IMG/VR virus record: IMGVR_UViG_3300013800_000004
Location: 1 to 64,000 of that record
Origin: a virus
Lineage: Duplodnaviria; Heunggongvirae; Uroviricota; Caudoviricetes
Strand: one strand, 5' to 3'
DNA length: 64,000 bases
The notes beneath the pieces were generated by a model. That model saw only the letters and a program-made list of their open reading frames with translations. It ran no database searches and was not told the DNA's origin. Made by a program: the position numbers and the translations under genes. Positions 1 to 64,000 of the stretch are shown one piece after another. Within the stretch, counting starts at the first letter, position 1. Every line of letters begins with the position of its first letter.

Positions 1-422
1 GCCAAATCTGGGAAGACGCAGAGCTCGCGGAGTACATCGAGCGCGGCCTGGACTGGTGGAACATGATGCCCCCCAACACGGGAGGCATGTCCCTGGAACA
101 GTTGATCCAACAGAAGCCCGAGTGGCGCACGGCCATCCTCTGGGAGGCGATCACCCACGCCTGCTTCGCCCTCGCCACCAACTGGGTGGCCGATGAGTTC
201 GACTACTCCATCGGAGGAGTGTCCCTCTCCATCGAGAAGAGCTCGAAGTACGAGAGCCTCAAGCAGAACGCTGAGTCTCAGTTCGACAAGGCCGCAGAAG
301 CCAAAGCCCGGACCGTGAAATGGATGCGCGGCCTCCAAATGCCCAAATACGGCATTGGCGTGCGCTCGGCATTTGGACCTGCCGTGGGAAAATCAGTGCT
401 TTCACCGAGGAATTTCCTCTAG
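1..422 (+). CDS. Hypothetical protein, 5'-truncated at the window edge. The frame is open from nt 3 and ends at the stop at 420-422.
   Basis: The frame of ORF 63..422 stays open back to nt 3 (…QIWEDAELAEYIERGLDWW…). Edge-truncated ORFs are missing from the track. Confidence 0.5.
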   Translation, partial: QIWEDAELAEYIERGLDWWNMMPPNTGGMSLEQLIQQKPEWRTAILWEAITHACFALATNWVADEFDYSIGGVSLSIEKSSKYESLKQNAESQFDKAAEAKARTVKWMRGLQMPKYGIGVRSAFGPAVGKSVLSPRNFL

Positions 423-478
423 GGGCCGTTGCATGGATTGTGGTTTGTGCTAGGATGCTCTCTGAAAGGCGAGTGTCC

Positions 479-1957
479 ATGGCAGACTTCAGTTGCCCCT
501 GTGGCCAAGAGTTCCCTACAGAGCGGTCCCTTCGGTCGCACAAGAAGGGTTGTGACCGAGCAGTCAAGTTGACCCCGGGCGGTCGGATCTGTGTGTGTGG
601 GTCACGTATCCAGACCACCGAGGTGGTGGGTCACAGGCTGGTGTGCTCTGGGCCACCCAACCCGGACAGCATCATCCTGACCCATCCCGACCCCCCTGAC
701 GACGCCACCTGTGTCTGTGGGAAGCGGCACGGTAGTTCCAGGCACCGTGACTATTGCCCTCAATGGTGGGTGTACCAGCGGGGGTTGCCGGTGAAGTGTG
801 AGGGGTGTGGGGTTGGGTTCCAAGACACCAACGGAAAACGGGTCCATGCCCAAGCATGTGACCTGTGGCAGGCATGGCGGGCGGAACGGGACCGGGTTGA
901 GAAAACCTACCCTTGTCCATCCTGTGGGGAGCTCATGCGGGGGCCACAGTTGGGGCTCCACGTCAACTCATGCCCCGGCACGTTCACCAAAGCAGACTGG
1001 GAGGCATGGAGGAACCGTGGATGGCGTGAGCAGCGGGAGGTTGAGTTCGGGCATCTCCCGGACGATGCCGAGGGGAGGTTGTTCGTCACCTGTAAGCTCT
1101 GTGGCCAGCGGTTCCTTCAACTGGCCGAGCATCTTGTCACGGCCCATGGGACAACCGCTGCCAAGTACCGAAAGGCTACGGGTGGTGAGACTGTAGCGGC
1201 CGAGATGGATGAGCGTCGCAAGGCCACGCTCATGGAGCGGTACGGGGTAGACCACCAAAGCAAAGTGGACGGGTTCTATGCGCGGGTGCTGGCCACCATC
1301 ATCGAACGTCATGGGCCTGAGTATGCGGCTGAGTTCACCGTGAGAAGGGCAGAAACCAACACACTTCGTCACGGGGATGCTCACCCCATTCGACTGGATT
1401 GGGTGCAAGCCAAGGTACGTGCGTCCAACCAGGAATCGTTCGGAACGGACTACTACTTCACCTCGGATGCGTTCAAGGCATGGTCGATGGCCAAGTACGG
1501 GACCCCCAACCCGATGGGCAACCGTGACTATGTGTTGGAGTTGTTCAAGAAGATCAGCCCGTCACGCCCCGGCCCCAACAAGTTCGAGCAACGGGTGTGG
1601 GATTTGGCCCCGTCTCTCATCTTCACTGGCAACTGGGTGTGGTGGAGGTACCTTCCCAAGTTCAGGTCACCTAAGCACCCTGACAGGATCGGTGGGCACA
1701 AGAACCCCGACTTCTTGGTCCCCGGCCCGGACCCCGAGCACCCGTACCGGGGCGTCACCAAGGTGGTTGAAGCCTTCGGTGACTACCATCACGGGAAACG
1801 CCGTACAGGACGGTCGCCCTCCGTGAATGCACAGGAGCTCATCGACGCCTACGCAGACATCGGCATCCAGTGCTTGATTCTGTGGGAGTCCGAGGTGAGA
1901 ACCGACCCTGAGGGTGTGCGGGCGCGGCTGGTGGAGTTCTGCGGACCTACTTGGTAG
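479..1957 (+). CDS. Free-standing nuclease with a tandem CxCG…H…C zinc-finger array (about 6 units) and a C-terminal PD-(D/E)xK Vsr/DUF559-like domain; putative homing endonuclease.
   Basis: ATG at 479 with AAAGG 11 nt upstream. Repeated C-x1-2-C-G-x8-10-H-x3-5-C units run from MADFSCPCGQ…. A MucR/Ros-like finger LAEHLVTAHGTTAAKYR is present. The C-terminus HKNPDFLVP…VVEAFGDYHHG…DAYADIGIQCLILWESEV matches the DUF559/Vsr pattern. It is a paralog of 32206..33468. Confidence 0.6.
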   Translation: MADFSCPCGQEFPTERSLRSHKKGCDRAVKLTPGGRICVCGSRIQTTEVVGHRLVCSGPPNPDSIILTHPDPPDDATCVCGKRHGSSRHRDYCPQWWVYQRGLPVKCEGCGVGFQDTNGKRVHAQACDLWQAWRAERDRVEKTYPCPSCGELMRGPQLGLHVNSCPGTFTKADWEAWRNRGWREQREVEFGHLPDDAEGRLFVTCKLCGQRFLQLAEHLVTAHGTTAAKYRKATGGETVAAEMDERRKATLMERYGVDHQSKVDGFYARVLATIIERHGPEYAAEFTVRRAETNTLRHGDAHPIRLDWVQAKVRASNQESFGTDYYFTSDAFKAWSMAKYGTPNPMGNRDYVLELFKKISPSRPGPNKFEQRVWDLAPSLIFTGNWVWWRYLPKFRSPKHPDRIGGHKNPDFLVPGPDPEHPYRGVTKVVEAFGDYHHGKRRTGRSPSVNAQELIDAYADIGIQCLILWESEVRTDPEGVRARLVEFCGPTW

Positions 1958-2417
1958 GTGTCGGGTCTTCGGACACGTACTCCGGGAGGGGGCCCGTCCC
2001 CCACATCATGTACGTGAGACCCTTGTGCTGTTGGATCTCCAGTGTGAACGGGCGGCAGATGTTTTCGCACCCGAACTCGATCCGCAGAGTGTCCCTCCGA
2101 CCGGGGCTACCCTTGTCTCCGAGACGGGAGACGGATACCGAGTCGGGTGCGGCGGCCACGGTCAGAGTGCCGGGACCATCTTCACGATCCCTCTGATAGA
2201 CCCGAACTTTCCCCTGGTGGAGGTTGTTGCCTCCGCAGACGGGGCACAGGAGCACCCCGCCGTCGACCAACACGTTGGGGTTGACCTCCTGGCTCGGCCA
2301 TTTTGCGCGGCACTCTGCGATGTAGTCGTCGTAGGACTGTGAGGGAGGTGGTTGACCGTCATCCTCCTCCGCGAATCCAAACACGATGATGGGGCTCTTG
2401 GGCGTGCTGTCAGCCAT
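1947..2417 (-). CDS. Hypothetical Cys-containing protein (157 aa), shortened from ORF 1947..2588.
   Basis: Start MADSTPKSPIIV… at 2417, preceded by AAAGGA and a GGGCGTAAGGG motif. The upstream extension is R/G/S-rich junk. Contains CPVCGG. Confidence 0.5.
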   Translation of the reverse strand: MADSTPKSPIIVFGFAEEDDGQPPPSQSYDDYIAECRAKWPSQEVNPNVLVDGGVLLCPVCGGNNLHQGKVRVYQRDREDGPGTLTVAAAPDSVSVSRLGDKGSPGRRDTLRIEFGCENICRPFTLEIQQHKGLTYMMWGTGPLPEYVSEDPTPTK

Positions 2418-2434
2418 GTGGTGATCCTTTCCCG

Positions 2435-2450
2435 TACCCTTACGCCCGCC
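2435..2450 (-). promoter_or_regulatory. Class-1 variant GGCGGGCGTAAGGGTAC, 21 nt upstream of the ATG of 1947..2417 (with AAAGGA SD)
   Basis: Motif recurrence, leadered form. Confidence 0.35.
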
Positions 2451-2487
2451 TGTCGGGCATAGGGACTCTCGCCGGTACCATCCTCGG

Positions 2488-2781
2488 ATGCAGGACACCA
2501 TCATTCGCCACCTCGACCACTGGCCTCCGCTCCCTGATGAGGTGGCCGATGCGTTTGAATTTCTGGAGGCGAACGGCCTCTCCGTCACCTTGCTCCGCTT
2601 CCGCCCCGGGGACCTTCACAAGGAGCTTGAGGAGTACGCAGATGACGGCCTCCTTTGGGGGGCGGCCTTTACCCCTCCAGAAGAGGGCGCCCCTCCCCAG
2701 CACTTCACGGTTGTCGGCAGCGGGGACAAGACCCGTTGCGTAGTGCTCCACGGGCCGGAGGCGGGACCCCGGGTGTCCTAG
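2488..2781 (+). CDS. Hypothetical protein (97 aa)
   Basis: ATG ORF with plausible composition, divergent from 1947..2417. Confidence 0.45.
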   Translation: MQDTIIRHLDHWPPLPDEVADAFEFLEANGLSVTLLRFRPGDLHKELEEYADDGLLWGAAFTPPEEGAPPQHFTVVGSGDKTRCVVLHGPEAGPRVS

Positions 2782-3038
2782 CGTGTGGGGTGGGGGTTGT
2801 ACACGTACATCCAGTCCATGCCGTACGAGCCGTAGTCGGCCCCAGCAGACCACCCCAAAGCCTTCAGGGCTTCGTACTCGCCCGTGCTGTTGTCGGTGAG
2901 CCACGACACCGAGTGGGTGGCACCCCCGTTCCACAGGTCCTTGCCCGCCCCGACAGCCTCCAGGAAGTCTGCCAGGGACTCGACGCGAGCACTGGTGCCC
3001 GGCTGAACTTGTGCGAGAAACCTGTCACGGGTGGTCAT
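2778..3038 (-). CDS. Hypothetical protein (86 aa), shortened from ORF 2778..3155.
   Basis: Internal Met MTTRDRFLAQ… lies 8 nt downstream of the next gene's stop at 3046. The longer N-terminus overlaps gene 3046..3528. Confidence 0.4.
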   Translation of the reverse strand: MTTRDRFLAQVQPGTSARVESLADFLEAVGAGKDLWNGGATHSVSWLTDNSTGEYEALKALGWSAGADYGSYGMDWMYVYNPHPTR

Positions 3039-3045
3039 GTTCGTC

Positions 3046-3528
3046 CTACGTTCTGGCCAAGCGGCTAGCCGTGATGTGTCCCCACTTGGCCACGCCGAGT
3101 GAGTCCTTGTTGCTGACGGGGAACTCCTGGGGGAACCGGGTGAATGTGACTCCAATCTCCCCCTCGAACTCTTCCAGAGTCAGGACATCGTCCCACCAGA
3201 TTTGACGGTGCGGCACGACCTTTTCGAGTTCTTCCGGGGTCATGAAGATCTTGAATCCTCCGTCCTTGGTGGTGAACCACACGTTGCAGGTTTGGCCGGG
3301 GAAGACGGCGTCGGCCTCGTGGCACCCCAGGGAGTAGATGGCCACATTCCCACCCTGGTCCAGGATGGCGTTCACCCGGTTTCGGATGGTCTCGTACTTT
3401 GAGGCGCAAGTGCCACACACCCCATGACGTTCCGCCTGTTTTCCGAGACTGTGGTGGGGGAGGGTGACGGTTCGGAATCCTGATCTGTCACTCCTTTGTC
3501 CGCAGCCCTTGCAGGTTCTCTTCACCAT
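3046..3528 (-). CDS. Hypothetical CxxC protein (160 aa)
   Basis: Start MVKRTCKGCGQ… at 3528, directly preceded by GGGGTAATACACAC (class-1 motif). ATGgTGA overlap with the upstream gene's stop. Confidence 0.5.
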   Translation of the reverse strand: MVKRTCKGCGQRSDRSGFRTVTLPHHSLGKQAERHGVCGTCASKYETIRNRVNAILDQGGNVAIYSLGCHEADAVFPGQTCNVWFTTKDGGFKIFMTPEELEKVVPHRQIWWDDVLTLEEFEGEIGVTFTRFPQEFPVSNKDSLGVAKWGHITASRLART

Positions 3529-4034
3529 GTGTGTATTACCCCTATGGGTGGCACCCAGGTACCCAACCACCAATCGGGCTGGTTCCGTTTCCACTTGCCC
3601 AGTCGCACCCCCCGCTTGGTTTGGTAGTACCTCTGGTACGCCATCACCGGGTCGGGGCCTTGGTGTTCCACGGGCATGGCTTGTGCGAACGGGGTCAACC
3701 CACTGTGTGGAAGGTTCGGGACGTTCTCCGCGAGGTCACGGAGGATGGCACTGGTGGCGTGGACCCTCATGTACCGTGCGGCGTACTCCCGGCACAGTTC
3801 CCGGCCCAGTGCTGCAAGCCACAGGTAGTTCTCTCGGGATGCTCTTGCCCACACCGCGCACGGGTGGTTGACGTGTGTGGGGCGGTAGGGGGCGGTCCCT
3901 CCTGTGAGGTGGTGGGCGGTGCAGAGTAGCTGTGCGGACTCCACCACCATCTTCACGACGTGGGCGTCACAGTGCCACTTTGCGGATTGGGAGGGGTTGG
4001 AGTGTAGGACGAAGATGTTCACCCCTATGGCGTC
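3522..4034 (-). CDS. Conserved phage hypothetical protein, Cys/His-rich. The start is uncertain (GTG near 4034 or a further-upstream start in the same open frame).
   Basis: Protein-like segment …NIFVLHSNPSQSAKWHCDAHVVKMVVESAQLLCTAHH…YQRYYQTKRG…. The upstream part of ORF 3522..4418 in this frame is low-complexity R/G/P junk. Confidence 0.45.
   Translation of the reverse strand, partial: DAIGVNIFVLHSNPSQSAKWHCDAHVVKMVVESAQLLCTAHHLTGGTAPYRPTHVNHPCAVWARASRENYLWLAALGRELCREYAARYMRVHATSAILRDLAENVPNLPHSGLTPFAQAMPVEHQGPDPVMAYQRYYQTKRGVRLGKWKRNQPDWWLGTWVPPIGVIHTW
3529..3542 (-). promoter_or_regulatory. Class-1 variant GGGGTAATACACAC abutting the ATG of 3046..3528
   Basis: Motif recurrence. Confidence 0.35.
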
Positions 4035-4418
4035 GTCGGGCGCGTGATGTAGAGGTTCCAGACCGCCTCGTCTGTCCAGAACTCCTGCACCTTCCCCCGC
4101 CCTCCGGGACCGGTGCCCGACGGGTGACGGACCTTGGCCGAGTAGCCCAGGGAGAAGAGCTCCTCTTTGGCAGCGAGGAGGACGAGCTCCTCGCCGGAGC
4201 CCATGTCCAGTTCGTAGGACGTGCTCCAGGGGTTCTTCCCCCCCCACCAACTTGAGCATGAAGGCGTCGACCAGGGTCGAGGCTGCGGCCTGCACCCGGG
4301 CCTTTTCGGCCTCGCGGGCGACCCTCTTGGCCTCCTGCGCGGCCATCTCGGTAGCCTTGTGCTCTGCCAACCACTGTGTGGCGGGGATGCGCGGGGCGGG
4401 CTGGTCGGTCGTCGTCAC
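4025..4418 (-). CDS. Hypothetical protein (about 130 aa) that needs a 1-nt frameshift at a G8 run to be read through. Either a sequencing indel or programmed slippage.
   Basis: GTG start at 4418 with GAGGTA 6 nt upstream. Frame A reads MTTTDQPAP…AFMLKLVGG up to the G8 run (minus strand, about 4238-4245). A shifted frame continues protein-like: GKNPWSTSYELDMGSGEELVLLAAKEELFSLGYSAKVRHPSGTGPGGRGKVQEFWTDEAVWNLYITRPTTP* with TAG at about 4025-4027. Confidence 0.4.
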
Positions 4419-4427
4419 GGTCGTACC

Positions 4428-4799
4428 TCAATGCACAGCGGTGTGGAGGAACCATCCCGGCGGGTCCTTCGGACGGCGCTCGGGGGGAAGTGAAGCCACG
4501 AGCTCGGCCAGTGCGGCGTCGTAGGCGGTGGTGTCGGGGAGGCTCGTGAGGCGGATCACCCGCTCCTTGTAGTCGTAGCCGTTGCGGTCCGAGAGGTGGG
4601 GGATCTCCGATCCTTTGACGTAGATGATCACCCCGTCACGGGCGCTCCCCATGGGGGCGGCGAGCTCTACGACACACCCACACGGACCCTCCTCGGGACG
4701 GTCGTTCTCCTCGTCCCAACCCGTCACCGGGAGCCCTGTGGCGACCCCGGTGGGGTCGTAGAACCCGTAGACGAAACGGACCACGGTGTAGGTGCCCAT
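4428..4799 (-). CDS. Hypothetical protein, paralog family A (YDPTG…PPGWFLHT)
   Basis: ATG at 4799, immediately preceded by GGGCGTAATACAACC. Paralog of 7329..7667. Confidence 0.55.
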   Translation of the reverse strand: MGTYTVVRFVYGFYDPTGVATGLPVTGWDEENDRPEEGPCGCVVELAAPMGSARDGVIIYVKGSEIPHLSDRNGYDYKERVIRLTSLPDTTAYDAALAELVASLPPERRPKDPPGWFLHTAVH

Positions 4800-4816
4800 G
4801 GTTGTATTACGCCCAG
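4800..4816 (-). promoter_or_regulatory. Class-1 motif GGGCGTAATACAACC abutting the ATG of 4428..4799
   Basis: Same motif, inverted partner of the 5063 copy in a divergent intergenic region. Confidence 0.4.
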
Positions 4817-5062
4817 GGCGGGTGTCTCACCCCACGTTCACGAACTTGCCTCTGCACCGGATGCAGTCGTAGTGCTCACCCTCGTACAGCCACGGGAGGG
4901 CGTAGACGTTCTCATCCTCCTTGGTGCCATCCAGGCACTTGTAGCAGCACGGCCCCGCGTCGAGGATGAAGCCCTGACGGTCCGTGGGAGGTTGTGGGTC
5001 GGGTGCCGGTGGTGCCTGTGTGTTGTCGCTCATGTGAAGAGTACGCCCGAGGAACTCCCAAC

Positions 5063-5077
5063 GGGCGTAATACACCC
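5063..5077 (+). promoter_or_regulatory. Class-1 motif GGGCGTAATACACCC directly abutting the ATG (leaderless geometry)
   Basis: One of 13 or more copies of GGGCGTAA(N7)ATG or GGGCGTAA(N20-40 with SD)ATG. Confidence 0.4.
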
Positions 5078-5392
5078 ATGACGATGAAGCGTGCAGGAAC
5101 CAAGCTCCCTGTGGTGTGGATCACCAAGCACGCGCTCACCCGTGGGGAGGGCGTGTACCGGGTCGAGAACGCCGTGCGCCAGTACGGCGACACCATCTAC
5201 GTCGAGCACGGCCACCGCGACAGCTTCTTCCGGGGGAACGAGTGGCACGCCACCGAGGAGGCCGCGAAGGCCCGCGTGCGGACGATGGTGGCATCCCGCC
5301 GGAAGGCCATGGCCATCGCGGACAAGAAGCTCCAGTCCATCCTGGACACCCTCGACACGACCGAGTGGCCGGTGAAGATGAGGCCCCGGTGA
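5078..5392 (+). CDS. Hypothetical protein, paralog family B (LPVVWITKHAL…)
   Basis: ATG at about 5078 (or 5084), directly after GGGCGTAATACACCC. ORF 4994..5392 starts from a GTG inside the motif. Paralog of 7713..8063, and the divergent partner of 4428..4799. Confidence 0.55.
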   Translation: MTMKRAGTKLPVVWITKHALTRGEGVYRVENAVRQYGDTIYVEHGHRDSFFRGNEWHATEEAAKARVRTMVASRRKAMAIADKKLQSILDTLDTTEWPVKMRPR

Positions 5393-5787
5393 GACGCACC
5401 ATCGAAGTCGGGGACGAGGTGGTCTACACCCCGGCGTGGCTCCACTCCACGGGGCAGACCCGAGACGACATCGCCCGCTACCGCGGTGTGGTGAAGACCA
5501 TCGAGGTGGTCGGAGAGCAGGTCCTGGCCCGCGTGGGTAGCTGGACCCTGGACGGGATGCTGGTGACGGAGGACGAGTTGGGGACCCCTTGGGAGCCTCT
5601 CGTCAACATCCTGAACATCGCCCGTCCCATGACCGCCCGCGCCATCGACATCCCTCTCTGGGCGGCTGCCATGATGGCTGGTGGGAAGATCGACCATCAC
5701 ACCCGTGAGGCGATCGACCGAGACCGTGCTCGGATGAAGGAGTTGGACGACAAGATCCTCCTGGAGTACCGGACGGAAAGGAAGTAG
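5389..5787 (+). CDS. Hypothetical protein (132 aa)
   Basis: GTG start overlaps the previous stop (GTGA). The N-terminal 90 aa of ORF 5116..5787 is an R/G-rich out-of-frame overlap with 5078..5392. Confidence 0.5.
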   Translation: MRRTIEVGDEVVYTPAWLHSTGQTRDDIARYRGVVKTIEVVGEQVLARVGSWTLDGMLVTEDELGTPWEPLVNILNIARPMTARAIDIPLWAAAMMAGGKIDHHTREAIDRDRARMKELDDKILLEYRTERK

Positions 5788-5792
5788 CCCCA

Positions 5793-6065
5793 ATGCCCCA
5801 CTACCGAGTGACTCGCCCTGAGGGCTACGGCCCCGGCACCCCTGGGTACACCGACCTGGGTGCCCGCCAAGGGTACTACACCGACGCGGACACCCCCAAC
5901 GCCGCACGGACCGTGATCGACACCCGCCTCCGGGCGGACAAGTGGTCGAGCTACCGGCCCGGCGAGCCCCTCGATGTCCAGCCCTGGGGCCGGGGCACGG
6001 GTGAGCCCGATGGCAAGCCCGACATGTCCCCGCTCGGGTACAACAGGGCGCATGGAATCCCCTGA
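5793..6065 (+). CDS. Hypothetical protein (90 aa)
   Basis: ATG with GGAAAGGAAG upstream. Confidence 0.5.
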   Translation: MPHYRVTRPEGYGPGTPGYTDLGARQGYYTDADTPNAARTVIDTRLRADKWSSYRPGEPLDVQPWGRGTGEPDGKPDMSPLGYNRAHGIP

Positions 6066-6312
6066 CCCGGCACCCGCCCCCCTCACCTACTACTGCGACT
6101 CCATGAGGCACCTGATCTGTACTCCTTATTCTGTCCCTCATTTGCACATCATGGCGCGTAGGTTAGGGATTGGCCGTCACTGGTTCCACAACTCCAAGGA
6201 CCACCTCCACTACGACATCCCCAAGCGCCGGATCGCAGAGATCCAGGCCCGGTGTACCGTGGTGAGCCCCAGGGACATCATCAAGATCATCAAGGGCACG
6301 TTCCCGGCGTAG
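6052..6312 (+). CDS. DUF4031-like small protein (…LHIMARRLGIGRHWFHNSKDHLHYDIPKRRIAEI…)
   Basis: Internal ATG of ORF 5974..6312 overlapping the previous stop. The motif resembles the actinophage DUF4031 family, recalled from memory and not searched. Confidence 0.4.
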   Translation: MESPDPAPAPLTYYCDSMRHLICTPYSVPHLHIMARRLGIGRHWFHNSKDHLHYDIPKRRIAEIQARCTVVSPRDIIKIIKGTFPA

Positions 6313-6321
6313 GGTCCGGTC

Positions 6322-6894
6322 ATGAAGATCACCCAGGTGTTCGAGCCCTACAACCACAACGACATCCAGAGCGAGCGCATCGCCCGACGGTTGGGACTCA
6401 CGTTCCACATCACCCTGGACGGTGACACGGTGGAGAACCGGGGGTACCTGAGCAAGGCTCGTGATGCGACCGACCCGGAGTTGGCGATGTGGGCCAAGCT
6501 GGTCCCACCGCAGTGGGTGCCCAAGGGTCGCGGCTACCTGGGAGACCCGGTCCCGGCGGATCGGGCAGAGATGGACGAGATCGAGCACGCTCTTGTGGTG
6601 CCCGGCCCCATCACCATGAACCCCATGGACTACGCGATGCTCCGCAAGCGGGGTCGCGATCACATGGACTTCTGCACGGACGAGAGCCTGTTGCGGCGTG
6701 GGTTCCAGGGGACGTGGAAGAACGAGTCGCCCGTGTGGGTCTCGCGGTCCATCCCCGTGGGCTACTACTGGCGGGGGGTGTACGAGCACCCGAAGCTCCC
6801 CACCCTCGTAGAGGGAGAGACCCTGAACATCCCGGACGTGGACGAGGCCCTTGTTGCCACCATCACGACGGAGCTTCGTCCGTTCCAGGTGTAG
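6322..6894 (+). CDS. Hypothetical protein (190 aa)
   Basis: ATG preceded by GGCGTAGGGTCCGGTC with no SD, so possibly leaderless. Confidence 0.55.
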   Translation: MKITQVFEPYNHNDIQSERIARRLGLTFHITLDGDTVENRGYLSKARDATDPELAMWAKLVPPQWVPKGRGYLGDPVPADRAEMDEIEHALVVPGPITMNPMDYAMLRKRGRDHMDFCTDESLLRRGFQGTWKNESPVWVSRSIPVGYYWRGVYEHPKLPTLVEGETLNIPDVDEALVATITTELRPFQV

Positions 6895-6900
6895 GTGCAG

Positions 6901-7356
6901 CTACTTGGGAACCGTAGCCCACCATGCGTCGATGCGGGGGCGGACTACGGTCATGAAGTGGTCTCCCTCCGCACGTTGAGCGGCCTCCACCTCTCGGCGC
7001 ATCCGGGCGGACTTCTCCGGGTCGGGCTCGACCTCGTACCCGTAGGTCCCCCCGAACAGTCGCACGGGATTCTCCGTGGGGCTGGCCAGCGCCCAGTGTC
7101 GGAGGGACTGGTACAGATCCTCCCTCCAAGGTCCACCGAGCTTCGAGAGGGTCTCGGAGATGCCGTCGTACACCGCAGTGTCGAAGCAGAGCTCACGGAC
7201 ATCCCCGCCTGTGAGGGCGCCGCTGTTCCACCCAGCACGGATGGCTGCGAGCCTCTGGTCGAGGGTGGCCCCGGGTGCCGCCACACCAAGGAGCATGGTC
7301 CACAGGTAGCTGCGAGCCGTCGCCACGGTCAGCCGCAGTCCGTGTGGAGGATCCAC
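6901..7356 (-). CDS. Hypothetical protein (151 aa; alternative start MLLGV at about 7296)
   Basis: Protein-like composition. Convergent with 6322..6894. Confidence 0.45.
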   Translation of the reverse strand: MDPPHGLRLTVATARSYLWTMLLGVAAPGATLDQRLAAIRAGWNSGALTGGDVRELCFDTAVYDGISETLSKLGGPWREDLYQSLRHWALASPTENPVRLFGGTYGYEVEPDPEKSARMRREVEAAQRAEGDHFMTVVRPRIDAWWATVPK

Positions 7357-7667
7357 TTGGGCGGGGTCTTGGGACGACTCGCCTCGGGGACGTACTCCTC
7401 CAGGAAGTCCTTGAGGGTGGCGACGAAGGGCTCCGTCGGGGGGAGGTCATTGATCGTGAACACCGGGTGGTCGAACTCGTAGCCGTCCCGGTCGTTGAGG
7501 AGACGGACCTCGGACGCCGTGGCGAAGATGAGGGAGCCCGAGTCCCCGCCCATGCACTCGACAGCCTCGACAAGGACATCATCGTACTCGTCGTGGGCGA
7601 GACCGAAGGCCTCGCCCGTCGGGTCGTGGTACCCGAACACCCAGCGAACAGTGAGTGAAACGCTCAT
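7329..7667 (-). CDS. Hypothetical protein, paralog family A (MSVSLTVRWVFGYHDPTG…KWILHTDCG)
   Basis: Internal Met of ORF 7329..8084, directly preceded by GGAGGCGTAATACGCAC. The longer N-terminus overlaps gene 7713..8063 and is junk-like. Confidence 0.55.
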   Translation of the reverse strand: MSVSLTVRWVFGYHDPTGEAFGLAHDEYDDVLVEAVECMGGDSGSLIFATASEVRLLNDRDGYEFDHPVFTINDLPPTEPFVATLKDFLEEYVPEASRPKTPPKWILHTDCG

Positions 7668-7683
7668 GTGCGTATTACGCCTC
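7668..7683 (-). promoter_or_regulatory. Class-1 motif GGAGGCGTAATACGCAC abutting the ATG of 7329..7667
   Basis: Motif recurrence. Confidence 0.4.
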
Positions 7684-7697
7684 CTGTGTGTTGTCTT

Positions 7698-7712
7698 GTG
7701 CGTAAATCCTCC
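7698..7712 (+). promoter_or_regulatory. Class-1 variant GTGCGTAAATCCTCC abutting the ATG of 7713..8063
   Basis: GCGTAA plus 7 nt plus ATG. Confidence 0.35.
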
Positions 7713-8063
7713 ATGACCGACACCAAGCCTGCACCCGTGAAGTCCCAACCCCAAGCCGAACCGACCCTCCCCAAGGTCTGGATCACCAAGTACGCCCTCA
7801 CCACGGGCGTGTACACGGCTGAGAACGTCAGGCTTTGCGGGGGCGAAATCTCCCGGACGATTGCGGTCCCCCAAGACACAACGCTTCACCTTGTGTTCTA
7901 TGTGCACAAGCCCCACTGGCACGAGACGGAGGACGAGGCTCGGGCTCAGGTGCAGAAGATGGTCAACGCGGCGCTGAAGTCCCTCAGGAAGAAGCGGGAC
8001 AAGCTCGACGCCGTGATGGCCAGCGTCCAGGGGCCGGTCCCCACGAAGCCCTGGGGCGCCTAG
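7713..8063 (+). CDS. Hypothetical protein, paralog family B (LPKVWITKYAL…)
   Basis: ATG preceded by GTGCGTAAATCCTCC. ORF 7668 starts from a GTG inside the neighbouring motif. Confidence 0.55.
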   Translation: MTDTKPAPVKSQPQAEPTLPKVWITKYALTTGVYTAENVRLCGGEISRTIAVPQDTTLHLVFYVHKPHWHETEDEARAQVQKMVNAALKSLRKKRDKLDAVMASVQGPVPTKPWGA

Positions 8064-8140
8064 TAGATCCTGTGGGCTTCGCACAGAGGCCCCACGGACC
8101 CCGCAGGCCCACCCTAACCCCTCTATGGGTTGGGGTGGGT

Positions 8141-8992
8141 ATGTCCCTGTCTTGCTCTCGGGTTGCTGCCCGCCATCTCATCCGTGTCGCCGCACGGGAT
8201 GCTTGCCGCGTCACCTTTCGCACCCGTACAGCATCCGTGGACCTCACGGAGCGTGTTCTCGTCGCGGCTGCGGAGGGTGCGTTGATTCCCGATGACGGGA
8301 GTCCCATGCGGACCGCGGGGCTGATGGCACTGCCCCGTAAGCTGGCAGAGTTCGCCAAGGCCGTGAAGCGGTACCCGAACCTGTGGGAGAAGGTCAAGGA
8401 GTTCGTCGGGGTCGATAGCCTCGCGGACATTCCCGGTCGGGTGAAGGAACTGGCGAAAGAGGGCTACGCAGCCCTCAAGAAGGTGTTGGCCAGTGCTTTC
8501 GATGCGTGGCCCCTGAAGCTGTACACTCTGCCAGAGAGTGCTGTCTTCTCGGTCAACAAGCTCCTTGAGAAGCTCATGGCGAGGTTCCCGCAGTTCGGCA
8601 AATGGCTGGAGACCAGCGTGAAGCCCCGCGTGGACCAGTTCGACAAGTGGTTGTCCGAGCACCTCCCGGTGATCAGGAAGGTGTTGATGACGGCCATCTA
8701 CGTCTGGATCTGGTTGAACGTGGTGGAGTTCGAGTGGGACATGAAGGGGCTCCTGGGAGCCGCCACAGGTCAGTTGACTCTCTCGTCCCTTCTGGCGAGT
8801 CTGCCAGGGTCCGCCCTCGGAGCCATGATGAACGGGTTGGGGCTGGGCACATTCACCCTCCTCCCTGCCGCCACGGCGGCGAGGGTGCTATTCTTGATGT
8901 CCAAGCGGTACCTGACCTGGACTGGTAGGGGGTTCACTGTCGAGTGGGAGAAGCTCTCCAGTGATTTCGGGGTAGCCCCTGGGGTGCCCTAA
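8141..8992 (+). CDS. Putative membrane protein (283 aa) with C-terminal hydrophobic segments.
   Basis: ATG at 8141; the upstream part of ORF 7835..8992 is R/G/P junk. TM-like stretches VIRKVLMTAIYVWIWLNVV and LASLPGSALGAMMNGLGLGTFTLLPAA. Confidence 0.5.
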   Translation: MSLSCSRVAARHLIRVAARDACRVTFRTRTASVDLTERVLVAAAEGALIPDDGSPMRTAGLMALPRKLAEFAKAVKRYPNLWEKVKEFVGVDSLADIPGRVKELAKEGYAALKKVLASAFDAWPLKLYTLPESAVFSVNKLLEKLMARFPQFGKWLETSVKPRVDQFDKWLSEHLPVIRKVLMTAIYVWIWLNVVEFEWDMKGLLGAATGQLTLSSLLASLPGSALGAMMNGLGLGTFTLLPAATAARVLFLMSKRYLTWTGRGFTVEWEKLSSDFGVAPGVP

Positions 8993-9016
8993 TCTATCTA
9001 TGGGGTGCCGCCAGTT

Positions 9017-9616
9017 ATGGCATCCATGAGATTTTCGGGCCTTGCCCTCAAGATGGCGTCGACCCGTGTGGCTGACCGCTACCTACGACGGGAGCGCACG
9101 GCTCGCATGCTTTTGTCGTTCGGCGTGCGGGACTTTGAGAAGCTGAACCGTGCGGGCAACCAGTTTGCCGTGGTGTCGGCCTACCGCTCAGAACTTGGCA
9201 AGCACGCCAACAAGGAGCGCAACGGAGCCCTGGTGGGCGACATTCAGCGGATGGGGTACCGGAGGTTCGTCCCGCAGAAGTCGTCGTGGACAGACGCCTC
9301 TGGGACACACCCTGAGGCATCACTCCTGGTCCCCGGGATGTCTTTTGACGATGCCGTGCATCTGATGAAGAAGTACAACCAGGACGCCATCGTGTACAAG
9401 GACCCGTCAGGGACCATCGGGATCTACTCCAAGGATCACACCGCGGTGATGGCTTTCGACGAGGGCAAGGACATCGCAGTGGATGTGTCCCAAGACGAGG
9501 ACTTGTACTCCCGGGGGAGGTCATTCTCGATGGGGCTTCGCTTGGTAGACGACCAAACATTCCGGTGGTCGGGGAAGCCCCTCACACTAGGGGATCTGAT
9601 CGGCCAGATGGCCTGA
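9017..9616 (+). CDS. Hypothetical protein (199 aa)
   Basis: ATG at 9017 (MASMRF…). Upstream CTATGGGGTGCCGCCAGTT. Confidence 0.5.
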   Translation: MASMRFSGLALKMASTRVADRYLRRERTARMLLSFGVRDFEKLNRAGNQFAVVSAYRSELGKHANKERNGALVGDIQRMGYRRFVPQKSSWTDASGTHPEASLLVPGMSFDDAVHLMKKYNQDAIVYKDPSGTIGIYSKDHTAVMAFDEGKDIAVDVSQDEDLYSRGRSFSMGLRLVDDQTFRWSGKPLTLGDLIGQMA

Positions 9617-9620
9617 CCGG

Positions 9621-9851
9621 TCAGTTGGGCGAGCCCTGGCCTTCGGAGGGCTCGCCCGTGACGGGCTTCGCCAGCATTGCCCCAAGAGTGGCAACCCGAA
9701 GCTCCTCGGGGTTGTTGGCTGCGACGGTGGGCCCCTTGGCCTTGAACTGCACCGACAGGTTACGGGACTGAAGGACCGCGCCCCACTTGCCCAACGGGTT
9801 GTTGGTCACGTCCACAGCCACCTTCTTGCACTTTCCACCGCCCTTGCTCAT
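9621..9851 (-). CDS. Small basic hypothetical protein (76 aa, MSKGGGKCKK…)
   Basis: ATG with AGGAGAGAGGA SD and GGTGTAATACAG motif about 20 nt upstream. Confidence 0.45.
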   Translation of the reverse strand: MSKGGGKCKKVAVDVTNNPLGKWGAVLQSRNLSVQFKAKGPTVAANNPEELRVATLGAMLAKPVTGEPSEGQGSPN

Positions 9852-9871
9852 GATGAATCCTCTCTCCTGAT

Positions 9872-9883
9872 CTGTATTACACC
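9872..9883 (-). promoter_or_regulatory. Class-1 variant GGTGTAATACAG, 20 nt upstream of the ATG of 9621..9851 (with SD)
   Basis: Motif recurrence. Confidence 0.35.
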
Positions 9884-10035
9884 AACGGTAGGGCCCCGTC
9901 AACTTCCAAATCCTCGTCACCCTCATCTACGGGCCGAAGGGGTTGGGGGGAGAGCGGGAATGGCGGAAGCTGTTCACGACTACAAGCACCCGAGATGCTC
10001 TCGCGGCTCAACTGACTCAGGGGCAATTTCCAACG

Positions 10036-10088
10036 CCAAGTACGATTTCGGTTGCGCACCCCAACCCGAGTGAGTAAGCTCTCCCTCG
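10036..10088 (+). repeat. Imperfect direct repeat R1 (about 52 nt), 5' flank of the tRNA cluster
   Basis: CCAAGTACGATTTCGGTTGCGCACCCCAACCCGAGTGAGTAAGCTCTCCC. It shares an exact 13-mer and about 65% identity with R2. Confidence 0.35.
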
Positions 10089-10186
10089 CCGTCATGAACC
10101 GCTCGCACCAACATCGACATCAGTATTGATCGCCGGGGGTCTCCACGGAGACCTTCCGGCTGGTCCTGAGTCTGTGTAAGAGTGCC

Positions 10187-10272
10187 GGAGCGTTGTGGGC
10201 GAGTGGGAAGCCCGCTGGCTGTAAACCAGAAGACCCAACAGGTCGGAGAAGGTTCGATTCCTTCACGCTTCA
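10187..10272 (+). tRNA. tRNA-Tyr (anticodon GTA), class II with a long variable arm
   Basis: Acceptor GGAGCGT/ACGCTTC, T-arm GAAGG-TTCGATT-CCTTC, and a canonical anticodon loop CTGTAAA (identical to E. coli Tyr). The D-arm parse is imperfect (one extra nt). Confidence 0.55.
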
Positions 10273-10280
10273 CTGTTTCC

Positions 10281-10366
10281 GCATCGGTGGCCGAATGGCA
10301 AGGCGGCGGGCCGTACACCCGCACCCCTGTAGTGGGGGGACGGTGGTTCGATTCCATCACGATGCA
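10281..10366 (+). tRNA. Class II tRNA-like gene, anticodon apparently GTA, with an atypical loop CCGTACA (C33, C37); possibly a degenerate Tyr copy.
   Basis: Acceptor GCATCGG/ACGATGC (7-66 G·A), D-arm TGGCCGAATGGCAAGGC, anticodon stem GCGGG/CCCGC, long variable stem CCCC…GGGG, T-arm GGTGG-TTCGATT-CCATC. Confidence 0.4.
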
Positions 10367-10379
10367 CTGTTTCATTCAC

Positions 10380-10452
10380 GTTGGGGTTAGCACAGTGGTT
10401 AGTGCGCCGGGCCGTGGCCCCGGATACGCGAGTTCGATCCTCGTACCTCAAC
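10380..10452 (+). tRNA. tRNA-His (anticodon GTG) with encoded G-1 and discriminator C73
   Basis: G-1 then TTGGGGT/ACCTCAA acceptor, D-stem GCAC/GTGC, anticodon stem CCGGG/CCCGG, loop CCGTGGC (C33 unusual), T-arm GCGAG-TTCGATC-CTCGT. Confidence 0.55.
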
Positions 10453-10495
10453 CCCAAGCACCCCGACCCTGAAGAGGGTCGATGAAATCCACCAC

Positions 10496-10547
10496 CAAGT
10501 ACGATTTTCAGATTGGTGGTCCCCAAGGTGCGTAAGAGCCCCCGCTG
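10496..10547 (+). repeat. Imperfect direct repeat R2, 3' flank of the tRNA cluster; it contains a GTGCGTAAG class-1-like core
   Basis: CCAAGTACGATTTTCAGATTGGTGGTCCCCAAGGTGCGTAAGAGCCCCC. Confidence 0.35.
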
Positions 10548-10617
10548 GCACGGTGAGCCGCCCGACCAATCGTAGACGGGAGGCCCCGACCACCACCTGT
10601 AAAAGGAGACTGTCATC

Positions 10618-11355
10618 ATGAGCCTCAAGTTGCACCAGTTGCTTGCCGTCGAGAAGACCATCAAGGCGGACGCCGCCAAGGCCCTCACGGACCTGTACCA
10701 CCGTATCGACAAGGGGAGCCTCCTCTCGGGCATCGCCCGCAGCTACCGCCCCCTCACGGACGACGGGGAGCGCCTCCCCCCGGAGAGCACCCTCCTCCAG
10801 CTTCGCGTGGAGCAGGAGATTCCCCCGGTGCTGGCGACCCTCGTCACCCTCTACGACACGATGCTCCGTAAGGAGCACGCCAACCTCCGGGCGAAGGCCG
10901 ACGTGGTCATCGACGGCACGGTGATCCTCTCCGACGTGCCCGTCTGCGCCCTCCTCTTCCTGGAGAAGCAGACCACGGACCTCAAGGCTTTCATCCAGCG
11001 GCTCCCGACGCTGGACCCGAGCGAGACGTGGGCCCACGACCCCGCCCAGAACTGCTGGGCGACGGCGCCCAACGAGACGGCTCGCACCAAGAAGGTGCCC
11101 GTGGTGCTCACCAGGGCCCAGGCCACGGACAAGCACCCGGCCCAGACGGAGCTCGTCCACGAGGACCGGGTGGTGGGCTACTGGTCCACGACCAAGTTCA
11201 GCGGGGCCATCTCGGCTGAGCGCAAGGCGACCCTCATCGCCCGCATCGGCAAGCTCTCCGCGGCCATCAAGGTCGCCCGCGAGGGCGCCAACGCGGTCCC
11301 CGTCGGGGAGCAGAAGATGGGCGAGGTCATCCTGAACTACCTGTTCGGGGCCTGA
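10618..11355 (+). CDS. Hypothetical protein (245 aa)
   Basis: ATG with AAAAGGAGA SD. Protein-like composition; the antisense ORF 10399..11415 is an R/G/D-rich artefact. Confidence 0.6.
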   Translation: MSLKLHQLLAVEKTIKADAAKALTDLYHRIDKGSLLSGIARSYRPLTDDGERLPPESTLLQLRVEQEIPPVLATLVTLYDTMLRKEHANLRAKADVVIDGTVILSDVPVCALLFLEKQTTDLKAFIQRLPTLDPSETWAHDPAQNCWATAPNETARTKKVPVVLTRAQATDKHPAQTELVHEDRVVGYWSTTKFSGAISAERKATLIARIGKLSAAIKVAREGANAVPVGEQKMGEVILNYLFGA

Positions 11356-11369
11356 ACAACGATTTTCCT

Positions 11370-11393
11370 CCCGTGAGGTGATCACCTCACGGG
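11370..11393. terminator. Perfect 24-bp palindrome CCCGTGAGGTGATCACCTCACGGG downstream of 10618..11355; a terminator hairpin or a dimeric-regulator operator
   Basis: 12 bp plus 12 bp exact palindrome with no U-tract. Confidence 0.35.
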
Positions 11394-11879
11394 TAGGGTC
11401 CAGATGTGACAGCACTGGTGTCTGTGTAAAACCAAGGACGGAAAGCCTAAATTTGCAGGTTCGACTCCTGCCCCTCCCAATCTACGGGAGGGTAGCCGAA
11501 TGTTCGGGTAGCCGAATGGCAGAGGCAAAGTCTCTCCGATCCCATCAGCATCAACACCTCAGATTATCACACAAAGCAACAAGGAGAACCCAAGCCTCAC
11601 ATCAACTGCCATCCCCCGATACTTTGCGAATGCTGGTGCAACTCCAGCCCGCCACTCCAAGCGCATGACCCCGTGAGCGTGAATTTGGAGTGGTGGTGGT
11701 CTAATCGTAAGGCGCGCAGACCTAAGACTGAGGGGGTGGATTCAAATGCCGGTGAGGCAAGGTATAGCTCCGAGACATCAGGTCTTACCAACCTGAACTA
11801 CGAATAGAGGCCCTGGCTTAGGATACAAGCTGGGGCTTCGCCTATTTGGGGGCGGTGAAACCCAGGCATCTGAGCTTGG
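11394..11879 (+). ncRNA. About 490-nt non-coding region with locally lower GC (about 48-55%). It contains a tRNA-like 3' element (T-arm GCAGG-TTCGACT-CCTGC plus a CCCTCCC-A acceptor strand at about 11455-11479) but no complete cloverleaf that I could fold; candidate structured RNA of unknown type.
   Basis: No ORF of 60 aa or more with protein-like composition. Contains a GGTTCGA T-loop consensus and a duplicated GGGTAGCCGAATG. Confidence 0.3.
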
Positions 11880-11906
11880 GTGTTTTGTCTATGCCCTCCG
11901 TGGGGC

Positions 11907-12962
11907 ATGGCACTCTCTGCGTCTCGGGTTGCTTCCAGGTACCTGCTTTCTCGGGAGTGGGGAGACCTTGATAGGCTTTTCGCGTCCTACAACAAGGCCC
12001 TGGCTGAGTTGGGTCTGAACGTCGCGCAAGAGAAATCGAGGGCCCGACCCAACTCCCTCATCCTCAAGCACTACTTCGCCCCGGTGGTGAGCACGGGGAG
12101 GGTACTCGCCGCATGGGCGGTCGAGACCAGGACCATTCCCGATGGGAAAGCCAAGGCCCTGGAGTTGGCGGCGCGGTTGATGGGGCTGGTTCGTATCCCC
12201 TCGGACATCATCCGGTGGTACGAGACCAATCTCCCCAAGCTGGAGTTCCTGCGAGAGACAATCCGTTGGAAGGAGCGTTCGGCTGAACCTTCTGGGGGTC
12301 TGGGGCTCACCACAGTGGGGCCGTTCAAGGTCCACAACACCATCGGGGCCAAAGAGAAGCAACTCAAAGAGATTCAGACCCTGGTGAAAGCTGCCGTGAA
12401 GGCGATCACCCCGGTGATGGACTTCAAGAAGGTTCTCTACGGTGACGTGTTCGTGGTGGGCCAGCTTCGACAGTCCCGCACGGTTGCGTGGTACTCCGTC
12501 CAAGAGGATCAAGTGTACCTCAGGAACCTCGCCAAGAAAGGCATTGACGATCTCGCGAGCCTCATCCATGAACTGGGGCATCGGTACTGGTTCAAGTTCG
12601 CCAGTGCGGGCATGAAGAGGAACATCTCCGGCTTGTTCTACAATCTCGCGTCGGATGTCCGGCGGGTGCCCGTCCCCGTTCTCAAGGCTGGGGACATCCT
12701 CCCGTTGAACCTCAAGGGGGAGCTCGCCCCACGGGTCATTACCAAGGTGACTCCGCTGTACTACGAGCTCGGGGATGGGGTCATGGTCAAGGTCCATGAC
12801 GTGGAAGGCATCCTCAAGCGCAAGGCTGTGGTGGGGAAGCTGTTCCCCTCTGCGTACTCCATGAAGAACGATGAAGAGTTCTTCGCAGAGTGTTTCTCGT
12901 TCTACGTTCTCGGGAAGCTGCCTGCGGGGCTGGTCCCTGAGTTTGAGAAGGCCCTCAAGTGA
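11907..12962 (+). CDS. ImmA/IrrE-like (M78) zinc metallopeptidase-domain protein (352 aa; alternative GTG start at 11880)
   Basis: HEXXH as SLIHELGHRYW plus a downstream NDEEFFAECFSFYVL (E-x-x-A-E third-ligand pattern of ImmA/IrrE). Confidence 0.55.
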   Translation: MALSASRVASRYLLSREWGDLDRLFASYNKALAELGLNVAQEKSRARPNSLILKHYFAPVVSTGRVLAAWAVETRTIPDGKAKALELAARLMGLVRIPSDIIRWYETNLPKLEFLRETIRWKERSAEPSGGLGLTTVGPFKVHNTIGAKEKQLKEIQTLVKAAVKAITPVMDFKKVLYGDVFVVGQLRQSRTVAWYSVQEDQVYLRNLAKKGIDDLASLIHELGHRYWFKFASAGMKRNISGLFYNLASDVRRVPVPVLKAGDILPLNLKGELAPRVITKVTPLYYELGDGVMVKVHDVEGILKRKAVVGKLFPSAYSMKNDEEFFAECFSFYVLGKLPAGLVPEFEKALK

Positions 12963-13813
12963 ACTCCCTTCGCTCTCGCACCATCAGGTTGGCCCACGCC
13001 AATCCAGAACTCCGACCCGTCCTCCTCCCGCTCATCAGGGAGGCGTCACAGCCCAAGGGTGTGATGACGGTTTCGGGCCCGTTCCGCATGTACATCCCAC
13101 CCGGGCTCTCGGGTCTCCAGAGCAGTCTCCAGGACACTCTGGGGACGGTGTGGGCCCTGTACAAGAATGCAGGCCTCTCCCTGGGGTCAGGCCCCATCGC
13201 TGTGGCCCTTGGTGGGAGGGTGGAGTCGCTCTACGACGTGTCCGGGAACTACGTGCTCATGACCACACATCACATCAGGAACCCCAAGAGCACGGTGTTG
13301 ATCCACGAGATGGCCCACTGGTATCACTACAACAAAGTCCCAGGCGGGGTGTCCAATCCCAAGGTGAAGGCCAAGTACCAGTGGGCACTGGCGTCCCTCG
13401 CACCGAGGAAGTCTGGTGTGGTGAAGGGCATGACCTACGAGAAGATCGGGTGGGACAACCCCTACACCAAAGACATCCCATACACCCGGATCTACAAGTT
13501 GGTGTCTGTCACGAAGACTAAGTCCACGGTTGAGCTCCAAAACCCCTCGGAGTTCGACAAGAAGCATCGCATGAACGCCCTCCGCGAGGTGCTCCCGACT
13601 TCCTACTTGGAGCAGTTGCTCAACCCTGGCGGATTGGTGACAGACGCTCATGGTGTGTCACACCTTGAGGGCGGGATTTCCCCCTGGGTGCCTACTGAGT
13701 ACGCCAAGACCAACGAGCGGGAGTGGTTCGCAGAGCTTGTGACCCCCCATGTTCTTCACCCCACGAGCACCGACCCTGAAGTGAGAGCTTGGCTGGACAG
13801 TCTCGCCCCGTGA
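12959..13813 (+). CDS. ImmA/IrrE-like zinc metallopeptidase-domain protein carrying a conserved N-terminal leader MNSLRSRTIRLAHANPELRPVLLPLIREAS
   Basis: GTG start overlapping the previous stop (GTGA). VLIHEMAHWYHY plus NEREWFAELVTPHVL. The N-terminal 30 aa are shared with 24549..25274. Confidence 0.55.
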   Translation: MNSLRSRTIRLAHANPELRPVLLPLIREASQPKGVMTVSGPFRMYIPPGLSGLQSSLQDTLGTVWALYKNAGLSLGSGPIAVALGGRVESLYDVSGNYVLMTTHHIRNPKSTVLIHEMAHWYHYNKVPGGVSNPKVKAKYQWALASLAPRKSGVVKGMTYEKIGWDNPYTKDIPYTRIYKLVSVTKTKSTVELQNPSEFDKKHRMNALREVLPTSYLEQLLNPGGLVTDAHGVSHLEGGISPWVPTEYAKTNEREWFAELVTPHVLHPTSTDPEVRAWLDSLAP

Positions 13814-13917
13814 CTTTGAGCGCCGGGCGACTCCTGTATCATTGGGAAGGGCGCCCGGCACGATCCGGGCGTAACTCCATTCTCACCGCCTCGCCTTCTC
13901 ACCAAGGACATGATCCC

Positions 13918-14631
13918 ATGGTAGACATCAATCGCACCCACATCACCGCCGTTCTCGACCGCTCGGGCTCCATGCGGAACCTTGCCTCGGACACCATCGG
14001 GGGCTTCAACAAGTTCCTCGAAGACCAGAAGGCCGCTCCGGGCGAGGCCACCCTCACCCTGGTCCTGTTCGACGGCGCATACGAGGTGCCGTACAACGCC
14101 GCGAACATCAAGGACATCCCCGAGTTGACCGAGAAGGTCTACTTCGCGCGTGGCATGACGGCGCTCTACGACGCCCTCGGCAAGGCCATCATCGACACGG
14201 GCAAGTCCCTCGCGGCGATCCCCGAGGACGAGCGCCCCGGAACGGTGATCGTCCTGGTGATGACCGACGGTGAGGAGAACGCATCCACCGAGTTCGGGGG
14301 TGAGGAGGGTCGCCAGCGGGTCCAGGCGATGGTCAAGACCCAGACCGACGTGTACAAGTGGTCGTTCGTGTTCATGGGCGCGAACATCGACGCGAAGGCA
14401 GTGGGGGCATCCCTCGGCGTCTCGCTGGATTCCTCGCTCAACTACGCGGCCAGCAAGGTCGGCACCCGTGCCGCCTACGAGGTGATGAGCGCGGGGACCA
14501 AGGGTATCCGCGAGCACGCCCGGACCCGCGGTGCGAAGGGCTCCGTCAAGTTCGTGGAGAACCCCGACGCCGTCATCGGTGGTTCGGACCCCAAGAGCAC
14601 GGACATCTCGGCCACTCCCTCGACCAAGTAG
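13918..14631 (+). CDS. vWA domain protein (238 aa)
   Basis: Internal ATG of ORF 13789 with AAGGA SD. MIDAS-like motif VLDRSGSM…TALYDALG…VIVLVMTDGEEN. Confidence 0.65.
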   Translation: MVDINRTHITAVLDRSGSMRNLASDTIGGFNKFLEDQKAAPGEATLTLVLFDGAYEVPYNAANIKDIPELTEKVYFARGMTALYDALGKAIIDTGKSLAAIPEDERPGTVIVLVMTDGEENASTEFGGEEGRQRVQAMVKTQTDVYKWSFVFMGANIDAKAVGASLGVSLDSSLNYAASKVGTRAAYEVMSAGTKGIREHARTRGAKGSVKFVENPDAVIGGSDPKSTDISATPSTK

Positions 14632-14635
14632 CCAG

Positions 14636-14866
14636 TCAGACCCCTGCCAGCATCTCCAGGTGCGGCTCGCAGAGCACCGTCCCTTTGACAAACACCCGCC
14701 CTGACAGCGGTGTCATGTCCACCCCCCTCGCTGTGTAACGGATCACCTCGCCGGGCTTGCCACAGACCACGCACAGGTCTGTGGCAGCGATGATCCGTGC
14801 CGCGATCCGTGCCGCCATGCCTTTCATGTCCATGACATGCTCCGCGGAGGATAGGACAACCATCAA
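14636..14866 (-). CDS. Small zinc-ribbon-like protein (76 aa). Weakly supported.
   Basis: CVVCGKPGEV…C…H motif. Convergent and tightly packed between the vWA gene and 14885. Confidence 0.3.
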   Translation of the reverse strand: MMVVLSSAEHVMDMKGMAARIAARIIAATDLCVVCGKPGEVIRYTARGVDMTPLSGRVFVKGTVLCEPHLEMLAGV

Positions 14867-14884
14867 GCACTGGTAGGGTCAGGC

Positions 14885-15352
14885 ATGAAGTCGTTCCACG
14901 AAGTTCTGGCCCCGTTGCTGGTGGGGTTTACCGTCACCAAGGTGGAGGAGGGCCAGGGGCGTGAGGGCGACCCGGCGAAGATCACTTGTGTCAAGGGAGA
15001 TGTCACCCGCACGTTCGAGGTGTGGGGTGGCGTCTATGGTCCGTGGGTCTCTCACCTCCAGGAGTCTACGGGCGCCCGCCCTGCGACATGGTTGAGCGTG
15101 GGCCAGATGTTTGACGACATCATCGACTACGTCTCGGACCAGGACTCCCAGGTCACCATCATCTCTGTGGATGACGCGATGACCCGTCGTCTGGGGTTTC
15201 GGTGTGTGGAGACGGGTGTGGAGTGGTGGGTGGGGCTTCTCGCGGTGAAGGGATCCAAGTTCACCAAGAAGTTCTCCACGGTGGAGGGTCGCAACGCCCT
15301 CGCGGTGTGCCTGACCGACTGCGGTGTGGGTCTGGACAGCAACCTCGGGTGA
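14885..15352 (+). CDS. Hypothetical protein (155 aa)
   Basis: ATG preceded by GGTAGGGTCAGGC (TAGGGT -10-like, leaderless geometry). Confidence 0.5.
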   Translation: MKSFHEVLAPLLVGFTVTKVEEGQGREGDPAKITCVKGDVTRTFEVWGGVYGPWVSHLQESTGARPATWLSVGQMFDDIIDYVSDQDSQVTIISVDDAMTRRLGFRCVETGVEWWVGLLAVKGSKFTKKFSTVEGRNALAVCLTDCGVGLDSNLG

Positions 15353-15408
15353 TCGTCCTATCTTGGGGCGTAGAGGAGACATGGCACCCCGTAAAATGCC
15401 GCGAACAT

Positions 15409-15424
15409 GGGGCGTAACACCACC
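15409..15424 (+). promoter_or_regulatory. Class-1 variant GGGGCGTAACACCACC (upstream copy of a tandem pair before the large vWA gene)
   Basis: Motif recurrence. No ATG at +7; AAGGAG follows. Confidence 0.3.
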
Positions 15425-15498
15425 GGCACCAAGGAGTTCATCGAGTTCTTGGAACTGGTTCGTGGTGGGTTGAACTCCAAGGGCTGATCCGTGCCTCC

Positions 15499-15514
15499 TT
15501 GGGCGTAATAAAAG
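15499..15514 (+). promoter_or_regulatory. Class-1 motif TTGGGCGTAATAAAAG, 18 nt upstream of the ATG at 15532 (with AGGAG SD)
   Basis: Motif recurrence. Confidence 0.4.
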
Positions 15515-15531
15515 CAGGAGAAGTCACACCA

Positions 15532-18000
15532 ATGACCCAGATCACCAAGTTTCCCATTCGCAATTTCAAGGGCGTACCCACCAAGTTTTTCCGCTGTGAG
15601 CGGGAGGACCAGACCACCCAAACGGTGGTGGAGGGGCGCAAGCCCAGCCATCATATTTTGTGCGTGGACAGGAGCGGAAGTATGTACGGCACCATCGGGG
15701 ACGTGAAGAGCACCATCGAGAAGCTCCTCACCCTCACCGAGTTCCGCGACCCGTCCCTCCGCATCTCGCTCATCACCTACTCCAGCCAGGGCGACGTGAA
15801 GCTCCACTTCAAGGGCGTCACCGTGGCCGACGTGATGGCGACCGACTCCCCGCAGCTTCGCGAGATCCGCTCGATCCGCGCCACGTCGATGACGTGCATC
15901 TCGCAGGGATTGGCGCTGGCCGAGTCGCTGATCGACGACGCCGACGTGACGTGCATCACGCTGCACACCGACGGGTACGCCAACGACCGCAGCCCGATGG
16001 CGGAGTCCACGGCCATCAAGGCCACGGTCGAGAAGCTCAAGAAGCACCCCGGTGTGTTTGTGAACTGCATCGGCTACGGCGACTGGTGCGACTACAACCT
16101 CCTGAGCTCCATCTCCAACGCCCTCTCGGGCGTGTGCATCCAGGCCCGCGGCATCGCTCAGGTGTACGAGGCCGTGTACAACACCACGAAGCTCCTCGCG
16201 GGCTCTGTGGCCCCGGCCCTGGAGATCCCCCGCGGCAAGGCCAGCTACGCCTTGTTCGTCTCCACCAGCGCCCGCAAGGTGCTCGGGAGCTCGGACAACC
16301 TTCTCGTTCAGGGCCTCGCGGCGACGGACGACAAGACCGCGTACCGCCTGTACGAGATCACGGAGGCCGAGTACACGGCGCTCCATGCCCCGGTGAACGG
16401 TGAGGACGCCCCGACCGAGCCGGTGCTGGCCTACGCTCGCACCCAGATCGCTGAGGGCCGCCTGAACGCGGCCAAGTACGCCCTCGTCCAGACGCGCTGC
16501 CACGACCTCATCGGCGGGCACGCCAAGGCGCTTGTGGCCTCGGACATCGCGGCCTTCGCGGCGGCGACCGAGGAGTACCTGTTCGACCGCAAGGTGTTCA
16601 CGCCCACGACCAACTACGGCCTCGGCACCACGGGTCCGTCGGTCCTGGAGGTGCTCACGTACCTCAACGCGCACACCGAGAACCTCTCGGTGAACCTCCC
16701 GGCCCTCGCCTCGGGCTACCGTCGCCGGGGTGTCAAGCGCATCCCCGGCACCCGCCTCGCGGACGGATCGGTCGAGGAGCCCACGGTCTTCTCCAAGAGC
16801 CGCGAGGGCGACGGCTGGGTCAAGGTCAACGGCTTCGAGCTCAACCGCAACACCGCGACGGCCAACATGCTGCTCTCGCAGCCCCTCGACCTGTTCGCCA
16901 AGGGGTCTACCACCCGCATCGCCAGCGTCGCGGGCGTGTCCCTCGACAACCTCCGCAGCTTCAACAACTACACCATCGTGGGCGACGGGTCGCTCAACGT
17001 CGCCAGCCTCACCCTCCGCACGGCGGACCAGAAGGTGATCGACGGCCTCCGTGCGATGGGCCTCAACGTCTCGCAGCCCAACGTGCGCGCCGACGCCAAG
17101 GCTGGTGAGCCCTTCAACATCATCCTCTCGGGCCTCCCGCTGGTGGACTACGACCTGAACGTCGGCGGCGTGGACATCACCACGGTCCAGAACCTCACGC
17201 GCCTCACGGTGCTGAGCAAGATCCTCAACGGCATGGTGAAGGGTGACGCCTCGGGGTTCACCACCGAACAGGTGGCCGAGCTCAAGGCCCACTACCTCAC
17301 CCCGGCGCTGAACTTCAGCCCGCCGACGACCACCAGCTACGCCAAGCTGGAGGATGCCCTCGCCACGGGCGAAGTGGACACGAAGCTCTCGTTCAAGGTC
17401 AACGTCGGCACCGCGGCCATCACGGGGGCGGACAAGCTCCGGTCGGGCAACGAGTACCTCCAGCGCCGGTTCACCCTCTCCCTTCTCGGCAAGGACGTGG
17501 AGAAGCCCACGCTCGACATGATCACCCTCCCCGACACCGTGTGGGGCGTGAAGAAGCTCACTGCCCGCACCACCCTCGACGCGGTGGACGAGGTCTCCTA
17601 CCCCATCTACGAGGGCATCCTGGGCCTCGGGACGGGCACGGAGCTCAAGGCGCTCCTGACGCTGGTTGGGTGCGTGGACCCGGACCTCTGGATCGCGAGC
17701 CTCAAGGGCGAGAACGCCAAGGCGAGTGTCAAGGACGCCATTCGGTTCGTGGACCTCGCCATCGAGCGCGCCTACAACGTGATCCGCCCGCTGGCCTTCT
17801 ACGTCGGTGCGACCGGGCTGGTCCCTGACACCCTCGCGGCCAAGGCGTACAACGCCGAGGACTTCGCGGCGGCCTACCCTGAGGCGAAGCTCTCCAAGGC
17901 CGAGAAGGAGGAGGGGTCGTTCTTCGTCCTCCCCGACGGCACGGTCCTCAGCGTGTTTGTGAAGGCGGAGCTCTTCAGCACCGCCTCCACCATCGCTTGA
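15532..18000 (+). CDS. Large vWA domain protein (822 aa)
   Basis: ATG with AGGAG SD, downstream of GGGCGTAATAAAAG. N-terminal VDRSGSMYG…ITYSSQG…ITLHTDGYAND is a vWA/MIDAS domain. The antisense ORF 15358..18054 is an artefact. Confidence 0.7.
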   Translation: MTQITKFPIRNFKGVPTKFFRCEREDQTTQTVVEGRKPSHHILCVDRSGSMYGTIGDVKSTIEKLLTLTEFRDPSLRISLITYSSQGDVKLHFKGVTVADVMATDSPQLREIRSIRATSMTCISQGLALAESLIDDADVTCITLHTDGYANDRSPMAESTAIKATVEKLKKHPGVFVNCIGYGDWCDYNLLSSISNALSGVCIQARGIAQVYEAVYNTTKLLAGSVAPALEIPRGKASYALFVSTSARKVLGSSDNLLVQGLAATDDKTAYRLYEITEAEYTALHAPVNGEDAPTEPVLAYARTQIAEGRLNAAKYALVQTRCHDLIGGHAKALVASDIAAFAAATEEYLFDRKVFTPTTNYGLGTTGPSVLEVLTYLNAHTENLSVNLPALASGYRRRGVKRIPGTRLADGSVEEPTVFSKSREGDGWVKVNGFELNRNTATANMLLSQPLDLFAKGSTTRIASVAGVSLDNLRSFNNYTIVGDGSLNVASLTLRTADQKVIDGLRAMGLNVSQPNVRADAKAGEPFNIILSGLPLVDYDLNVGGVDITTVQNLTRLTVLSKILNGMVKGDASGFTTEQVAELKAHYLTPALNFSPPTTTSYAKLEDALATGEVDTKLSFKVNVGTAAITGADKLRSGNEYLQRRFTLSLLGKDVEKPTLDMITLPDTVWGVKKLTARTTLDAVDEVSYPIYEGILGLGTGTELKALLTLVGCVDPDLWIASLKGENAKASVKDAIRFVDLAIERAYNVIRPLAFYVGATGLVPDTLAAKAYNAEDFAAAYPEAKLSKAEKEEGSFFVLPDGTVLSVFVKAELFSTASTIA

Positions 18001-18014
18001 CCCACACACCCCTC

Positions 18015-18056
18015 GCCGGGCCGGTCGGAGTTGTCCGACCGGCCCGGTCCTCATTT
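18015..18056 (+). terminator. Rho-independent-like terminator after the large vWA gene
   Basis: GCCGGGCCGGTCGGA-gttg-TCCGACCGGCCCGG (14-bp stem) followed by TCCTCATTTGG. Confidence 0.5.
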
Positions 18057-18092
18057 GGGGTTCCTGGTCTATCGTTCTCGCAGGGGGAGATC

Positions 18093-18353
18093 ATGAAGAA
18101 GCTCACAACCCCCTTGGAAGACCACAGAATCCCCGAGAACTTTGTGGTCCGGGAGCACGTTCTTGAACTCCTGGCCCCTGAAATCCGAGCCCTCAAGTGT
18201 CGATGGCTCGCTCGCCATGCGGGGGACCACCCCTCATGTGACTGGTTCTCATGGGAGAGGTCATATCCCGCAGCGGTGCTCGCCGCGAGGGTCCACGGAG
18301 CCACTTGTCCGTTCATGGCAAAGATGAAACGGTCTCGGTCTCGGTCTCGGTGA
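18093..18353 (+). CDS. Hypothetical protein (86 aa) ending KMKRSRSRSR
   Basis: ATG with GGGGGAG SD. The C-terminus is encoded by a (GGTCTC)3 repeat. Confidence 0.5.
   Translation: MKKLTTPLEDHRIPENFVVREHVLELLAPEIRALKCRWLARHAGDHPSCDWFSWERSYPAAVLAARVHGATCPFMAKMKRSRSRSR
18333..18352 (+). repeat. (GGTCTC)3 hexanucleotide tandem repeat encoding the RSRSRS C-terminus
   Basis: Direct reading: cggtctcggtctcggtctcggtg. Confidence 0.6.
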
Positions 18354-18384
18354 TGGGGCTATGGCCTAAGGCCGAAGGAGGACT

Positions 18385-18690
18385 ATGGCAACACCCGACC
18401 CTTTGATGCACTGGTTGGATTTGGGGATGAAGCTGCTTTCCCTGTTGATCCTTCCACTTCTTGGTCTCGGTGTGTCCATGTACACCGAGGCATCCGTTAC
18501 TCGTGAGAGGGTCGCACAGATCCAGCAGGAGACACAGCGGAACCGGACCCAACTGGCTTCTGTGGACACTCGCATCAACCAGATTTCTCTGACCGTGCAG
18601 GAAACCAACGGGCATATCCGCGAGCTCCGCACAGTTCTGGACATCATCCGCGGTCAGATTTCCGACCGCCCCTCAGGGTCCCGCCAATGA
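18385..18690 (+). CDS. Membrane-anchored coiled-coil protein (101 aa)
   Basis: AAGGAGGA SD. N-terminal TM LLSLLILPLLGLGV followed by a Q/E/R-rich helix. Confidence 0.5.
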   Translation: MATPDPLMHWLDLGMKLLSLLILPLLGLGVSMYTEASVTRERVAQIQQETQRNRTQLASVDTRINQISLTVQETNGHIRELRTVLDIIRGQISDRPSGSRQ

Positions 18691-19061
18691 CTCACCCTCT
18701 CCTCCGGCCCATCGAACTCGTCGTGGGCTTTGTGGTTTTGCTGTCCGTCGCTTCGGTGCCTGTTCCCAGGAGAGCGAACGTGACACCGCTTTCACCGCTG
18801 CCAGAGGGGTACACAGCAAGGGTCGAGAACCTTCAACAGCAGACGCAGACTCAAGCACAGGAAGTCACCTCCCTCATGGAGGAGACACGTCGGCTGTCCG
18901 AGGCCCTTCGTGTGCAGCAACAAAACGAGGCGGCCCGACCACGTCGCACGACCCGCAGTCCGGGTATTGTGACCCCACATGAACCCACCCGGACGAACCC
19001 CGCCCTTTCGGCAGGTGTTCGGAGACCGGCAAGCCCACCTGTAGGTGGGTCGGGTCTGTAG
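18687..19061 (+). CDS. Membrane-anchored coiled-coil protein (124 aa), architecturally similar to 18385..18690
   Basis: ATGA start/stop overlap. TM LVVGFVVLLSVASV followed by a coiled-coil. Confidence 0.5.
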   Translation: MTHPLLRPIELVVGFVVLLSVASVPVPRRANVTPLSPLPEGYTARVENLQQQTQTQAQEVTSLMEETRRLSEALRVQQQNEAARPRRTTRSPGIVTPHEPTRTNPALSAGVRRPASPPVGGSGL

Positions 19062-19071
19062 GAGAGAGACC

Positions 19072-19365
19072 ATGGAAGCACCCGTCGGTGAAGTGAAGAA
19101 GTTGACTGAGGAAGAGGCCAAGCAGGTCCACGGCCTGCATCGTCAGGCGCAGGACATCGTCCACGCCATCGGTCAGGCAGAGGTCCACAAGGCCAAGCTC
19201 CTGTCCCAACTGGCGGATGTGGAGAAGAAGGCGCATGAGACCATCGACGCCTTCGGAGCTCGACTGGGCATTCCCCAGGGTGCTGCGTGGCATCTCACCT
19301 CGGACGGCACGGTGGTGATGATCGACCCCAAGACCGGCAGGCCCCTCCCCCCCTCCGACCAGTAG
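19072..19365 (+). CDS. Hypothetical helical protein (97 aa)
   Basis: Internal ATG of ORF 19045 with GGAGAGAG SD. Confidence 0.45.
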   Translation: MEAPVGEVKKLTEEEAKQVHGLHRQAQDIVHAIGQAEVHKAKLLSQLADVEKKAHETIDAFGARLGIPQGAAWHLTSDGTVVMIDPKTGRPLPPSDQ

Positions 19366-19394
19366 CTCGCCTATCCCACACCCTCGGGTGTGAG

Positions 19395-19595
19395 ATGCCG
19401 CACCTCCTACCATCGTCAGCATCGTCTTCGGGGGAAAGCCAAGGTCGAGGCCCACCGAGCGCAGTCTATTTCTTGGACGACACGGACATCGACGCCTTCT
19501 TTGACCTACTGGACGACTCCCTCGGTCTGCCCTTGGAAGTTCGCGCGGTGTCCGACGCTATCGTCCGAGTGATGGGGAGTGATGAAGAACGATAA
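19395..19595 (+). CDS. Small acidic hypothetical protein (66 aa)
   Basis: Internal ATG of ORF 19287..19595. The C-terminus overlaps the next gene's start. Confidence 0.35.
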   Translation: MPHLLPSSASSSGESQGRGPPSAVYFLDDTDIDAFFDLLDDSLGLPLEVRAVSDAIVRVMGSDEER

Positions 19596-20013
19596 ACCAA
19601 CCCTGGAGGCGTTCGGGAAGAAGTGGGTCAAGTATATCAAGGAGGAGGCTAAGAAGGACGCCCTGAAGAGCACCTTCATTCCCCGCACCAAGGAGTTCTA
19701 CAACAGCTTCTCCTACGCGGTTGAGGCCAACGGGATGGTGGTGATCTACTCCACTTGGGAGTGGCTGGAGATCATTACTGAGGGCACCCGAGGGAAGTAC
19801 AAAATGGCATGGCTCACCCAGGAGAGGGGGGTGGACGTAGTGCCGTTGGTGCAGAAGGACGGTACAGTTGCCCTGAGACGCACGCCGCTGACCATTGGCA
19901 AGGCGTGGGTCCACCCCAAGATCGCGAAGCACACGTTCATCAACCGTGCGTATGAACGGGCCCTGGGGGAGATCCTTGGTGAGGTAGTAGAGAAGGCCCT
20001 GGACACCAAATGA
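19579..20013 (+). CDS. Hypothetical protein (144 aa)
   Basis: ATG ORF with balanced composition and an overlapping start. Confidence 0.5.
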   Translation: MMKNDKPTLEAFGKKWVKYIKEEAKKDALKSTFIPRTKEFYNSFSYAVEANGMVVIYSTWEWLEIITEGTRGKYKMAWLTQERGVDVVPLVQKDGTVALRRTPLTIGKAWVHPKIAKHTFINRAYERALGEILGEVVEKALDTK

Positions 20014-20669
20014 CGCTAACCGCCAACGGTGAGGTGACCATCATCTGCCTCACGGATACTGTTCACCTTCACGACATTGGGGTGCACCTCACCCGGGGCC
20101 ATCGGGTGAACGTCCCCATGACACAGGCTATGAGGTCTCGGGACCTCTCCGCGGCCAAGCAGGACGGGACGGTGGCCATTCAGACCATTCGGTCGGCAGC
20201 GACCGTGCGGGCCCAGGAGTTCACCTCCTCGGACACCACCCACTCTCGCGCCCCTCGGCACAGCCCCGCCCCAGGGGGCCCCGATGCCCTTGCAGTGGCC
20301 ATCGAGCGCCTCACACAGGAGGTCCAGGGGATGCGTGTGGACATCACCCGTCTCCAGCAACAGCGTCCTGTAGCGCCCCCTGTAGCGCCCCCTGTTGTGG
20401 TGGACATCCTGGCAGAGCTCAAGGAATACGTTCGGACCCTGCCACAGGTTGGCCGCACCGAGTCGGCCCTCGAATCAATGAGGCCAACCCAACAGGTCCA
20501 GGGATTCCCCCCGGCGGTGGTGGCAGTCGAGGAGATGTTCATCCCCTCGAATCTCACAGGTGGGGCCACGGCATCAGACCTCAAGGTGGCGTCGGAGACG
20601 TCCACCAGTCCCCAACTCACGGGCACAGCGGAAGCTCTCAAGGCTGCACGGAAGAAGCGTGGGCGGTAA
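20010..20669 (+). CDS. Hypothetical protein (219 aa) with a PVAPPVAPPVVV repeat
   Basis: ATGA overlap with the upstream gene. Contains an internal 12-nt tandem repeat. Confidence 0.5.
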   Translation: MTLTANGEVTIICLTDTVHLHDIGVHLTRGHRVNVPMTQAMRSRDLSAAKQDGTVAIQTIRSAATVRAQEFTSSDTTHSRAPRHSPAPGGPDALAVAIERLTQEVQGMRVDITRLQQQRPVAPPVAPPVVVDILAELKEYVRTLPQVGRTESALESMRPTQQVQGFPPAVVAVEEMFIPSNLTGGATASDLKVASETSTSPQLTGTAEALKAARKKRGR

Positions 20670-20802
20670 CAAGGTGCCCCGGACCCGACCCCTGACCACA
20701 AGCCACCCGGCTGTGTATGGTAAGGGGTTCCGACCGAAGCCCAGTGTGGGTGCAACCGACTGTGTGCAGACGGACAATCAAGGAAGCAATGGGAGTTCAG
20801 TG

Positions 20803-21810
20803 ATGGCAGAGAAAATCAAGCAGGAACAACTCGGGGTGGGGTTGGACGTGGGCACGGGCAACGTGGTCTCGGCCCGCAAGACGGGCACTGGGGTCGAGAC
20901 TCGCCGGGTGCGTGACGCCTTCCTGGAGCTCCCCCTGGACGCCAAGAAGATGCTCAAGCTGGCCAACGTCTCCTACGTGGAGCGGACAGACGAGCTCCTC
21001 ATCCTCGGGGATGCAGCGATGGACACGGCCAATATCTTCGGCCGGGAGGCGCGACGGCCATTGTCTGCGGGGTTGGTGAGCTCCTCGGACATCGACGCCA
21101 TGGAGATCCTCGCGCTCCTCATCAAGAACGTCCTTGGAGACCCCCAGACTCCTGGGGAGCACTGTTACTTCTCGGTGCCTGCGTCCCCCGTGGACCGTCC
21201 GGGCCAGGACGTGATCTACCACCGCGGGGTGCTGGAGAAGATCGTTCGGGAGTGCGGGTACACCCCGACAGCGGGCAACGAGGCGATGGCCATCATCTAC
21301 GCCGAGACCGCCAAGGAGAACTTCTCGGGCATCGGTCTGAGCTTCGGGGCGGGGATGACCAACGTGGCGCTTGCACAGGGGACCATCGAGGGTCTGTCCT
21401 TCTCGGTGAGCCGTGGGGGTGACTGGATCGACAACGGCGCGGCCAAGTCCATCGGGAGCACGGCGTCCCGCATGTGCGCCATCAAGGAGAAGGGCGTGGA
21501 CCTGAACGCCCCGGTGGGTCGGGACCAGGAGGCCATCACCTTCTACTACCGCAACCTCATCGAGTACGCGATTGACCAGATCGCCATGCAGTTCATGGCG
21601 ATCCAGGGGAAGTTCTCCCTCCCCCGTCCGATCCCGATCATCGTGTCGGGAGGTACGTCCAAGGCGGGCGGGTTCCTCGACCTGTTCAAGGCGGTGTTCG
21701 AGAAGAAGCGCAAGAAGTTCCCCATCGAGGTGAGTGAGATCCGCGCCGCCACGGACCCCCTCAACGCCGTCGCCAACGGCCTGCTCATCCAAGCGATGCA
21801 GGAGGAGTGA
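20803..21810 (+). CDS. Actin-fold ATPase (ParM/MreB/Alp-like), 335 aa
   Basis: Internal ATG of ORF 20560 with GGGAG SD. Phosphate-1 GLDVGTGNVV, phosphate-2 GLSFGAGMTNVAL, adenosine IPIIVSGGTSKAGGFLDLF. The antisense ORF 20797..22116 is an artefact. Confidence 0.65.
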   Translation: MAEKIKQEQLGVGLDVGTGNVVSARKTGTGVETRRVRDAFLELPLDAKKMLKLANVSYVERTDELLILGDAAMDTANIFGREARRPLSAGLVSSSDIDAMEILALLIKNVLGDPQTPGEHCYFSVPASPVDRPGQDVIYHRGVLEKIVRECGYTPTAGNEAMAIIYAETAKENFSGIGLSFGAGMTNVALAQGTIEGLSFSVSRGGDWIDNGAAKSIGSTASRMCAIKEKGVDLNAPVGRDQEAITFYYRNLIEYAIDQIAMQFMAIQGKFSLPRPIPIIVSGGTSKAGGFLDLFKAVFEKKRKKFPIEVSEIRAATDPLNAVANGLLIQAMQEE

Positions 21811-21813
21811 CCG

Positions 21814-22194
21814 ATGACGGCGAAAGTCAAGGCCGACCTGAAAGACAGGCAGGAGATCCGTTTTGGGTCCGTCCCGGAGGCCACTGAGGCCGACGTGGAT
21901 GAGTGGGAGCTTGGGGCCCCCACCACGGAGGATGACAACACCCCCAGTGTCATCCTCGCGAACATGTTGGACACCCCCACCCCCAAGAAGGAACTCCGAG
22001 ACATCTCCGGTCGGGAGCGTGCCCCGACGGTGGTGGACCGACCTCGTCCGGGTGGCGGCACGCTCATCGGTGTGGGGTGTGAAGTATCCAAGGCCAGCCC
22101 CCCCAAGAAGCCCCATGGAAAGTCTGCGAAGATTCTGGTGACAGATGCAGAAGATGGGACTGTGATTCCCCAGTCGTGGAAGGACTACCTGTGA
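21814..22194 (+). CDS. Hypothetical protein (126 aa) immediately downstream of the actin-like gene; possible adaptor partner
   Basis: ATG 4 nt after the stop of 20803..21810. Acidic N-terminus, basic C-terminus. Confidence 0.45.
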   Translation: MTAKVKADLKDRQEIRFGSVPEATEADVDEWELGAPTTEDDNTPSVILANMLDTPTPKKELRDISGRERAPTVVDRPRPGGGTLIGVGCEVSKASPPKKPHGKSAKILVTDAEDGTVIPQSWKDYL

Positions 22195-22580
22195 GCTCAG
22201 ATTTCAAGCCTGAAAACATCAAGAAGATCGCACGAGACAAGGCGATGCAGTGGTACCGGCGCATCGAGGACCGCGTCGCACCCGTGGTGGTGTTCAGCGG
22301 TCTCATCGTCGAGAGCACCGCCAAGTGGGCCTCCCAGAAGCGGAACCAGCACACGACCTATTTCCAGGTCAAGCGGTTCCTGGAGAGCCCGTGCCGGAAC
22401 CTCGCTGGGTTCCTCCGTGCCCGCGAGGTCGAGGCCCTGTCGACCCTCTGGGGACTCTCGTGGGTGAGTCCCGGCTACTCGAACCCCCGAAAGGTCTACC
22501 CGGTCATCTGGGTAGGCAGGACAGCCCCGGACACCGTTGGAGACTCTCTGACGCCCCGCAAAGACTCCCCGACGGAGTGA
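22176..22580 (+). CDS. Hypothetical protein (about 130 aa; GTG at 22176 or 22191)
   Basis: GTG-start ORF overlapping the previous stop. Confidence 0.45.
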   Translation: MEGLPVSSDFKPENIKKIARDKAMQWYRRIEDRVAPVVVFSGLIVESTAKWASQKRNQHTTYFQVKRFLESPCRNLAGFLRAREVEALSTLWGLSWVSPGYSNPRKVYPVIWVGRTAPDTVGDSLTPRKDSPTE

Positions 22581-22638
22581 CAGGGCGGCACCGTCCCTAT
22601 CTCTCCTTTCGCCCCTGATCCATGAAGGACGGTGTGCC

Positions 22639-23757
22639 TTGTACTTCTACCTCACATCTGCCGTCAAAAATCGACTCATCCATGAGCTCCGTGGATACTG
22701 GGCGTCACACCCCAAGTACCAGGATCTCATCGACAACGTGCAGGGGAAGTACAGTTTCTCCCAACGGCCCCAGTACGGCATCATCCTCAAGACTGGGAGT
22801 GCCAATCGGGTGCAGTTGTCCGCGGACAACTTCGTGGGGACGGTGCAGAGCTTCGTCACCCTCGCCAAGATCCCGGGCTATCAGGGCACGTCGGTGGAGT
22901 GGGTGCGTGAGGACTCACTGGCCATCCAGGCCAACGGCGGGAGGTTCCCGACAGAGGCCGGGGTGTACTACTGCGAGATGACCGAGGACGACCAGTTCTA
23001 CGTGGACCCCCTCTTGGACGTTCGGGGGGAGGCTCTCACAATGGTCAATCGGGCGGAGGGGGTGCTCCAGCAGGTCCCCTACCCGGACAGTCTCCGTCTT
23101 GTGGAGCTTCCTGGTGGGGGCCTTGTCTCTCCGGCGAGCTACACCATCGGTGAGGATGGGGTGACGGTGTACTTTCGGGAGGCACTGCCCACTGGAGTAT
23201 CCGTGGTGGCGTACTACCGCTACACCGGGACCAGCACTGGCCCATGGGAAGCTAAGCCCTACACGGGCTACAACAAGGCCATTCCGGGGTGTGTGCTAGC
23301 CTTTGGTCGCCGGGCACAAAAGGGCGACCGCTTCGCGGTGGTGGTCACACCTACCCGTGAGGATGCCTACCTGGAGTACGGCGGCCGGTGGGACTTGAGC
23401 ATCGACATCGACGTGGTGGCGCGCGATGTGAACTCACAGATGGAGATCGCGGACCAGACAGCGATGTTCCTCTGGGCCACTCTCCGTGGCAACCTTGTGG
23501 ACCAAGGACTGGACATCACCGAGGTGAGCATGGGTGGGGAGAGCGAGGAGGTGTACGACGAGAACGGCGACGACTACTTCTACAACTCCACCATCTCCAT
23601 GACCGTCCAGACCGATTGGTTCGCCTTCGTGCCCATCCTCCCGAGAATCCTGACCGTCTCGGAGACAGTGACAGGCCTCCCCCAGGGTCTCACCCTTGCG
23701 GCCTACCGTGACCCGTTCTTCGGGGCCAAGTTCGCCAGCTACGAGACTGTGAGCTAA
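22639..23757 (+). CDS. Hypothetical protein (372 aa), possibly structural
   Basis: TTG start with AAGGACGG SD 8 nt upstream. β-rich composition. Confidence 0.5.
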   Translation: MYFYLTSAVKNRLIHELRGYWASHPKYQDLIDNVQGKYSFSQRPQYGIILKTGSANRVQLSADNFVGTVQSFVTLAKIPGYQGTSVEWVREDSLAIQANGGRFPTEAGVYYCEMTEDDQFYVDPLLDVRGEALTMVNRAEGVLQQVPYPDSLRLVELPGGGLVSPASYTIGEDGVTVYFREALPTGVSVVAYYRYTGTSTGPWEAKPYTGYNKAIPGCVLAFGRRAQKGDRFAVVVTPTREDAYLEYGGRWDLSIDIDVVARDVNSQMEIADQTAMFLWATLRGNLVDQGLDITEVSMGGESEEVYDENGDDYFYNSTISMTVQTDWFAFVPILPRILTVSETVTGLPQGLTLAAYRDPFFGAKFASYETVS

Positions 23758-23758
23758 C

Positions 23759-24196
23759 ATGCCCACGTACCGATTCCAGTGTGAGAAGTGCGGTCTGAAC
23801 TTCACCGCCCAACGGGCTGTGGACACCACCTCCACCAAGTGTGACTGTGGAGAGGTGGCCCCTCGGGTACTCCCCCATGGCGTGAACGTCACCGTGTCAG
23901 GCGGGAACGTGGACACCCGCACGGAGTCCGTCGGGATCTCGGCCATCGACTACGGGTTTGACCGTGCTGTGGGGGAGTCCGCCAAGAAGAACTGGAATGG
24001 CATCCGAAGTCGCCAGCGAGACAAGCTCGATGTGGTTCGGGCGAACGGGGTGACGGGGTGGGATCTGACCAGGAGACCGGACGGCACCTACGGGGTGATG
24101 AGCCCCGAACAGCGTGCTGCCAGTGAGCGGTCCCGTGCGTTCCACTTCAAGATGGTGGATCACGGACGGGCGATCACCGGGAAGAAGCCGGGCTAG
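23759..24196 (+). CDS. FmdB-type zinc-ribbon protein (145 aa)
   Basis: MPTYRFQCEKCGLNF…KCDCG, the CxxC…CxxC FmdB regulatory zinc-ribbon signature. Confidence 0.5.
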   Translation: MPTYRFQCEKCGLNFTAQRAVDTTSTKCDCGEVAPRVLPHGVNVTVSGGNVDTRTESVGISAIDYGFDRAVGESAKKNWNGIRSRQRDKLDVVRANGVTGWDLTRRPDGTYGVMSPEQRAASERSRAFHFKMVDHGRAITGKKPG

Positions 24197-24510
24197 TCCC
24201 AGCGGTTGGACTCGGGGCTGTTGTCCGGGTCGGGGTAGCCCCGGCTCGTCCCGAACTGCTCCCGCCACTTGTCCTGCGACTCCATGAGGATGGAGTAGTT
24301 GTAGCCGTGGCCGGGGCGCTCCTCGACGGAGACGAACCACTCGGGCTTCCCGGCGCTGATGCCCACCTCCACCTTGGAGATCTTGCAGAGACCTCCCTGG
24401 AAGTCGTCCGCGCCGTGGGACATGTACAGAGACGTGCCCACGTACACCTCATCCCCGACCTTGGGGCGGGGGGTGGTGGGGAGCTTGGTGTCTGGGTCGG
24501 TGGGGGCCAT
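24193..24510 (-). CDS. Hypothetical protein (106 aa)
   Basis: Internal Met MAPTDPDTKLP… of ORF 24193..24666, directly preceded by GGGCGTAACCCAAGC. Confidence 0.5.
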   Translation of the reverse strand: MAPTDPDTKLPTTPRPKVGDEVYVGTSLYMSHGADDFQGGLCKISKVEVGISAGKPEWFVSVEERPGHGYNYSILMESQDKWREQFGTSRGYPDPDNSPESNRWD

Positions 24511-24528
24511 GCTTGGGTTACGCCCAGG
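24511..24528 (-). promoter_or_regulatory. Class-1 variant CCTGGGCGTAACCCAAGC abutting the ATG of 24193..24510
   Basis: GGGCGTAA plus 7 nt plus ATG. Confidence 0.4.
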
Positions 24529-24548
24529 CATGTGTATGTAGGTGGGGT

Positions 24549-24549
24549 T
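24549..24549 (-). other. This 1-nt entry is a placeholder, not a feature; ignore it (see CDS 24549..25274).
   Basis: Not a feature. Confidence 0.
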
Positions 24550-25274
24550 CAGCGGTCGCTCTTGCGAACAGCGCCTCGGGAGGGGCCTGCGGCTACCCAG
24601 GCCACCCACTTGGCGAGAAGCTCCGGGGTCACCTTGGAGATGAGCTCGGCCTTGAACATCTTCCACTTCTCGTCGTACATGACAAACTCGTTCAAGAGCA
24701 CGTCACGGGTGCCCACGGAGATGGCCCGTGTCGGGGCGCTATCGAGGCCCCTCGCCGCGAAGAAATCACCGGCCTTGCCAGAACGCTTCCCCATCGGGGC
24801 GAGGCCCATGCTCTGGATCTGTGCGATGAGCTTCTCGCGGGTGTCGGAGACCCTCTCTGCCGGACCCTTTCGGGCCGTCCCCGACACCGCCGGGGGGTTC
24901 TTCAGCAGGTCTTTGATAACGTCCATGTGACGCATCACGTCGTCGATGCCGTTGGCACGAGCGAGGTCGGGTGCCCTCTCCAGCAGGGCTTCCAGGAACG
25001 CCTTGGCGTCCATGAGGGTGGGGTTCTTGGTGGTGACTGCTTGACCCGTGGGGGTGAACGTCACCGCGTACCCAGACCCCGTGAGGTTCTTGTAGATCGA
25101 CCACGGCCCACTGACCAGGGCGCTGACGGTCTTGGTCTCCCCTCCGTACAGCTTGAGGTCGATGTTCTGCTTCACCAGGGAAAGGCTGGCGGTCCTGAGT
25201 AGAGGAAGGAGATGGGGGCGGAGATCCGGGTTGGCGTGTGCCAGACGAATGAGGCGTGACCGGAGGGGGTTCAT
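24549..25274 (-). CDS. Hypothetical protein (241 aa) with a conserved N-terminal leader MNPLRSRLIRLAHANPDLRPHLLPLLRTAS
   Basis: Internal ATG of ORF 24549..25325 (that ORF starts from a GTG inside the upstream motif). Upstream CTATGGGCCCGCGAAGTTC. The leader is shared with 12959..13813. Confidence 0.55.
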   Translation of the reverse strand: MNPLRSRLIRLAHANPDLRPHLLPLLRTASLSLVKQNIDLKLYGGETKTVSALVSGPWSIYKNLTGSGYAVTFTPTGQAVTTKNPTLMDAKAFLEALLERAPDLARANGIDDVMRHMDVIKDLLKNPPAVSGTARKGPAERVSDTREKLIAQIQSMGLAPMGKRSGKAGDFFAARGLDSAPTRAISVGTRDVLLNEFVMYDEKWKMFKAELISKVTPELLAKWVAWVAAGPSRGAVRKSDR

Positions 25275-25312
25275 GAACTTCGCGGGCCCATAGACGAAAT
25301 ACCACCCCCGCC

Positions 25313-25326
25313 GGGCGTAATACACC
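25313..25326 (+). promoter_or_regulatory. Class-1 motif GGGCGTAATACACC, about 36 nt upstream of the SPFH gene ATG (with AAGGAG SD)
   Basis: Motif recurrence. Confidence 0.4.
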
Positions 25327-25361
25327 TACGGCGGTGAGTCCGCCAAGGAGTTCGACCAACG

Positions 25362-26270
25362 ATGTCCCGTTTCAGTACCAAGTTCCTGTTCCTCATGGGA
25401 GTCCTCGCCAGCACCATCGCCTGCACCACGGTGGAGCCCGGTCAGGTCGGGATCGAGATCCGCTTCGGCCAGATCCAGGGGGGCGTCCTTCCTCCGGGCA
25501 TGTACGGCACGGTTATCTCCGGGGTGAAGACCCTGTCCACCCAGACCCAGACCTACACCATGGCGGGCGCGGGCACCGAAGGAGCCGGTGATGGCAGCGT
25601 GAACGTGCTGGCTCGCGATCAGCTTCCCGTGAAGCTCGACGTGTCGGTCATGTTCCACCTCAATGGTGATCGGGCCATCTCCGTCTTCCGTTCCTTCGGG
25701 GAGCGGTACGATAACAACATCGTCCACCCCCTCGTCCGCACGGCGGTCCGCGACGCTGCCAGCGAGTTCACCGCCGTGGACCTCATCGACCGCCGTGCGG
25801 AGCTTCAGGCTCGCATGACCACCCTGGTCCGGGGCACGCTGGCTTCAACCCTCCAGGGCCGTCGGGTGAACGCGGATGCTGTGGTCGTGGACAACATCCT
25901 CATCCGCAACATTGATCTTCCCCAGAGTATCGACGAGGCCATCGCCAACGTCCAGCGCCAGCGGCAGATGACGGCGGCGAGCACCCAGGCGAACCTCACG
26001 GCCCAGCAGGAAGCCGCGCGTGCCCTCACTGTCGCCAACGGCGAAGCCGCCGCCCTCATCGCCCGTACCCGCGCCGACGCCGAGATGCTCACGATCCGTA
26101 CGACGGCCCAGGCGAACGCCAACCGTGCCTTGTCGGCCTCCCTCACCCCGGAGTTCCTTCAGTACGAGCGCATCCAGGCCACCCGTGCGGTCCTGGGGTC
26201 GAACGGCACCCGGACGGTGTTTCTCCCGGCGGGGATGTCCCCCAACATGCTGATGAGCGCCCCCCAGTGA
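25362..26270 (+). CDS. SPFH/band-7 (prohibitin/HflK-C-like) domain lipoprotein (302 aa)
   Basis: AAGGAG SD downstream of GGGCGTAATACACC. Lipoprotein signal MSRFSTKFLFLMGVLASTIAC. SPFH core EPGQVGIEIRFGQI…LPVKLDVSVMFHL… with a C-terminal coiled-coil. Confidence 0.6.
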   Translation: MSRFSTKFLFLMGVLASTIACTTVEPGQVGIEIRFGQIQGGVLPPGMYGTVISGVKTLSTQTQTYTMAGAGTEGAGDGSVNVLARDQLPVKLDVSVMFHLNGDRAISVFRSFGERYDNNIVHPLVRTAVRDAASEFTAVDLIDRRAELQARMTTLVRGTLASTLQGRRVNADAVVVDNILIRNIDLPQSIDEAIANVQRQRQMTAASTQANLTAQQEAARALTVANGEAAALIARTRADAEMLTIRTTAQANANRALSASLTPEFLQYERIQATRAVLGSNGTRTVFLPAGMSPNMLMSAPQ

Positions 26271-26659
26271 CGCCGACGCAGAAGATCAAGTGGTTGGTGC
26301 TCAGCGCCCTCGCGGGCTACGCCAAGACCGCCCCCCCTCCGTACCCGTGCGCGAACGTGGACGAGCTCTACGCCGCCGTGGAGCGGGATGGCAACCTCTG
26401 CGACGAGCTTCGGGACGCGATCTCCTTGGTGAGAAACTCGGGCGAGGAGACCGGGCTCGGCGTGGCCTACCGCCATAGCTACGATTCCCGCGCGGTCGCC
26501 AAGCAACTGCCCGACGGGTCTTGGGTCGGGTGGTCGTACTGGCACGGCGGTGGCAAGCATGGAGATCCCAGCTCGATCCCCTGGATGGGGGACGCCTACG
26601 ACGTGACCTCTCACGAGGAGACCCGGGTGGTGCGGGTCTTCAACAAGACCCCCCAGTGA
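26267..26659 (+). CDS. Hypothetical protein (130 aa)
   Basis: GTG start overlapping the SPFH gene stop. Followed by a strong 20-bp hairpin terminator. Confidence 0.5.
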   Translation: MTPTQKIKWLVLSALAGYAKTAPPPYPCANVDELYAAVERDGNLCDELRDAISLVRNSGEETGLGVAYRHSYDSRAVAKQLPDGSWVGWSYWHGGGKHGDPSSIPWMGDAYDVTSHEETRVVRVFNKTPQ

Positions 26660-26669
26660 TCTGAGCGCA

Positions 26670-26733
26670 CCAAACACGAAGGCCCCTGACCCCTGAAGGT
26701 CAGGGGCCTTCGTGTTTGGGCTCAGGCGTTTTC
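26670..26733 (+). terminator. Strong hairpin terminator after 26267..26659
   Basis: CCAAACACGAAGGCCCCTGACC-cctgaa-GGTCAGGGGCCTTCGTGTTTGG (22-bp perfect stem) followed by …GCGTTTTCC. Confidence 0.6.
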
Positions 26734-26852
26734 CCGCGGTTCCATACCTATACAGTGACCCTGTTGTGACGCCCCGCCTCTTGTGAGCTTTTCACACCAA
26801 GGAACACCCCTTGGTGTTCCCGTGAGCTACGGGGTATCACACGGAGTCCCTC

Positions 26853-29800
26853 ATGCCCAGAGACATCACAGGTGGATACGCGCCCCCCGGCGTGTACACG
26901 CAGACCTTCTTCGGTGCACCTCCAACGGTGCCCGGGGTTCCCCCCCTGGTCCCCCTTTACATCGGGACGGGGTCGGAGATCCTGGTCCAGACCAACCTCC
27001 CGGTGGTCCGTGGGAGTTCGTCGTCCGTCGATCAGCAGATCGTCAACGAGGACGAGACGGGGCGCGCGGTGACCAACATCGCCCCCTCGGGTCTTGTCAC
27101 CCTGGGGGCCTTTGACGGCACCTTCAACCGTTTCCAGGTCAGGAACTTCCCCCTGGTCAACGGGGACGGGTCGGGGACGACCGCGGTGGACACCTCGGCG
27201 GTGTCTGTCACCCTCAACGGCGACCCTGTGGTGGTCCTTGGGATTGACGGTGCCAAGGGCATCGTTGAAATCTCGGAGTACCCGACGGCGACAGATGTCG
27301 TGCTGGTCACCTACTACTTCGACCGCACGGACACCCTGGTGACGGACACTGTGTCCGCACAGGTGACGCCAACGGCTGCGATCCTCAACGGCCGCACCGG
27401 TCAGAACTTCACCTTCACGTCGGGCACCAACCAGTTCATGCTCTCGGTGGACGGCCTCCCCGAGGTGACAGTCACCCTCCCCATCTCGACGGTGACGGGC
27501 GCGGTGGTGGTTGCGACCATCAACGGGACGGCGGGCATCGGGTCGCTGGTGGCAAGCACCTTTGTGGACAACCTCGGTCAGACCTGTGTGCGCCTCACGG
27601 CAGACAAGTCCATCGTGGTCGGTGCGGGCTCCGCCAACGATGTGATCGGGTTCGTGGCCAACGATGCCACCTCGCGGAACGCCACGTTCGTGGTGTTCAA
27701 CCACCCCATCGTGAACGGCAGCGGCGGTGGTGTTACCACCACCAACCCGCTGGACGTGCGGGTGCTGGTGGACTCCGTCCAGGTGACCCCGACGGCGGTC
27801 AACGGTCGTACAGGATCGGTCACTCTCCCGTTTGCGCCCAAGCGCGGGAGCGTGGTGACGATCCAGTACTACTTCAACTCCTGGCAGGACACGTTCGACT
27901 ACCTTGCCAACACGGGCGTCACGGCGATCACCCGGGCGGGCATCACGGCGACATCGAACGGGGCGGGCCTGTTCATCCAGGGTGCGGACTACATCCTCAA
28001 GAACGACACCATCGTGTGGGGCACCTCGGTGCTCGTGAACACGGGGCTGCACACGGAGGGTTCGACTGCCTTCGGTAGCACCCAGGTGACGGCGAGCTTG
28101 GTGGACAACCAAGCGTTCATGGCGGAGTGTTCCCGGGTGCTCACCACCTCGGGCACGATCACCACGGAGTCCAAGACTCAGTTCCAGCTTCCGTTCCAGC
28201 CCACAACGGGCAACGGTCGGAACTCCCCCTTGGGCACGACCAACTACCTCACTGTGTCCAACGGCCGCATGGACCTCCCGACGGACCAGCCCGACCTTGT
28301 GGTGGCCTACTGGGGATTCGGCGTCCAGGATGCCTACCAGCGCGGCCCCGTCACGGTGACCAAGGTGGACAGCGCCACCAGCACGATCACCCTGGCTGGG
28401 GATGTGCCCGTGGGCGCGACGGTGTACGCGACCTTCTACTACAACACCCTGACGGACCAAGCGTTCATCGGGTCGTCCCGTGGGTACACCCTCACCTGTG
28501 CGGCATCAGGCACCTCGGGTGCGGGTACGTACACGATCACGGACGGGTTGAACCTCCCGGTCTATGGCGTGACCTTCCTGGGCAAGGGAGCAGCCCTGAA
28601 CACCATCGAGGTGATGTTCCCGAGTGGTTCGGAGTTCGTCTCCGATGCCCGGCTGGAGAACGGGGCCCCCACCCTGGAGACGGTGACCGTCCAGTTTGCG
28701 TCCACAGACGAGACTCCGGCCAAGTTCACCGTTCCGGGCGCGAGCCCGTACAACACAGTGTCGGGCCAGTCCTCGAACCTTCGGGTGACCATCGACGCCG
28801 TCGCTGGCACCACGGGCGCGGCGGGTGGCATCAACCTCACGGCCCCCACGGGTTCGAGCCGGGGTGGTGCATTCGCATCCATGCTGGGTGACGAGGCCCC
28901 CTACACGGCGGCTTCCGGTGAGGTCACCTTCCCCATCACGGCGGGGGTGGACGACACCGTCTCGGTCCTCGTGGACGGGGTGTCCATCACGGCAACCGCC
29001 GCAGCGGGTGGGGCTCAGGACCTCACGGCTTTCCGTGATGCCATCAACACCGCGGTGCTGGCCACCGACCCGTACCTCACCGGGGCAGGCAGCTTCCCCA
29101 GTGGTTACACGGTCGTGGCGAGCGAGTACGACCGCCTCAACCTCCACTACACGGGGTCGGTCGGGGGTGCTTCGGGCAACCAAGTTCTCACCTTCACCCC
29201 CGCGGCGTACACGACCGTGGCCCTCTTGGCCACCGAGATCAACACCCAGCTTGCCACCATCAATGGCCTGGGCGGCCTCGGCGCCTCGGTGACCTGTGCC
29301 GCCACGGCAGACAGCAAGCTCCGGTTCACCATGGCCCTCGCCCTGGCGATGAGCACCCTCACCGCGGTGGGCCTCCCGACGGCGGGTGACACGGTCACCC
29401 TCAACGGCAAGGTGTACACGTTCACGTCGCCCCTTGGAGGCGCAGACGGAGACGTCCTCATCGGTCTGTCGGCCAGCGCGTGCCTCGACAACCTCATCGC
29501 TGCGATCACCCTGGGTGCAGGCTCGGGTGTGACATACGCGGCTGCGACCACACTCCACCCGACGATCACCGCGGAGGCCGGTCCTGGCGACACCCTGCGG
29601 GCATACGCCAAGAGCCGGGGCTCGGCGGGCAACCTCCTCACCACGGCGGCATCCATCACTGGCCCCTCGGTGTGGGGATGGACGGGTCTCACCCTCGCGG
29701 GTGGTGACGACGCAGGGTTCCTGGAGTTCATCAACGATGCCACCCCGGCGCGGGACTTCGCGATCATCGCGGGCATCGACGCGGGTGCTGCAACCCTGGG

Positions 29801-32129
29801 TGTCCAGACCAAGCTGGTCAACGGCCCCATCGCCAGCGTGTACACGGTCACGGCGGCATCGGGACGCAAGCCCTACGACCGCCTCGCCCTCCGCAACCGG
29901 GTGTTCCCTGGCAGCGGCAGCGTAGCCCCGTGGAGCGCCCTGTCTCAGATGGGAATCCAGTCCCAGGGTGGCAACGGTGCCGCTCTTGCGGGTCTGCCCT
30001 CGGGCCTCCTCGGTGAGGGTTCCTGGGGTGGTGGGGTCTACTCCCCGACTCTCCTTGGTTCGGTGGGCTGGAGTGGTGGGCAGGCGACCGGCTACGTAGA
30101 CGCACGGGACGGTCAGCCCAACGTGGTGTTCTACGACGGGTCGGGCACCGAGGCAGCCAACAACGTCCTCAAGCTCACCCTGAACGGGTCGCTGGTGACG
30201 GTGGTGTTCTCCGCCACCGACGTGGGCAAGGACACGGCCCTCGGCCCTGCATCTGTGTCCGGGTCGGTCCTTGGGGTCATCAACGCGGCGCTCCCCTCGG
30301 GTGTGGTCGCTGCCCAGGAGGGCGCATCCATCCGGTTCTACGCGACGGGCACCGAGTACTTCTCGGAGTCGGCCCAGTTCATCGTGGGTGACGGCTCGGC
30401 TAACGAGACCCTGGGTCTCACCTCGGGTGACGTGGCAGCAGCCACCCCGATCACGGCCAAGCAACTGGCTTCGACCCTGACGAGCCACATCGCCACGGGG
30501 GACTTCGCGGCGTGGATGTTCCTCCCGTCCACCTCGTCCGCGGGCTACTTCTCGGCCAAGGCTCTCGCCACCACGGTGACCGGAGCCACGGGCGATGAGT
30601 ACCTGTCTCTCCAGAGCAAGACCCTCGGGACTGCGTCGAGCTTCTTGTTCGCCAACGCCACCACCAACGACGCCCTCCGCACGAGGTCGGGTCTGGGTGT
30701 GGTTTCGGGTGATGGTAGCTCGGGGGAGCCCGCACTCAACGGGTTCTTCGTCACCTCGTCGGATCCCACCAGCGGATCGGGCAGCGCGGACACCTCGGTG
30801 TTCAACGCGGGGGTCGGTCAAGACGGGTTCGTGGGTCAGACCTACGTGGACGACGTGACGGGTCTGACCTTCACGGTCCTCCCCCGTGCGGGCGGGCTGT
30901 CGTACCCCACGGGTGCAACGTCCACCCTGTCGTTCCGGGTGTCCACCAACTTCGTGACGGATGCCAACATCCCCACGCTGGCCATCCCCGGTCTGGAGCT
31001 CGTGGTGGCCAACACCGTGGGTGTCCCGGTGGGGGACACGGCCCTGGTGGAGACCTTCAAGCGCGGAGGGTCGGAGCCCAACATCGGGGAGGTGTACTAC
31101 GTCTCGTACAACTACCTGAAGACGGACTTCTCCCCCAAGCTGTTCTCCCGTCTCTCGGACGTGGTGAACGAGTATGGGCCGGTGTCCCCGGACAATCCCC
31201 TGTCCCTCGCCGCGTACTTCGCGTTCCTCAACGGTTCGTCGGTCATCGGGTGCCAGCAGGTGCCCAAGACCCCGGGCCTGTCCACGGCGTCCGAAGCCGC
31301 ATACACGGCAGCCATCGACCTGTCCTCGGGGCCGTCGCTCCCTGGCTTTGTGTCCCCCGCAGTCCTGGTGGTCCTCACCCCGGCCACGGAGAACCTCGCC
31401 AAGTACATGACGATCCACTGCGACGTGCAGAGCTCGATTCGCTACAAGGCGGAGCGCACGGCGATCTTCGGGTTCGGTTCGGGCACCCGCACCGATCAAG
31501 CCCTCGCCATCGCGGCAGTGGCGGGAGACACCAGGGTCCGGTTCGTGTACCCTGACATCGCATCCGTGTCCCTCACCGACGTACTGGGCGTCACCCGGAC
31601 CTACTTGGTGGACGGTCGGTACCCGGCGGCAGCAGTCGCCGCGGCCACCACGGCGTCCACCATCGACCCGGCCACCCCGTGGGAGTCGCGTCAGATCGTC
31701 GGGTTCACGGCCCTCAACCGCCGCCTCGACGCGGTCACGGCCAACCAACTGGCAGTGGGCGGTATCACGGTGCTGGAGAACCGGCCCCCGTTCATCCGCA
31801 TCCGCCACGGCGTCACCTCGGACGTGACCAACATCCTCACCAAGACCCCGACCGTGATCCAGATCGCGGACGAGATCCAGAAGAGGGTGCGGGCAGTCTG
31901 CTCCCCGTTCATCGGGGCCAAGTTCCTCCCGCAGATTCTCGGCCAGATCGAAGGCCGCCTGTCGGAGATGTTCAAGCAGGCCGTCGCAGAACAGATCATC
32001 ACCACGTTCACCGGCATCACCGTGAACGTGGACCCGACGGACCCGACGGCGGTCATCGTGGAGGCGTACTACCAGCCCGTCTGGCCGCTCCTCTACGTGC
32101 AGATTTCGCTCCGCGTCAGCGCACAGTAG
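26853..32129 (+). CDS. Giant (1758 aa) T/G/S/V-rich structural protein, possibly a tail sheath with large insertions
   Basis: ATG with GGAG upstream. N-terminal …GGYAPPGVYTQTFF resembles the sheath PGVY motif. C-terminus …ITVNVDPTDPTAVIVEAYYQPVWPLLYVQISLRV. It lies directly upstream of the tube, chaperone and tape-measure genes. The antisense ORFs 26748..28460 and 28506..32318 are artefacts. Confidence 0.6.
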   Translation: MPRDITGGYAPPGVYTQTFFGAPPTVPGVPPLVPLYIGTGSEILVQTNLPVVRGSSSSVDQQIVNEDETGRAVTNIAPSGLVTLGAFDGTFNRFQVRNFPLVNGDGSGTTAVDTSAVSVTLNGDPVVVLGIDGAKGIVEISEYPTATDVVLVTYYFDRTDTLVTDTVSAQVTPTAAILNGRTGQNFTFTSGTNQFMLSVDGLPEVTVTLPISTVTGAVVVATINGTAGIGSLVASTFVDNLGQTCVRLTADKSIVVGAGSANDVIGFVANDATSRNATFVVFNHPIVNGSGGGVTTTNPLDVRVLVDSVQVTPTAVNGRTGSVTLPFAPKRGSVVTIQYYFNSWQDTFDYLANTGVTAITRAGITATSNGAGLFIQGADYILKNDTIVWGTSVLVNTGLHTEGSTAFGSTQVTASLVDNQAFMAECSRVLTTSGTITTESKTQFQLPFQPTTGNGRNSPLGTTNYLTVSNGRMDLPTDQPDLVVAYWGFGVQDAYQRGPVTVTKVDSATSTITLAGDVPVGATVYATFYYNTLTDQAFIGSSRGYTLTCAASGTSGAGTYTITDGLNLPVYGVTFLGKGAALNTIEVMFPSGSEFVSDARLENGAPTLETVTVQFASTDETPAKFTVPGASPYNTVSGQSSNLRVTIDAVAGTTGAAGGINLTAPTGSSRGGAFASMLGDEAPYTAASGEVTFPITAGVDDTVSVLVDGVSITATAAAGGAQDLTAFRDAINTAVLATDPYLTGAGSFPSGYTVVASEYDRLNLHYTGSVGGASGNQVLTFTPAAYTTVALLATEINTQLATINGLGGLGASVTCAATADSKLRFTMALALAMSTLTAVGLPTAGDTVTLNGKVYTFTSPLGGADGDVLIGLSASACLDNLIAAITLGAGSGVTYAAATTLHPTITAEAGPGDTLRAYAKSRGSAGNLLTTAASITGPSVWGWTGLTLAGGDDAGFLEFINDATPARDFAIIAGIDAGAATLGVQTKLVNGPIASVYTVTAASGRKPYDRLALRNRVFPGSGSVAPWSALSQMGIQSQGGNGAALAGLPSGLLGEGSWGGGVYSPTLLGSVGWSGGQATGYVDARDGQPNVVFYDGSGTEAANNVLKLTLNGSLVTVVFSATDVGKDTALGPASVSGSVLGVINAALPSGVVAAQEGASIRFYATGTEYFSESAQFIVGDGSANETLGLTSGDVAAATPITAKQLASTLTSHIATGDFAAWMFLPSTSSAGYFSAKALATTVTGATGDEYLSLQSKTLGTASSFLFANATTNDALRTRSGLGVVSGDGSSGEPALNGFFVTSSDPTSGSGSADTSVFNAGVGQDGFVGQTYVDDVTGLTFTVLPRAGGLSYPTGATSTLSFRVSTNFVTDANIPTLAIPGLELVVANTVGVPVGDTALVETFKRGGSEPNIGEVYYVSYNYLKTDFSPKLFSRLSDVVNEYGPVSPDNPLSLAAYFAFLNGSSVIGCQQVPKTPGLSTASEAAYTAAIDLSSGPSLPGFVSPAVLVVLTPATENLAKYMTIHCDVQSSIRYKAERTAIFGFGSGTRTDQALAIAAVAGDTRVRFVYPDIASVSLTDVLGVTRTYLVDGRYPAAAVAAATTASTIDPATPWESRQIVGFTALNRRLDAVTANQLAVGGITVLENRPPFIRIRHGVTSDVTNILTKTPTVIQIADEIQKRVRAVCSPFIGAKFLPQILGQIEGRLSEMFKQAVAEQIITTFTGITVNVDPTDPTAVIVEAYYQPVWPLLYVQISLRVSAQ

Positions 32130-32205
32130 TGAAATCACTGGGGTTTCTGGTAACCCAGAGCTCCAGTTGACAGGGTGAGTGGGTTCATGGTAAGGTTCTA
32201 CTACC

Positions 32206-33468
32206 ATGAACCCACCCGACCCGCTCACCTGTCCCGTCTGCACCCAATCCTTCAACACCCCCAAAGGGCTCCCAAACCACTTCCGGCATCGTCGGGATGC
32301 AGGGGACGCTCTGCACATCGCCTACGAGACCGCACAGGAGAACGCCCGGTGGGAGCACCTCACGGAGGGTGCCGACTATGTGCGGTGTCTGGAGTGTGGG
32401 CATCGTACGGTCACCCTCGCCCGCCACCTCAAAGGTGAGCACGGCATCACGGCGGACCAGTACCGGGTGAAGCATGGGACGCACACCCCTATTCGCTGCG
32501 ACGCCCTCAAGGCCAAGCGTGGGGCAGCCATCTCGGCGCGACCCATCACCAAGGGTGAGGTGAAACAGGTGTCGTGCCCGACGTGTGGAGGTACATGGGA
32601 GGGGTCAAAGTACCTTGGGGCAGTCCACGACCTTCGATGCCCTGTGTGCCGCGAACGGGAGTGGGAGGGGAAGTCGGAGCCCCAAGACTTCGTGACGTGC
32701 CGGGTGTGTGGCCACCGGGCCGAGAACCTCACGTCCCACATCACCAAGGACCACCCACACCTTCTGGGCACTTACCGCAATGCCTACCCCGGGGCAGAGT
32801 TGGTTGCTCTGTGTAGCCCTGTGAGGGACAAAATGGCGACCCGTGGGGTGCCCCGGTCGTTTGCATTCAAGCTCAGGGTCTCACAGGGGAAACTGGCATC
32901 TGGGTTCCGGCACTCAGCACGCTCCCGTGCGATGATGTCCACGTCTCAGAAGGCAGTGGGGCGTACGGTGCTGTTGAGCATGTCAGTGCTTGGTGGTTTT
33001 CGTCTCATGAACGGGAAAATCTCAGTCGGCAAGGCGATGTCAGGTTTGGGGAGGTGCCGTGAGGTGATCCGCCGAGAGTGCATCCGTCACGGGCTCGCGT
33101 ACCACAACTGCCTCGTGTCCCAGGACAGGTTCTTAGGCATTCTGTCTAGGATTCTCGGGTGTGAACCTCACCGGGAGTGGTCGTCAGACATGTTCGTGAA
33201 CCCGCGGTCAGGCAGGCGGTTCAAGTTCGACGGGTACTGGGAGTCACACAACCTCTTGGTGGAGTTCCAGGGTTACCAGCACAGGGTGTACCCCAACAGG
33301 TTCCACCACACGGAGGAAGACTTCATCGACGCCCAGTGGCGAGATGATGAGAAACGTCGTCAGGTAGCAGTAGGGACCCACCGCTACCTGGAGGTCCACG
33401 ACCATGAGCCCTGGGGGGACGAGACGTACCTCCGTGAACGTCTTCGTGCCCTTGGTCTCCCTGTCTGA
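32206..33468 (+). CDS. Free-standing nuclease with multiple C2H2/C2HC zinc fingers and a C-terminal PD-(D/E)xK Vsr/DUF559-like domain; paralog of 479..1957
   Basis: Fingers LTCPVCTQSFNTPKGLPNHFRH, VRCLECGHRTVTLARHLKGEHG (MucR/Ros-like), VSCPTCGG…, VTCRVCGHRAENLTSHITKDH. C-terminus RFKFDGYWESHNLLVEFQGYQH…DAQWRDDEKRRQVAVGTHRYLEV. Confidence 0.6.
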   Translation: MNPPDPLTCPVCTQSFNTPKGLPNHFRHRRDAGDALHIAYETAQENARWEHLTEGADYVRCLECGHRTVTLARHLKGEHGITADQYRVKHGTHTPIRCDALKAKRGAAISARPITKGEVKQVSCPTCGGTWEGSKYLGAVHDLRCPVCREREWEGKSEPQDFVTCRVCGHRAENLTSHITKDHPHLLGTYRNAYPGAELVALCSPVRDKMATRGVPRSFAFKLRVSQGKLASGFRHSARSRAMMSTSQKAVGRTVLLSMSVLGGFRLMNGKISVGKAMSGLGRCREVIRRECIRHGLAYHNCLVSQDRFLGILSRILGCEPHREWSSDMFVNPRSGRRFKFDGYWESHNLLVEFQGYQHRVYPNRFHHTEEDFIDAQWRDDEKRRQVAVGTHRYLEVHDHEPWGDETYLRERLRALGLPV

Positions 33469-33567
33469 CCCACCCCCGGTTCCCCTCCTATACTCCAGGC
33501 ATGGACAACAGCACCGCGTCCTTGCGGGTGCGGCGGTAGCAACCCTATCGGCCCGGAGAAGTAGACC

Positions 33568-34407
33568 ATGCCCAACCAAGACCGCAGCCCCGCCAACGGT
33601 TCGCAAGGATCCAGCTACTTGTACGACTACGGAACCACTCCGAACACCCGCACCGCGGTGTCTCAGAAGGTCCGTATTCTCGCGCCGGTCTTTGGTGCGA
33701 CGACCCCGGCCCTCTACCAGATGGGTGTGGTGAGCTCGTTCAACCCGACCAGCAGCCGCACGGTGGAAGAGATCCGAGGCATTGGCTACGGCGACATGAT
33801 CGCGGAGCTCGTGCCCAGCATCACCGGGGCGACCACGGCGAGCATCGAGCGTGCACTTCTGTACCTCTCGAACCTCTGCCAAGCCTTGGGCTACGCGGGT
33901 GGTGTGGATGGCCCGGTGCGTTCCCTCGCGCACCACCGCTGGCCGTTCGACATCGAGATGCAGCTGGTGTTCTCGTCCCTCGCGGACATGGACCTGGGTG
34001 TCGCCAACAAGGGCACCAGCGCACCGACAGGTGCGGCGAGCACGGGCTTCGGACAGGGCGTCCGTCCCGTCCGCTACCCGAACCTCGCCACGGGACAGCC
34101 CACCACGGGCCCATACCCAGGCACAGGGACACTGGGTCACAGTGCCATCATCACCATGTACGAGGCTTGCTGGCTGACCTCCTGGGGTGTCTCGGGTTAC
34201 TCCAAGGATTCGGGCCAGATCATGGAGACCGGCGAGTGCATGGTGTCCGACGTTCACGACTTCGCCAGCACCTACGGCGAGTTCCTGCCTGGAGGTAACG
34301 ATCCAAGTGCTGGACAACTCGGATCAATCCGGTACGGTGCTGCTTCGCGCTACAGCACGGGTGACAGCCTCACCTCGGGTGGCTCATCCCCGGGCGTCAC
34401 GATCTGA
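33568..34407 (+). CDS. Putative tail tube protein, assigned from position only (279 aa)
   Basis: ATG with GGAG SD. It lies between the sheath-like gene and the chaperone-like genes. No motif-level support. Confidence 0.45.
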   Translation: MPNQDRSPANGSQGSSYLYDYGTTPNTRTAVSQKVRILAPVFGATTPALYQMGVVSSFNPTSSRTVEEIRGIGYGDMIAELVPSITGATTASIERALLYLSNLCQALGYAGGVDGPVRSLAHHRWPFDIEMQLVFSSLADMDLGVANKGTSAPTGAASTGFGQGVRPVRYPNLATGQPTTGPYPGTGTLGHSAIITMYEACWLTSWGVSGYSKDSGQIMETGECMVSDVHDFASTYGEFLPGGNDPSAGQLGSIRYGAASRYSTGDSLTSGGSSPGVTI

Positions 34408-34416
34408 AATCAAGAC

Positions 34417-34450
34417 GGGCTCATAGGGTGTTGAAGCACCCTACGAGCCC
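34417..34450 (+). terminator. Hairpin after the putative tube gene
   Basis: GGGCTCATAGGGTG-ttgaag-CACCCTACGAGCCC (14-bp stem, 1 mismatch). Confidence 0.4.
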
Positions 34451-34479
34451 TAAGCACTCAACCTGGACAAGAGGTCAAG

Positions 34480-35250
34480 ATGCCTGCCCACCCTACCCCA
34501 CTTGGGGGTCTCTACATCATCCGTCTGTCAGACACCCACTACTATGGTGGGCGATCCACCAACTGCCCTCTCCGGTGGAAAACCCACCTTCGTGACCTGA
34601 GGGCTGGCACCCACGACAACAGCCGGATGCAGGCGGTGTTCAACATCCATGGCCGGTTCGAGCCTACTGTGACTGTTCCTTGGACTGAGGGGCTGGACCT
34701 TCGGGCGGTGGAACAGCAGTGGTTGGACGAGAACTTCCGCAAACCGGGCTGTGTGAATCAGGTCTGTACGTCTGACGGAGGCGGCGGAAAATGGTCCGAC
34801 GAGCAAAAGGTGAAACGCCGTTCTTTTCTGGATTCGCACCCAGATGTGCTGGACAAAGCCCGAGAGGTGTTGAGGAAACACCACGCCCAAGCGGTTGCGG
34901 AGTCCAAGGTGGTCAGGCAACGCCCTGGTGGCTACACCAAGATCATCGAACTGAACCGGGCACGGGCTGGTGTCCCGCAGAAGCCTGAGCATGTAGCCCG
35001 GCGTGCAGAGTCCAACCGCGGACGCAAGAACACCGCTGAGACCGTCCAACGGATGTCTGAGTCGGCCAAGGTCCGCGCCCAAGCACACCCGACGGTTCAC
35101 GGCGTGGGCACCCGGGAGCTCATCTCGTCACAGCAGCGTGGCCGGGTGTGGGTCCACAATGCGACTATCAACCGTCGAGTGTGGCCCCACGAGGCTCAGG
35201 AGCTCATGTCTCAAGGCTGGGAGCCCAACAGGTTGCCCAACCGTGTCTGA
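34480..35250 (+). CDS. GIY-YIG homing endonuclease (256 aa)
   Basis: GLYIIRL…YYGGRSTN…RWKTH…NSRMQAVFNIHG, the canonical GIY-YIG/R/H/N signature. Free-standing between tail genes. Confidence 0.7.
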   Translation: MPAHPTPLGGLYIIRLSDTHYYGGRSTNCPLRWKTHLRDLRAGTHDNSRMQAVFNIHGRFEPTVTVPWTEGLDLRAVEQQWLDENFRKPGCVNQVCTSDGGGGKWSDEQKVKRRSFLDSHPDVLDKAREVLRKHHAQAVAESKVVRQRPGGYTKIIELNRARAGVPQKPEHVARRAESNRGRKNTAETVQRMSESAKVRAQAHPTVHGVGTRELISSQQRGRVWVHNATINRRVWPHEAQELMSQGWEPNRLPNRV

Positions 35251-35332
35251 TCCAAGTTCCCCCCTGAGCGGTACGGTGAGGGCGAGAGGGGGGTGACTTC
35301 TCTCGCCCTCGTCACATTCGGAGATCACCAAC

Positions 35333-36481
35333 TTGGCACTCTCACTCAAAGACCTCCAAGCAGTCATGGCCCCACTCACGGAGATTGGGAAGGGGGAGTC
35401 CACCTTCGACGTGGATGGCCTTACCATCACCATTCGCACGCTCACTCCAGAGGAGGAAATCTCTATCCAGAGGTACGCCCGTGGAGCCCTTACGGAGGGG
35501 GATGCCAACGACCAGATCAACGCCCTGGACTACCTGGATCGGTTCCGGTCGGCGTGTCTGGGGCACGCCATCATGCAGATTGGTGGCTTGGACTTCCGGG
35601 GGGTGGCCACGGTGGAGACGGGCGAGACCCTCCCGTCTGGAGTAACCGTGAAGGTCAAGAAGCACGAAGCCATCATGCAGGTGATTGGGACTTGGTCCCG
35701 ACCCATGGTGGTGGCAGTGTTCAACCGGTTCACCTCTCTCATGGAGCGCATTGAGTCGAACGTCGAGAAGAGCCTGAAGTACGACGACGATCACATCGAG
35801 GCCGAGATTGCCCGGTTGGAGGAGAAGCTCGCAGAGCTCAAGGCCACCAAGGGCAAGCAGGACTCTGGGACTCATGATCCTCGCAAGGACGCCATCGAGG
35901 TGGCCTCAGGTCGCCCCACCAAGCCCAGGGAGGAACCCGCGACGGAGCCTGACACAACTCCGGTGACATGGGAGACCGCCCGGGTGAATCGCACCTCGGA
36001 CGAGTCCCCCCTGTCTGTCGACGTGGCCGAGGGGGTACCCAAGGCCCTCGATGAGGGCGTGTCGGTGGTCCCGGTGGCAGCACAGCCCATGGTGGAGAAC
36101 CCCCCCGCGGAGGCCCCTGCGGCTCCGCAGCGTCGGTCTCCTGTGTTCGGGGAGCGCCCTCCCGTGCGGAACGTCCCCAAGGCGGAAGAGCCCTTTGACC
36201 CTCTGCAAGATGTGGCATCGTCACTGGTGGACACCAGCGACCCTGAGGTGATCGAAGCGGAGAACCGCCGCCTCATGGCGGAGCGCGCCAAGCGAATCCC
36301 TCCCCATCAGTCGGCCCGCGAGGTGGCTCAGTCCATCGAGCAGGCTGGCACCCGTGATGGGCTGCCCGTGTTCAGGATGCCGACGGAGAACCTCAACTCG
36401 GAGACCACACCGCGTGTGGTTCGGCAGCCTCCGCCGGTCACGCGGAGCAACACCAACCCCAACTTTCGCCCCGCCAAGTGA
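35333..36481 (+). CDS. Tail assembly chaperone-like protein (382 aa)
   Basis: Located just upstream of the tape-measure gene. Its N-terminal domain KDLQAVMAPLTEIGKGESTFDVDGLTITIRTL is homologous to the N-terminus of the next gene. Confidence 0.5.
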   Translation: MALSLKDLQAVMAPLTEIGKGESTFDVDGLTITIRTLTPEEEISIQRYARGALTEGDANDQINALDYLDRFRSACLGHAIMQIGGLDFRGVATVETGETLPSGVTVKVKKHEAIMQVIGTWSRPMVVAVFNRFTSLMERIESNVEKSLKYDDDHIEAEIARLEEKLAELKATKGKQDSGTHDPRKDAIEVASGRPTKPREEPATEPDTTPVTWETARVNRTSDESPLSVDVAEGVPKALDEGVSVVPVAAQPMVENPPAEAPAAPQRRSPVFGERPPVRNVPKAEEPFDPLQDVASSLVDTSDPEVIEAENRRLMAERAKRIPPHQSAREVAQSIEQAGTRDGLPVFRMPTENLNSETTPRVVRQPPPVTRSNTNPNFRPAK

Positions 36482-36484
36482 CGT

Positions 36485-37669
36485 GTGGACCGGCCCGACC
36501 GCACAGAGATGTACAAGGATCTCACGGAGCTCATCGCTCCGGGGTTCCTGTCCACGTCCATTGATGTAGACGGGCACCGCTACGGCCTTCGGTCGTTGTC
36601 GCAGAACGACCTTCTGTTTCTCCACAAGTACGTCCGAGACGACGACCCTGCGTGGCGTGTCCATCTTGTAGCGCACAGCGTGTGGATGGCCGACGGTGTG
36701 CCTCTTCTTGAGGAGTCCACCCTCGCACACAGAGTGGTGTACGACCACCTGTGCCGGGCTTCACGGGTGGTGTTTCGCGAGATGCTTGGCACTGTGTACG
36801 GGTTCTTCTCCCGGATGCGAGAGGCCAACAACTACCTGGAGTCGTACTTGTACGAGGATGACTCTCGTAGGGCGTGGCGGGGTGTTGGGAAGGGTGGCTA
36901 CCCCCTCTCTGTGAAGTCCGCTATCCCTGGTGTGGAGAAGTTGGGACTCAACCCGTTGCAATCGGCGTGGGTTTCATGGAACCAGATGGAGGACACCCGG
37001 GACGAGCAAGAGTACATCTGGTCAAACACCAAGGTGTTGGTGTCCCTTCAGTCGCACAAGGGCTACGAGAGCCTGTCCAACAAGGACCGCCAGCGGGCAG
37101 AGACCGAGGACGGGCGTCGGGCGAGCGTTCAGGACAAGGCGTGGCGCAGGTTCTGGTACGGCGAACGCCCCGAGGACAACACCAAGAACGCCCCCTCGGG
37201 CGAGGGTGTGCAGAAGGCCCGGACCACGGACGAGCTCGAAGACGAGATGCGTCGCTGGATTCGTGGTGAGCAAGACTGGCACGACTCGGTCGTGGAAGCC
37301 TACAAGAATCGCATCCGTGAGGAGCAGGACGACCGGGAGCGCCAGAAGGCCGAGATCATGGCTGAACTCCGGGCCCAGCGCGAGGCCGATGAGCAGAACC
37401 TCGGGATGCCCACCCCCAAGCTCCGTCCCATCACCCCTGAGGAGTTGGCCGAGATGCGCGGGTCTCTTGGGCCACGGTCGGGTGCTAAGTTCATCACCGA
37501 GGCAGACCCCGTTTCTCGGACTTTCAACCGCTACTTGAGACCAGCCGTGCAACCTGGAAACCTCAGCGTGGATTCGTCAGGCAACATCGTCGAGCAGCCC
37601 CCTGCCGTAGGGGGGCAGCCCTCCCTCGCGGACCGTGTGGCCAACCGCCGAGTGGTCCTCGAAAGGTAA
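36485..37669 (+). CDS. Tail assembly chaperone-like paralog (394 aa; alternative ATG at about 36509)
   Basis: N-terminus …KDLTELIAPGFLSTSIDVDGHRYGLRSL matches 35333..36481. Acidic, helical C-terminus. Confidence 0.5.
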   Translation: MDRPDRTEMYKDLTELIAPGFLSTSIDVDGHRYGLRSLSQNDLLFLHKYVRDDDPAWRVHLVAHSVWMADGVPLLEESTLAHRVVYDHLCRASRVVFREMLGTVYGFFSRMREANNYLESYLYEDDSRRAWRGVGKGGYPLSVKSAIPGVEKLGLNPLQSAWVSWNQMEDTRDEQEYIWSNTKVLVSLQSHKGYESLSNKDRQRAETEDGRRASVQDKAWRRFWYGERPEDNTKNAPSGEGVQKARTTDELEDEMRRWIRGEQDWHDSVVEAYKNRIREEQDDRERQKAEIMAELRAQREADEQNLGMPTPKLRPITPEELAEMRGSLGPRSGAKFITEADPVSRTFNRYLRPAVQPGNLSVDSSGNIVEQPPAVGGQPSLADRVANRRVVLER

Positions 37670-37678
37670 CGGATCCCC

Positions 37679-40600
37679 GTGACATTCAGAGCCAAAGCGG
37701 ATTTCTCAGACATCCTCAAGCAGGCCGAAGCTGTTGGGAAGCAGTCTGGCGATCTGTTCTCCAAGGCGATGTCCAGTTCCCTTGGTGGCAAGGACTTCTT
37801 CAAGGCCCAGTTTGCCAAGTTTAGCGCCTTCCAGAAGAAGATCGACGAGGACCGTAAGAAGTTCCTTGCGGATCAGGCCTCGATCACCAAGCGTCAGCAC
37901 ATCCTGGAACTCGCCAACTCTGGAAAGCTCCAGGAGCATCGGGAAAAGGCCGAGATTGAGCTTGACAAGCTCCGAACCAAGTTCGCCAGGGCCGTAGAGG
38001 CGCGTGACCAGAAGGAGATCGACAGCCTCAAAGAGCAGCGCAAGGCCCATGAGGACATTCTCGCTGTTGTCAAGGAGTACAGCAGTGACAAAGACAAGTT
38101 CACCAAAGACCTGAAGCAAGCGACCAAGGACTTTGACGACACCGTCGCGTCCCTGAAGGACGCGACGGGCAAAATCAAGCTGTTGTCAGGCGTCGGCGGG
38201 GCCATTGCGTCTGCTCTTGACATCGGGTTCGAGAAGGCTGGTGACAAGCTCACTGACGTTGCAGAGAAGATGGGTGACATCTTCACCAACGGGATTGATG
38301 TCACCGACCTCACCAAGAAGCTGAGTGTTGGCCTCGGTAGGGGTCTCTCTCAAGCAGGGAAATCTATTTCTGCCACAGGGGGCAAGGGCGCGCAGGCTAT
38401 GGGCGCCCTCCTCGGCAGCGTCGGGATGTTGGTCGGAGCTCTGGGTGCCCTCGTCGGGGCATTCATTGGATTTGACAAGAAGGTCAAGGAGTTCAACAAG
38501 GGCGTCATTCAGACTCACGGTGCTCTGTCCCTGATGCGGCTGGGTGCAGGCAACTTGAACGATGGCCTGAACATCCTAAGAAACACAGTCACAAACCTTT
38601 CCAGCAACTTTGGGGTTTCAGAAGACGACGCCAAGACCCTGTTTGATGCCCTGGACAAGGGTGGCATCACCCTCACGAGCATGACACAAGGGACCAGTAC
38701 CGCGAGCGCAGCCTCAGATAGGCTGTCCGCGTCTCTCCGGGATGTCTACTCGGTGGCAAACGTGACAGGCGTTAGCTTGTCCGACTACACGGACAACTTG
38801 ACGAACTACGTCAATGACCTTGCGATGTCCACACAGACGGTGAATGACAGTTTTGCGTCCATTGCAAGCATGGCCAGCCAGAGCGCATTTGGAACCCGAC
38901 GGTTTTACTCGATGGTGGTTCAGGCCACGCAAGGTCAGACATCGTTGAACACCCGGCTGGAGGACACGGGAGACCTTCTACTGCGCATGTCCAAGATCAT
39001 GGGGCAGAAGAAAGCCACAGAGGCTGTGGGAGGGGCCAAGCTGTCCGATAAATCCACTCAGGATTTGACCAAGATGGTCATCCAGTCTCGTGGGGGGATG
39101 CGCCGCGTCATTGAGCAAGAAGCCCGCGCGACATCCGGCAACCTAGCCCGTCAAGCGTATGGCAGGGGTCAAGGTGTCGCGGCAGGGGGCGCAAGATCCG
39201 CCGTGGGTCGAGCTCTGACAGCAGCCCATTTGAGCACTGATATTGCTACTGCATTGGAGCAAGCTGGCATCTCTGGGGATAGCACGGCTCTGATCAATAC
39301 CATCAAAAGGATGAACCCGGAGGCTCAGGCGGACGCGATCACCGCGATGACCAACAGCACCGACCGTGGTGTGCAGGACACAGGTCGGAGGTTGCAGGAG
39401 GTGGTCACAAACATTCGTGGGATGACAGGGGGTATTGGGGCACAGACGGAGGCAATGGCCAATTTTGGCCCCCGCGGGTCGATCATGGCTGTCATGGCAT
39501 CTACCAACGGGGTCTTGGGGAACCTCATGCAGCAGAATGGGGAGATCAGCGAGAGCAACCTGATGGCGTTGGAAAACGTGTCTGGGTACAGCCGTGAGCA
39601 ACTTGCTTCAATGAGATCTCTCCTGAGAAACTCCAACGCAACTTGGCGTACCATGACCCGTATCCAGAGTACAACCAGTAACCAGACGGATGAAGAGGCC
39701 ATTGCCTCCGCTAGGACCAATGGGGCCATTGTCAGAAACGGTAGGATCGTCCAAGCCAGCGTTGATTCCATGGGGCACTTGATTGAGGGTGCTCAACTGA
39801 CATCTGCCCGTGACATGATCGCCAACGAAAACACGGCCCTAGATGCCACGGGGGAGGCCGCTCGTACAGCAATGGACGTGGCACAGGACACGATGGACGC
39901 TACGGTTTCCGTCGCGGACATCCTGGAGAACAAGGTCGCTCGCCTGATGCAGAGTCTGTATGAGGTGATTGAAGGTCCAATCCAGTCCGCCCTGTCATGG
40001 ATTATGGACAAGATGGGTGTCCCGGGTGGTGGGGATGCCCTCCGTCGCACGAGGGAGACAACACGGGCTATTGACGAGCGGATTGCACGTATCACAGACG
40101 CAAAGAAGATGACGGCATCGGGTATTGCAAGGCAGCGGGGCATCCTCTCACGGGCTGATTCAACAGAGGAACAGAAGGTTGCGGCAAGGGTTGAGATCAA
40201 GCGTCTTCAGACAGAAGCTGAAGGTCGCCGTGACAGCGTCCGAATCCAAGCTCTGACTGAAGCCCGTGAGCGTGTGCGTAGCGGAAACACCTACGACACA
40301 AGGGCGGCAGTTCCAGAACACCTCAGAGGACAGGCTGGTGGGGTGGAAGCTCAACTGTCTCCAGAGGTCGCCGTGGCCCGCATCATTCGCCGTGCGACAG
40401 GGACGGCAGCACCCACAGGCGCGACGCCCGCTGCGCCCACGACTCCAGGCACAGCTGCCGCAACCACGACCCCAGCCACGACCCCAGGCACGGCTGCACC
40501 CGCTGCGACGGTCCCGCCGCCTCCGCCGCCCCCGGCCCATGTGGAAGCCGCAACGGCACCCGTGGCGGAACGTCTGGACGACGCACAGACACAGGCACAG

Positions 40601-41128
40601 CAGCAACACGAGCGGACTCGCCGTGAGACACGACAGCGGGACCAGCGTCAGAACGTGTTCAACGAGAAGCTCATCAAGGGGAAAGAGCTCGGTGATGGTC
40701 TGGCCATGTCAAAGCTCCCAGACGCCATCGCGGAGGCGGACGCCAAGATGCGCCTCACGGAGGCCCTGTTCAAGAGCGGCAAGACCGCCGCGGATGTCAC
40801 CCGTATCTTGTCGGGGCAGAACCTCACCGCGGCGGACAGCACCCCTGAAACCGCTGGGCTTATTGGCGCCCGTACGTTCCGTGCCGCTGGGGTCAATGAC
40901 TTCATCTCACAGGACCGTGGTGGACGTACCATCATCACCCCAATCAACCGGGCCGACCAAGTGATGGGGATGAAGCCCGGGGGTCCGGTGGCGAACGCAG
41001 GTTCCCGCGGTGGGGGTGGCAACGTGAACATCTCCATCAACGGCGGTGACGAGCGCCGGGTGTTCGACGTGGTACGTCGGGCCATTCAGCAAGCTGGCAT
41101 CACCCCCAACCGCGTACCAGGGGGCTAA
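37679..41128 (+). CDS. Tape measure protein (1149 aa)
   Basis: GTG start with GAAAGG SD. Long helical Q/A/K/E-rich sequence, an internal P/T/A-rich linker, and a glycine-rich C-terminus. It sits between the chaperone-like genes and the minor tail genes. Confidence 0.7.
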   Translation: MTFRAKADFSDILKQAEAVGKQSGDLFSKAMSSSLGGKDFFKAQFAKFSAFQKKIDEDRKKFLADQASITKRQHILELANSGKLQEHREKAEIELDKLRTKFARAVEARDQKEIDSLKEQRKAHEDILAVVKEYSSDKDKFTKDLKQATKDFDDTVASLKDATGKIKLLSGVGGAIASALDIGFEKAGDKLTDVAEKMGDIFTNGIDVTDLTKKLSVGLGRGLSQAGKSISATGGKGAQAMGALLGSVGMLVGALGALVGAFIGFDKKVKEFNKGVIQTHGALSLMRLGAGNLNDGLNILRNTVTNLSSNFGVSEDDAKTLFDALDKGGITLTSMTQGTSTASAASDRLSASLRDVYSVANVTGVSLSDYTDNLTNYVNDLAMSTQTVNDSFASIASMASQSAFGTRRFYSMVVQATQGQTSLNTRLEDTGDLLLRMSKIMGQKKATEAVGGAKLSDKSTQDLTKMVIQSRGGMRRVIEQEARATSGNLARQAYGRGQGVAAGGARSAVGRALTAAHLSTDIATALEQAGISGDSTALINTIKRMNPEAQADAITAMTNSTDRGVQDTGRRLQEVVTNIRGMTGGIGAQTEAMANFGPRGSIMAVMASTNGVLGNLMQQNGEISESNLMALENVSGYSREQLASMRSLLRNSNATWRTMTRIQSTTSNQTDEEAIASARTNGAIVRNGRIVQASVDSMGHLIEGAQLTSARDMIANENTALDATGEAARTAMDVAQDTMDATVSVADILENKVARLMQSLYEVIEGPIQSALSWIMDKMGVPGGGDALRRTRETTRAIDERIARITDAKKMTASGIARQRGILSRADSTEEQKVAARVEIKRLQTEAEGRRDSVRIQALTEARERVRSGNTYDTRAAVPEHLRGQAGGVEAQLSPEVAVARIIRRATGTAAPTGATPAAPTTPGTAAATTTPATTPGTAAPAATVPPPPPPPAHVEAATAPVAERLDDAQTQAQQQHERTRRETRQRDQRQNVFNEKLIKGKELGDGLAMSKLPDAIAEADAKMRLTEALFKSGKTAADVTRILSGQNLTAADSTPETAGLIGARTFRAAGVNDFISQDRGGRTIITPINRADQVMGMKPGGPVANAGSRGGGGNVNISINGGDERRVFDVVRRAIQQAGITPNRVPGG

Positions 41129-42091
41129 ATGGCTGGCCAGTACATCATCCCGTCAGCGTTCGAGTCACCGTTTGACGAGTTCGACGGCAGCGGCAAGCGT
41201 CCTGTCGTGTTCGACATCATTGGCCCGAACCGGCGGGACTCCCTCTTGCCGCCCGACCTGAAACTGGTGCTGCACGTCAACCCCACCTCCATGGGGTTCA
41301 CCTACGCCAAGACCATCTCCAGGCAACAGACCCTTGCGGGGTGGGTGGAGTACCACTGGGGCAGCAACCCCACGGAGATCACCTTCAACATGGCGACGGG
41401 TGGTTTCGTGCGGTTGTACTCGGGGTTGTCCAACATCACTGGCCCCACCCCGTCCAACGACTTGATCCTCCCGGCGAGCGCCCGAGCCCGAGACGTGAGG
41501 GGCACCCGGCGAGACACCATCGCGTACGACAAGTACCTGGACATGTTGTCGCTGTTCCACAACAACGGGGCCATCTACGACTCCAAGGGTGCCATCGCAT
41601 TCCAGGGTCAAGTCCTCATCTCCTACGATGGGGGTTCATGGTGGGGCTGGTTCACGACCTTCTCCGTGGAGGAGACGGCTGAGAAGCCGTATCAGTTCGC
41701 CCTCACGGCGAACTTCACCGTGGAACGGGAGGTTCATCGGACCAAGAGCGTGTACATCCCGAGGGACATGACACGGGGACCGACGGCCCCCGCCCCCGCA
41801 GAGACACCTCGGCCTATCGGGGATGAAGATGGCACCGACGATATTCCCGATGACATTGCAGGGCCCTCCCCGACCGCAAACACGGCAATCCCGAGGCCGC
41901 CCCGTCGGGGTGGAGGGAGCGGGGGTGGGACAAGGCCCACACGGACCAGCACTGGCGCCACGGTTACCACAGCGCCCCCCGCGCAAGGTCAGCTTGCTCC
42001 GGCACCCGCTCCGGCACCCGCTCCGGCACCTAGTGGGGCTTCCGTTGGCGGTGGGTGGTACGAAGCTCCAGGGCGCGGCCCCTTGAGGTGA
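41129..42091 (+). CDS. Minor tail protein (distal tail/baseplate-like, 320 aa) with a (PA)6 repeat
   Basis: ATG immediately after the tape-measure stop. Confidence 0.55.
   Translation: MAGQYIIPSAFESPFDEFDGSGKRPVVFDIIGPNRRDSLLPPDLKLVLHVNPTSMGFTYAKTISRQQTLAGWVEYHWGSNPTEITFNMATGGFVRLYSGLSNITGPTPSNDLILPASARARDVRGTRRDTIAYDKYLDMLSLFHNNGAIYDSKGAIAFQGQVLISYDGGSWWGWFTTFSVEETAEKPYQFALTANFTVEREVHRTKSVYIPRDMTRGPTAPAPAETPRPIGDEDGTDDIPDDIAGPSPTANTAIPRPPRRGGGSGGGTRPTRTSTGATVTTAPPAQGQLAPAPAPAPAPAPSGASVGGGWYEAPGRGPLR
41996..42031 (+). repeat. (GCTCCGGCACCC)3 tandem repeat encoding (AP)6 inside the minor tail gene
   Basis: Direct reading. Confidence 0.6.
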
Positions 42092-42136
42092 ACACAGGTC
42101 GTGATGCCAGATGGCACTATAGTCTTCAGGTAATGA

Positions 42137-43372
42137 ATGACCAAGCCACTCCAAGCACCGGCTCAGTTTGTCGGGGTCCCTGACCCCCCCAACTTCTTCC
42201 GGTTCATCGACGTACAAGAGGGCATCCCGCTGGACGGGTCGAACTCCGACCTCCGGTCGTATTCGCCCTTCGTCATTCGGGTGCTACTGCCCTCCATCCT
42301 TGGTGGTGACAGCAACGCCCTGTTGCAGACCCAACAGAGCATCAACCGGGCGCCTGCTACGGGCACGGTGCGGAACGACAACCGGGACGCCGTGGCGTAC
42401 TCTGCGGCACAATCTGGTTCCCAGGGCGACCCCTCGGGTGCTGGCTCGTACAAGAACCTGTTGAGCTTGGGCAGTGCCCTCCCAGGCCTGACGGCGGCAT
42501 CACAGGTCACCCTGGACGAAGCCTACAACCAAGCCCTGTTCAACCAAGTATACGGGCCAGCGGTCCGCGCTGCAACGCGCCCGCCCTCGACCACTGGGAA
42601 CAACGTGGTCACCCCAGCATTGTCCAACGACATCTCGGCCCTGTCCCTTGCGGTGCAGTTGAAGCAGCTGAGCAGCATCCCGCCGTTGCTCATGCTCATC
42701 AATCCGGCTTCGATGCAGACGACCTACACCAAGGTCGCACAGCACCAAAGTCGCAATCGCAACGGGTACATCTACGAGGCCTGGGGTGAGGAGATGCCCA
42801 AGATCTCATTCACCTTCAAGATCGGAGCGTACACCGCAGGGCTGGCCAACCCAACACAGAAGGGGTCTGTTGTGTCGGGGGTCCAGCGGGCGAGCCGCAA
42901 CGACAGCGCCGCGTACCAGCAACTCCAGAACATGCTGGCCTTGTACCAAGGAGGCACGTACCTCCAGGACACCATCACGAAGTCCAGGGCGTTCCCGATG
43001 GTGGGGAACTTGGCCATTGAGTACGACCAGATGGTGTACGTCGGGCACATGGAGAGCTTCAACTTCACCGACGACGAGACACACCCCCATGGCGGATTGG
43101 AGATCGCCATTGAGTTCGTCGCGAACAAGGTGTTCGACGTGGCCGAGGCTCCCGGTACCATCCTCCCAATGGAGAACCCCGCTCTACCACAGGACCGCAA
43201 CCGAGGGGCACTCTCTCGCTCGGGCACTGGAAACAGGGTGTCGTTCTTCAGTGTTCCAGGTATCGGCGGAACCAACCCCGCAGCACAAACTGCCAACCGA
43301 GCTTGGCAGAGTGTCGCACAGCCCAGCCCACAGCCCGGACAGACTTCGGGTGTGTTCCTCACCCGAAGGTGA
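42137..43372 (+). CDS. Minor tail protein (411 aa)
   Basis: ATG with AGGTAA upstream. In the structural gene order. Confidence 0.55.
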   Translation: MTKPLQAPAQFVGVPDPPNFFRFIDVQEGIPLDGSNSDLRSYSPFVIRVLLPSILGGDSNALLQTQQSINRAPATGTVRNDNRDAVAYSAAQSGSQGDPSGAGSYKNLLSLGSALPGLTAASQVTLDEAYNQALFNQVYGPAVRAATRPPSTTGNNVVTPALSNDISALSLAVQLKQLSSIPPLLMLINPASMQTTYTKVAQHQSRNRNGYIYEAWGEEMPKISFTFKIGAYTAGLANPTQKGSVVSGVQRASRNDSAAYQQLQNMLALYQGGTYLQDTITKSRAFPMVGNLAIEYDQMVYVGHMESFNFTDDETHPHGGLEIAIEFVANKVFDVAEAPGTILPMENPALPQDRNRGALSRSGTGNRVSFFSVPGIGGTNPAAQTANRAWQSVAQPSPQPGQTSGVFLTRR

Positions 43373-43403
43373 TCGACCATGTCCATCCAGAACAGGCCCT
43401 AGC

Positions 43404-44240
43404 CTATGCGGCTACCAGGGTGCCTTCGGTAGATCGTGCCAGGGCCGCAAGTCGTTCCGCTTTCTTTCGCCGCTTGGTTTCGATGATCTTCTGTCGCTTT
43501 TCGGGTGTGCATGGCCGACCCTTGAGCGCGGCAGCTATCCGGTCACGCTGCTCCACGGTAAAAGTCCGGCCTTTCCCCTTGGATGACAGTTTGTCCCTGG
43601 TTTCCTGACTGACAGGTGGCCTAGAACGGGCCGACATGGACATTTTTTCACGGGATTCTTGGGATGGGTGTTTCCCACACAGCTTCGCTCTGTGTTCCGG
43701 GGACAACTCCCTGCCCATCAGGGCTTTCGATTTTCGAGCTCGTGTTTCATCTGACTCAGGCGGTCGTCTAAGACCAGCGGCAGATATTTTGGCCCTGTGT
43801 TCCGGCGTGTGTTTTCGACCTGTGTGCGAGGCCAGGAGCTTGGCTGCGTGTTCCGGTGACAGGCGTTTCCCTTTGTGGGACGCAGCGATCTTCGCCCGAT
43901 GCTCAGGGGTCAGTTTCATGCCCGGTGTACCACCCAGCCCACCTTCTGTGATGTTGTACCCGTTAGGCGCTCGGGTCACCAGAAAGTTGATCCAGTGAAT
44001 TTCCTTGGCACTCAACTCATCCGCCGACGATGCCGTGTCGATGACCCGCACAGTAAAATTGGTCACGCCGTATTTCCCCATTGAACGGCTCAAAGCCCAT
44101 GGCTCTTTTCCAGCGCAGTTCACATGCTCTGACCACCTGAGCCCCACCCCACGGGTGGTCTGCCCAACGTACTGTTTCCCGTTGATTGTGCATGTGATGA
44201 CGTAGACCTCCCCGTAGGGCTTGGGCTCCGCGGGGGTCAC
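43404..44240 (-). CDS. GIY-YIG homing endonuclease with tandem NUMOD3-like SPEHRAK repeats (278 aa)
   Basis: YGEVYVITCTINGKQYVGQT…RWSEH…NGYNITEGG plus about 7 repeats of (L/H)(S/T)PEHRAK(I/L). On the opposite strand to the surrounding tail genes. Confidence 0.7.
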   Translation of the reverse strand: MTPAEPKPYGEVYVITCTINGKQYVGQTTRGVGLRWSEHVNCAGKEPWALSRSMGKYGVTNFTVRVIDTASSADELSAKEIHWINFLVTRAPNGYNITEGGLGGTPGMKLTPEHRAKIAASHKGKRLSPEHAAKLLASHTGRKHTPEHRAKISAAGLRRPPESDETRARKSKALMGRELSPEHRAKLCGKHPSQESREKMSMSARSRPPVSQETRDKLSSKGKGRTFTVEQRDRIAAALKGRPCTPEKRQKIIETKRRKKAERLAALARSTEGTLVAA

Positions 44241-44392
44241 TTCCCCGCCTCCGTCCGTTGGGTCTTCAGCATCGCGGCGACCACGAGGTCCCGGATGATC
44301 GCAGAGGTTGTGGAGCGTCGTCGGGCGGCTTCCTCACGAACCCAAGCCGAGACATCATCCGGGAGGTAGACCTTGGTGTGTTTGGTTTCCAT
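44237..44392 (-). CDS. Ribbon-helix-helix (Arc/MetJ/CopG-like) DNA-binding protein, about 51 aa (below the ORF-track cutoff)
   Basis: METKHTKVYLPDDVSAWVREEAARRRSTTSAIIRDLVVAAMLKTQRTEAGK*. Its stop overlaps the GTG start of the GIY-YIG gene. Palindromes lie immediately upstream. Confidence 0.45.
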   Translation of the reverse strand: METKHTKVYLPDDVSAWVREEAARRRSTTSAIIRDLVVAAMLKTQRTEAGK

Positions 44393-44398
44393 GTCAGA

Positions 44399-44417
44399 CA
44401 GTACCCATCCGGTACTG
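44399..44417. promoter_or_regulatory. Inverted repeat CAGTACC-catcc-GGTACTG immediately upstream of the RHH gene start; putative operator
   Basis: 7-bp perfect inverted repeat with a 5-nt spacer, 6 nt from the RHH ATG. Half-sites TACC/GGTA. Confidence 0.35.
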
Positions 44418-44420
44418 GGC

Positions 44421-44441
44421 CGGTATCAACAATCTACCGGA
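44421..44441. promoter_or_regulatory. Second inverted repeat CCGGTA-tcaacaatc-TACCGG in the same intergenic region
   Basis: 6-bp perfect inverted repeat sharing the GGTA/TACC half-sites. Confidence 0.3.
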
Positions 44442-44494
44442 TTACCTCCAGCCGCCCTAGACCGCCTATCTCACCAGAGGGGTAAGGTCCATCA

Positions 44495-47400
44495 ATGTCC
44501 ATCCAGAACAGGCCGTATGCGGGTACGTGGCAGGCGAATCGGCGTGTTTGCGTGCAGTGGACGCCCGACTTCCAAGTCTATGTGAATGGGGATACAGGAT
44601 TGCCTGGGTGTCCTACTTGCCACCATAACATCGACCTCCAGGAGTTCATCAACAGCATCTCTGTGGATTTCGGGGTGGAGCCTGGAGCGTCCAACTGCTC
44701 CATCGGGATGTCCATCCCGAGGCACTACGGGGATTCCATCTTCAGGGATGGCAACACCCTCCTTCGTCCGGGGTTGGAGGTCCACGTTTACTTCCGTGGG
44801 TACTTCCCCATGAAGGGGATGTCCACACCCAACTCCAGGCCTGTCGCTGGGATTGATCTCGGGGACATCCCGCAGTACCCCTACTACCCCGTATTCCACG
44901 GCGTGGTCACGTCGGTTACCCACGAGTATTCCTCGGGGTTCTTCACCGCCAACATGACCTGTAACGGGATGCTGCACTTCTGGGAGCACATGAAGCTCTC
45001 AGGGGCGGGCGGTGGTTCACACTTTGGCGCTCGCCCTGCCAACAGTGGTATTCAGACCACCCTCACGGGCCACCCGATGACGGGCAAGACCCCGTACGGG
45101 ATCATCTACTCCTTGTACAGGGACACGGCGGGCGCAGCGGATGGTGTGGGTTTCGCCTTGCAGTCCCGCACGAACCTCAATGCAGTCAACAGCACGACCC
45201 GCGACCCGCTGTACGCTCTGACGCTCCGGTACTGGGAGCAACGGTTCCGTGGGAAGATCTACGGCCTGCGTATGCACGGCGCATCCGGCCAGATGTTCAC
45301 CTCGTCGCAGCAAGCGTACCTCTCCCTGTATGGGCGGAGTTCCACATCGTTCGCAGGGTTCCGCGGCACCGGGAGCGTGAGCCCAAGCGGGGGCTTCCCA
45401 AATGACGACATCTACGCTCAAGACCCAGTGTTTCTCCTGGGCCTCAATGCCAGGACGGCAGACGGTCGGATCTCTCGTCAGGCTGACACTGCACTCTTGG
45501 CCGCCGAGAACGAGGGGAGAAACTCTCACAGCCTTGACGTGTCCGCGCTCCAGGCGTTCCCCACGGACATCGGCTCGTATGGACAGGTGAACCTCTGGGA
45601 GAGCACCTACGAGTCCAAGATGGACATTGCCACGGCGGTGACCAACGTCTGCGGCTACGAGTTCTACCAGGACGCTGACGGGGACTTGGTGTTCAAGCCC
45701 CCGATGTACAACCTGGACACGAGCTCCTCGCGGGTCTATCGCATTGAGCCCGAGGACATCGTCTCGATCAACTTCTCTGAGAATGAGCCCGCAGCCACCT
45801 ACTGTCTCGTGAAGGGCGGGGCGTTTCAGAACATGCGCGGGGTGGTGGACGAGTCCGAGTGGGGGTGCCGGTCCCAGTACATTGACTACAAGTTGGTGGC
45901 TCAGTTTGGTTGGATTGAGACATCGGTCGAGAGCACCTACTACACCAACGCCCGCTCTGCGTTCTACTTTGCGATCAACCACCTGGACCGCATCAATGCG
46001 GGGACAAACGGGGCGACGGTCACGATCCCAATGCGCCCCGAGATCCGTCCTGGATACCCGGTGTACATCCCCCACATCGACTGCTTTTACTACGTCACAC
46101 AGGTTGCCCATGCGTTCAACCTTGGGAGCGAGTGCACGACCACGCTCACCCTCACAGCGCGTCGGCGCAAGTTCTTGGCACCTGGGAGCAATGCGAACAC
46201 CAACGTCGCACTAGACCAGGACTTGTCGGCTATCAACCTTGCGAACACCGATGGGCCTGTTCGCCCCCTTCAGGAGATCGACAACAGCGGGTCACCAAGG
46301 TTGGTGGGATTCCCCAACGTGGTGATGGCCATCGACCCCACGCGCATCAACCCGATGTTCCAATCTCTCGGGTTCCAGGCCGTCGAGAACGAGCTCACCA
46401 GGGAGTCCCGCCGCGGAGGCGATCACACCCAAAGTAGAGCTCGCCAACGGACGTTCGCGATCCAACTCGTTCAGGCTTTGGTCGACATGAGGCGGATCAC
46501 TCCGGTCAACCAGCCCACGACGGGGCCACTGCAACCCCCCTCCAATGGCGGGAACACAGTTACCCTGAACGAGTCCCAGGTGTACACCGTAGCGGGGTTC
46601 CCTGGGGCGGGGGCGAACGGTCTTGGGGTGACGCTCGCGGACATCATCCGTGCCCTCGGGGACTACATCACCACTCGGAGAACCATCAGGGATGCCCTGA
46701 CCCTGTTGAACAGGGAGGAAATCCAGGCACAGAACGAACTCAACCGCCTTCTTGGTCGCAATGCTGCGGCTCAACGGGATGTGAACGGGACAGGGACCAC
46801 CCCGGTCTCGGAGGATGACATCACCAGGGCTAGGGAAACCCTCAGGACTCGGCGGGAGAGGACCGCGGCTCTCCGTGCGAACTTTGACTCAGCCCCCCCG
46901 GATGCAACCCGTGAGCAGTTGGTGAGTCAGTACAACACCATTGCAGCCGCGGTGAATACTGTTCAGGGGGACGGTCGCCAACGAAGCCGTCTGCACATTG
47001 CCGAGACCGGGGGGAGGGATGCTGCCCAGGCCAACAACGTCATCCTCATGTCATACCTCATGGGGCAGTATCGGGTGGGCGGGAGCAACACGGGGGACAC
47101 CCGCACGGACCCCTCTGGGATGATCAACGAGTCGGCCAATCTTCTCCAGATGCTGTCTGACCGCAAGGCGTCCTTGTCCCTCACCACACCGGGGTACTAC
47201 CGATACTACTCGGCGTCCCACCCCAACCCCGACATGCAGGGGTACCTCCCCGTGAATCTCACCGAGAGTGGTGGCAGCGAGTCTACTGCTGCTTCCGCAC
47301 CCGTCAATATCGTGAGGCGTTCCAATAGGGAAATTGACCGGGCTGGAGGATTTCTTCCGATGGCCAACCAAGGGGCCGTGGATAGAGTGAACACCCGGAT

Positions 47401-49690
47401 GTCTCTCTCCCAGGCAGCAGCCTACTTGGTTCAGGCTTGGAACCGGGTTATCCGTGAACCCCCCGCATCCAGAGAGATCATCGAAATCCTCCTGGCGCAA
47501 TGGTCGCACGAGACGGGCAGTGGGAGGAGCATGATGAACAATAACTTTGGGGGGTTGAAGTATGGCGGAGGTGGGTTTGGCACAACCTACAACACGCATG
47601 AAACCAGGAATGGGGTGCGTGTGGCAACAACAGACATGTTTCAGGCATATACAACACCTGAGAGGGGCGCGGCCCACTACGTCCAATTTGTGACAGACCA
47701 CCGCCACGTTGCATCTGTCGTGCAGTATCTCCAGCGTCCTGGAGACGCAATGGCTTTTGCCCGGGAGATGAGTCGGGTGGGTTACTTCACAAGTAGCCCG
47801 GATGTCTATGGCGCGGACTTGCAGGGTCGCCTGAATGGCATCCGTAGGGCCGGGGTGCTGAACAACTTGCCGTCTATTGCAGGCCCCTCGGACCCAGCAT
47901 CCGCCCCTCGGGCACCTCGCACGTCCGAGACAGCAACCACCACCCCAGCGTCGAGCTACAACACCGTGGTGGTCCGCGCTGCGGCCATTGACAGCAACAT
48001 CCCCGAGGAACGTCGTGGGAGCTACGTCAGGATTGATCCGAACCACACCCCTGCCAAGGGGCTGAAGGTTCGGGTGATGGAGCAGCGGGCGCCCATGGTC
48101 ATTCCTACGAACCTCATCTACTCGATGACGTTTGAGGCCCGTGGGCAGGTGCGATCCACGCCAGTGTCTGTCCCCACCCACCATGCAGCCCCCACGGGTG
48201 AGATGGTGTCGTTCATCAACTCCTGTCGGAACCCCCGAGCCAACGACCCCTTCATCCGCTCCCTCTCCAGTGCGTTTGCGGACAGGGTGGGGGATGCAGG
48301 ACTCTCCGCAGGGAGGACCACACCCGAACAGGTTCGGGCACTCATCGCTCTCGCCGTCAATGGGATCGAGAACCTCCGCACCTCTGAGGGTCTCATCCAA
48401 GGGACGCCTGTTGCCGTTGCCACGTCACCGGCAACAGGCGCACCTACGCAGGGAGAAGTTGAGTCGTTCCTGGCACTCACGGGGACATCAACACCAGCGC
48501 CTCGACCGGCGTCAGGGGGGCCTGAAGTGCCATTGGTGACTCCCATCTACAACATCACCAACGGTGTGCCCAACGATTTTGACCCGTCGGGAACCCCGTC
48601 GGTCCGTGGGTCAGAGGTTGCCCGCTCAGTCCTTACTGCAAAAGCCCGCGCTCTCGTGGTGGACGTGACCCAGGCGAACTCCACCAACCTCAATCGTGCT
48701 CTTGCGATCTACAATCGGGCTCGCCCGCGCAACCAGAGGACTTTGAGTGCGGCAGACGCCGCAGAGGCTCAGGAGTACATTGCTCCTTGGATTGAGTCGC
48801 TCACGGCTCTGTTTAGGGGCCAGCCTCCAGGGCAGCGTGGAATCTTCGTCCAAAGGTCAGACGTGCGGATCGTGGAGAGCTCAGACCATGAGGAGTTCTC
48901 TCCTGTGTTCCCGGTGTCCGACGAACGAGGATTTGAGCACTACGGCTCGTTCCAGTACGGGCGAGGGTTGTCCATCGAACCCGGTGGCAACTACGAGCGC
49001 CTCATGGCCAGCGACCCGCTGCGGTATCTCACGGACGCCCAGCGGGAGCGAATCCTCCGCACCCTCAACCAAGGGGGCGATGCAGGCCGCACGGCGGGTA
49101 CGACGGCATTCAACGAGGCCGCCACCGCCTTGGCTAGCTCCCAGGAGCCCGAGGTCCAAAGCTGGATCCAGTACATGGAGAACGAACAGCCCAATGGCGA
49201 CCGGACGACCATGATTGCCAACGGCTTGCGCAACTACCTGATGTCAAACCGGGATGCTGTCACCAAGATCCCGGTGAACAACGCGGCTTACCGCCTCGCG
49301 GACCTCACTCCGATGGGTCAGCCGGACACCTGTGCTTGCAGGGGTGCTGAGTCCGATCTGCTGCTGGCCGCGTACATGGCGGGGTCTTCAGGAATGACTC
49401 AGATCGTTTCCACGGAGGAGGAGGCCCAGGATTGGGTCAGTTCCCAGATGGTCCAGGCATCCGTGGCATGGGCTGATACGCAGTCCAAGATGCGTGGCAT
49501 GGCGATGGAGCAAGGTCGGCGTTCACTCTTGGACTCGGTTCAGGGGTGGGGAACCGTAGTCAACGACTTCCGGTCGGCCAACCGCAGTCAGGGGGCACAG
49601 GGGCAAGCGGCCGGGGACCGGGCTGGGGCTCTGGGTCAGAACGTCGAGACCTTGTTCACGTCTCCGACCATCCCTCCCCGCGGCCAGTAA
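44495..49690 (+). CDS. Giant tail-associated protein (1731 aa) with a FlgJ-like glucosaminidase (peptidoglycan hydrolase) domain
   Basis: …LAQWSHETGSGRSMMNNNFGGLKYGGGGFGTTYNTHETRNG… at about nt 47490-47700 matches the glucosaminidase motif. Downstream of the tape-measure and minor tail genes. The antisense ORFs 45017..46111 and 47051..48400 are artefacts. Confidence 0.7.
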   Translation: MSIQNRPYAGTWQANRRVCVQWTPDFQVYVNGDTGLPGCPTCHHNIDLQEFINSISVDFGVEPGASNCSIGMSIPRHYGDSIFRDGNTLLRPGLEVHVYFRGYFPMKGMSTPNSRPVAGIDLGDIPQYPYYPVFHGVVTSVTHEYSSGFFTANMTCNGMLHFWEHMKLSGAGGGSHFGARPANSGIQTTLTGHPMTGKTPYGIIYSLYRDTAGAADGVGFALQSRTNLNAVNSTTRDPLYALTLRYWEQRFRGKIYGLRMHGASGQMFTSSQQAYLSLYGRSSTSFAGFRGTGSVSPSGGFPNDDIYAQDPVFLLGLNARTADGRISRQADTALLAAENEGRNSHSLDVSALQAFPTDIGSYGQVNLWESTYESKMDIATAVTNVCGYEFYQDADGDLVFKPPMYNLDTSSSRVYRIEPEDIVSINFSENEPAATYCLVKGGAFQNMRGVVDESEWGCRSQYIDYKLVAQFGWIETSVESTYYTNARSAFYFAINHLDRINAGTNGATVTIPMRPEIRPGYPVYIPHIDCFYYVTQVAHAFNLGSECTTTLTLTARRRKFLAPGSNANTNVALDQDLSAINLANTDGPVRPLQEIDNSGSPRLVGFPNVVMAIDPTRINPMFQSLGFQAVENELTRESRRGGDHTQSRARQRTFAIQLVQALVDMRRITPVNQPTTGPLQPPSNGGNTVTLNESQVYTVAGFPGAGANGLGVTLADIIRALGDYITTRRTIRDALTLLNREEIQAQNELNRLLGRNAAAQRDVNGTGTTPVSEDDITRARETLRTRRERTAALRANFDSAPPDATREQLVSQYNTIAAAVNTVQGDGRQRSRLHIAETGGRDAAQANNVILMSYLMGQYRVGGSNTGDTRTDPSGMINESANLLQMLSDRKASLSLTTPGYYRYYSASHPNPDMQGYLPVNLTESGGSESTAASAPVNIVRRSNREIDRAGGFLPMANQGAVDRVNTRMSLSQAAAYLVQAWNRVIREPPASREIIEILLAQWSHETGSGRSMMNNNFGGLKYGGGGFGTTYNTHETRNGVRVATTDMFQAYTTPERGAAHYVQFVTDHRHVASVVQYLQRPGDAMAFAREMSRVGYFTSSPDVYGADLQGRLNGIRRAGVLNNLPSIAGPSDPASAPRAPRTSETATTTPASSYNTVVVRAAAIDSNIPEERRGSYVRIDPNHTPAKGLKVRVMEQRAPMVIPTNLIYSMTFEARGQVRSTPVSVPTHHAAPTGEMVSFINSCRNPRANDPFIRSLSSAFADRVGDAGLSAGRTTPEQVRALIALAVNGIENLRTSEGLIQGTPVAVATSPATGAPTQGEVESFLALTGTSTPAPRPASGGPEVPLVTPIYNITNGVPNDFDPSGTPSVRGSEVARSVLTAKARALVVDVTQANSTNLNRALAIYNRARPRNQRTLSAADAAEAQEYIAPWIESLTALFRGQPPGQRGIFVQRSDVRIVESSDHEEFSPVFPVSDERGFEHYGSFQYGRGLSIEPGGNYERLMASDPLRYLTDAQRERILRTLNQGGDAGRTAGTTAFNEAATALASSQEPEVQSWIQYMENEQPNGDRTTMIANGLRNYLMSNRDAVTKIPVNNAAYRLADLTPMGQPDTCACRGAESDLLLAAYMAGSSGMTQIVSTEEEAQDWVSSQMVQASVAWADTQSKMRGMAMEQGRRSLLDSVQGWGTVVNDFRSANRSQGAQGQAAGDRAGALGQNVETLFTSPTIPPRGQ

Positions 49691-49691
49691 C

Positions 49692-50282
49692 TCAACCCCC
49701 CATGGGACGAGGAAGTACCCATGGGGCGCAGTCCTCGTGGGCGAATCCCACGTTTCCTCCACACCACACCCCTGGTTTACGTGACCCCCCGAACGGGTAG
49801 ATGGGGGTCTCACAGAACGGACACCGCGTGAGTGATATGGACACCTGGACCTCTTCGGGGGACAGTCGCGTGTCCTTGGTGAGGCACAGGTACTTGGCGT
49901 AGGTGGCGGTAATGTACGGGGGGTCGAACAGTGGACTGTTGGGGAAGGGCACCATGCTGTTCGACGTGAGCGGCAACCCTATCCGGGGGTCCACCTCGAA
50001 CAACTGGTATGACAGTTTCCGAGCCATGGTGTGGTAAGTCTGCCAGATCACGGTGTCGGGGTCCTGGTTTGACTCCGTGAGGACCTTCACGGCCATGCGC
50101 TCCTTGATTTTGACCGTGCCCCCGTCCGCTTTGATGACGGAGAGCCCGAACAAGTAGTCCGTGCTGAGGGGCACGGGCAGTGCCACCACATCCACCCTCA
50201 GGGGCAGGATGTCCGCTGGTTCCAGGTCACCCAGCACGACCCCCCGGATGAGGTCTGGGTCGGGGTCACGCGGTAAGGGCAT
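49692..50282 (-). CDS. Hypothetical Cys-rich protein (about 196 aa; start uncertain)
   Basis: MPLPRDPDPD… internal Met of ORF 49692..50414. CPFCETPIYPF…C…HEDC. It overlaps the HNH gene end by about 17 nt. Confidence 0.4.
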   Translation of the reverse strand: MPLPRDPDPDLIRGVVLGDLEPADILPLRVDVVALPVPLSTDYLFGLSVIKADGGTVKIKERMAVKVLTESNQDPDTVIWQTYHTMARKLSYQLFEVDPRIGLPLTSNSMVPFPNSPLFDPPYITATYAKYLCLTKDTRLSPEEVQVSISLTRCPFCETPIYPFGGSRKPGVWCGGNVGFAHEDCAPWVLPRPMGG

Positions 50283-50724
50283 GGGCGATCCAGGTGATGT
50301 CGAGGCCCCAACCGCTCTTGGAGCGTTCTCGCCATGTGTGGAAGGCGCTCTGGAGGTGAGCCTCGACCTGAGCGGGCGTCCAACCGTTGACCTTGCCAAG
50401 GTGCTTCCGGGCACGGGCCTCGTTGCCCATGCGGACCGCCAGACCGAAGTGCTTCACCTCGTGGCAAGGGGGGCAGAGCGCGATAAGGCCCGTGAGGGTC
50501 TGGACGTGGCGGGTGTCGTCGAATGACCAAATCTCGTGTGCCTCGACGGGATGCTTGTGTCCTACACCCCCGCAGATCTCGCACTTGTGTCCCGCCGCCG
50601 CGTAGGTAGCCCTGCGGACCTTGTCCCAGTCCTTCGGGCGAAGCTCGGAACGCAGGTTGAAGCCCCACTGTGGTTGGGGCACAAGCTCCACGGTGAGCTT
50701 GGGGGGTGGCGGCGTAGAGTCCAT
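50266..50724 (-). CDS. HNH endonuclease-like protein (152 aa)
   Basis: CEICGGVGHKHPVEAHEIW…CPPCHEVKH (CxxC…H…H…CxxCH). ATG preceded by GAGCGTAAGGTGCTTAC. Confidence 0.55.
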   Translation of the reverse strand: MDSTPPPPKLTVELVPQPQWGFNLRSELRPKDWDKVRRATYAAAGHKCEICGGVGHKHPVEAHEIWSFDDTRHVQTLTGLIALCPPCHEVKHFGLAVRMGNEARARKHLGKVNGWTPAQVEAHLQSAFHTWRERSKSGWGLDITWIAHALTA

Positions 50725-50741
50725 GTAAGCACCTTACGCTC
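50725..50741 (-). promoter_or_regulatory. Class-1 variant GAGCGTAAGGTGCTTAC abutting the ATG of the HNH gene
   Basis: GCGTAA plus 9 nt plus ATG. Confidence 0.3.
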
Positions 50742-50785
50742 CAGCGCCTAACTGTCCTATCCCCCTGGGAGATAGCGGAGAGCTC

Positions 50786-53700
50786 ATGCCCACGGACCTC
50801 AACATTCTCAAGAAGGCTTTTCAGAACGCCGCCTCGACGTCCGAGGCCACCAAGGCATGGGATGAGCCCTTCACGCGCCGGGAGTCCACCCACGCTGAAC
50901 AAGTGCTCCCCGCCCCCACCCTCCCGTCTGACGTAGGTGGCTGGGTTGCGTCCAGTGGCACTCCCTACGTGACGGTCGAGAGCGTTGGAGGTAGCACCTA
51001 CCTCACCCAACAGGGGGGCGCAGCACCGACTCGGACGTACTACGAGACCCGTCCGGGTCGGTCGGGGTTCAACGATGTGGACTTCGTGCCCTACAACTGG
51101 GGCACAAATCGTTTCGGGAACAAGGGCGGGGCTCTCCTTGGCCACCCCATTTCATGGGAGGTGGTCGGTCCCACGGGGAAGTCTCCGTACACTCACTGGC
51201 AGTGGTCGGTGAACACCGCCACGAACACCCTCACTCTCGAAGCCGGGGTGTTGAGCCAACTCTTCACGACTGTGCCCCCCCACGTTGCCCCGGCAACTAT
51301 CCCTACTGTGGCAGATGCGTATGGGCTGTCTGCCCTGCCCAACGGTGGGCTCTACGTGCTGGTGGAGATTTCCGGGAGCGAGGCCAGCAACCTGTTGCTG
51401 GCCCCTGCCAACGCTCTCACCCCCACGGACCCTCGCACGTCACAGTTCGAGCTATTTCGAGTGGCGGCACTTCCGGTGGGCCAGGATCTTGTGCTGGAGA
51501 GTTCCAAGCCCCTGACGGACTACTTCACCGCAGTGGGGGTCAACGACAAGATCAAGTCGATCACCCTGATTCAACCCAAGGTGACCCGTCTCGCGTCCAT
51601 TCCGCTGTCTCTCAATGGGACTACACAACAGAACCAAGTGTTCGTGTTCCTCCCCCCGGAGCGTGCGGCAAACTCGGAGTACATGCCCCCGTACAACGGC
51701 TCGGGGTTGTGCCCCGACTGGACGGTGAACGGCAACTTCGACATCACTGGGACCATCCCTACAGGCAGCCCCACCGACTACGGGACGCCCAACCTGTTGC
51801 CGGTGCCACAGCCATTGGCCACGAACCTCGCGGGCACGCTCTCTGTGGCCCCGACCTTCGCCAACCAATGGGAGGTCTTGGTCACCTACAGCGGGACGTT
51901 CACGGCGGGTCAGATCGTCCGCGTCCACACGGTCACACAGGACTCCATCACAGCTGACCAAGTGGGGCAGTGTCTCGGGTGGTTCGAGATCCAGAACGTC
52001 GCAGGGGCCGCGCCATCCACCCTCACCCTCGCACGGGTGCCTGAGGTCAACTCCCTCACAGGGGAGGTCTTCTACGGATACGGGCCAGTGGGTGTGGTGG
52101 CGGACAAGATCCGCGTAGACCTGTACGACAACGTGGGGACGATCTTTACGGACCCCGTACTGAACACCTCCAAGGTGGTTGCGGCACGGTTGGACCACCT
52201 CATCGACCCCAAGGTGATTGACACATCGTTTCGGTCGGGGGCGACGTCCAATCCACCAGGGCCCGCGGTGTTCAACACGGTCTCGGGGAGCAATCCAGGG
52301 AACCTCACAGACCTTGGTTTCCGGGTGGTGCTCTTCCCGGCCAAGGATCTCGGGGGCGCCACCATCGGGCCGGACTTTGACAACCCCATCACGGGCAACA
52401 CCGTGGTGCTGAATCCAGCCCTCCCCCCGTCGGGTCAGTTCATCGAGGTGGACTACTCGGCAGGAGTGCTCTACCTGTCTCACCCCCCCGTTCCGGGTGT
52501 GGGGTGTGCGGTTGCTCCCAATGGGATCATCGCAGACCCCACGGCCAATCCAAGGAACGAGGTGGTTCTGTACGCCGCGTGTGTGCCCTACTCTCGGGAA
52601 CCCTCTCAACGGGGCACTGGCGCACAGGTCAGGACCACTCGGGTGGGGGGCGAGTTTGGTACCCACGACGCCGTGGACGTGTACGGCGAGAGGCTGGTCT
52701 GCACCCCAGACCCCAGCACGTACGGACCGCTGAGGACATCGCTTCTTCTCACCCCCCTCAGCGTCCGCCCTCCGCCGTCGGGATGGTTCCAGCTTGGTGA
52801 AGTCACGACGGGCACCAAGCCCCAGTTTGTGAGCCTGAGTGGCCCGAACTACTACGGCTGGTTCGACCGCGCGATTGACTCCTTGTATGGCATCGGGGAG
52901 CTCGCCCCGTACGTGATCACCGAGCAAACCCGTGTGGTGTTTCCCAAGGGCCCGACCCCCAGGAGTGCATCTGACTCGGATGGAGCGCGTGGGGGCTCCA
53001 AGAGAACTCCATTCCTGAACTTCCGAGGCACCCGCACCACGGTGGCACCGGACGGTTCAGTGGTCATCTCCCCCGTCGCCACCCTTGACGACGCCTATCG
53101 GGCGAATGACCCCACGACCCCCGGAATCGGACGGATCATCACGGTGGACGGTGGGGCCATTGAGGCACAGCCCGACGCCACCGCGGGCGGTGACGTCTTC
53201 AACGCAAGTTTTCGGGTCAACACGAAGGGCACGACTCCTGGAAACCAAGTAGGATTTGACTTCCTCGGGGATGACCCCGCGGCGGGCAGTGACTCCTATG
53301 CGGGGTTCATCGACCGTAGGGCGTTCACCCCCGCCACAGCCGCCACCACCCTCACATCGAACTTCTCCTGTGACGTGGCTGCGGGTGTGGTGAGCCTCAA
53401 CCCCCTGGGTGCGGATTGGTTCTGGGAACCCACAGGCTACAAGAAGACTCTGCTCTCGTTCCTCCTGGACCTGATTGAGATCGAGGGTGTGACCTACGTG
53501 GTCGCCGGGTTCTCCGGGGCAACAGGGCACGACATCACCATCCTCAACCTGGACGGGACCGTCCCCACGGTCGCCTACGGGTCGGGTTTGTACACCGGGG
53601 CAACAGCCACGGTGTACAGGGTCAAGTTCTTCACCAGCCGCGGTGACACTGGCACACCAGCCCTGAACTTCAACTCCTGGTTCTCAGGTCAAGCGAGGAG

Positions 53701-55183
53701 TGAGACCCCCCTTGAACAACCCTTCGGGGCTCTGAACCTGTACGCAGGGAGCGCAACCGCGATCTCTCCAGGGGACGGTGGCGGGAGTATCTCGTCGCTG
53801 TCATTCTGGGCACGGTACAACCTCCTTGGGTCGGAGCTCACCGTCTCGACTGCCTACCTCGACACGTTCGGGAGGTTGGTCTCTTCCCTCAACCCTGTGT
53901 ACATGACAGGCGGGGCCCTCACCGACTACGTGCACCGGGGGGACTTCGTTTCCAGGGCTTTCAAGGACTCACTGGCCCCGACACTTCCAACCTTCGGGCA
54001 CATCGTCGAGGACTACACCTACAACGGCTACCGCTACGACTTCCTGTCGCTCATGGCCCTTGTCCCCGGGGGTGCAACCTACGTGGGGACGGCGACGGCC
54101 AACATCGCCACCCAGGGTGAAGTCACGGTGGCACTGGCGTACAGCCTCATCCCGTACGGCGCATCCATCGTCGATGTGGTCTCCGTCAACGGAGACCTGA
54201 CCAAGAACGGGCTGTTCCTGGTGTACTCCACGGATGGTGCGGCCCACATCTACCTCCGTGGGTTGAACGACACCCTCCCTGTCGGGCTCGCCCCGGGGGA
54301 CAGCATCACGTTCCGGCTCTACGCCTACGAGTCTCCAGGTCGGCATTCCACGGGCAAGTACCTGAACTCTGGCGCGTCCCCTGCCACGCAGACCAGCACG
54401 CACACACTCGGCGTTGGGTTGGACGTGGATTCCGTGGGCCTTGTGTTTGCGGGCCCGGATCGTGTGGCTGGGGGGGCAGACCGCCACGCCTACCGTGTGA
54501 CCACAGCGGTCTCGGGAGGTGCCGTGACGCCCTCCAACCAGGAGGTCGCATCCCTGGATGTGGGGGGGTACCACAAGTCCAAGGACTACCTCTACAACTC
54601 CTCAACTTCAATCACAAAGGCCATCAACCCGCTGACGTTCCATGGGTGGAACGCCAGTGGTGTTGCGGTGTGGGCCTTTGCCTCTGCACCCTTGTCTCAA
54701 TGGCAAGCGACGGGGCACCTCCACACCCTGTATGTCCCGTTGGTGTTGCCGCGTTCGAGTGCCCGTCTCAACTCGGGGGGCACTCGAACTCATCGGACGA
54801 GGCTTTCAACGGTCGTCATCATGGGGGAGTTCTTCAACAGCGGCGGCGCCCCTGGGGACCTCGCATACGTTGTCATCCACAAGGTGCAAAACACCCCAGG
54901 GACGCCGCCCACTAGGTCGGACACCCTGCTGTTCTTGGCGCAGCCCCCGGGCCCGTTCGTCTGGGCCACTACCAGCGTCCTCCCCGTGGTGGCAGGCGGA
55001 GACACCTACTACATCAACGTGGCATCTGACGTTGCGGGGGCTGCGGTGTACATCGACGACACCGAAGACTACTCCTACTACGTTGAGATCGTATCCAACA
55101 ACGGCGGCGGAGGTGTTGCTTTCCACGACATCGTGTACGGTGTTCAAATGGTATACGACGACCCCGGCCCCCGCAACTTCTGA
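50786..55183 (+). CDS. Giant structural protein (1465 aa), probably tail fiber or baseplate
   Basis: GGAGAG SD. β-rich T/G/S/V/A composition. The antisense ORF 51452..52927 is an artefact. Confidence 0.65.
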   Translation: MPTDLNILKKAFQNAASTSEATKAWDEPFTRRESTHAEQVLPAPTLPSDVGGWVASSGTPYVTVESVGGSTYLTQQGGAAPTRTYYETRPGRSGFNDVDFVPYNWGTNRFGNKGGALLGHPISWEVVGPTGKSPYTHWQWSVNTATNTLTLEAGVLSQLFTTVPPHVAPATIPTVADAYGLSALPNGGLYVLVEISGSEASNLLLAPANALTPTDPRTSQFELFRVAALPVGQDLVLESSKPLTDYFTAVGVNDKIKSITLIQPKVTRLASIPLSLNGTTQQNQVFVFLPPERAANSEYMPPYNGSGLCPDWTVNGNFDITGTIPTGSPTDYGTPNLLPVPQPLATNLAGTLSVAPTFANQWEVLVTYSGTFTAGQIVRVHTVTQDSITADQVGQCLGWFEIQNVAGAAPSTLTLARVPEVNSLTGEVFYGYGPVGVVADKIRVDLYDNVGTIFTDPVLNTSKVVAARLDHLIDPKVIDTSFRSGATSNPPGPAVFNTVSGSNPGNLTDLGFRVVLFPAKDLGGATIGPDFDNPITGNTVVLNPALPPSGQFIEVDYSAGVLYLSHPPVPGVGCAVAPNGIIADPTANPRNEVVLYAACVPYSREPSQRGTGAQVRTTRVGGEFGTHDAVDVYGERLVCTPDPSTYGPLRTSLLLTPLSVRPPPSGWFQLGEVTTGTKPQFVSLSGPNYYGWFDRAIDSLYGIGELAPYVITEQTRVVFPKGPTPRSASDSDGARGGSKRTPFLNFRGTRTTVAPDGSVVISPVATLDDAYRANDPTTPGIGRIITVDGGAIEAQPDATAGGDVFNASFRVNTKGTTPGNQVGFDFLGDDPAAGSDSYAGFIDRRAFTPATAATTLTSNFSCDVAAGVVSLNPLGADWFWEPTGYKKTLLSFLLDLIEIEGVTYVVAGFSGATGHDITILNLDGTVPTVAYGSGLYTGATATVYRVKFFTSRGDTGTPALNFNSWFSGQARSETPLEQPFGALNLYAGSATAISPGDGGGSISSLSFWARYNLLGSELTVSTAYLDTFGRLVSSLNPVYMTGGALTDYVHRGDFVSRAFKDSLAPTLPTFGHIVEDYTYNGYRYDFLSLMALVPGGATYVGTATANIATQGEVTVALAYSLIPYGASIVDVVSVNGDLTKNGLFLVYSTDGAAHIYLRGLNDTLPVGLAPGDSITFRLYAYESPGRHSTGKYLNSGASPATQTSTHTLGVGLDVDSVGLVFAGPDRVAGGADRHAYRVTTAVSGGAVTPSNQEVASLDVGGYHKSKDYLYNSSTSITKAINPLTFHGWNASGVAVWAFASAPLSQWQATGHLHTLYVPLVLPRSSARLNSGGTRTHRTRLSTVVIMGEFFNSGGAPGDLAYVVIHKVQNTPGTPPTRSDTLLFLAQPPGPFVWATTSVLPVVAGGDTYYINVASDVAGAAVYIDDTEDYSYYVEIVSNNGGGGVAFHDIVYGVQMVYDDPGPRNF

Positions 55184-55191
55184 GGCATCCC

Positions 55192-55659
55192 GTGAATCCC
55201 CTTGACTTCCTGTACTCCTGGCAGTCCCTGTTTCTCGCCGTGGTCATCTCGACCATGACTCAGAGCTTCAAGTGCTTGGTGGAGGGCCTCATTGAGAGGT
55301 ACTCCGGGGGGAGCGGCTCTGCCAAGCGCAAGGCATCCCTCGCCAATACCACCCTCCTCCCACTGTTCCCGCTGCTTCTTGGTGGGCTTATCGGCCGATT
55401 TCTCTCCATCCGTCCCGAGTATCTTGTTCGGTATGTCAATGACAATCACGCCAGCACGGCGGTCTATGCCATGTGGGGCGCGTCCGTCGGGCAGTTCTCC
55501 GACTATCTGTACCAGAGGGCCAAGAGGATCATGGCGTTTGGCCCGGCGGCCTCGGCGCCTACAGAAAACCCTTCCCCCAATCCTGTGCCCGCTGTGGAAG
55601 TTCCCGCTCAAGAGAAGACACCGCACGCTGCGGACTCGACCTCTCCTACCGTAGAGTAA
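55192..55659 (+). CDS. Small membrane protein with two TM segments (holin-like); assignment is speculative
   Basis: GTG start. Hydrophobic stretches LFLAVVISTMTQSF and TTLLPLFPLLLGGLIGRFL. Confidence 0.4.
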   Translation: MNPLDFLYSWQSLFLAVVISTMTQSFKCLVEGLIERYSGGSGSAKRKASLANTTLLPLFPLLLGGLIGRFLSIRPEYLVRYVNDNHASTAVYAMWGASVGQFSDYLYQRAKRIMAFGPAASAPTENPSPNPVPAVEVPAQEKTPHAADSTSPTVE

Positions 55660-55665
55660 CCCCAG

Positions 55666-56454
55666 ATGAGAATTTACGCGGACGTGAATCGACTCCCCGA
55701 CAACCCGGCTGCGGAAGTGGCATCGGTGATCCTTCAGGTGGCCCCGAGCCCTCCCGTGGGGACACGCACGCCCGCCAACGGGAAGTTCGTGGTGGACATC
55801 CCCGACGGGGTGTTCCCGCCATCGGTGAGCACGGCTTCCCGTCTCATCAACCCCATTGGCGACATCGTGGGGAGCATCTACCAGGGGCTGCTGCGGGCGT
55901 TTCCGGGTTACTCGAACGTGATCTACAACCAACTCCTCACGTCCGCAGACATCGACCTTCTGGACTCCTCTGCCACTTTCCCGCACGACCCAGGGCCGCC
56001 GGTACGCACCTGGGCGTCTCGGTTTCAGACGGGCACACCGTTGGGTCCGACCAAGGGTGTGGCTCCGGGGTCTGTGGCTGTCCTGGCTGAGAACCCCTAC
56101 ACCACACCACCGCGCCCAGGCGTGCTCATCACCAAGAACATTGACATCTCAGCCCTCACGGGGGGGCTTGGGGCCAAGAGTTTCGTGGTGTACTGGAAGG
56201 TGTACGAGATGGATGTCACGCACGACGTGATGGACCACAGCACCGGGGCGAACACCCCCACCATCAAGAACTTGGTGGAGGTGGACCAGGACGTGGTGGA
56301 CGTATTCATCTCTGTGAACAACGGCGGGGGGTATACCCCCGTAACCCGTCTATCCCCCACCGTAACGTGTGACCCTGGCACGGATGTTCGACTGGCGTTC
56401 GTGAATCACAACAGCCACAAGGTCTACCTCACCGCTTATGCAGTGATGTTCTGA
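55666..56454 (+). CDS. Hypothetical structural protein (262 aa)
   Basis: ATG ORF between two giant structural genes. Confidence 0.5.
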   Translation: MRIYADVNRLPDNPAAEVASVILQVAPSPPVGTRTPANGKFVVDIPDGVFPPSVSTASRLINPIGDIVGSIYQGLLRAFPGYSNVIYNQLLTSADIDLLDSSATFPHDPGPPVRTWASRFQTGTPLGPTKGVAPGSVAVLAENPYTTPPRPGVLITKNIDISALTGGLGAKSFVVYWKVYEMDVTHDVMDHSTGANTPTIKNLVEVDQDVVDVFISVNNGGGYTPVTRLSPTVTCDPGTDVRLAFVNHNSHKVYLTAYAVMF

Positions 56455-56466
56455 AAGGTCCGCCCC

Positions 56467-59400
56467 ATGCCTGAGTATTTCGGTCCTGGTGTCTCCCGAG
56501 CGTTGTCCGCCCTCGCACAGCAGTTCACCACTGTTGTCTGGCAGGCGGACCGCCCACCGCTGGACAGTGAGCTCAACCTCATGTCTCAAGTGGACACGGA
56601 GAGCCTCGCCCAGATGGTGCGCTCGCAGGTTCACTCGGGGTTCTTCCTCGACCCCACCCGTTGCGACGCGGATTTCCAGACCAACCCGCTGAATGTCAAT
56701 CAGTTCATCCTGGCTCCCCCCGCCGTGGTGGAGTGGGTCACGGAGGTGTCTCCCACCCTTTATGCCGCGGTGAACGGTTGGGTTCTCCCCATCGCGGGGG
56801 CTTTCATGTCCGAGGGTGGAGGTGGAGACGACCCGGCCAACCGGGTACGACTGTTCCCGCCTCCGACGACGGACTCCCGGACGGACTTCGTGTTCCTGGA
56901 GGTGTGGCAGGCCCTGGTGTCTGCCAACCCCTCCGCGGTGAACAAGCCCAGTGCGAGCGAGGTCTACAAGTACGGGAACACTCAGTACGGGGGCACAAAC
57001 CTCACGGACGAGATCGAAGACCCCGCCGTGGGGTTTGAGACTACCAAGAGGGTCCAGCTTCAGTACCGGTTCCGGGTGGTGGGCAGTGGTGACGGCGGTG
57101 GCGTCTCCGTGGACCTCGTCAACTACCCCGACGGCCTCACCGACCCGAACGTCCTGGGTCAGGGCACTTCGGCGGCACCTGTGGGTGGCTTGACGTTCTC
57201 CAACATGCGGAGCGAGCTCAACGACCCGTCCCTGTGGCGCGCGGGCGACGGCAACCCTGCCAACGCCCTTGGGACGGTGGATGGGTTCGTGTACGCCATC
57301 CCGGTATGTGCGGTGTTCCGCCGCAACACCGCCGCCTTCACGGCACTCGCTGCGGGCGGCAACCCCAACCAGAACGGCGGGACGGAGAGGACTCCCAGCA
57401 CTCATGGTCTGGCGGACCCCCAGACGGGCGCGCGGCTGCTCGCACAGGCGAGCTTGTCTGCCGACCTGAATGAGACGCTCACCGGGTACGTGAAGCTCAA
57501 CAACTACTCGACCTCTGGGTTGGACGACCCCAACCTGTTCCCGGTGGGTGTCCTTCGCCGGTACTTGGTGATTGGCGAGGGGCTTGACCAGGAGATTATC
57601 TCCATCAACCCGAACACCGATCCGGGCGGTCTGGGCCTTGACTCTGTGTTTATCGAGGCGGGTGTGGGCCGCGGGCGTGGTGGGACCATGGCCAAGTTCC
57701 ACGTTCGCGCCACCCCCGTCTCGCTGTACAGCGTGCGGGCCGACGGCCTCTACGCCGACCAAGTAGCCCCGACGGACATTCTGGACATGCGCCGGTCCAT
57801 CAACTTCGGGGACTGGGACTACAACCGGCTTCTCCAGAAGGGTGTCGCAGCCCTCGTCCAGAACAACCTCCGCACGGCCTTCAAGCAGGCGGGCACTGGC
57901 GGGGACACTGTGGGGGTGACCACCACGGAGGTGTCGTTCTTCCAGCAACCCACCTCAGGTATCCACCTCAACCATGTGGCTGAGGTGGACGGGACCGATG
58001 GAATCCGCACGGTGTGGAGCGACAGCGCCGCCGTGCAGAGTGACGTCACCGTCGTCCTGGACAACGAAGCCGCCTTGGACGCCAACAACTACACGGCTAC
58101 GACGTTCGATGCGGCCATCGGTTCATCCTGGACGATGGGTGCAGGGTTCACGCCCAACGGGTTCTTGAACTTCACTGGCACCCAGGGGTGGTGCAACGGC
58201 TCCGTCGTGTTCGTGAACATCGGCGGCAAAACTGGCACCGAGGGGGCTCGCAGGGGAATCCTGAACGGGCAGCGTGCGGTTCGCTTCATCGCCCCCTACG
58301 AGGCATGGAAGCCCGGTGACAGCGATCTTGAGTCGCATCACCCCTGGCAGCTTCGGTTTATCGGCGGCAAGAGTGGGAACTCCGACTCGGGTTCAACGCC
58401 TGAGTCGAACGGTTACCGTGCCGGGTTCATGACCACCCCCAACGGGATGGTGGGCAGTCCCCTCGCCCCGGACCCTGAGCACCCTGGGCCGATGTTCCCG
58501 GTGGCAAGCACCAACTTCGAGCGGCCCTTCATCGTGCTGGGTGGAGTTCTCAACCCGGTGCTTCGCTACACCGGGGTGCCCGCCACTCCTGCCAATCTCG
58601 CCCCGGATTCGCTTACGAGGGCCGAGGTGAACATCGCGGGAATCGACTGGGATACCCTGGTGGAGAGCACACTCCCCCTTGGCCGGGATGGAAAGACCCT
58701 GCGTGACTACCTGACCAATGATGGCCAGGACTTCACGGGAATGTCGTCCAAGCTGTACTTGGTGATCTACGGTGACGCCGCCAGCCGAGATAACAACGGG
58801 GCATTCCAGGTCATCGGTGCAGGCACCGCCATGCGGAAGTCGCTGCTTGGTGGCCCGTTCACGCAGAACGTGTCGCTGGTCGCCACGCACTTGGTGGTGC
58901 GGCCACTGTCCAAGGACTACGACGGATTCACGAACACGGGCAACAACGTCACCATTGAGTTCCGTTCCCAGGAAATCAACGCTGAGGATGACAACGGGAG
59001 TGACAACGCCCCCCACGGCCTCGCCGTGGTGTTCACCGACCTTGCGGGGTCAGCTGATCTCCCCTGGGGGCAAGTATCACTCCCGCTGGAGACTTCGGGC
59101 TCGCCCGCGCGGCTCATCCCAGTGGCATCCAAGGCCACCCTGACTATGGACCTGCTGTGGTCCCCGAGCCATGGGGCCAGCCATCGGGTTCCTGATCAGG
59201 TGTTCCGTTTCGGGGTTGAGAACCCCCCGGCGGTGCTCTGCCGCTCTCCGGTGTCTGTCATCGACCCGGTGTTTGTCACGGACACTGCGTACCCCGACGG
59301 GGACGTGGTGTACCCCGCAACCCAGGTCCAACTCTGGAACCGGCTCCCCTCCAATGGACTTGGAGCCCCGTATGCGGACGCATACGGGGGTGTCGTGGTG

Positions 59401-61893
59401 GGCAACACAGAGCAGGACCGAGAGACTGAACTGTTCCTGGACCCTGGTTCCAAGACGGTGGTGTTCCGACCGTTTACCCTGAAGTCGGCCATTCTCAAGC
59501 AGTTCGACGAGACGGCACCCAACCCTGGCCCCACTCTTGTGGGATCATCCGTCTACCCGGTGTTTGTCCCCTTCCCCAAGGACGGGAACAACTTGTTCAC
59601 TGCGGGGCTCACGGGCGGTTACGCGGTGCCCCCGGAGTTCATGCCTCGCTTCGGGCGTCAGGACATCCCGTACCACATCTCCACGGGAGTCTCAGACCCG
59701 CTGTACCCGGGCATCAACCACCTCTTCGCGGACGGGTCCGACGCGACCGGGTCGGTGTTCTACATTGTGGGTGGGGTGGACAACGCGGGACCGGGCAACT
59801 CGGTCAAGTCCATTCTGTTCGACACGACCATCACCTACGGCATGAACGGGTCGGTGACCACCCCCTCGAACGTGGCCTATGGTGCCCGCAAGATGAGCGA
59901 TGACGCGGTGGTGTCGTCCGACCTCGGGGTAGGACTCCGTGGCGTCGAGCTTCCCCCGTATCTCGGGATCGCGCGGCTGTACGGCGTGTACGAGCGCGCG
60001 GACTTCGTCGCCCACACGGATGCGTCCAACGTCGGTGCGTTCCAGAACACCAACCGCACCCAGTCCATTGTGGGGGTGGGGGGCCGTCCGCCGGTCAACC
60101 TCCTTCGCACGGACGCGACCAAGCAGACTCTGTTCATCCGCCAAGGTGGGGCCAACGACTACACGAATCAGAGCGATTCTCACACCTACGTGGTCCCAAG
60201 CGATGCCATCGACATCACCCGGATTCCGGGGTACGGGTGGGGGCAGGAGTTCCAGGACTTCGACTACGTGGTGGAGTGTGTGGTCTTCGGGTTCTCCGAG
60301 GGGTTCATCAACAAGAACAACTACGTGCTCGCTCGGCGGCACAGCGGCAAAGCGACGCTGGTGTCAGATAGCTCGTCCCTGGAGCTCACCGATGTGAGCA
60401 TGATCCTTCCGGCACCGGCACCCACCTCGGTGAGCCCCTACGAGGTGTACAACCGCACGGTGTACCAGGGCGACCCGTACATGACCCGCGGGGGGGCATC
60501 GGCACAGCCTGCGGATTACGCTGCCCGATACGGGCAGATCCCTCAGGTGAACGCAGCCCAACTGAGCACCTCCATCAACCAGACGGGGGTGGCCACCCCG
60601 AACCCCCGCGCCCTTGAGGTGCTGGCAACGATGGACTTCTACACGACTCTTGGGACGGGCAAGATGGGGGGCCCCATGGCTCCAGACACCTTGCTTGACT
60701 GTGGGTTCACGGCTCCAAACGCCACGGGGTCTCGCATCCCGTCGTCGATCTTCGACCTCCCGTGGCGCATTGTGCCCCGTGCGTTCACGGCTGGGCAGAA
60801 CGATGACGTCCCGCACGCTTCGGCGTCCATCCAGATCCTGAGCTACGCCACGGCGTACGCCAACTCCATGACCGTGACGATCCGTGGTGTGGTGCTCACC
60901 CCGGACGGTGGGGCAGTGACCAACGCCGACTACGCAACCATCGTCGCCGCGGAAATCAACGACCCAAACAAGTTCCTCACCCCATACGTCTACGCAACGG
61001 CCAATGGCAACGTGGTCACTCTGGTGGCTCGCGAGCCCGGCGCCGCTGGGAACAACCTCACGGTGTCCCTTGCGTTCACGACCACGTTCACTGGAAACAT
61101 GGCCACCACCGCAAATGTGCGGAGCGGAAACTCCCTCCCCCGCACCATGGTGAACTTCTCGGGTGGGGTGGACGTGCCGGTCAACGGCGGGAACGGTGAC
61201 TCCACCGTGTCCCTCACGGGCATGTCTGAGCGGCTGCCCTTGGGCATCCTGGTGTCGGACTCGGATCTCATCGCGGAGAACATCCTTGGGGACGGGGCCA
61301 CCTCCCTCCGGTCATACCAAGGTGGCCTCCGGTCGGTCTACCAGGACGTCCCCCTTACCAGCAACGGGTTCGAGTACAGCCGGTTCCTGGGGGAGCCCGG
61401 CACCGAGCTCTTGATGACCGACGGGTCAATCCTTCAGTACGTCCCGTACAACCCGCCCACTACTCCAGGCGGCACCAGGGCGTTCCGCCTCTACCGTGGT
61501 GGTGGCGCGACGTTTGTTCTGTCGGGGACCGCGCCCGGCGGCCCTGTCACCTGGGCGGGGGACTCGTTCTCGGCGTCCGTCCAGCCGGTGCTCAAGGGTG
61601 CCGTGCTGGCATGCAAGGCCATCCTGGTTCGGAACTACCACGAGAAGGCTTTCGGCACTGTGCGCTCGCAGGGTGACGAGATTCAGATGGTGGTACTCAC
61701 CCAGGCCCTTTATGGGACGACCACGACCACGGCGGACGGGCTCACCCTCAGGGGGCTCATCTCCCCCACGGGCTACGGAGAGGGCTACGCGGCGGCAGAC
61801 CGCTACCGCATCCCGGGTCTCCCGATGGACCGGGGCCGCACCCGCACCACGCGGGATCCTGCAACCCCCCCCGCCCCGTACTACACGCCGTGA
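56467..61893 (+). CDS. Giant structural protein (1808 aa), probably tail fiber or baseplate
   Basis: ATG ORF with β-rich composition, followed by a complex hairpin. Confidence 0.65.
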   Translation: MPEYFGPGVSRALSALAQQFTTVVWQADRPPLDSELNLMSQVDTESLAQMVRSQVHSGFFLDPTRCDADFQTNPLNVNQFILAPPAVVEWVTEVSPTLYAAVNGWVLPIAGAFMSEGGGGDDPANRVRLFPPPTTDSRTDFVFLEVWQALVSANPSAVNKPSASEVYKYGNTQYGGTNLTDEIEDPAVGFETTKRVQLQYRFRVVGSGDGGGVSVDLVNYPDGLTDPNVLGQGTSAAPVGGLTFSNMRSELNDPSLWRAGDGNPANALGTVDGFVYAIPVCAVFRRNTAAFTALAAGGNPNQNGGTERTPSTHGLADPQTGARLLAQASLSADLNETLTGYVKLNNYSTSGLDDPNLFPVGVLRRYLVIGEGLDQEIISINPNTDPGGLGLDSVFIEAGVGRGRGGTMAKFHVRATPVSLYSVRADGLYADQVAPTDILDMRRSINFGDWDYNRLLQKGVAALVQNNLRTAFKQAGTGGDTVGVTTTEVSFFQQPTSGIHLNHVAEVDGTDGIRTVWSDSAAVQSDVTVVLDNEAALDANNYTATTFDAAIGSSWTMGAGFTPNGFLNFTGTQGWCNGSVVFVNIGGKTGTEGARRGILNGQRAVRFIAPYEAWKPGDSDLESHHPWQLRFIGGKSGNSDSGSTPESNGYRAGFMTTPNGMVGSPLAPDPEHPGPMFPVASTNFERPFIVLGGVLNPVLRYTGVPATPANLAPDSLTRAEVNIAGIDWDTLVESTLPLGRDGKTLRDYLTNDGQDFTGMSSKLYLVIYGDAASRDNNGAFQVIGAGTAMRKSLLGGPFTQNVSLVATHLVVRPLSKDYDGFTNTGNNVTIEFRSQEINAEDDNGSDNAPHGLAVVFTDLAGSADLPWGQVSLPLETSGSPARLIPVASKATLTMDLLWSPSHGASHRVPDQVFRFGVENPPAVLCRSPVSVIDPVFVTDTAYPDGDVVYPATQVQLWNRLPSNGLGAPYADAYGGVVVGNTEQDRETELFLDPGSKTVVFRPFTLKSAILKQFDETAPNPGPTLVGSSVYPVFVPFPKDGNNLFTAGLTGGYAVPPEFMPRFGRQDIPYHISTGVSDPLYPGINHLFADGSDATGSVFYIVGGVDNAGPGNSVKSILFDTTITYGMNGSVTTPSNVAYGARKMSDDAVVSSDLGVGLRGVELPPYLGIARLYGVYERADFVAHTDASNVGAFQNTNRTQSIVGVGGRPPVNLLRTDATKQTLFIRQGGANDYTNQSDSHTYVVPSDAIDITRIPGYGWGQEFQDFDYVVECVVFGFSEGFINKNNYVLARRHSGKATLVSDSSSLELTDVSMILPAPAPTSVSPYEVYNRTVYQGDPYMTRGGASAQPADYAARYGQIPQVNAAQLSTSINQTGVATPNPRALEVLATMDFYTTLGTGKMGGPMAPDTLLDCGFTAPNATGSRIPSSIFDLPWRIVPRAFTAGQNDDVPHASASIQILSYATAYANSMTVTIRGVVLTPDGGAVTNADYATIVAAEINDPNKFLTPYVYATANGNVVTLVAREPGAAGNNLTVSLAFTTTFTGNMATTANVRSGNSLPRTMVNFSGGVDVPVNGGNGDSTVSLTGMSERLPLGILVSDSDLIAENILGDGATSLRSYQGGLRSVYQDVPLTSNGFEYSRFLGEPGTELLMTDGSILQYVPYNPPTTPGGTRAFRLYRGGGATFVLSGTAPGGPVTWAGDSFSASVQPVLKGAVLACKAILVRNYHEKAFGTVRSQGDEIQMVVLTQALYGTTTTTADGLTLRGLISPTGYGEGYAAADRYRIPGLPMDRGRTRTTRDPATPPAPYYTP

Positions 61894-61904
61894 ACCACAG
61901 GGAC

Positions 61905-61967
61905 GACCCAGAGGGCGAGCGCCGGGCTGACCAGGACAAGGCAGTCCTGGGGCTCGCCCTCTGGGTC
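61905..61967 (+). terminator. Complex hairpin after the 1808-aa gene
   Basis: GACCCAGAGGGCGAGC…GCTCGCCCTCTGGGTC 16-bp stem enclosing a nested CCAGGA…TCCTGG stem. Confidence 0.4.
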
Positions 61968-62013
61968 GCAGTTCTGATTGCCTACTGGTTCGGGTGGCTC
62001 TAGCGGTGACATC

Positions 62014-62030
62014 CGGGCGTAACGTCGGAC
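62014..62030 (+). promoter_or_regulatory. Class-1 variant CGGGCGTAACGTCGGAC abutting the ATG of the SNF2 helicase gene
   Basis: GGGCGTAA plus 8 nt plus ATG. Confidence 0.35.
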
Positions 62031-64000
62031 ATGTCAGAATCCGACGACGAGATTGTCGCATCTCTCAGTGAGGGCCCCGCCGACATCAGCCCCACACACG
62101 CGAAACTCCTGAAGATCCGGGAGCGCAAGGATCTCGAAGCCCGCCCCTCTTCGTACATGAGGGAGTCCTTTACGGGGTTCGATGGAGTTGAACGCCCGCT
62201 CAAGCTCAGGTACTACCAAGTTCAGGGAGTGATGCACCTCCTGGCATGTACCCGTTTCCTTCTTGGGGACGACACGGGCTTGGGGAAGTGTGTCAAATTT
62301 GACACACTGGTCCAGACAGGCCGGGGACTGTTCCAACTTGGTGAGCTCGGGCCGTGGCAGACCATGGCCCCGGACACGTTCGCCCCCATGACTACGTCCA
62401 CGGAGGTGTGGACCGGGTGGGAATGGGCCACCGTCAAACGATTCTACTTCGGGGGGGTGAAGCCGACGCGAACGATCACCACGAGACGGGGGTACGAGAT
62501 CACTGGGACGTATGTCCATCCCCTGTGGTCGCGTCGGGTGGATGGGACTGAGGGATTTGTTCAGACGAGTGGCCTCAGGTTGGGAGATTTTCTGTCGTTG
62601 GACAGAAGCCCCTCACTCTTCCCCGAAGAGGAACCGACGCTCCCAGTCTTGGAGCAATGTGACACCCATCAGAACACCATCCACTACACGCTGCCCGCCA
62701 CGCTCTCTCCAAACCTCTCGGCATTCTTGGCCTACGTGGTGGCCGAGGGTAACAGGGCTCGGGGTGCTGTAAGCATCACTCAGGACAAGAACCTCAACCC
62801 CGAGACTCACGATCACATCCGGCAATTGGCCGAAACCCTGTTCGGGTGGGATGGGAACCACAGTTGTGCCAACCGTGATACGCGGATCATCATCTCCAGT
62901 GTGCTCATCAAGTCCTACCTGGAGGGTCTAGGGGTGGCCCCTGTGCTGTCGGCACAGAAGTCCGTGCCTTGGCCCATTTTCCGTGGCACCAGAGAGTCTG
63001 TGGCTGCGTTCCTCCGGGCCTTCTTCGACAGTGAGGGTTCGGTCGGTCAGGGCGTCGTGGAGGTGTCCAGCGCGTCTGAGCAACTGCTTCGGGAGGTGCA
63101 GGTTCTCCTGCTCAGGTTCGGGGTCGTTTGCACCCGCAGCCCGAAGAAGGTCAAGGGCTACGACCAGACCTACTGGCGTCTGGCCCTGTGTGGGGACGAC
63201 CTCAGGGCGTTCAAGGAACACATTGGGTTCCTGACCCCACGTAAGCAGCAAGCCCTGGACGATGCTGCATCCAAGGAGTCCAACACCAACCTGGACGTGG
63301 TACCTCACGCACGGGAGGTGGTGGAGGCTCTTCGGGCGGACATCCTGAAGGCCGTGTCTTTGCGTGGCCCCAACGGGGAACGTAAGGGGTCAGGGCTCAA
63401 GCGATTTGGGGTGTCCTTCGAGAAGACCCTGAACAACATTCGCAACGCAGGCAGGAACCCCACCTACAACTTCCTCGTGAAGTTGGGTGCCATTGCCGAG
63501 TTCGTAGGGGCGGACAAGGGCCCGGCCTACCGGGCTGTGTGTGACCTCGTCCACAACCACTTCTTCTACGACCCCATCGTGTCTATCACGGAGGGGGAAG
63601 AGCCTGTCATGGACATCGAGGTGGACCATCCCCGTCACAGTTTCGTGGCGGGCGGGTTCGTGAACCACAACACGCTCATGACCATTTCGGCGTTGACGTA
63701 CCTCTGGGAGCGCAACCCGGACCAGAAGGTCATTATCCTCACGTCCAAATCCGCAGTGGAGCAGTGGGCAGGGGAGTTCCGCAAGTTCACCAAGGGGATC
63801 ACCACGTTCGTGGCTCGGGGGTCTCCCGCACAGCGCCGGAAGGTCCGCGAGAAGTTCCTCGCCGCCACGGGCCCCTCGGTGTTGGTGATGGGGTACCGGA
63901 CGGCGGTCCAGGACTTTAGCGAGATCCAGGGCGAAGAGGGGTACGTGCTGGTGACCGATGAGGCGGCAGCCTACAAGAACCACCAGACGCAGGTCCACCA
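62031..64000 (+). CDS. SNF2-family helicase/ATPase, 3'-truncated at the window edge, interrupted by an intein in the P-loop. Absent from the ORF track.
   Basis: I translated the frame manually with no stops from 62031 to 64000. N-extein …LRYYQVQGVMHLLACTRFLLGDDTGLGK | intein | TLMTISALTYLWERNPDQKVIILTSKSAVEQWAGEFRKF… reconstitutes SNF2 motif I (GLGKT). ATG preceded by GGGCGTAACGTCGGAC. Confidence 0.6.
   Translation, partial: MSESDDEIVASLSEGPADISPTHAKLLKIRERKDLEARPSSYMRESFTGFDGVERPLKLRYYQVQGVMHLLACTRFLLGDDTGLGKCVKFDTLVQTGRGLFQLGELGPWQTMAPDTFAPMTTSTEVWTGWEWATVKRFYFGGVKPTRTITTRRGYEITGTYVHPLWSRRVDGTEGFVQTSGLRLGDFLSLDRSPSLFPEEEPTLPVLEQCDTHQNTIHYTLPATLSPNLSAFLAYVVAEGNRARGAVSITQDKNLNPETHDHIRQLAETLFGWDGNHSCANRDTRIIISSVLIKSYLEGLGVAPVLSAQKSVPWPIFRGTRESVAAFLRAFFDSEGSVGQGVVEVSSASEQLLREVQVLLLRFGVVCTRSPKKVKGYDQTYWRLALCGDDLRAFKEHIGFLTPRKQQALDDAASKESNTNLDVVPHAREVVEALRADILKAVSLRGPNGERKGSGLKRFGVSFEKTLNNIRNAGRNPTYNFLVKLGAIAEFVGADKGPAYRAVCDLVHNHFFYDPIVSITEGEEPVMDIEVDHPRHSFVAGGFVNHNTLMTISALTYLWERNPDQKVIILTSKSAVEQWAGEFRKFTKGITTFVARGSPAQRRKVREKFLAATGPSVLVMGYRTAVQDFSEIQGEEGYVLVTDEAAAYKNHQTQVH
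62289..63671 (+). mobile_element. Intein (461 aa) with a LAGLIDADG (dodecapeptide) homing-endonuclease domain, inserted between K and T of the helicase Walker A motif
   Basis: Starts CVKFDTLV (block A). TGTYVHPLW (block B). Two LAGLIDADG-like motifs, FLAYVVAEGN and FLRAFFDSEGS. Ends …GGFVNHN followed by Thr (+1). Confidence 0.6.

Follow-up and report, generated by a model that had tools for sequence, protein, structure and literature searches.

A predicted class 1 intein with a LAGLIDADG endonuclease in the Walker A motif of an SNF2-family ATPase gene, most likely from a very large bacteriophage

At the 3' edge of the window (i.e., the whole stretch of 64,000 nucleotides analysed here), a long reading frame encodes an ATP-binding loop that is interrupted by several hundred codons, and the question arises as to what this interruption is, what becomes of the interrupted protein, and how the interruption is maintained among related genomes. 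The reading favoured here, and considered very probable, is that of a canonical intein with a LAGLIDADG endonuclease, which is situated in the Walker A motif of an SNF2 gene of a large phage, splices out of its precursor, and then homes.

Frame +1 from 62031 comprises 656 codons without a stop up to the window edge (translation of 62031-64000, + strand). Its first start codon is the ATG at 62031, located after an in-frame TGA at 62007-62009, and its N-terminus, MSESDDEIV, is common to the homologues P0001, P0106, and P0109. The initial annotation had described this frame as open for more than 650 codons and had attributed its absence from the supplied ORF list to truncation at the edge; both statements hold, the tool leaving out ORFs that extend past the source's end. 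All of the peptides named there are likewise present, i.e., ...FLLGDDTGLGK at the end of the N-extein and, following the Thr of the C-extein, TLMTISALTYLWERNP...KVIILTSKSAVEQWAGEFRKF. Motif Ia (LTSK) and motif II (DEAA) of the C-extein are also situated inside the window.

Concerning the identity of the host protein, the spliced window fragment matches the Pfam profile SNF2-rel_dom at 1e-18, with further matches to ResIII and DEAD, and an intein-free homologue (P0106) matches STH1/ISWI/SNF2 structures (E about 1e-40) as well as phrog_62 'DNA helicase' (5e-91). The host gene is accordingly predicted to encode an SNF2-family ATPase (SF2 helicase-like), in agreement with the SNF2-type host proposed before. 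The rest of the gene is supplied by a sibling contig (L002, positions 10001-13030), which is 98.9% identical to the window and encodes a complete protein of 1009 aa (P0001), from which the 656 residues encoded in the window differ at one position. After splicing in silico, P0001 exhibits GLGKT, LTSK, DEAA, LTATL, AAAEAINL, and QILGRMIRIGS (motifs I, Ia, II, III, V, and VI). The last three of these lie beyond the window and are provided by the sibling contig alone; a Pfam Helicase_C match is precomputed for P0001, its C-lobe lying outside the window. The initial annotation had made its helicase assignment dependent on motifs II-VI in the continuation of the gene, and these are found in the protein encoded by L002.

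The insert is situated between Lys and Thr of Walker A (GLGK/T, the slash marking the insertion point), starts with the codon TGT (Cys) at 62289, and ends with AAC at 63669-63671 (...HN), directly followed by ACG (Thr) at 63672, with the reading frame unbroken across both junctions (Table 1). Removing positions 62289-63671 in silico lifts the score against SNF2-rel_dom from 44.9 to 67.8 bits and lets the alignment reach profile position 1. Moreover, a natural intein-free allele exists (P0106 on contig L003), which encodes 548 aa (= 1009 - 461) with 97% extein identity. Its DNA is colinear with the window on both flanks of a gap of exactly 1383 nt, such that the boundaries of the insert are exact. 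The earlier proposal that excision of precisely this segment regenerates GLGKT is thus confirmed by the empty allele and by the gain in Pfam score. The empty-site junction in L003 reads ...GGGCTTGGGCAAA/ACTTTGATGACC..., and the junction that the window would have after excision is a synonymous variant. The GC content of the intein is 0.604 versus 0.619 in the exteins, and its GC3 is 0.766 versus 0.849; these differences are small and were not taken as evidence of a foreign composition of the intein.

Table 1. Features of the interrupted SNF2 gene and of the spacer preceding it, in positions of the window.
Feature	Position	Strand	Remarks
Very stable hairpin	61898..61976	+	In the 137-nt spacer from an 1808-aa ORF (stop TGA 61891-61893) to the SNF2 gene
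N-extein of the predicted SNF2-family ATPase gene, 86 codons	62031..62288	+	Ends with the first four Walker A residues G-L-G-K (62277-62288)
Intein, putatively class 1, 461 codons (TGT...AAC), with predicted LAGLIDADG homing endonuclease inside	62289..63671	+	Pfam, PDB matches, empty allele, AF2, Foldseek
Block A (CVKFDTLVQTGRG)	62289..62327	+	Cys1 (62289-62291), predicted N-terminal splicing nucleophile
Block B (GYEITGTYVHPLW), TxxH = T74-Y-V-H77	62490..62528	+	H77 and P78 conserved
LAGLIDADG motif 1 (LSAFLAYVVAEGN), residues 143-155	62715..62753	+	Predicted catalytic acid Glu153; model helix 141-153
LAGLIDADG motif 2 (VAAFLRAFFDSEGS), residues 238-251	63000..63041	+	Predicted catalytic acid Glu249; model helix 235-249
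Block F (PVMDIEVDHPRHSFVAGG)	63603..63656	+	D442, H450, and G456 100% conserved; stretch aligns to the Mxe GyrA intein
Block G (FVNHN)	63657..63671	+	Penultimate His460 and terminal Asn461; His and Asn kept in homologues
C-extein, cut by the window edge	63672..64000	+	Thr+1 (ACG 63672-63674) completes Walker A GLGK-T

In class 1 inteins, by definition, the first intein residue is a nucleophile, namely Cys, Ser, or Thr (PMC5222942). Judged from its sequence, the insert in the window bears the signature of this class, i.e., Cys1, TxxH, the terminal His-Asn, Thr+1, and a precise in-frame insertion. The Cys start, the TxxH of block B (T-Y-V-H at intein residues 74-77), and the final HN followed by Thr had already been recognized in the initial annotation, and all of them are present; together with the two LAGLIDADG motifs, they far exceed what chance would produce. 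Cys1 is found in 107/107 homologues having a residue in that column, the terminal His-Asn in 108/108 homologues having a residue there, and Thr+1 in 118/118 homologues (H460-N461/T spanning 63666-63674). In the alignment of intein-bearing homologues, Cys1 and G13 are both invariant, and H77 and P78 reach 100% among the 92 complete proteins with a full-length intein; the residues adjoining Cys1, His-Asn, and Thr+1 vary freely among the homologues. At positions conserved at 90% or more, the copy in the window departs from the consensus only once (S144 versus Ala). An assignment to class 3 was rejected, as Cys1 is present and invariant and block F contains no Cys. The Pfam match to Intein_splicing (1.8e-5, 23.5-25 bits) lies below the curated cut-off of 35.8, and membership among the inteins therefore rests on the blocks, on PDB homology, and on the predicted fold. 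The sequence matches of the insert in the PDB are VMA inteins (best 7e-10) and the Mxe GyrA intein.

Within the insert, the two LAGLIDADG motifs reported in the initial annotation are corroborated by Pfam LAGLIDADG_3 (about 3e-17 to 6e-17, spanning intein residues 237-313), by homology to solved inteins, and by the predicted fold. With both helices ending in a catalytic acid, they point to a two-motif, monomeric LAGLIDADG endonuclease. In the set of 92 complete proteins considered above for H77 and P78, E153 is conserved at 99% (and is invariant in alignment A1), E249 at 90%, and F241 at 100%.

The AlphaFold (AF2) model of the intein (pLDDT 91.8, pTM 0.91) predicts a HINT fold. The top Foldseek matches are all endonuclease-bearing inteins (TliVMA at 8e-27 with TM 0.70/0.74, PhoVMA, PI-PfuI, PI-TkoII, and PI-SceI), the endonuclease core being matched in addition by I-DmoI and I-Tsp061I (TMt 0.65-0.69) and the splicing domain by the Mxe GyrA mini-intein. 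The secondary structure of the model from residue 141 to residue 301 fits a pseudo-dimeric alpha-beta-beta-alpha-beta-beta-alpha core. The model further contains an extra helical segment at residues about 330-423.

According to the mechanism proposed here, a precursor of 1009 aa would be made in which the ATP-binding loop is interrupted and ATPase activity is presumably absent; given the precise interruption of Walker A, helicase activity would have to depend on splicing. The HINT domain would assemble from its two halves (residues about 1-105 and 425-461 of the intein), and an N-S acyl shift at Cys1 would be followed by an attack of the Thr+1 hydroxyl on the thioester, resulting in a branched intermediate. 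Asn461 would then cyclise with the help of His460, and an O-N shift would join the exteins. A single ORF of 1009 codons is thus predicted to yield, upon maturation, an SNF2 ATPase of 548 aa with an intact GLGKT (spliced junction peptide ...GLGK-TLMTISALTYLWER...) and a free intein of 461 aa. The latter would act as a site-specific DNA endonuclease, cutting intein-free alleles of co-infecting relatives near ...GGGAAG/ACG..., and recombinational repair would copy the intein into the cut allele (homing).

Among 225 pooled homologues, the GLGK/T site is empty in 116, contains a full-length intein in 95, and contains a shortened or mini-intein in 14, i.e., 12 inserts of intermediate length (200-419 aa) and two mini-inteins (147-156 aa); this ratio of 116 empty to 109 occupied sites is no census, since each of the two database searches favoured one site state. 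The intein-containing query over-samples occupied alleles, and the intein-free query missed alleles of ~1000 aa whose exteins are 96% identical. An unbiased frequency of occupied and empty sites was therefore discarded as a quantity, and only the interleaving of the states can be stated. In 69 of the 225 homologues, the nearest extein relative has the opposite site state, and Fitch parsimony on the extein tree yields at least 49 gains or losses of the intein, a figure derived from a simple NJ tree that ignores recombination. P0036/P0140, P0013/P0124, and P0021/P0146 are examples of close relatives of which one has an occupied and the other an empty site. Extein and intein identities are discordant, amounting to 96% and 67%, respectively, in P0009, and to 82% and 87% in P0002. 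More than 100 independent protein clusters, drawn from different sources, exhibit this insert architecture, and the SNF2 protein has a second, independent intein site in its motif II (Walker B). Taken as a sequence pattern, the patchy spread of empty, full, decayed, and mini alleles fits the classic homing cycle.

In the comparison with the sibling contig L002, the N-extein and the intein together (1641 nt) exhibit one nucleotide difference versus 58 in the 5427 nt of the upstream ORF, and the two intein copies differ by a single synonymous change. The 101 differences between the window and L002 are clustered in few patches, and difference-free runs of at least 1.6 kb occur elsewhere as well; the near-identity of the intein hence does not point specifically to a conversion tract of recent date, and a footprint of recent homing was rejected. 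A diversity-generating retroelement behind these patches was also rejected, because the changes hit all four bases and the window contains no template-like repeat.

It might be argued that the intein is still competent for splicing while its endonuclease is already dead, such that it would be inherited vertically and decay toward a mini-intein at a late stage of the homing cycle. The shortened inserts at GLGK/T in relatives are in line with this, as is the loss of the Pfam LAGLIDADG match in P0104, P0111, and P0112. The copy in the window, however, retains both E153 and E249, agrees with the consensus at all but one of the highly conserved positions, and is of full length, with a complete endonuclease domain confidently predicted in the model; furthermore, the many invariant endonuclease residues in the 92 complete proteins argue for ongoing selection on the endonuclease. 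A dead endonuclease in the window is therefore considered unlikely. Lower still is the probability assigned to a co-option of the intein as a conditional splicing switch that would hold the SNF2 ATPase inactive until a redox, metal, or temperature signal. Such a switch has been proposed for mycobacterial DnaB inteins, and the disruption of the ATP-binding loop would make helicase activity contingent on splicing. That inteins in the P-loops of helicases can splice conditionally is documented in PMC6195587 and PMC7360933, and Novikova et al. argue for a selective retention of P-loop inteins (PMC4760082), both of which count for this reading. Against it, about half of the pooled homologues, the 97%-identical allele among them, have an empty site, and these empty alleles, together with the at least 49 changes of state, indicate that the host does not need the intein. 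In addition, the +1 residue is Thr, so that a disulfide trap between Cys1 and Cys+1 is impossible, and the five other Cys of the intein (124, 193, 281, 301, and 418) are not among the conserved positions.

That the insert is a non-splicing insertion, a pseudogene, an assembly artefact, or an intron removed at the RNA level is scarcely credible, even though the Intein_splicing match lies below its cut-off and splicing is deduced rather than observed: the frame is continuous, the architecture recurs in the independent clusters mentioned above, the splicing residues are all invariant, and the difference from the sibling intein is synonymous. Rfam, searched over the whole window at gathering thresholds, revealed no group I/II intron or other RNA family at the intein region and three tRNAs only in the entire window, by which a self-splicing intron was rejected. 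Starting from the preferred reading of an intein that splices and homes, two extensions by analogy are conceivable, namely that the endonuclease is a weapon in interference competition or that the element is mobile between P-loop hosts, but both are regarded as rather doubtful. In the interference version, cutting a rival's intein-free SNF2 allele may cripple the rival's replication module, in the manner shown for the PhiPA3 intron endonuclease, which, if true, would explain why apparently intact full-length endonucleases persist beside abundant empty alleles throughout a very broad clade. In the mobility version, the intein lineage may move between unrelated P-loop hosts, i.e., SNF2 in huge phages and DnaB/gp41 in Herelleviridae, since the Walker A coding sequence is proposed to offer a near-universal landing site.

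Concerning the genomic context, the SNF2 gene opens a block of replication genes, with a DnaB-like helicase downstream. The RNA fold of the hairpin in the spacer preceding it has an energy of -63.7 kcal/mol (z = -6.9, with 0/200 shuffles as stable); it is without a T-tract and is not called by a simple terminator scan. The hairpin probably constitutes a transcript-end or boundary element between the giant-ORF block and the replication genes. The best annotated relative is a 485-kb 'uncultured phage' (LR745208.1) with partial synteny, and 14 of the listed homologues are situated on contigs of 213-531 kb, with more from the second search. PHROG and Pfam searches of 21 large ORFs (22 window sequences including the intein segment) did not find capsid, portal, or terminase genes; the matches obtained in the ORFs of the window were a glucosaminidase/endolysin-like domain, phrog_200 'lipoprotein', DUF7487, a weak HNH, and a ROS/MucR domain. 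The assignment to phages thus rests on the relatives and not on capsid or terminase genes, and the window derives most likely from a very large bacteriophage genome.

The element clearly belongs to a known kind of selfish element, with both SNF2 hosts and P-loop sites documented for inteins, and the understanding of how inteins work is unchanged by this case. Its family documents the homing cycle of an intein in uncultured huge phages with unusual completeness, across hundreds of natural alleles: a single Walker A site occurs in the empty, full, decayed, and mini states, a further site exists in motif II, and in cultured Bacillus phages an unrelated helicase has a homologous intein at the same position of its P-loop. 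It is therefore suited to studies of intein turnover rates, of jumps between P-loops of different hosts, and of possible competition among phages. It might also provide protein and genome engineering with a new Thr+1 intein and a new LAGLIDADG specificity. For annotation, the locus illustrates a pitfall, as the helicase is missed both when edge-truncated ORFs are dropped and when the protein is labelled 'intein/homing endonuclease'.

In calling P-loop inteins typical of helicases, the initial annotation is in line with Novikova et al. 2016 (PMC4760082), who report them from helicases and other ATPases and list COG0553 HepA/SNF2 with 15 inteins in bacteria. Among very large phages, gp210 of the jumbo phage PhiPA3 is comparable as a homing endonuclease in an essential gene, for which the cutting of a co-infecting relative's allele is described as a competitive advantage in PMC11620839; gp210, however, belongs to an intron, which is removed at the RNA level, and has a different host gene, whereas the element in the window, known here from its sequence, is an intein. 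The Snf2 intein of Deinococcus radiodurans shares the SNF2/Rad54 host family, and experiments have demonstrated that it splices (Southworth & Perler 2002, cited in PMC11219805). This intein belongs to class 3, forming its branched intermediate at block F (Brace et al. 2010, as cited in PMC5222942), and is set apart by its class signature from the intein in the window with its class 1 Cys1.

The best matches, both in sequence and in fold, are the VMA inteins of Thermococcales (TliVMA and PhoVMA; 7qss/7qst) and PI-SceI (1vde), which exhibit the same arrangement of a class 1 HINT domain interrupted by a two-motif LAGLIDADG endonuclease in a P-loop NTPase. Their host, however, is the catalytic subunit of the V-type ATPase in archaea or yeast and not a phage SNF2 protein, and identity amounts to about 22%. 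The DnaB site b inteins of DnaB/gp41-type helicases share the insertion site and, in phages, a replication protein as host, this P-loop site having been described in PMC4760082. An example is the 'ATP-dependent helicase' of Bacillus phage vB_BceH_LY2 (ON366411.1), with an identical Walker A insertion (GTGK/C...SHN/T). The vB_BceH_LY2 intein is homologous to the intein in the window from end to end (25% identity, E 9e-49). A shared origin with the P-loop intein in the DnaB-like protein of the related 485-kb phage was rejected, as there is no detectable similarity. The DnaB/gp41 hosts are hexameric SF4 helicases with a RecA fold, whereas the host in the window belongs to SF2/SNF2, such that the lineage common to the window and vB_BceH_LY2 inteins is shared across unrelated P-loop hosts.

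The frame opening with the ATG at 62031, the first start codon downstream of an in-frame TGA (62007-62009), runs on the + strand to the end of the window at 64000 through 656 codons without a single stop, as the initial annotation had stated; its absence from the ORF list has the cause proposed there, as the mechanical list omits ORFs that run off the end of the source. The N-terminus, MSESDDEIV, is common to close homologues and the window gene. The N-terminal part closes with ...FLLGDDTGLGK (GLGK at 62277-62288) and passes directly into an insert, which opens with TGT (Cys) at 62289 and ends with ...GGFVNHN, the last Asn being encoded by AAC at 63669-63671. ACG (Thr, 63672) is situated directly 3' of the insert and is followed by TLMTISALTYLWERNPDQKVIILTSKSAVEQWAGEFRKF. 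All peptides quoted in the initial annotation, as well as the Cys start, the HN end and the subsequent Thr, are thus found in the translation.

Six independent lines of evidence concur in confirming the insert (62289-63671) as an intein. Pfam LAGLIDADG_3 matches its 461 aa with E 3e-17, and Intein_splicing matches weakly (E 1.8e-5; 25 bits, the curated cut-off being 35.8 bits). In sequence comparisons with solved structures, the endonuclease-bearing VMA inteins 7qss/7qsu align to the insert (7e-10) and the Mxe GyrA intein to its last 65 residues (3e-7). On the unspliced translation, SNF2-rel_dom is recognised only at residues 548-655 (44.9 bits, profile positions 31-144); without nt 62289-63671 the match begins at profile position 1 and reaches 67.8 bits, and ResIII and DEAD also exceed their cut-offs.

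A natural empty site exists in P0106, a homologue encoded on contig L003, which is 97% identical to the exteins, has a length of 548 aa (i.e., 1009 - 461) and reads uninterrupted ...GDDTGLGKTLMTISALTYLWERN... across the insertion site. The DNA of L003 aligns to the window as far as 62287 and resumes at 63678, the net insertion amounting to exactly 1383 nt, and the codon-by-codon junction is GGGAAG/TGT...AAC/ACG. This allele carries the motif I sequence GLGKT that precise excision was proposed to restore. When 120 homologues are aligned with MAFFT and only sequences with a residue in the respective column are counted, none deviates from Cys1 (107/107), from the final His-Asn pair (108/108) or from Thr+1 (118/118), and the positions just past Cys1 vary freely. 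Across the 92 complete proteins whose intein is full-length, His77 and Pro78 of block B, Asp442 and His450 of block F, and Gly456 are 100% conserved, and the LAGLIDADG acids Glu153 and Glu249 to 99% and 90%, respectively; the window copy is off consensus at just one of the positions conserved to at least 90%. Concerning the fold, the AlphaFold2 model of the intein (34-sequence alignment; mean pLDDT 91.8, pTM 0.91) has as its best Foldseek matches in the PDB exclusively endonuclease-bearing inteins, i.e., TliVMA (E 8e-27, TM 0.70/0.74), PhoVMA, PI-PfuI, PI-TkoII and PI-SceI; its splicing domain is matched by mini-inteins and its endonuclease core by I-DmoI and I-Tsp061I. Because Cys1 is present, the intein belongs to class 1 by the definition in PMC5222942; the class 3 signature is absent, as block F moreover lacks a Cys.

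An artefact, a pseudogene or an intron is excluded, given the frame open throughout, the splicing residues conserved across homologues and the lack of an intron RNA family: the RNA family scan of the whole window yielded three tRNAs and nothing else, which rules out a self-splicing intron. It is possible, but not favoured, that the intein still splices while its endonuclease is dead, since all conserved endonuclease residues are kept in the window copy. Nor is there support for a regulatory intein that splices conditionally: very close relatives do without it, Thr occupies the +1 position, and the Cys residues inside the intein lack conservation. Family scans, domain restoration, matches to solved structures, empty allele, conservation and fold bear out a LAGLIDADG intein of textbook quality, seated in Walker A of a huge-phage SNF2 ATPase, with observation and interpretation of the initial annotation both upheld.

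As the window stops inside the gene, the complete protein was taken from the sibling Logan contig L002, which shares 98.9% identity with the window across about 11.5 kb and whose 1009-aa product, P0001, differs from the window translation by one residue (P563A). Spliced in silico, P0001 exhibits motifs I (GLGKT), Ia (LTSK), II (DEAA), III (LTATL), V (AAAEAINL) and VI (QILGRMIRIGS), and the Pfam domains SNF2-rel_dom and Helicase_C. With these motifs present and the frame free of stops, neither of the two objections foreseen in the initial annotation holds. The SNF2-type host is also recovered with the intein-free homologue, residues 59-513 of which match the structures of yeast STH1, ISWI, SNF2 and DDM1 (E 1e-40 to 1e-36), and which is matched by PHROG 62 'DNA helicase' (5e-91).

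The differences between the window and L002 are bunched in three short patches within the giant ORFs, at 55058-55157 (37 differences including a 9-nt indel), 57703-57962 (29) and 60012-60095 (21), separated by difference-free runs of at least 1.6 kb; to judge from this arrangement, they look like mosaic recombination. A diversity-generating retroelement was rejected as their source, as every base type is altered and no template repeat is found in the window. In L003, an extra 289-aa gene (2029-2898; no Pfam match) directly follows the intein-free SNF2 gene; it is missing from the same place in L002, which constitutes another indel between otherwise colinear relatives.

Features of the window upstream of the interrupted SNF2 gene
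Feature	Position	Strand	Remarks
tRNA cluster	10187-10456	+	two tRNA-Tyr (GTA), one tRNA-His (GTG)
Giant ORF, 1758 aa	26853-32129	+	no Pfam or PHROG match
ORF, 420 aa	32206-33468	+	ROS/MucR zinc-finger DNA-binding domain (PF05443, E 5e-13, residues 56-107); C-terminus with weak PHROG HNH-endonuclease match
Giant ORF, 1149 aa	37679-41128	+	no Pfam or PHROG match
Giant ORF, 1731 aa	44495-49690	+	glucosaminidase/endolysin-like domain, residues 997-1111
Giant ORF, 1465 aa	50786-55183	+	no Pfam or PHROG match
Giant ORF, 1808 aa	56467-61893	+	no Pfam or PHROG match
Hairpin in spacer between 1808-aa ORF and SNF2 gene	61898-61976		-63.7 kcal/mol, z = -6.9

Five giant ORFs share one 35-kb stretch upstream of the SNF2 gene, with the 420-aa ORF among them, and the endolysin-like domain suggests that a huge phage may carry their products in its virion or eject them. 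The 137-nt spacer following this block contains an exceptionally stable hairpin (perfect 17-bp outer stem plus inner stem), which was not called by a simple terminator scan because it has no T-tract. In L002, the SNF2 gene is followed by small ORFs and by genes for an HNH protein and a DnaB-like helicase (Pfam DnaB_C, 1e-14); with spacer and hairpin upstream, it is therefore the first gene of a replication-type block. The nearest record in the phage collection, the 485-kb 'uncultured phage' LR745208.1, possesses an intein-containing SNF2 orthologue (60% identical) in partial synteny: upstream the correspondence covers the C-terminus of the 1808-aa ORF, and downstream the DnaB-like gene. At least 14 listed homologues sit on contigs of 213-531 kb, and further ones came from the intein-free query. 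From this relationship and these contigs we infer a huge phage as the origin of the window; the window ORFs scanned matched no capsid, portal or terminase family (Pfam/PHROG). The three-tRNA cluster would fit a large phage genome.

Among 225 near-complete proteins, pooled from the matches of an intein-containing and an intein-free query and, both searches being biased, indicative rather than a census, the Walker A site is empty in 116, whereas 95 carry full-length (at least 420 aa) and 12 intermediate (200-419 aa) inteins, and two carry mini-inteins (147 and 156 aa). The site states are interleaved: for 69 of the 225 the nearest extein relative shows the opposite state, with extein identities of 97% (P0001/P0106), 96% (P0036/P0140), 95% (P0013/P0124) and 91% (P0021/P0146) in such pairs. 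Fitch parsimony on the extein NJ tree, which ignores recombination and is likewise indicative, requires at least 49 state changes, compared to 67-83 with shuffled labels. Intein and extein divergence are loosely coupled (Spearman 0.56), discordant cases being P0009 (extein 96%, intein 67%) and P0002 (82% and 87%). This pattern is that expected of a homing cycle, in which repeated invasion, endonuclease decay and loss would alternate, and the window intein is accompanied by a rich natural allele series.

A second, independent intein site of the SNF2 family lies within motif II (Walker B; ...NDE/CFDYH...LVSN/CAAYKNH...). The respective intein of roughly 373 aa carries an endonuclease of another family (Pfam LAGLIDADG_2, PF03161), with Cys+1 in place of Ala, and occurs in 7/225 proteins (P0109, P0110, P0124, P0136, P0146, P0158, P0196), in P0110 together with a P-loop mini-intein. 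In the window gene this site is empty (equivalent DEAA codons near 63950). The DnaB-like helicase of LR745208.1 (locus L001, 11866-14673) contains its own P-loop intein of 438 aa (...TGGLK/CVTGG...GFITHN/SSFAM...), which is not detectably similar to the SNF2 intein and is missing from the orthologue adjoining the P0001 gene in L002 (14934-16481).

What the data show are catalytic residues, fold and the distribution of alleles; the following splicing and cleavage reactions we infer from the chemistry established for class 1 inteins and LAGLIDADG enzymes. The precursor, with its P-loop split, should be ATPase-dead; Cys1 would form a thioester, which Thr+1 would attack, Asn461 would cyclise with the assistance of His460, and an O-N shift would give the mature SNF2 protein of 548 aa, its GLGKT motif now intact. 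Thr of Walker A would be used twice, first as splicing nucleophile and afterwards within the ATP-binding loop. The freed intein would cut empty alleles in co-infecting genomes, and repair would copy the intein in.

SNF2-hosted inteins and P-loop sites are already documented, and the window element adds no new type of system to them. For COG0553 HepA/SNF2, 15 inteins are reported in bacteria (Novikova et al. 2016, PMC4760082), and P-loop insertion is recurrent (DnaB site b, MCM site a, RFC, and others; PMC4760082), in line with the initial remark that P-loop inteins are typical for helicases. Large phages, too, are noted to carry inteins in essential genes (PMC7824862, PMC7886860). A description of this huge-phage SNF2 Walker A allele was not found in the literature; several homologues are labelled 'intein/homing endonuclease' by JGI. 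The Snf2 intein of D. radiodurans, for which experimental splicing is cited in PMC11219805, likewise has a SNF2-family host; however, it is of class 3 (Brace et al. 2010, as cited in PMC5222942), whereas the window intein is of class 1. The cultured Bacillus phage vB_BceH_LY2 (Herelleviridae; ON366411.1) possesses an intein at the same Walker A K/T position (GTGK/C...SHN/T), but in a gp41/DnaB-type helicase (locus L004, 898-3642), annotated there merely as 'ATP-dependent helicase', instead of a SNF2 protein. As this 429-aa intein is homologous to that of the window over its whole length (25% identity, E 9e-49), the comparison suggests that a single intein lineage occupies the P-loops of unrelated helicase families.
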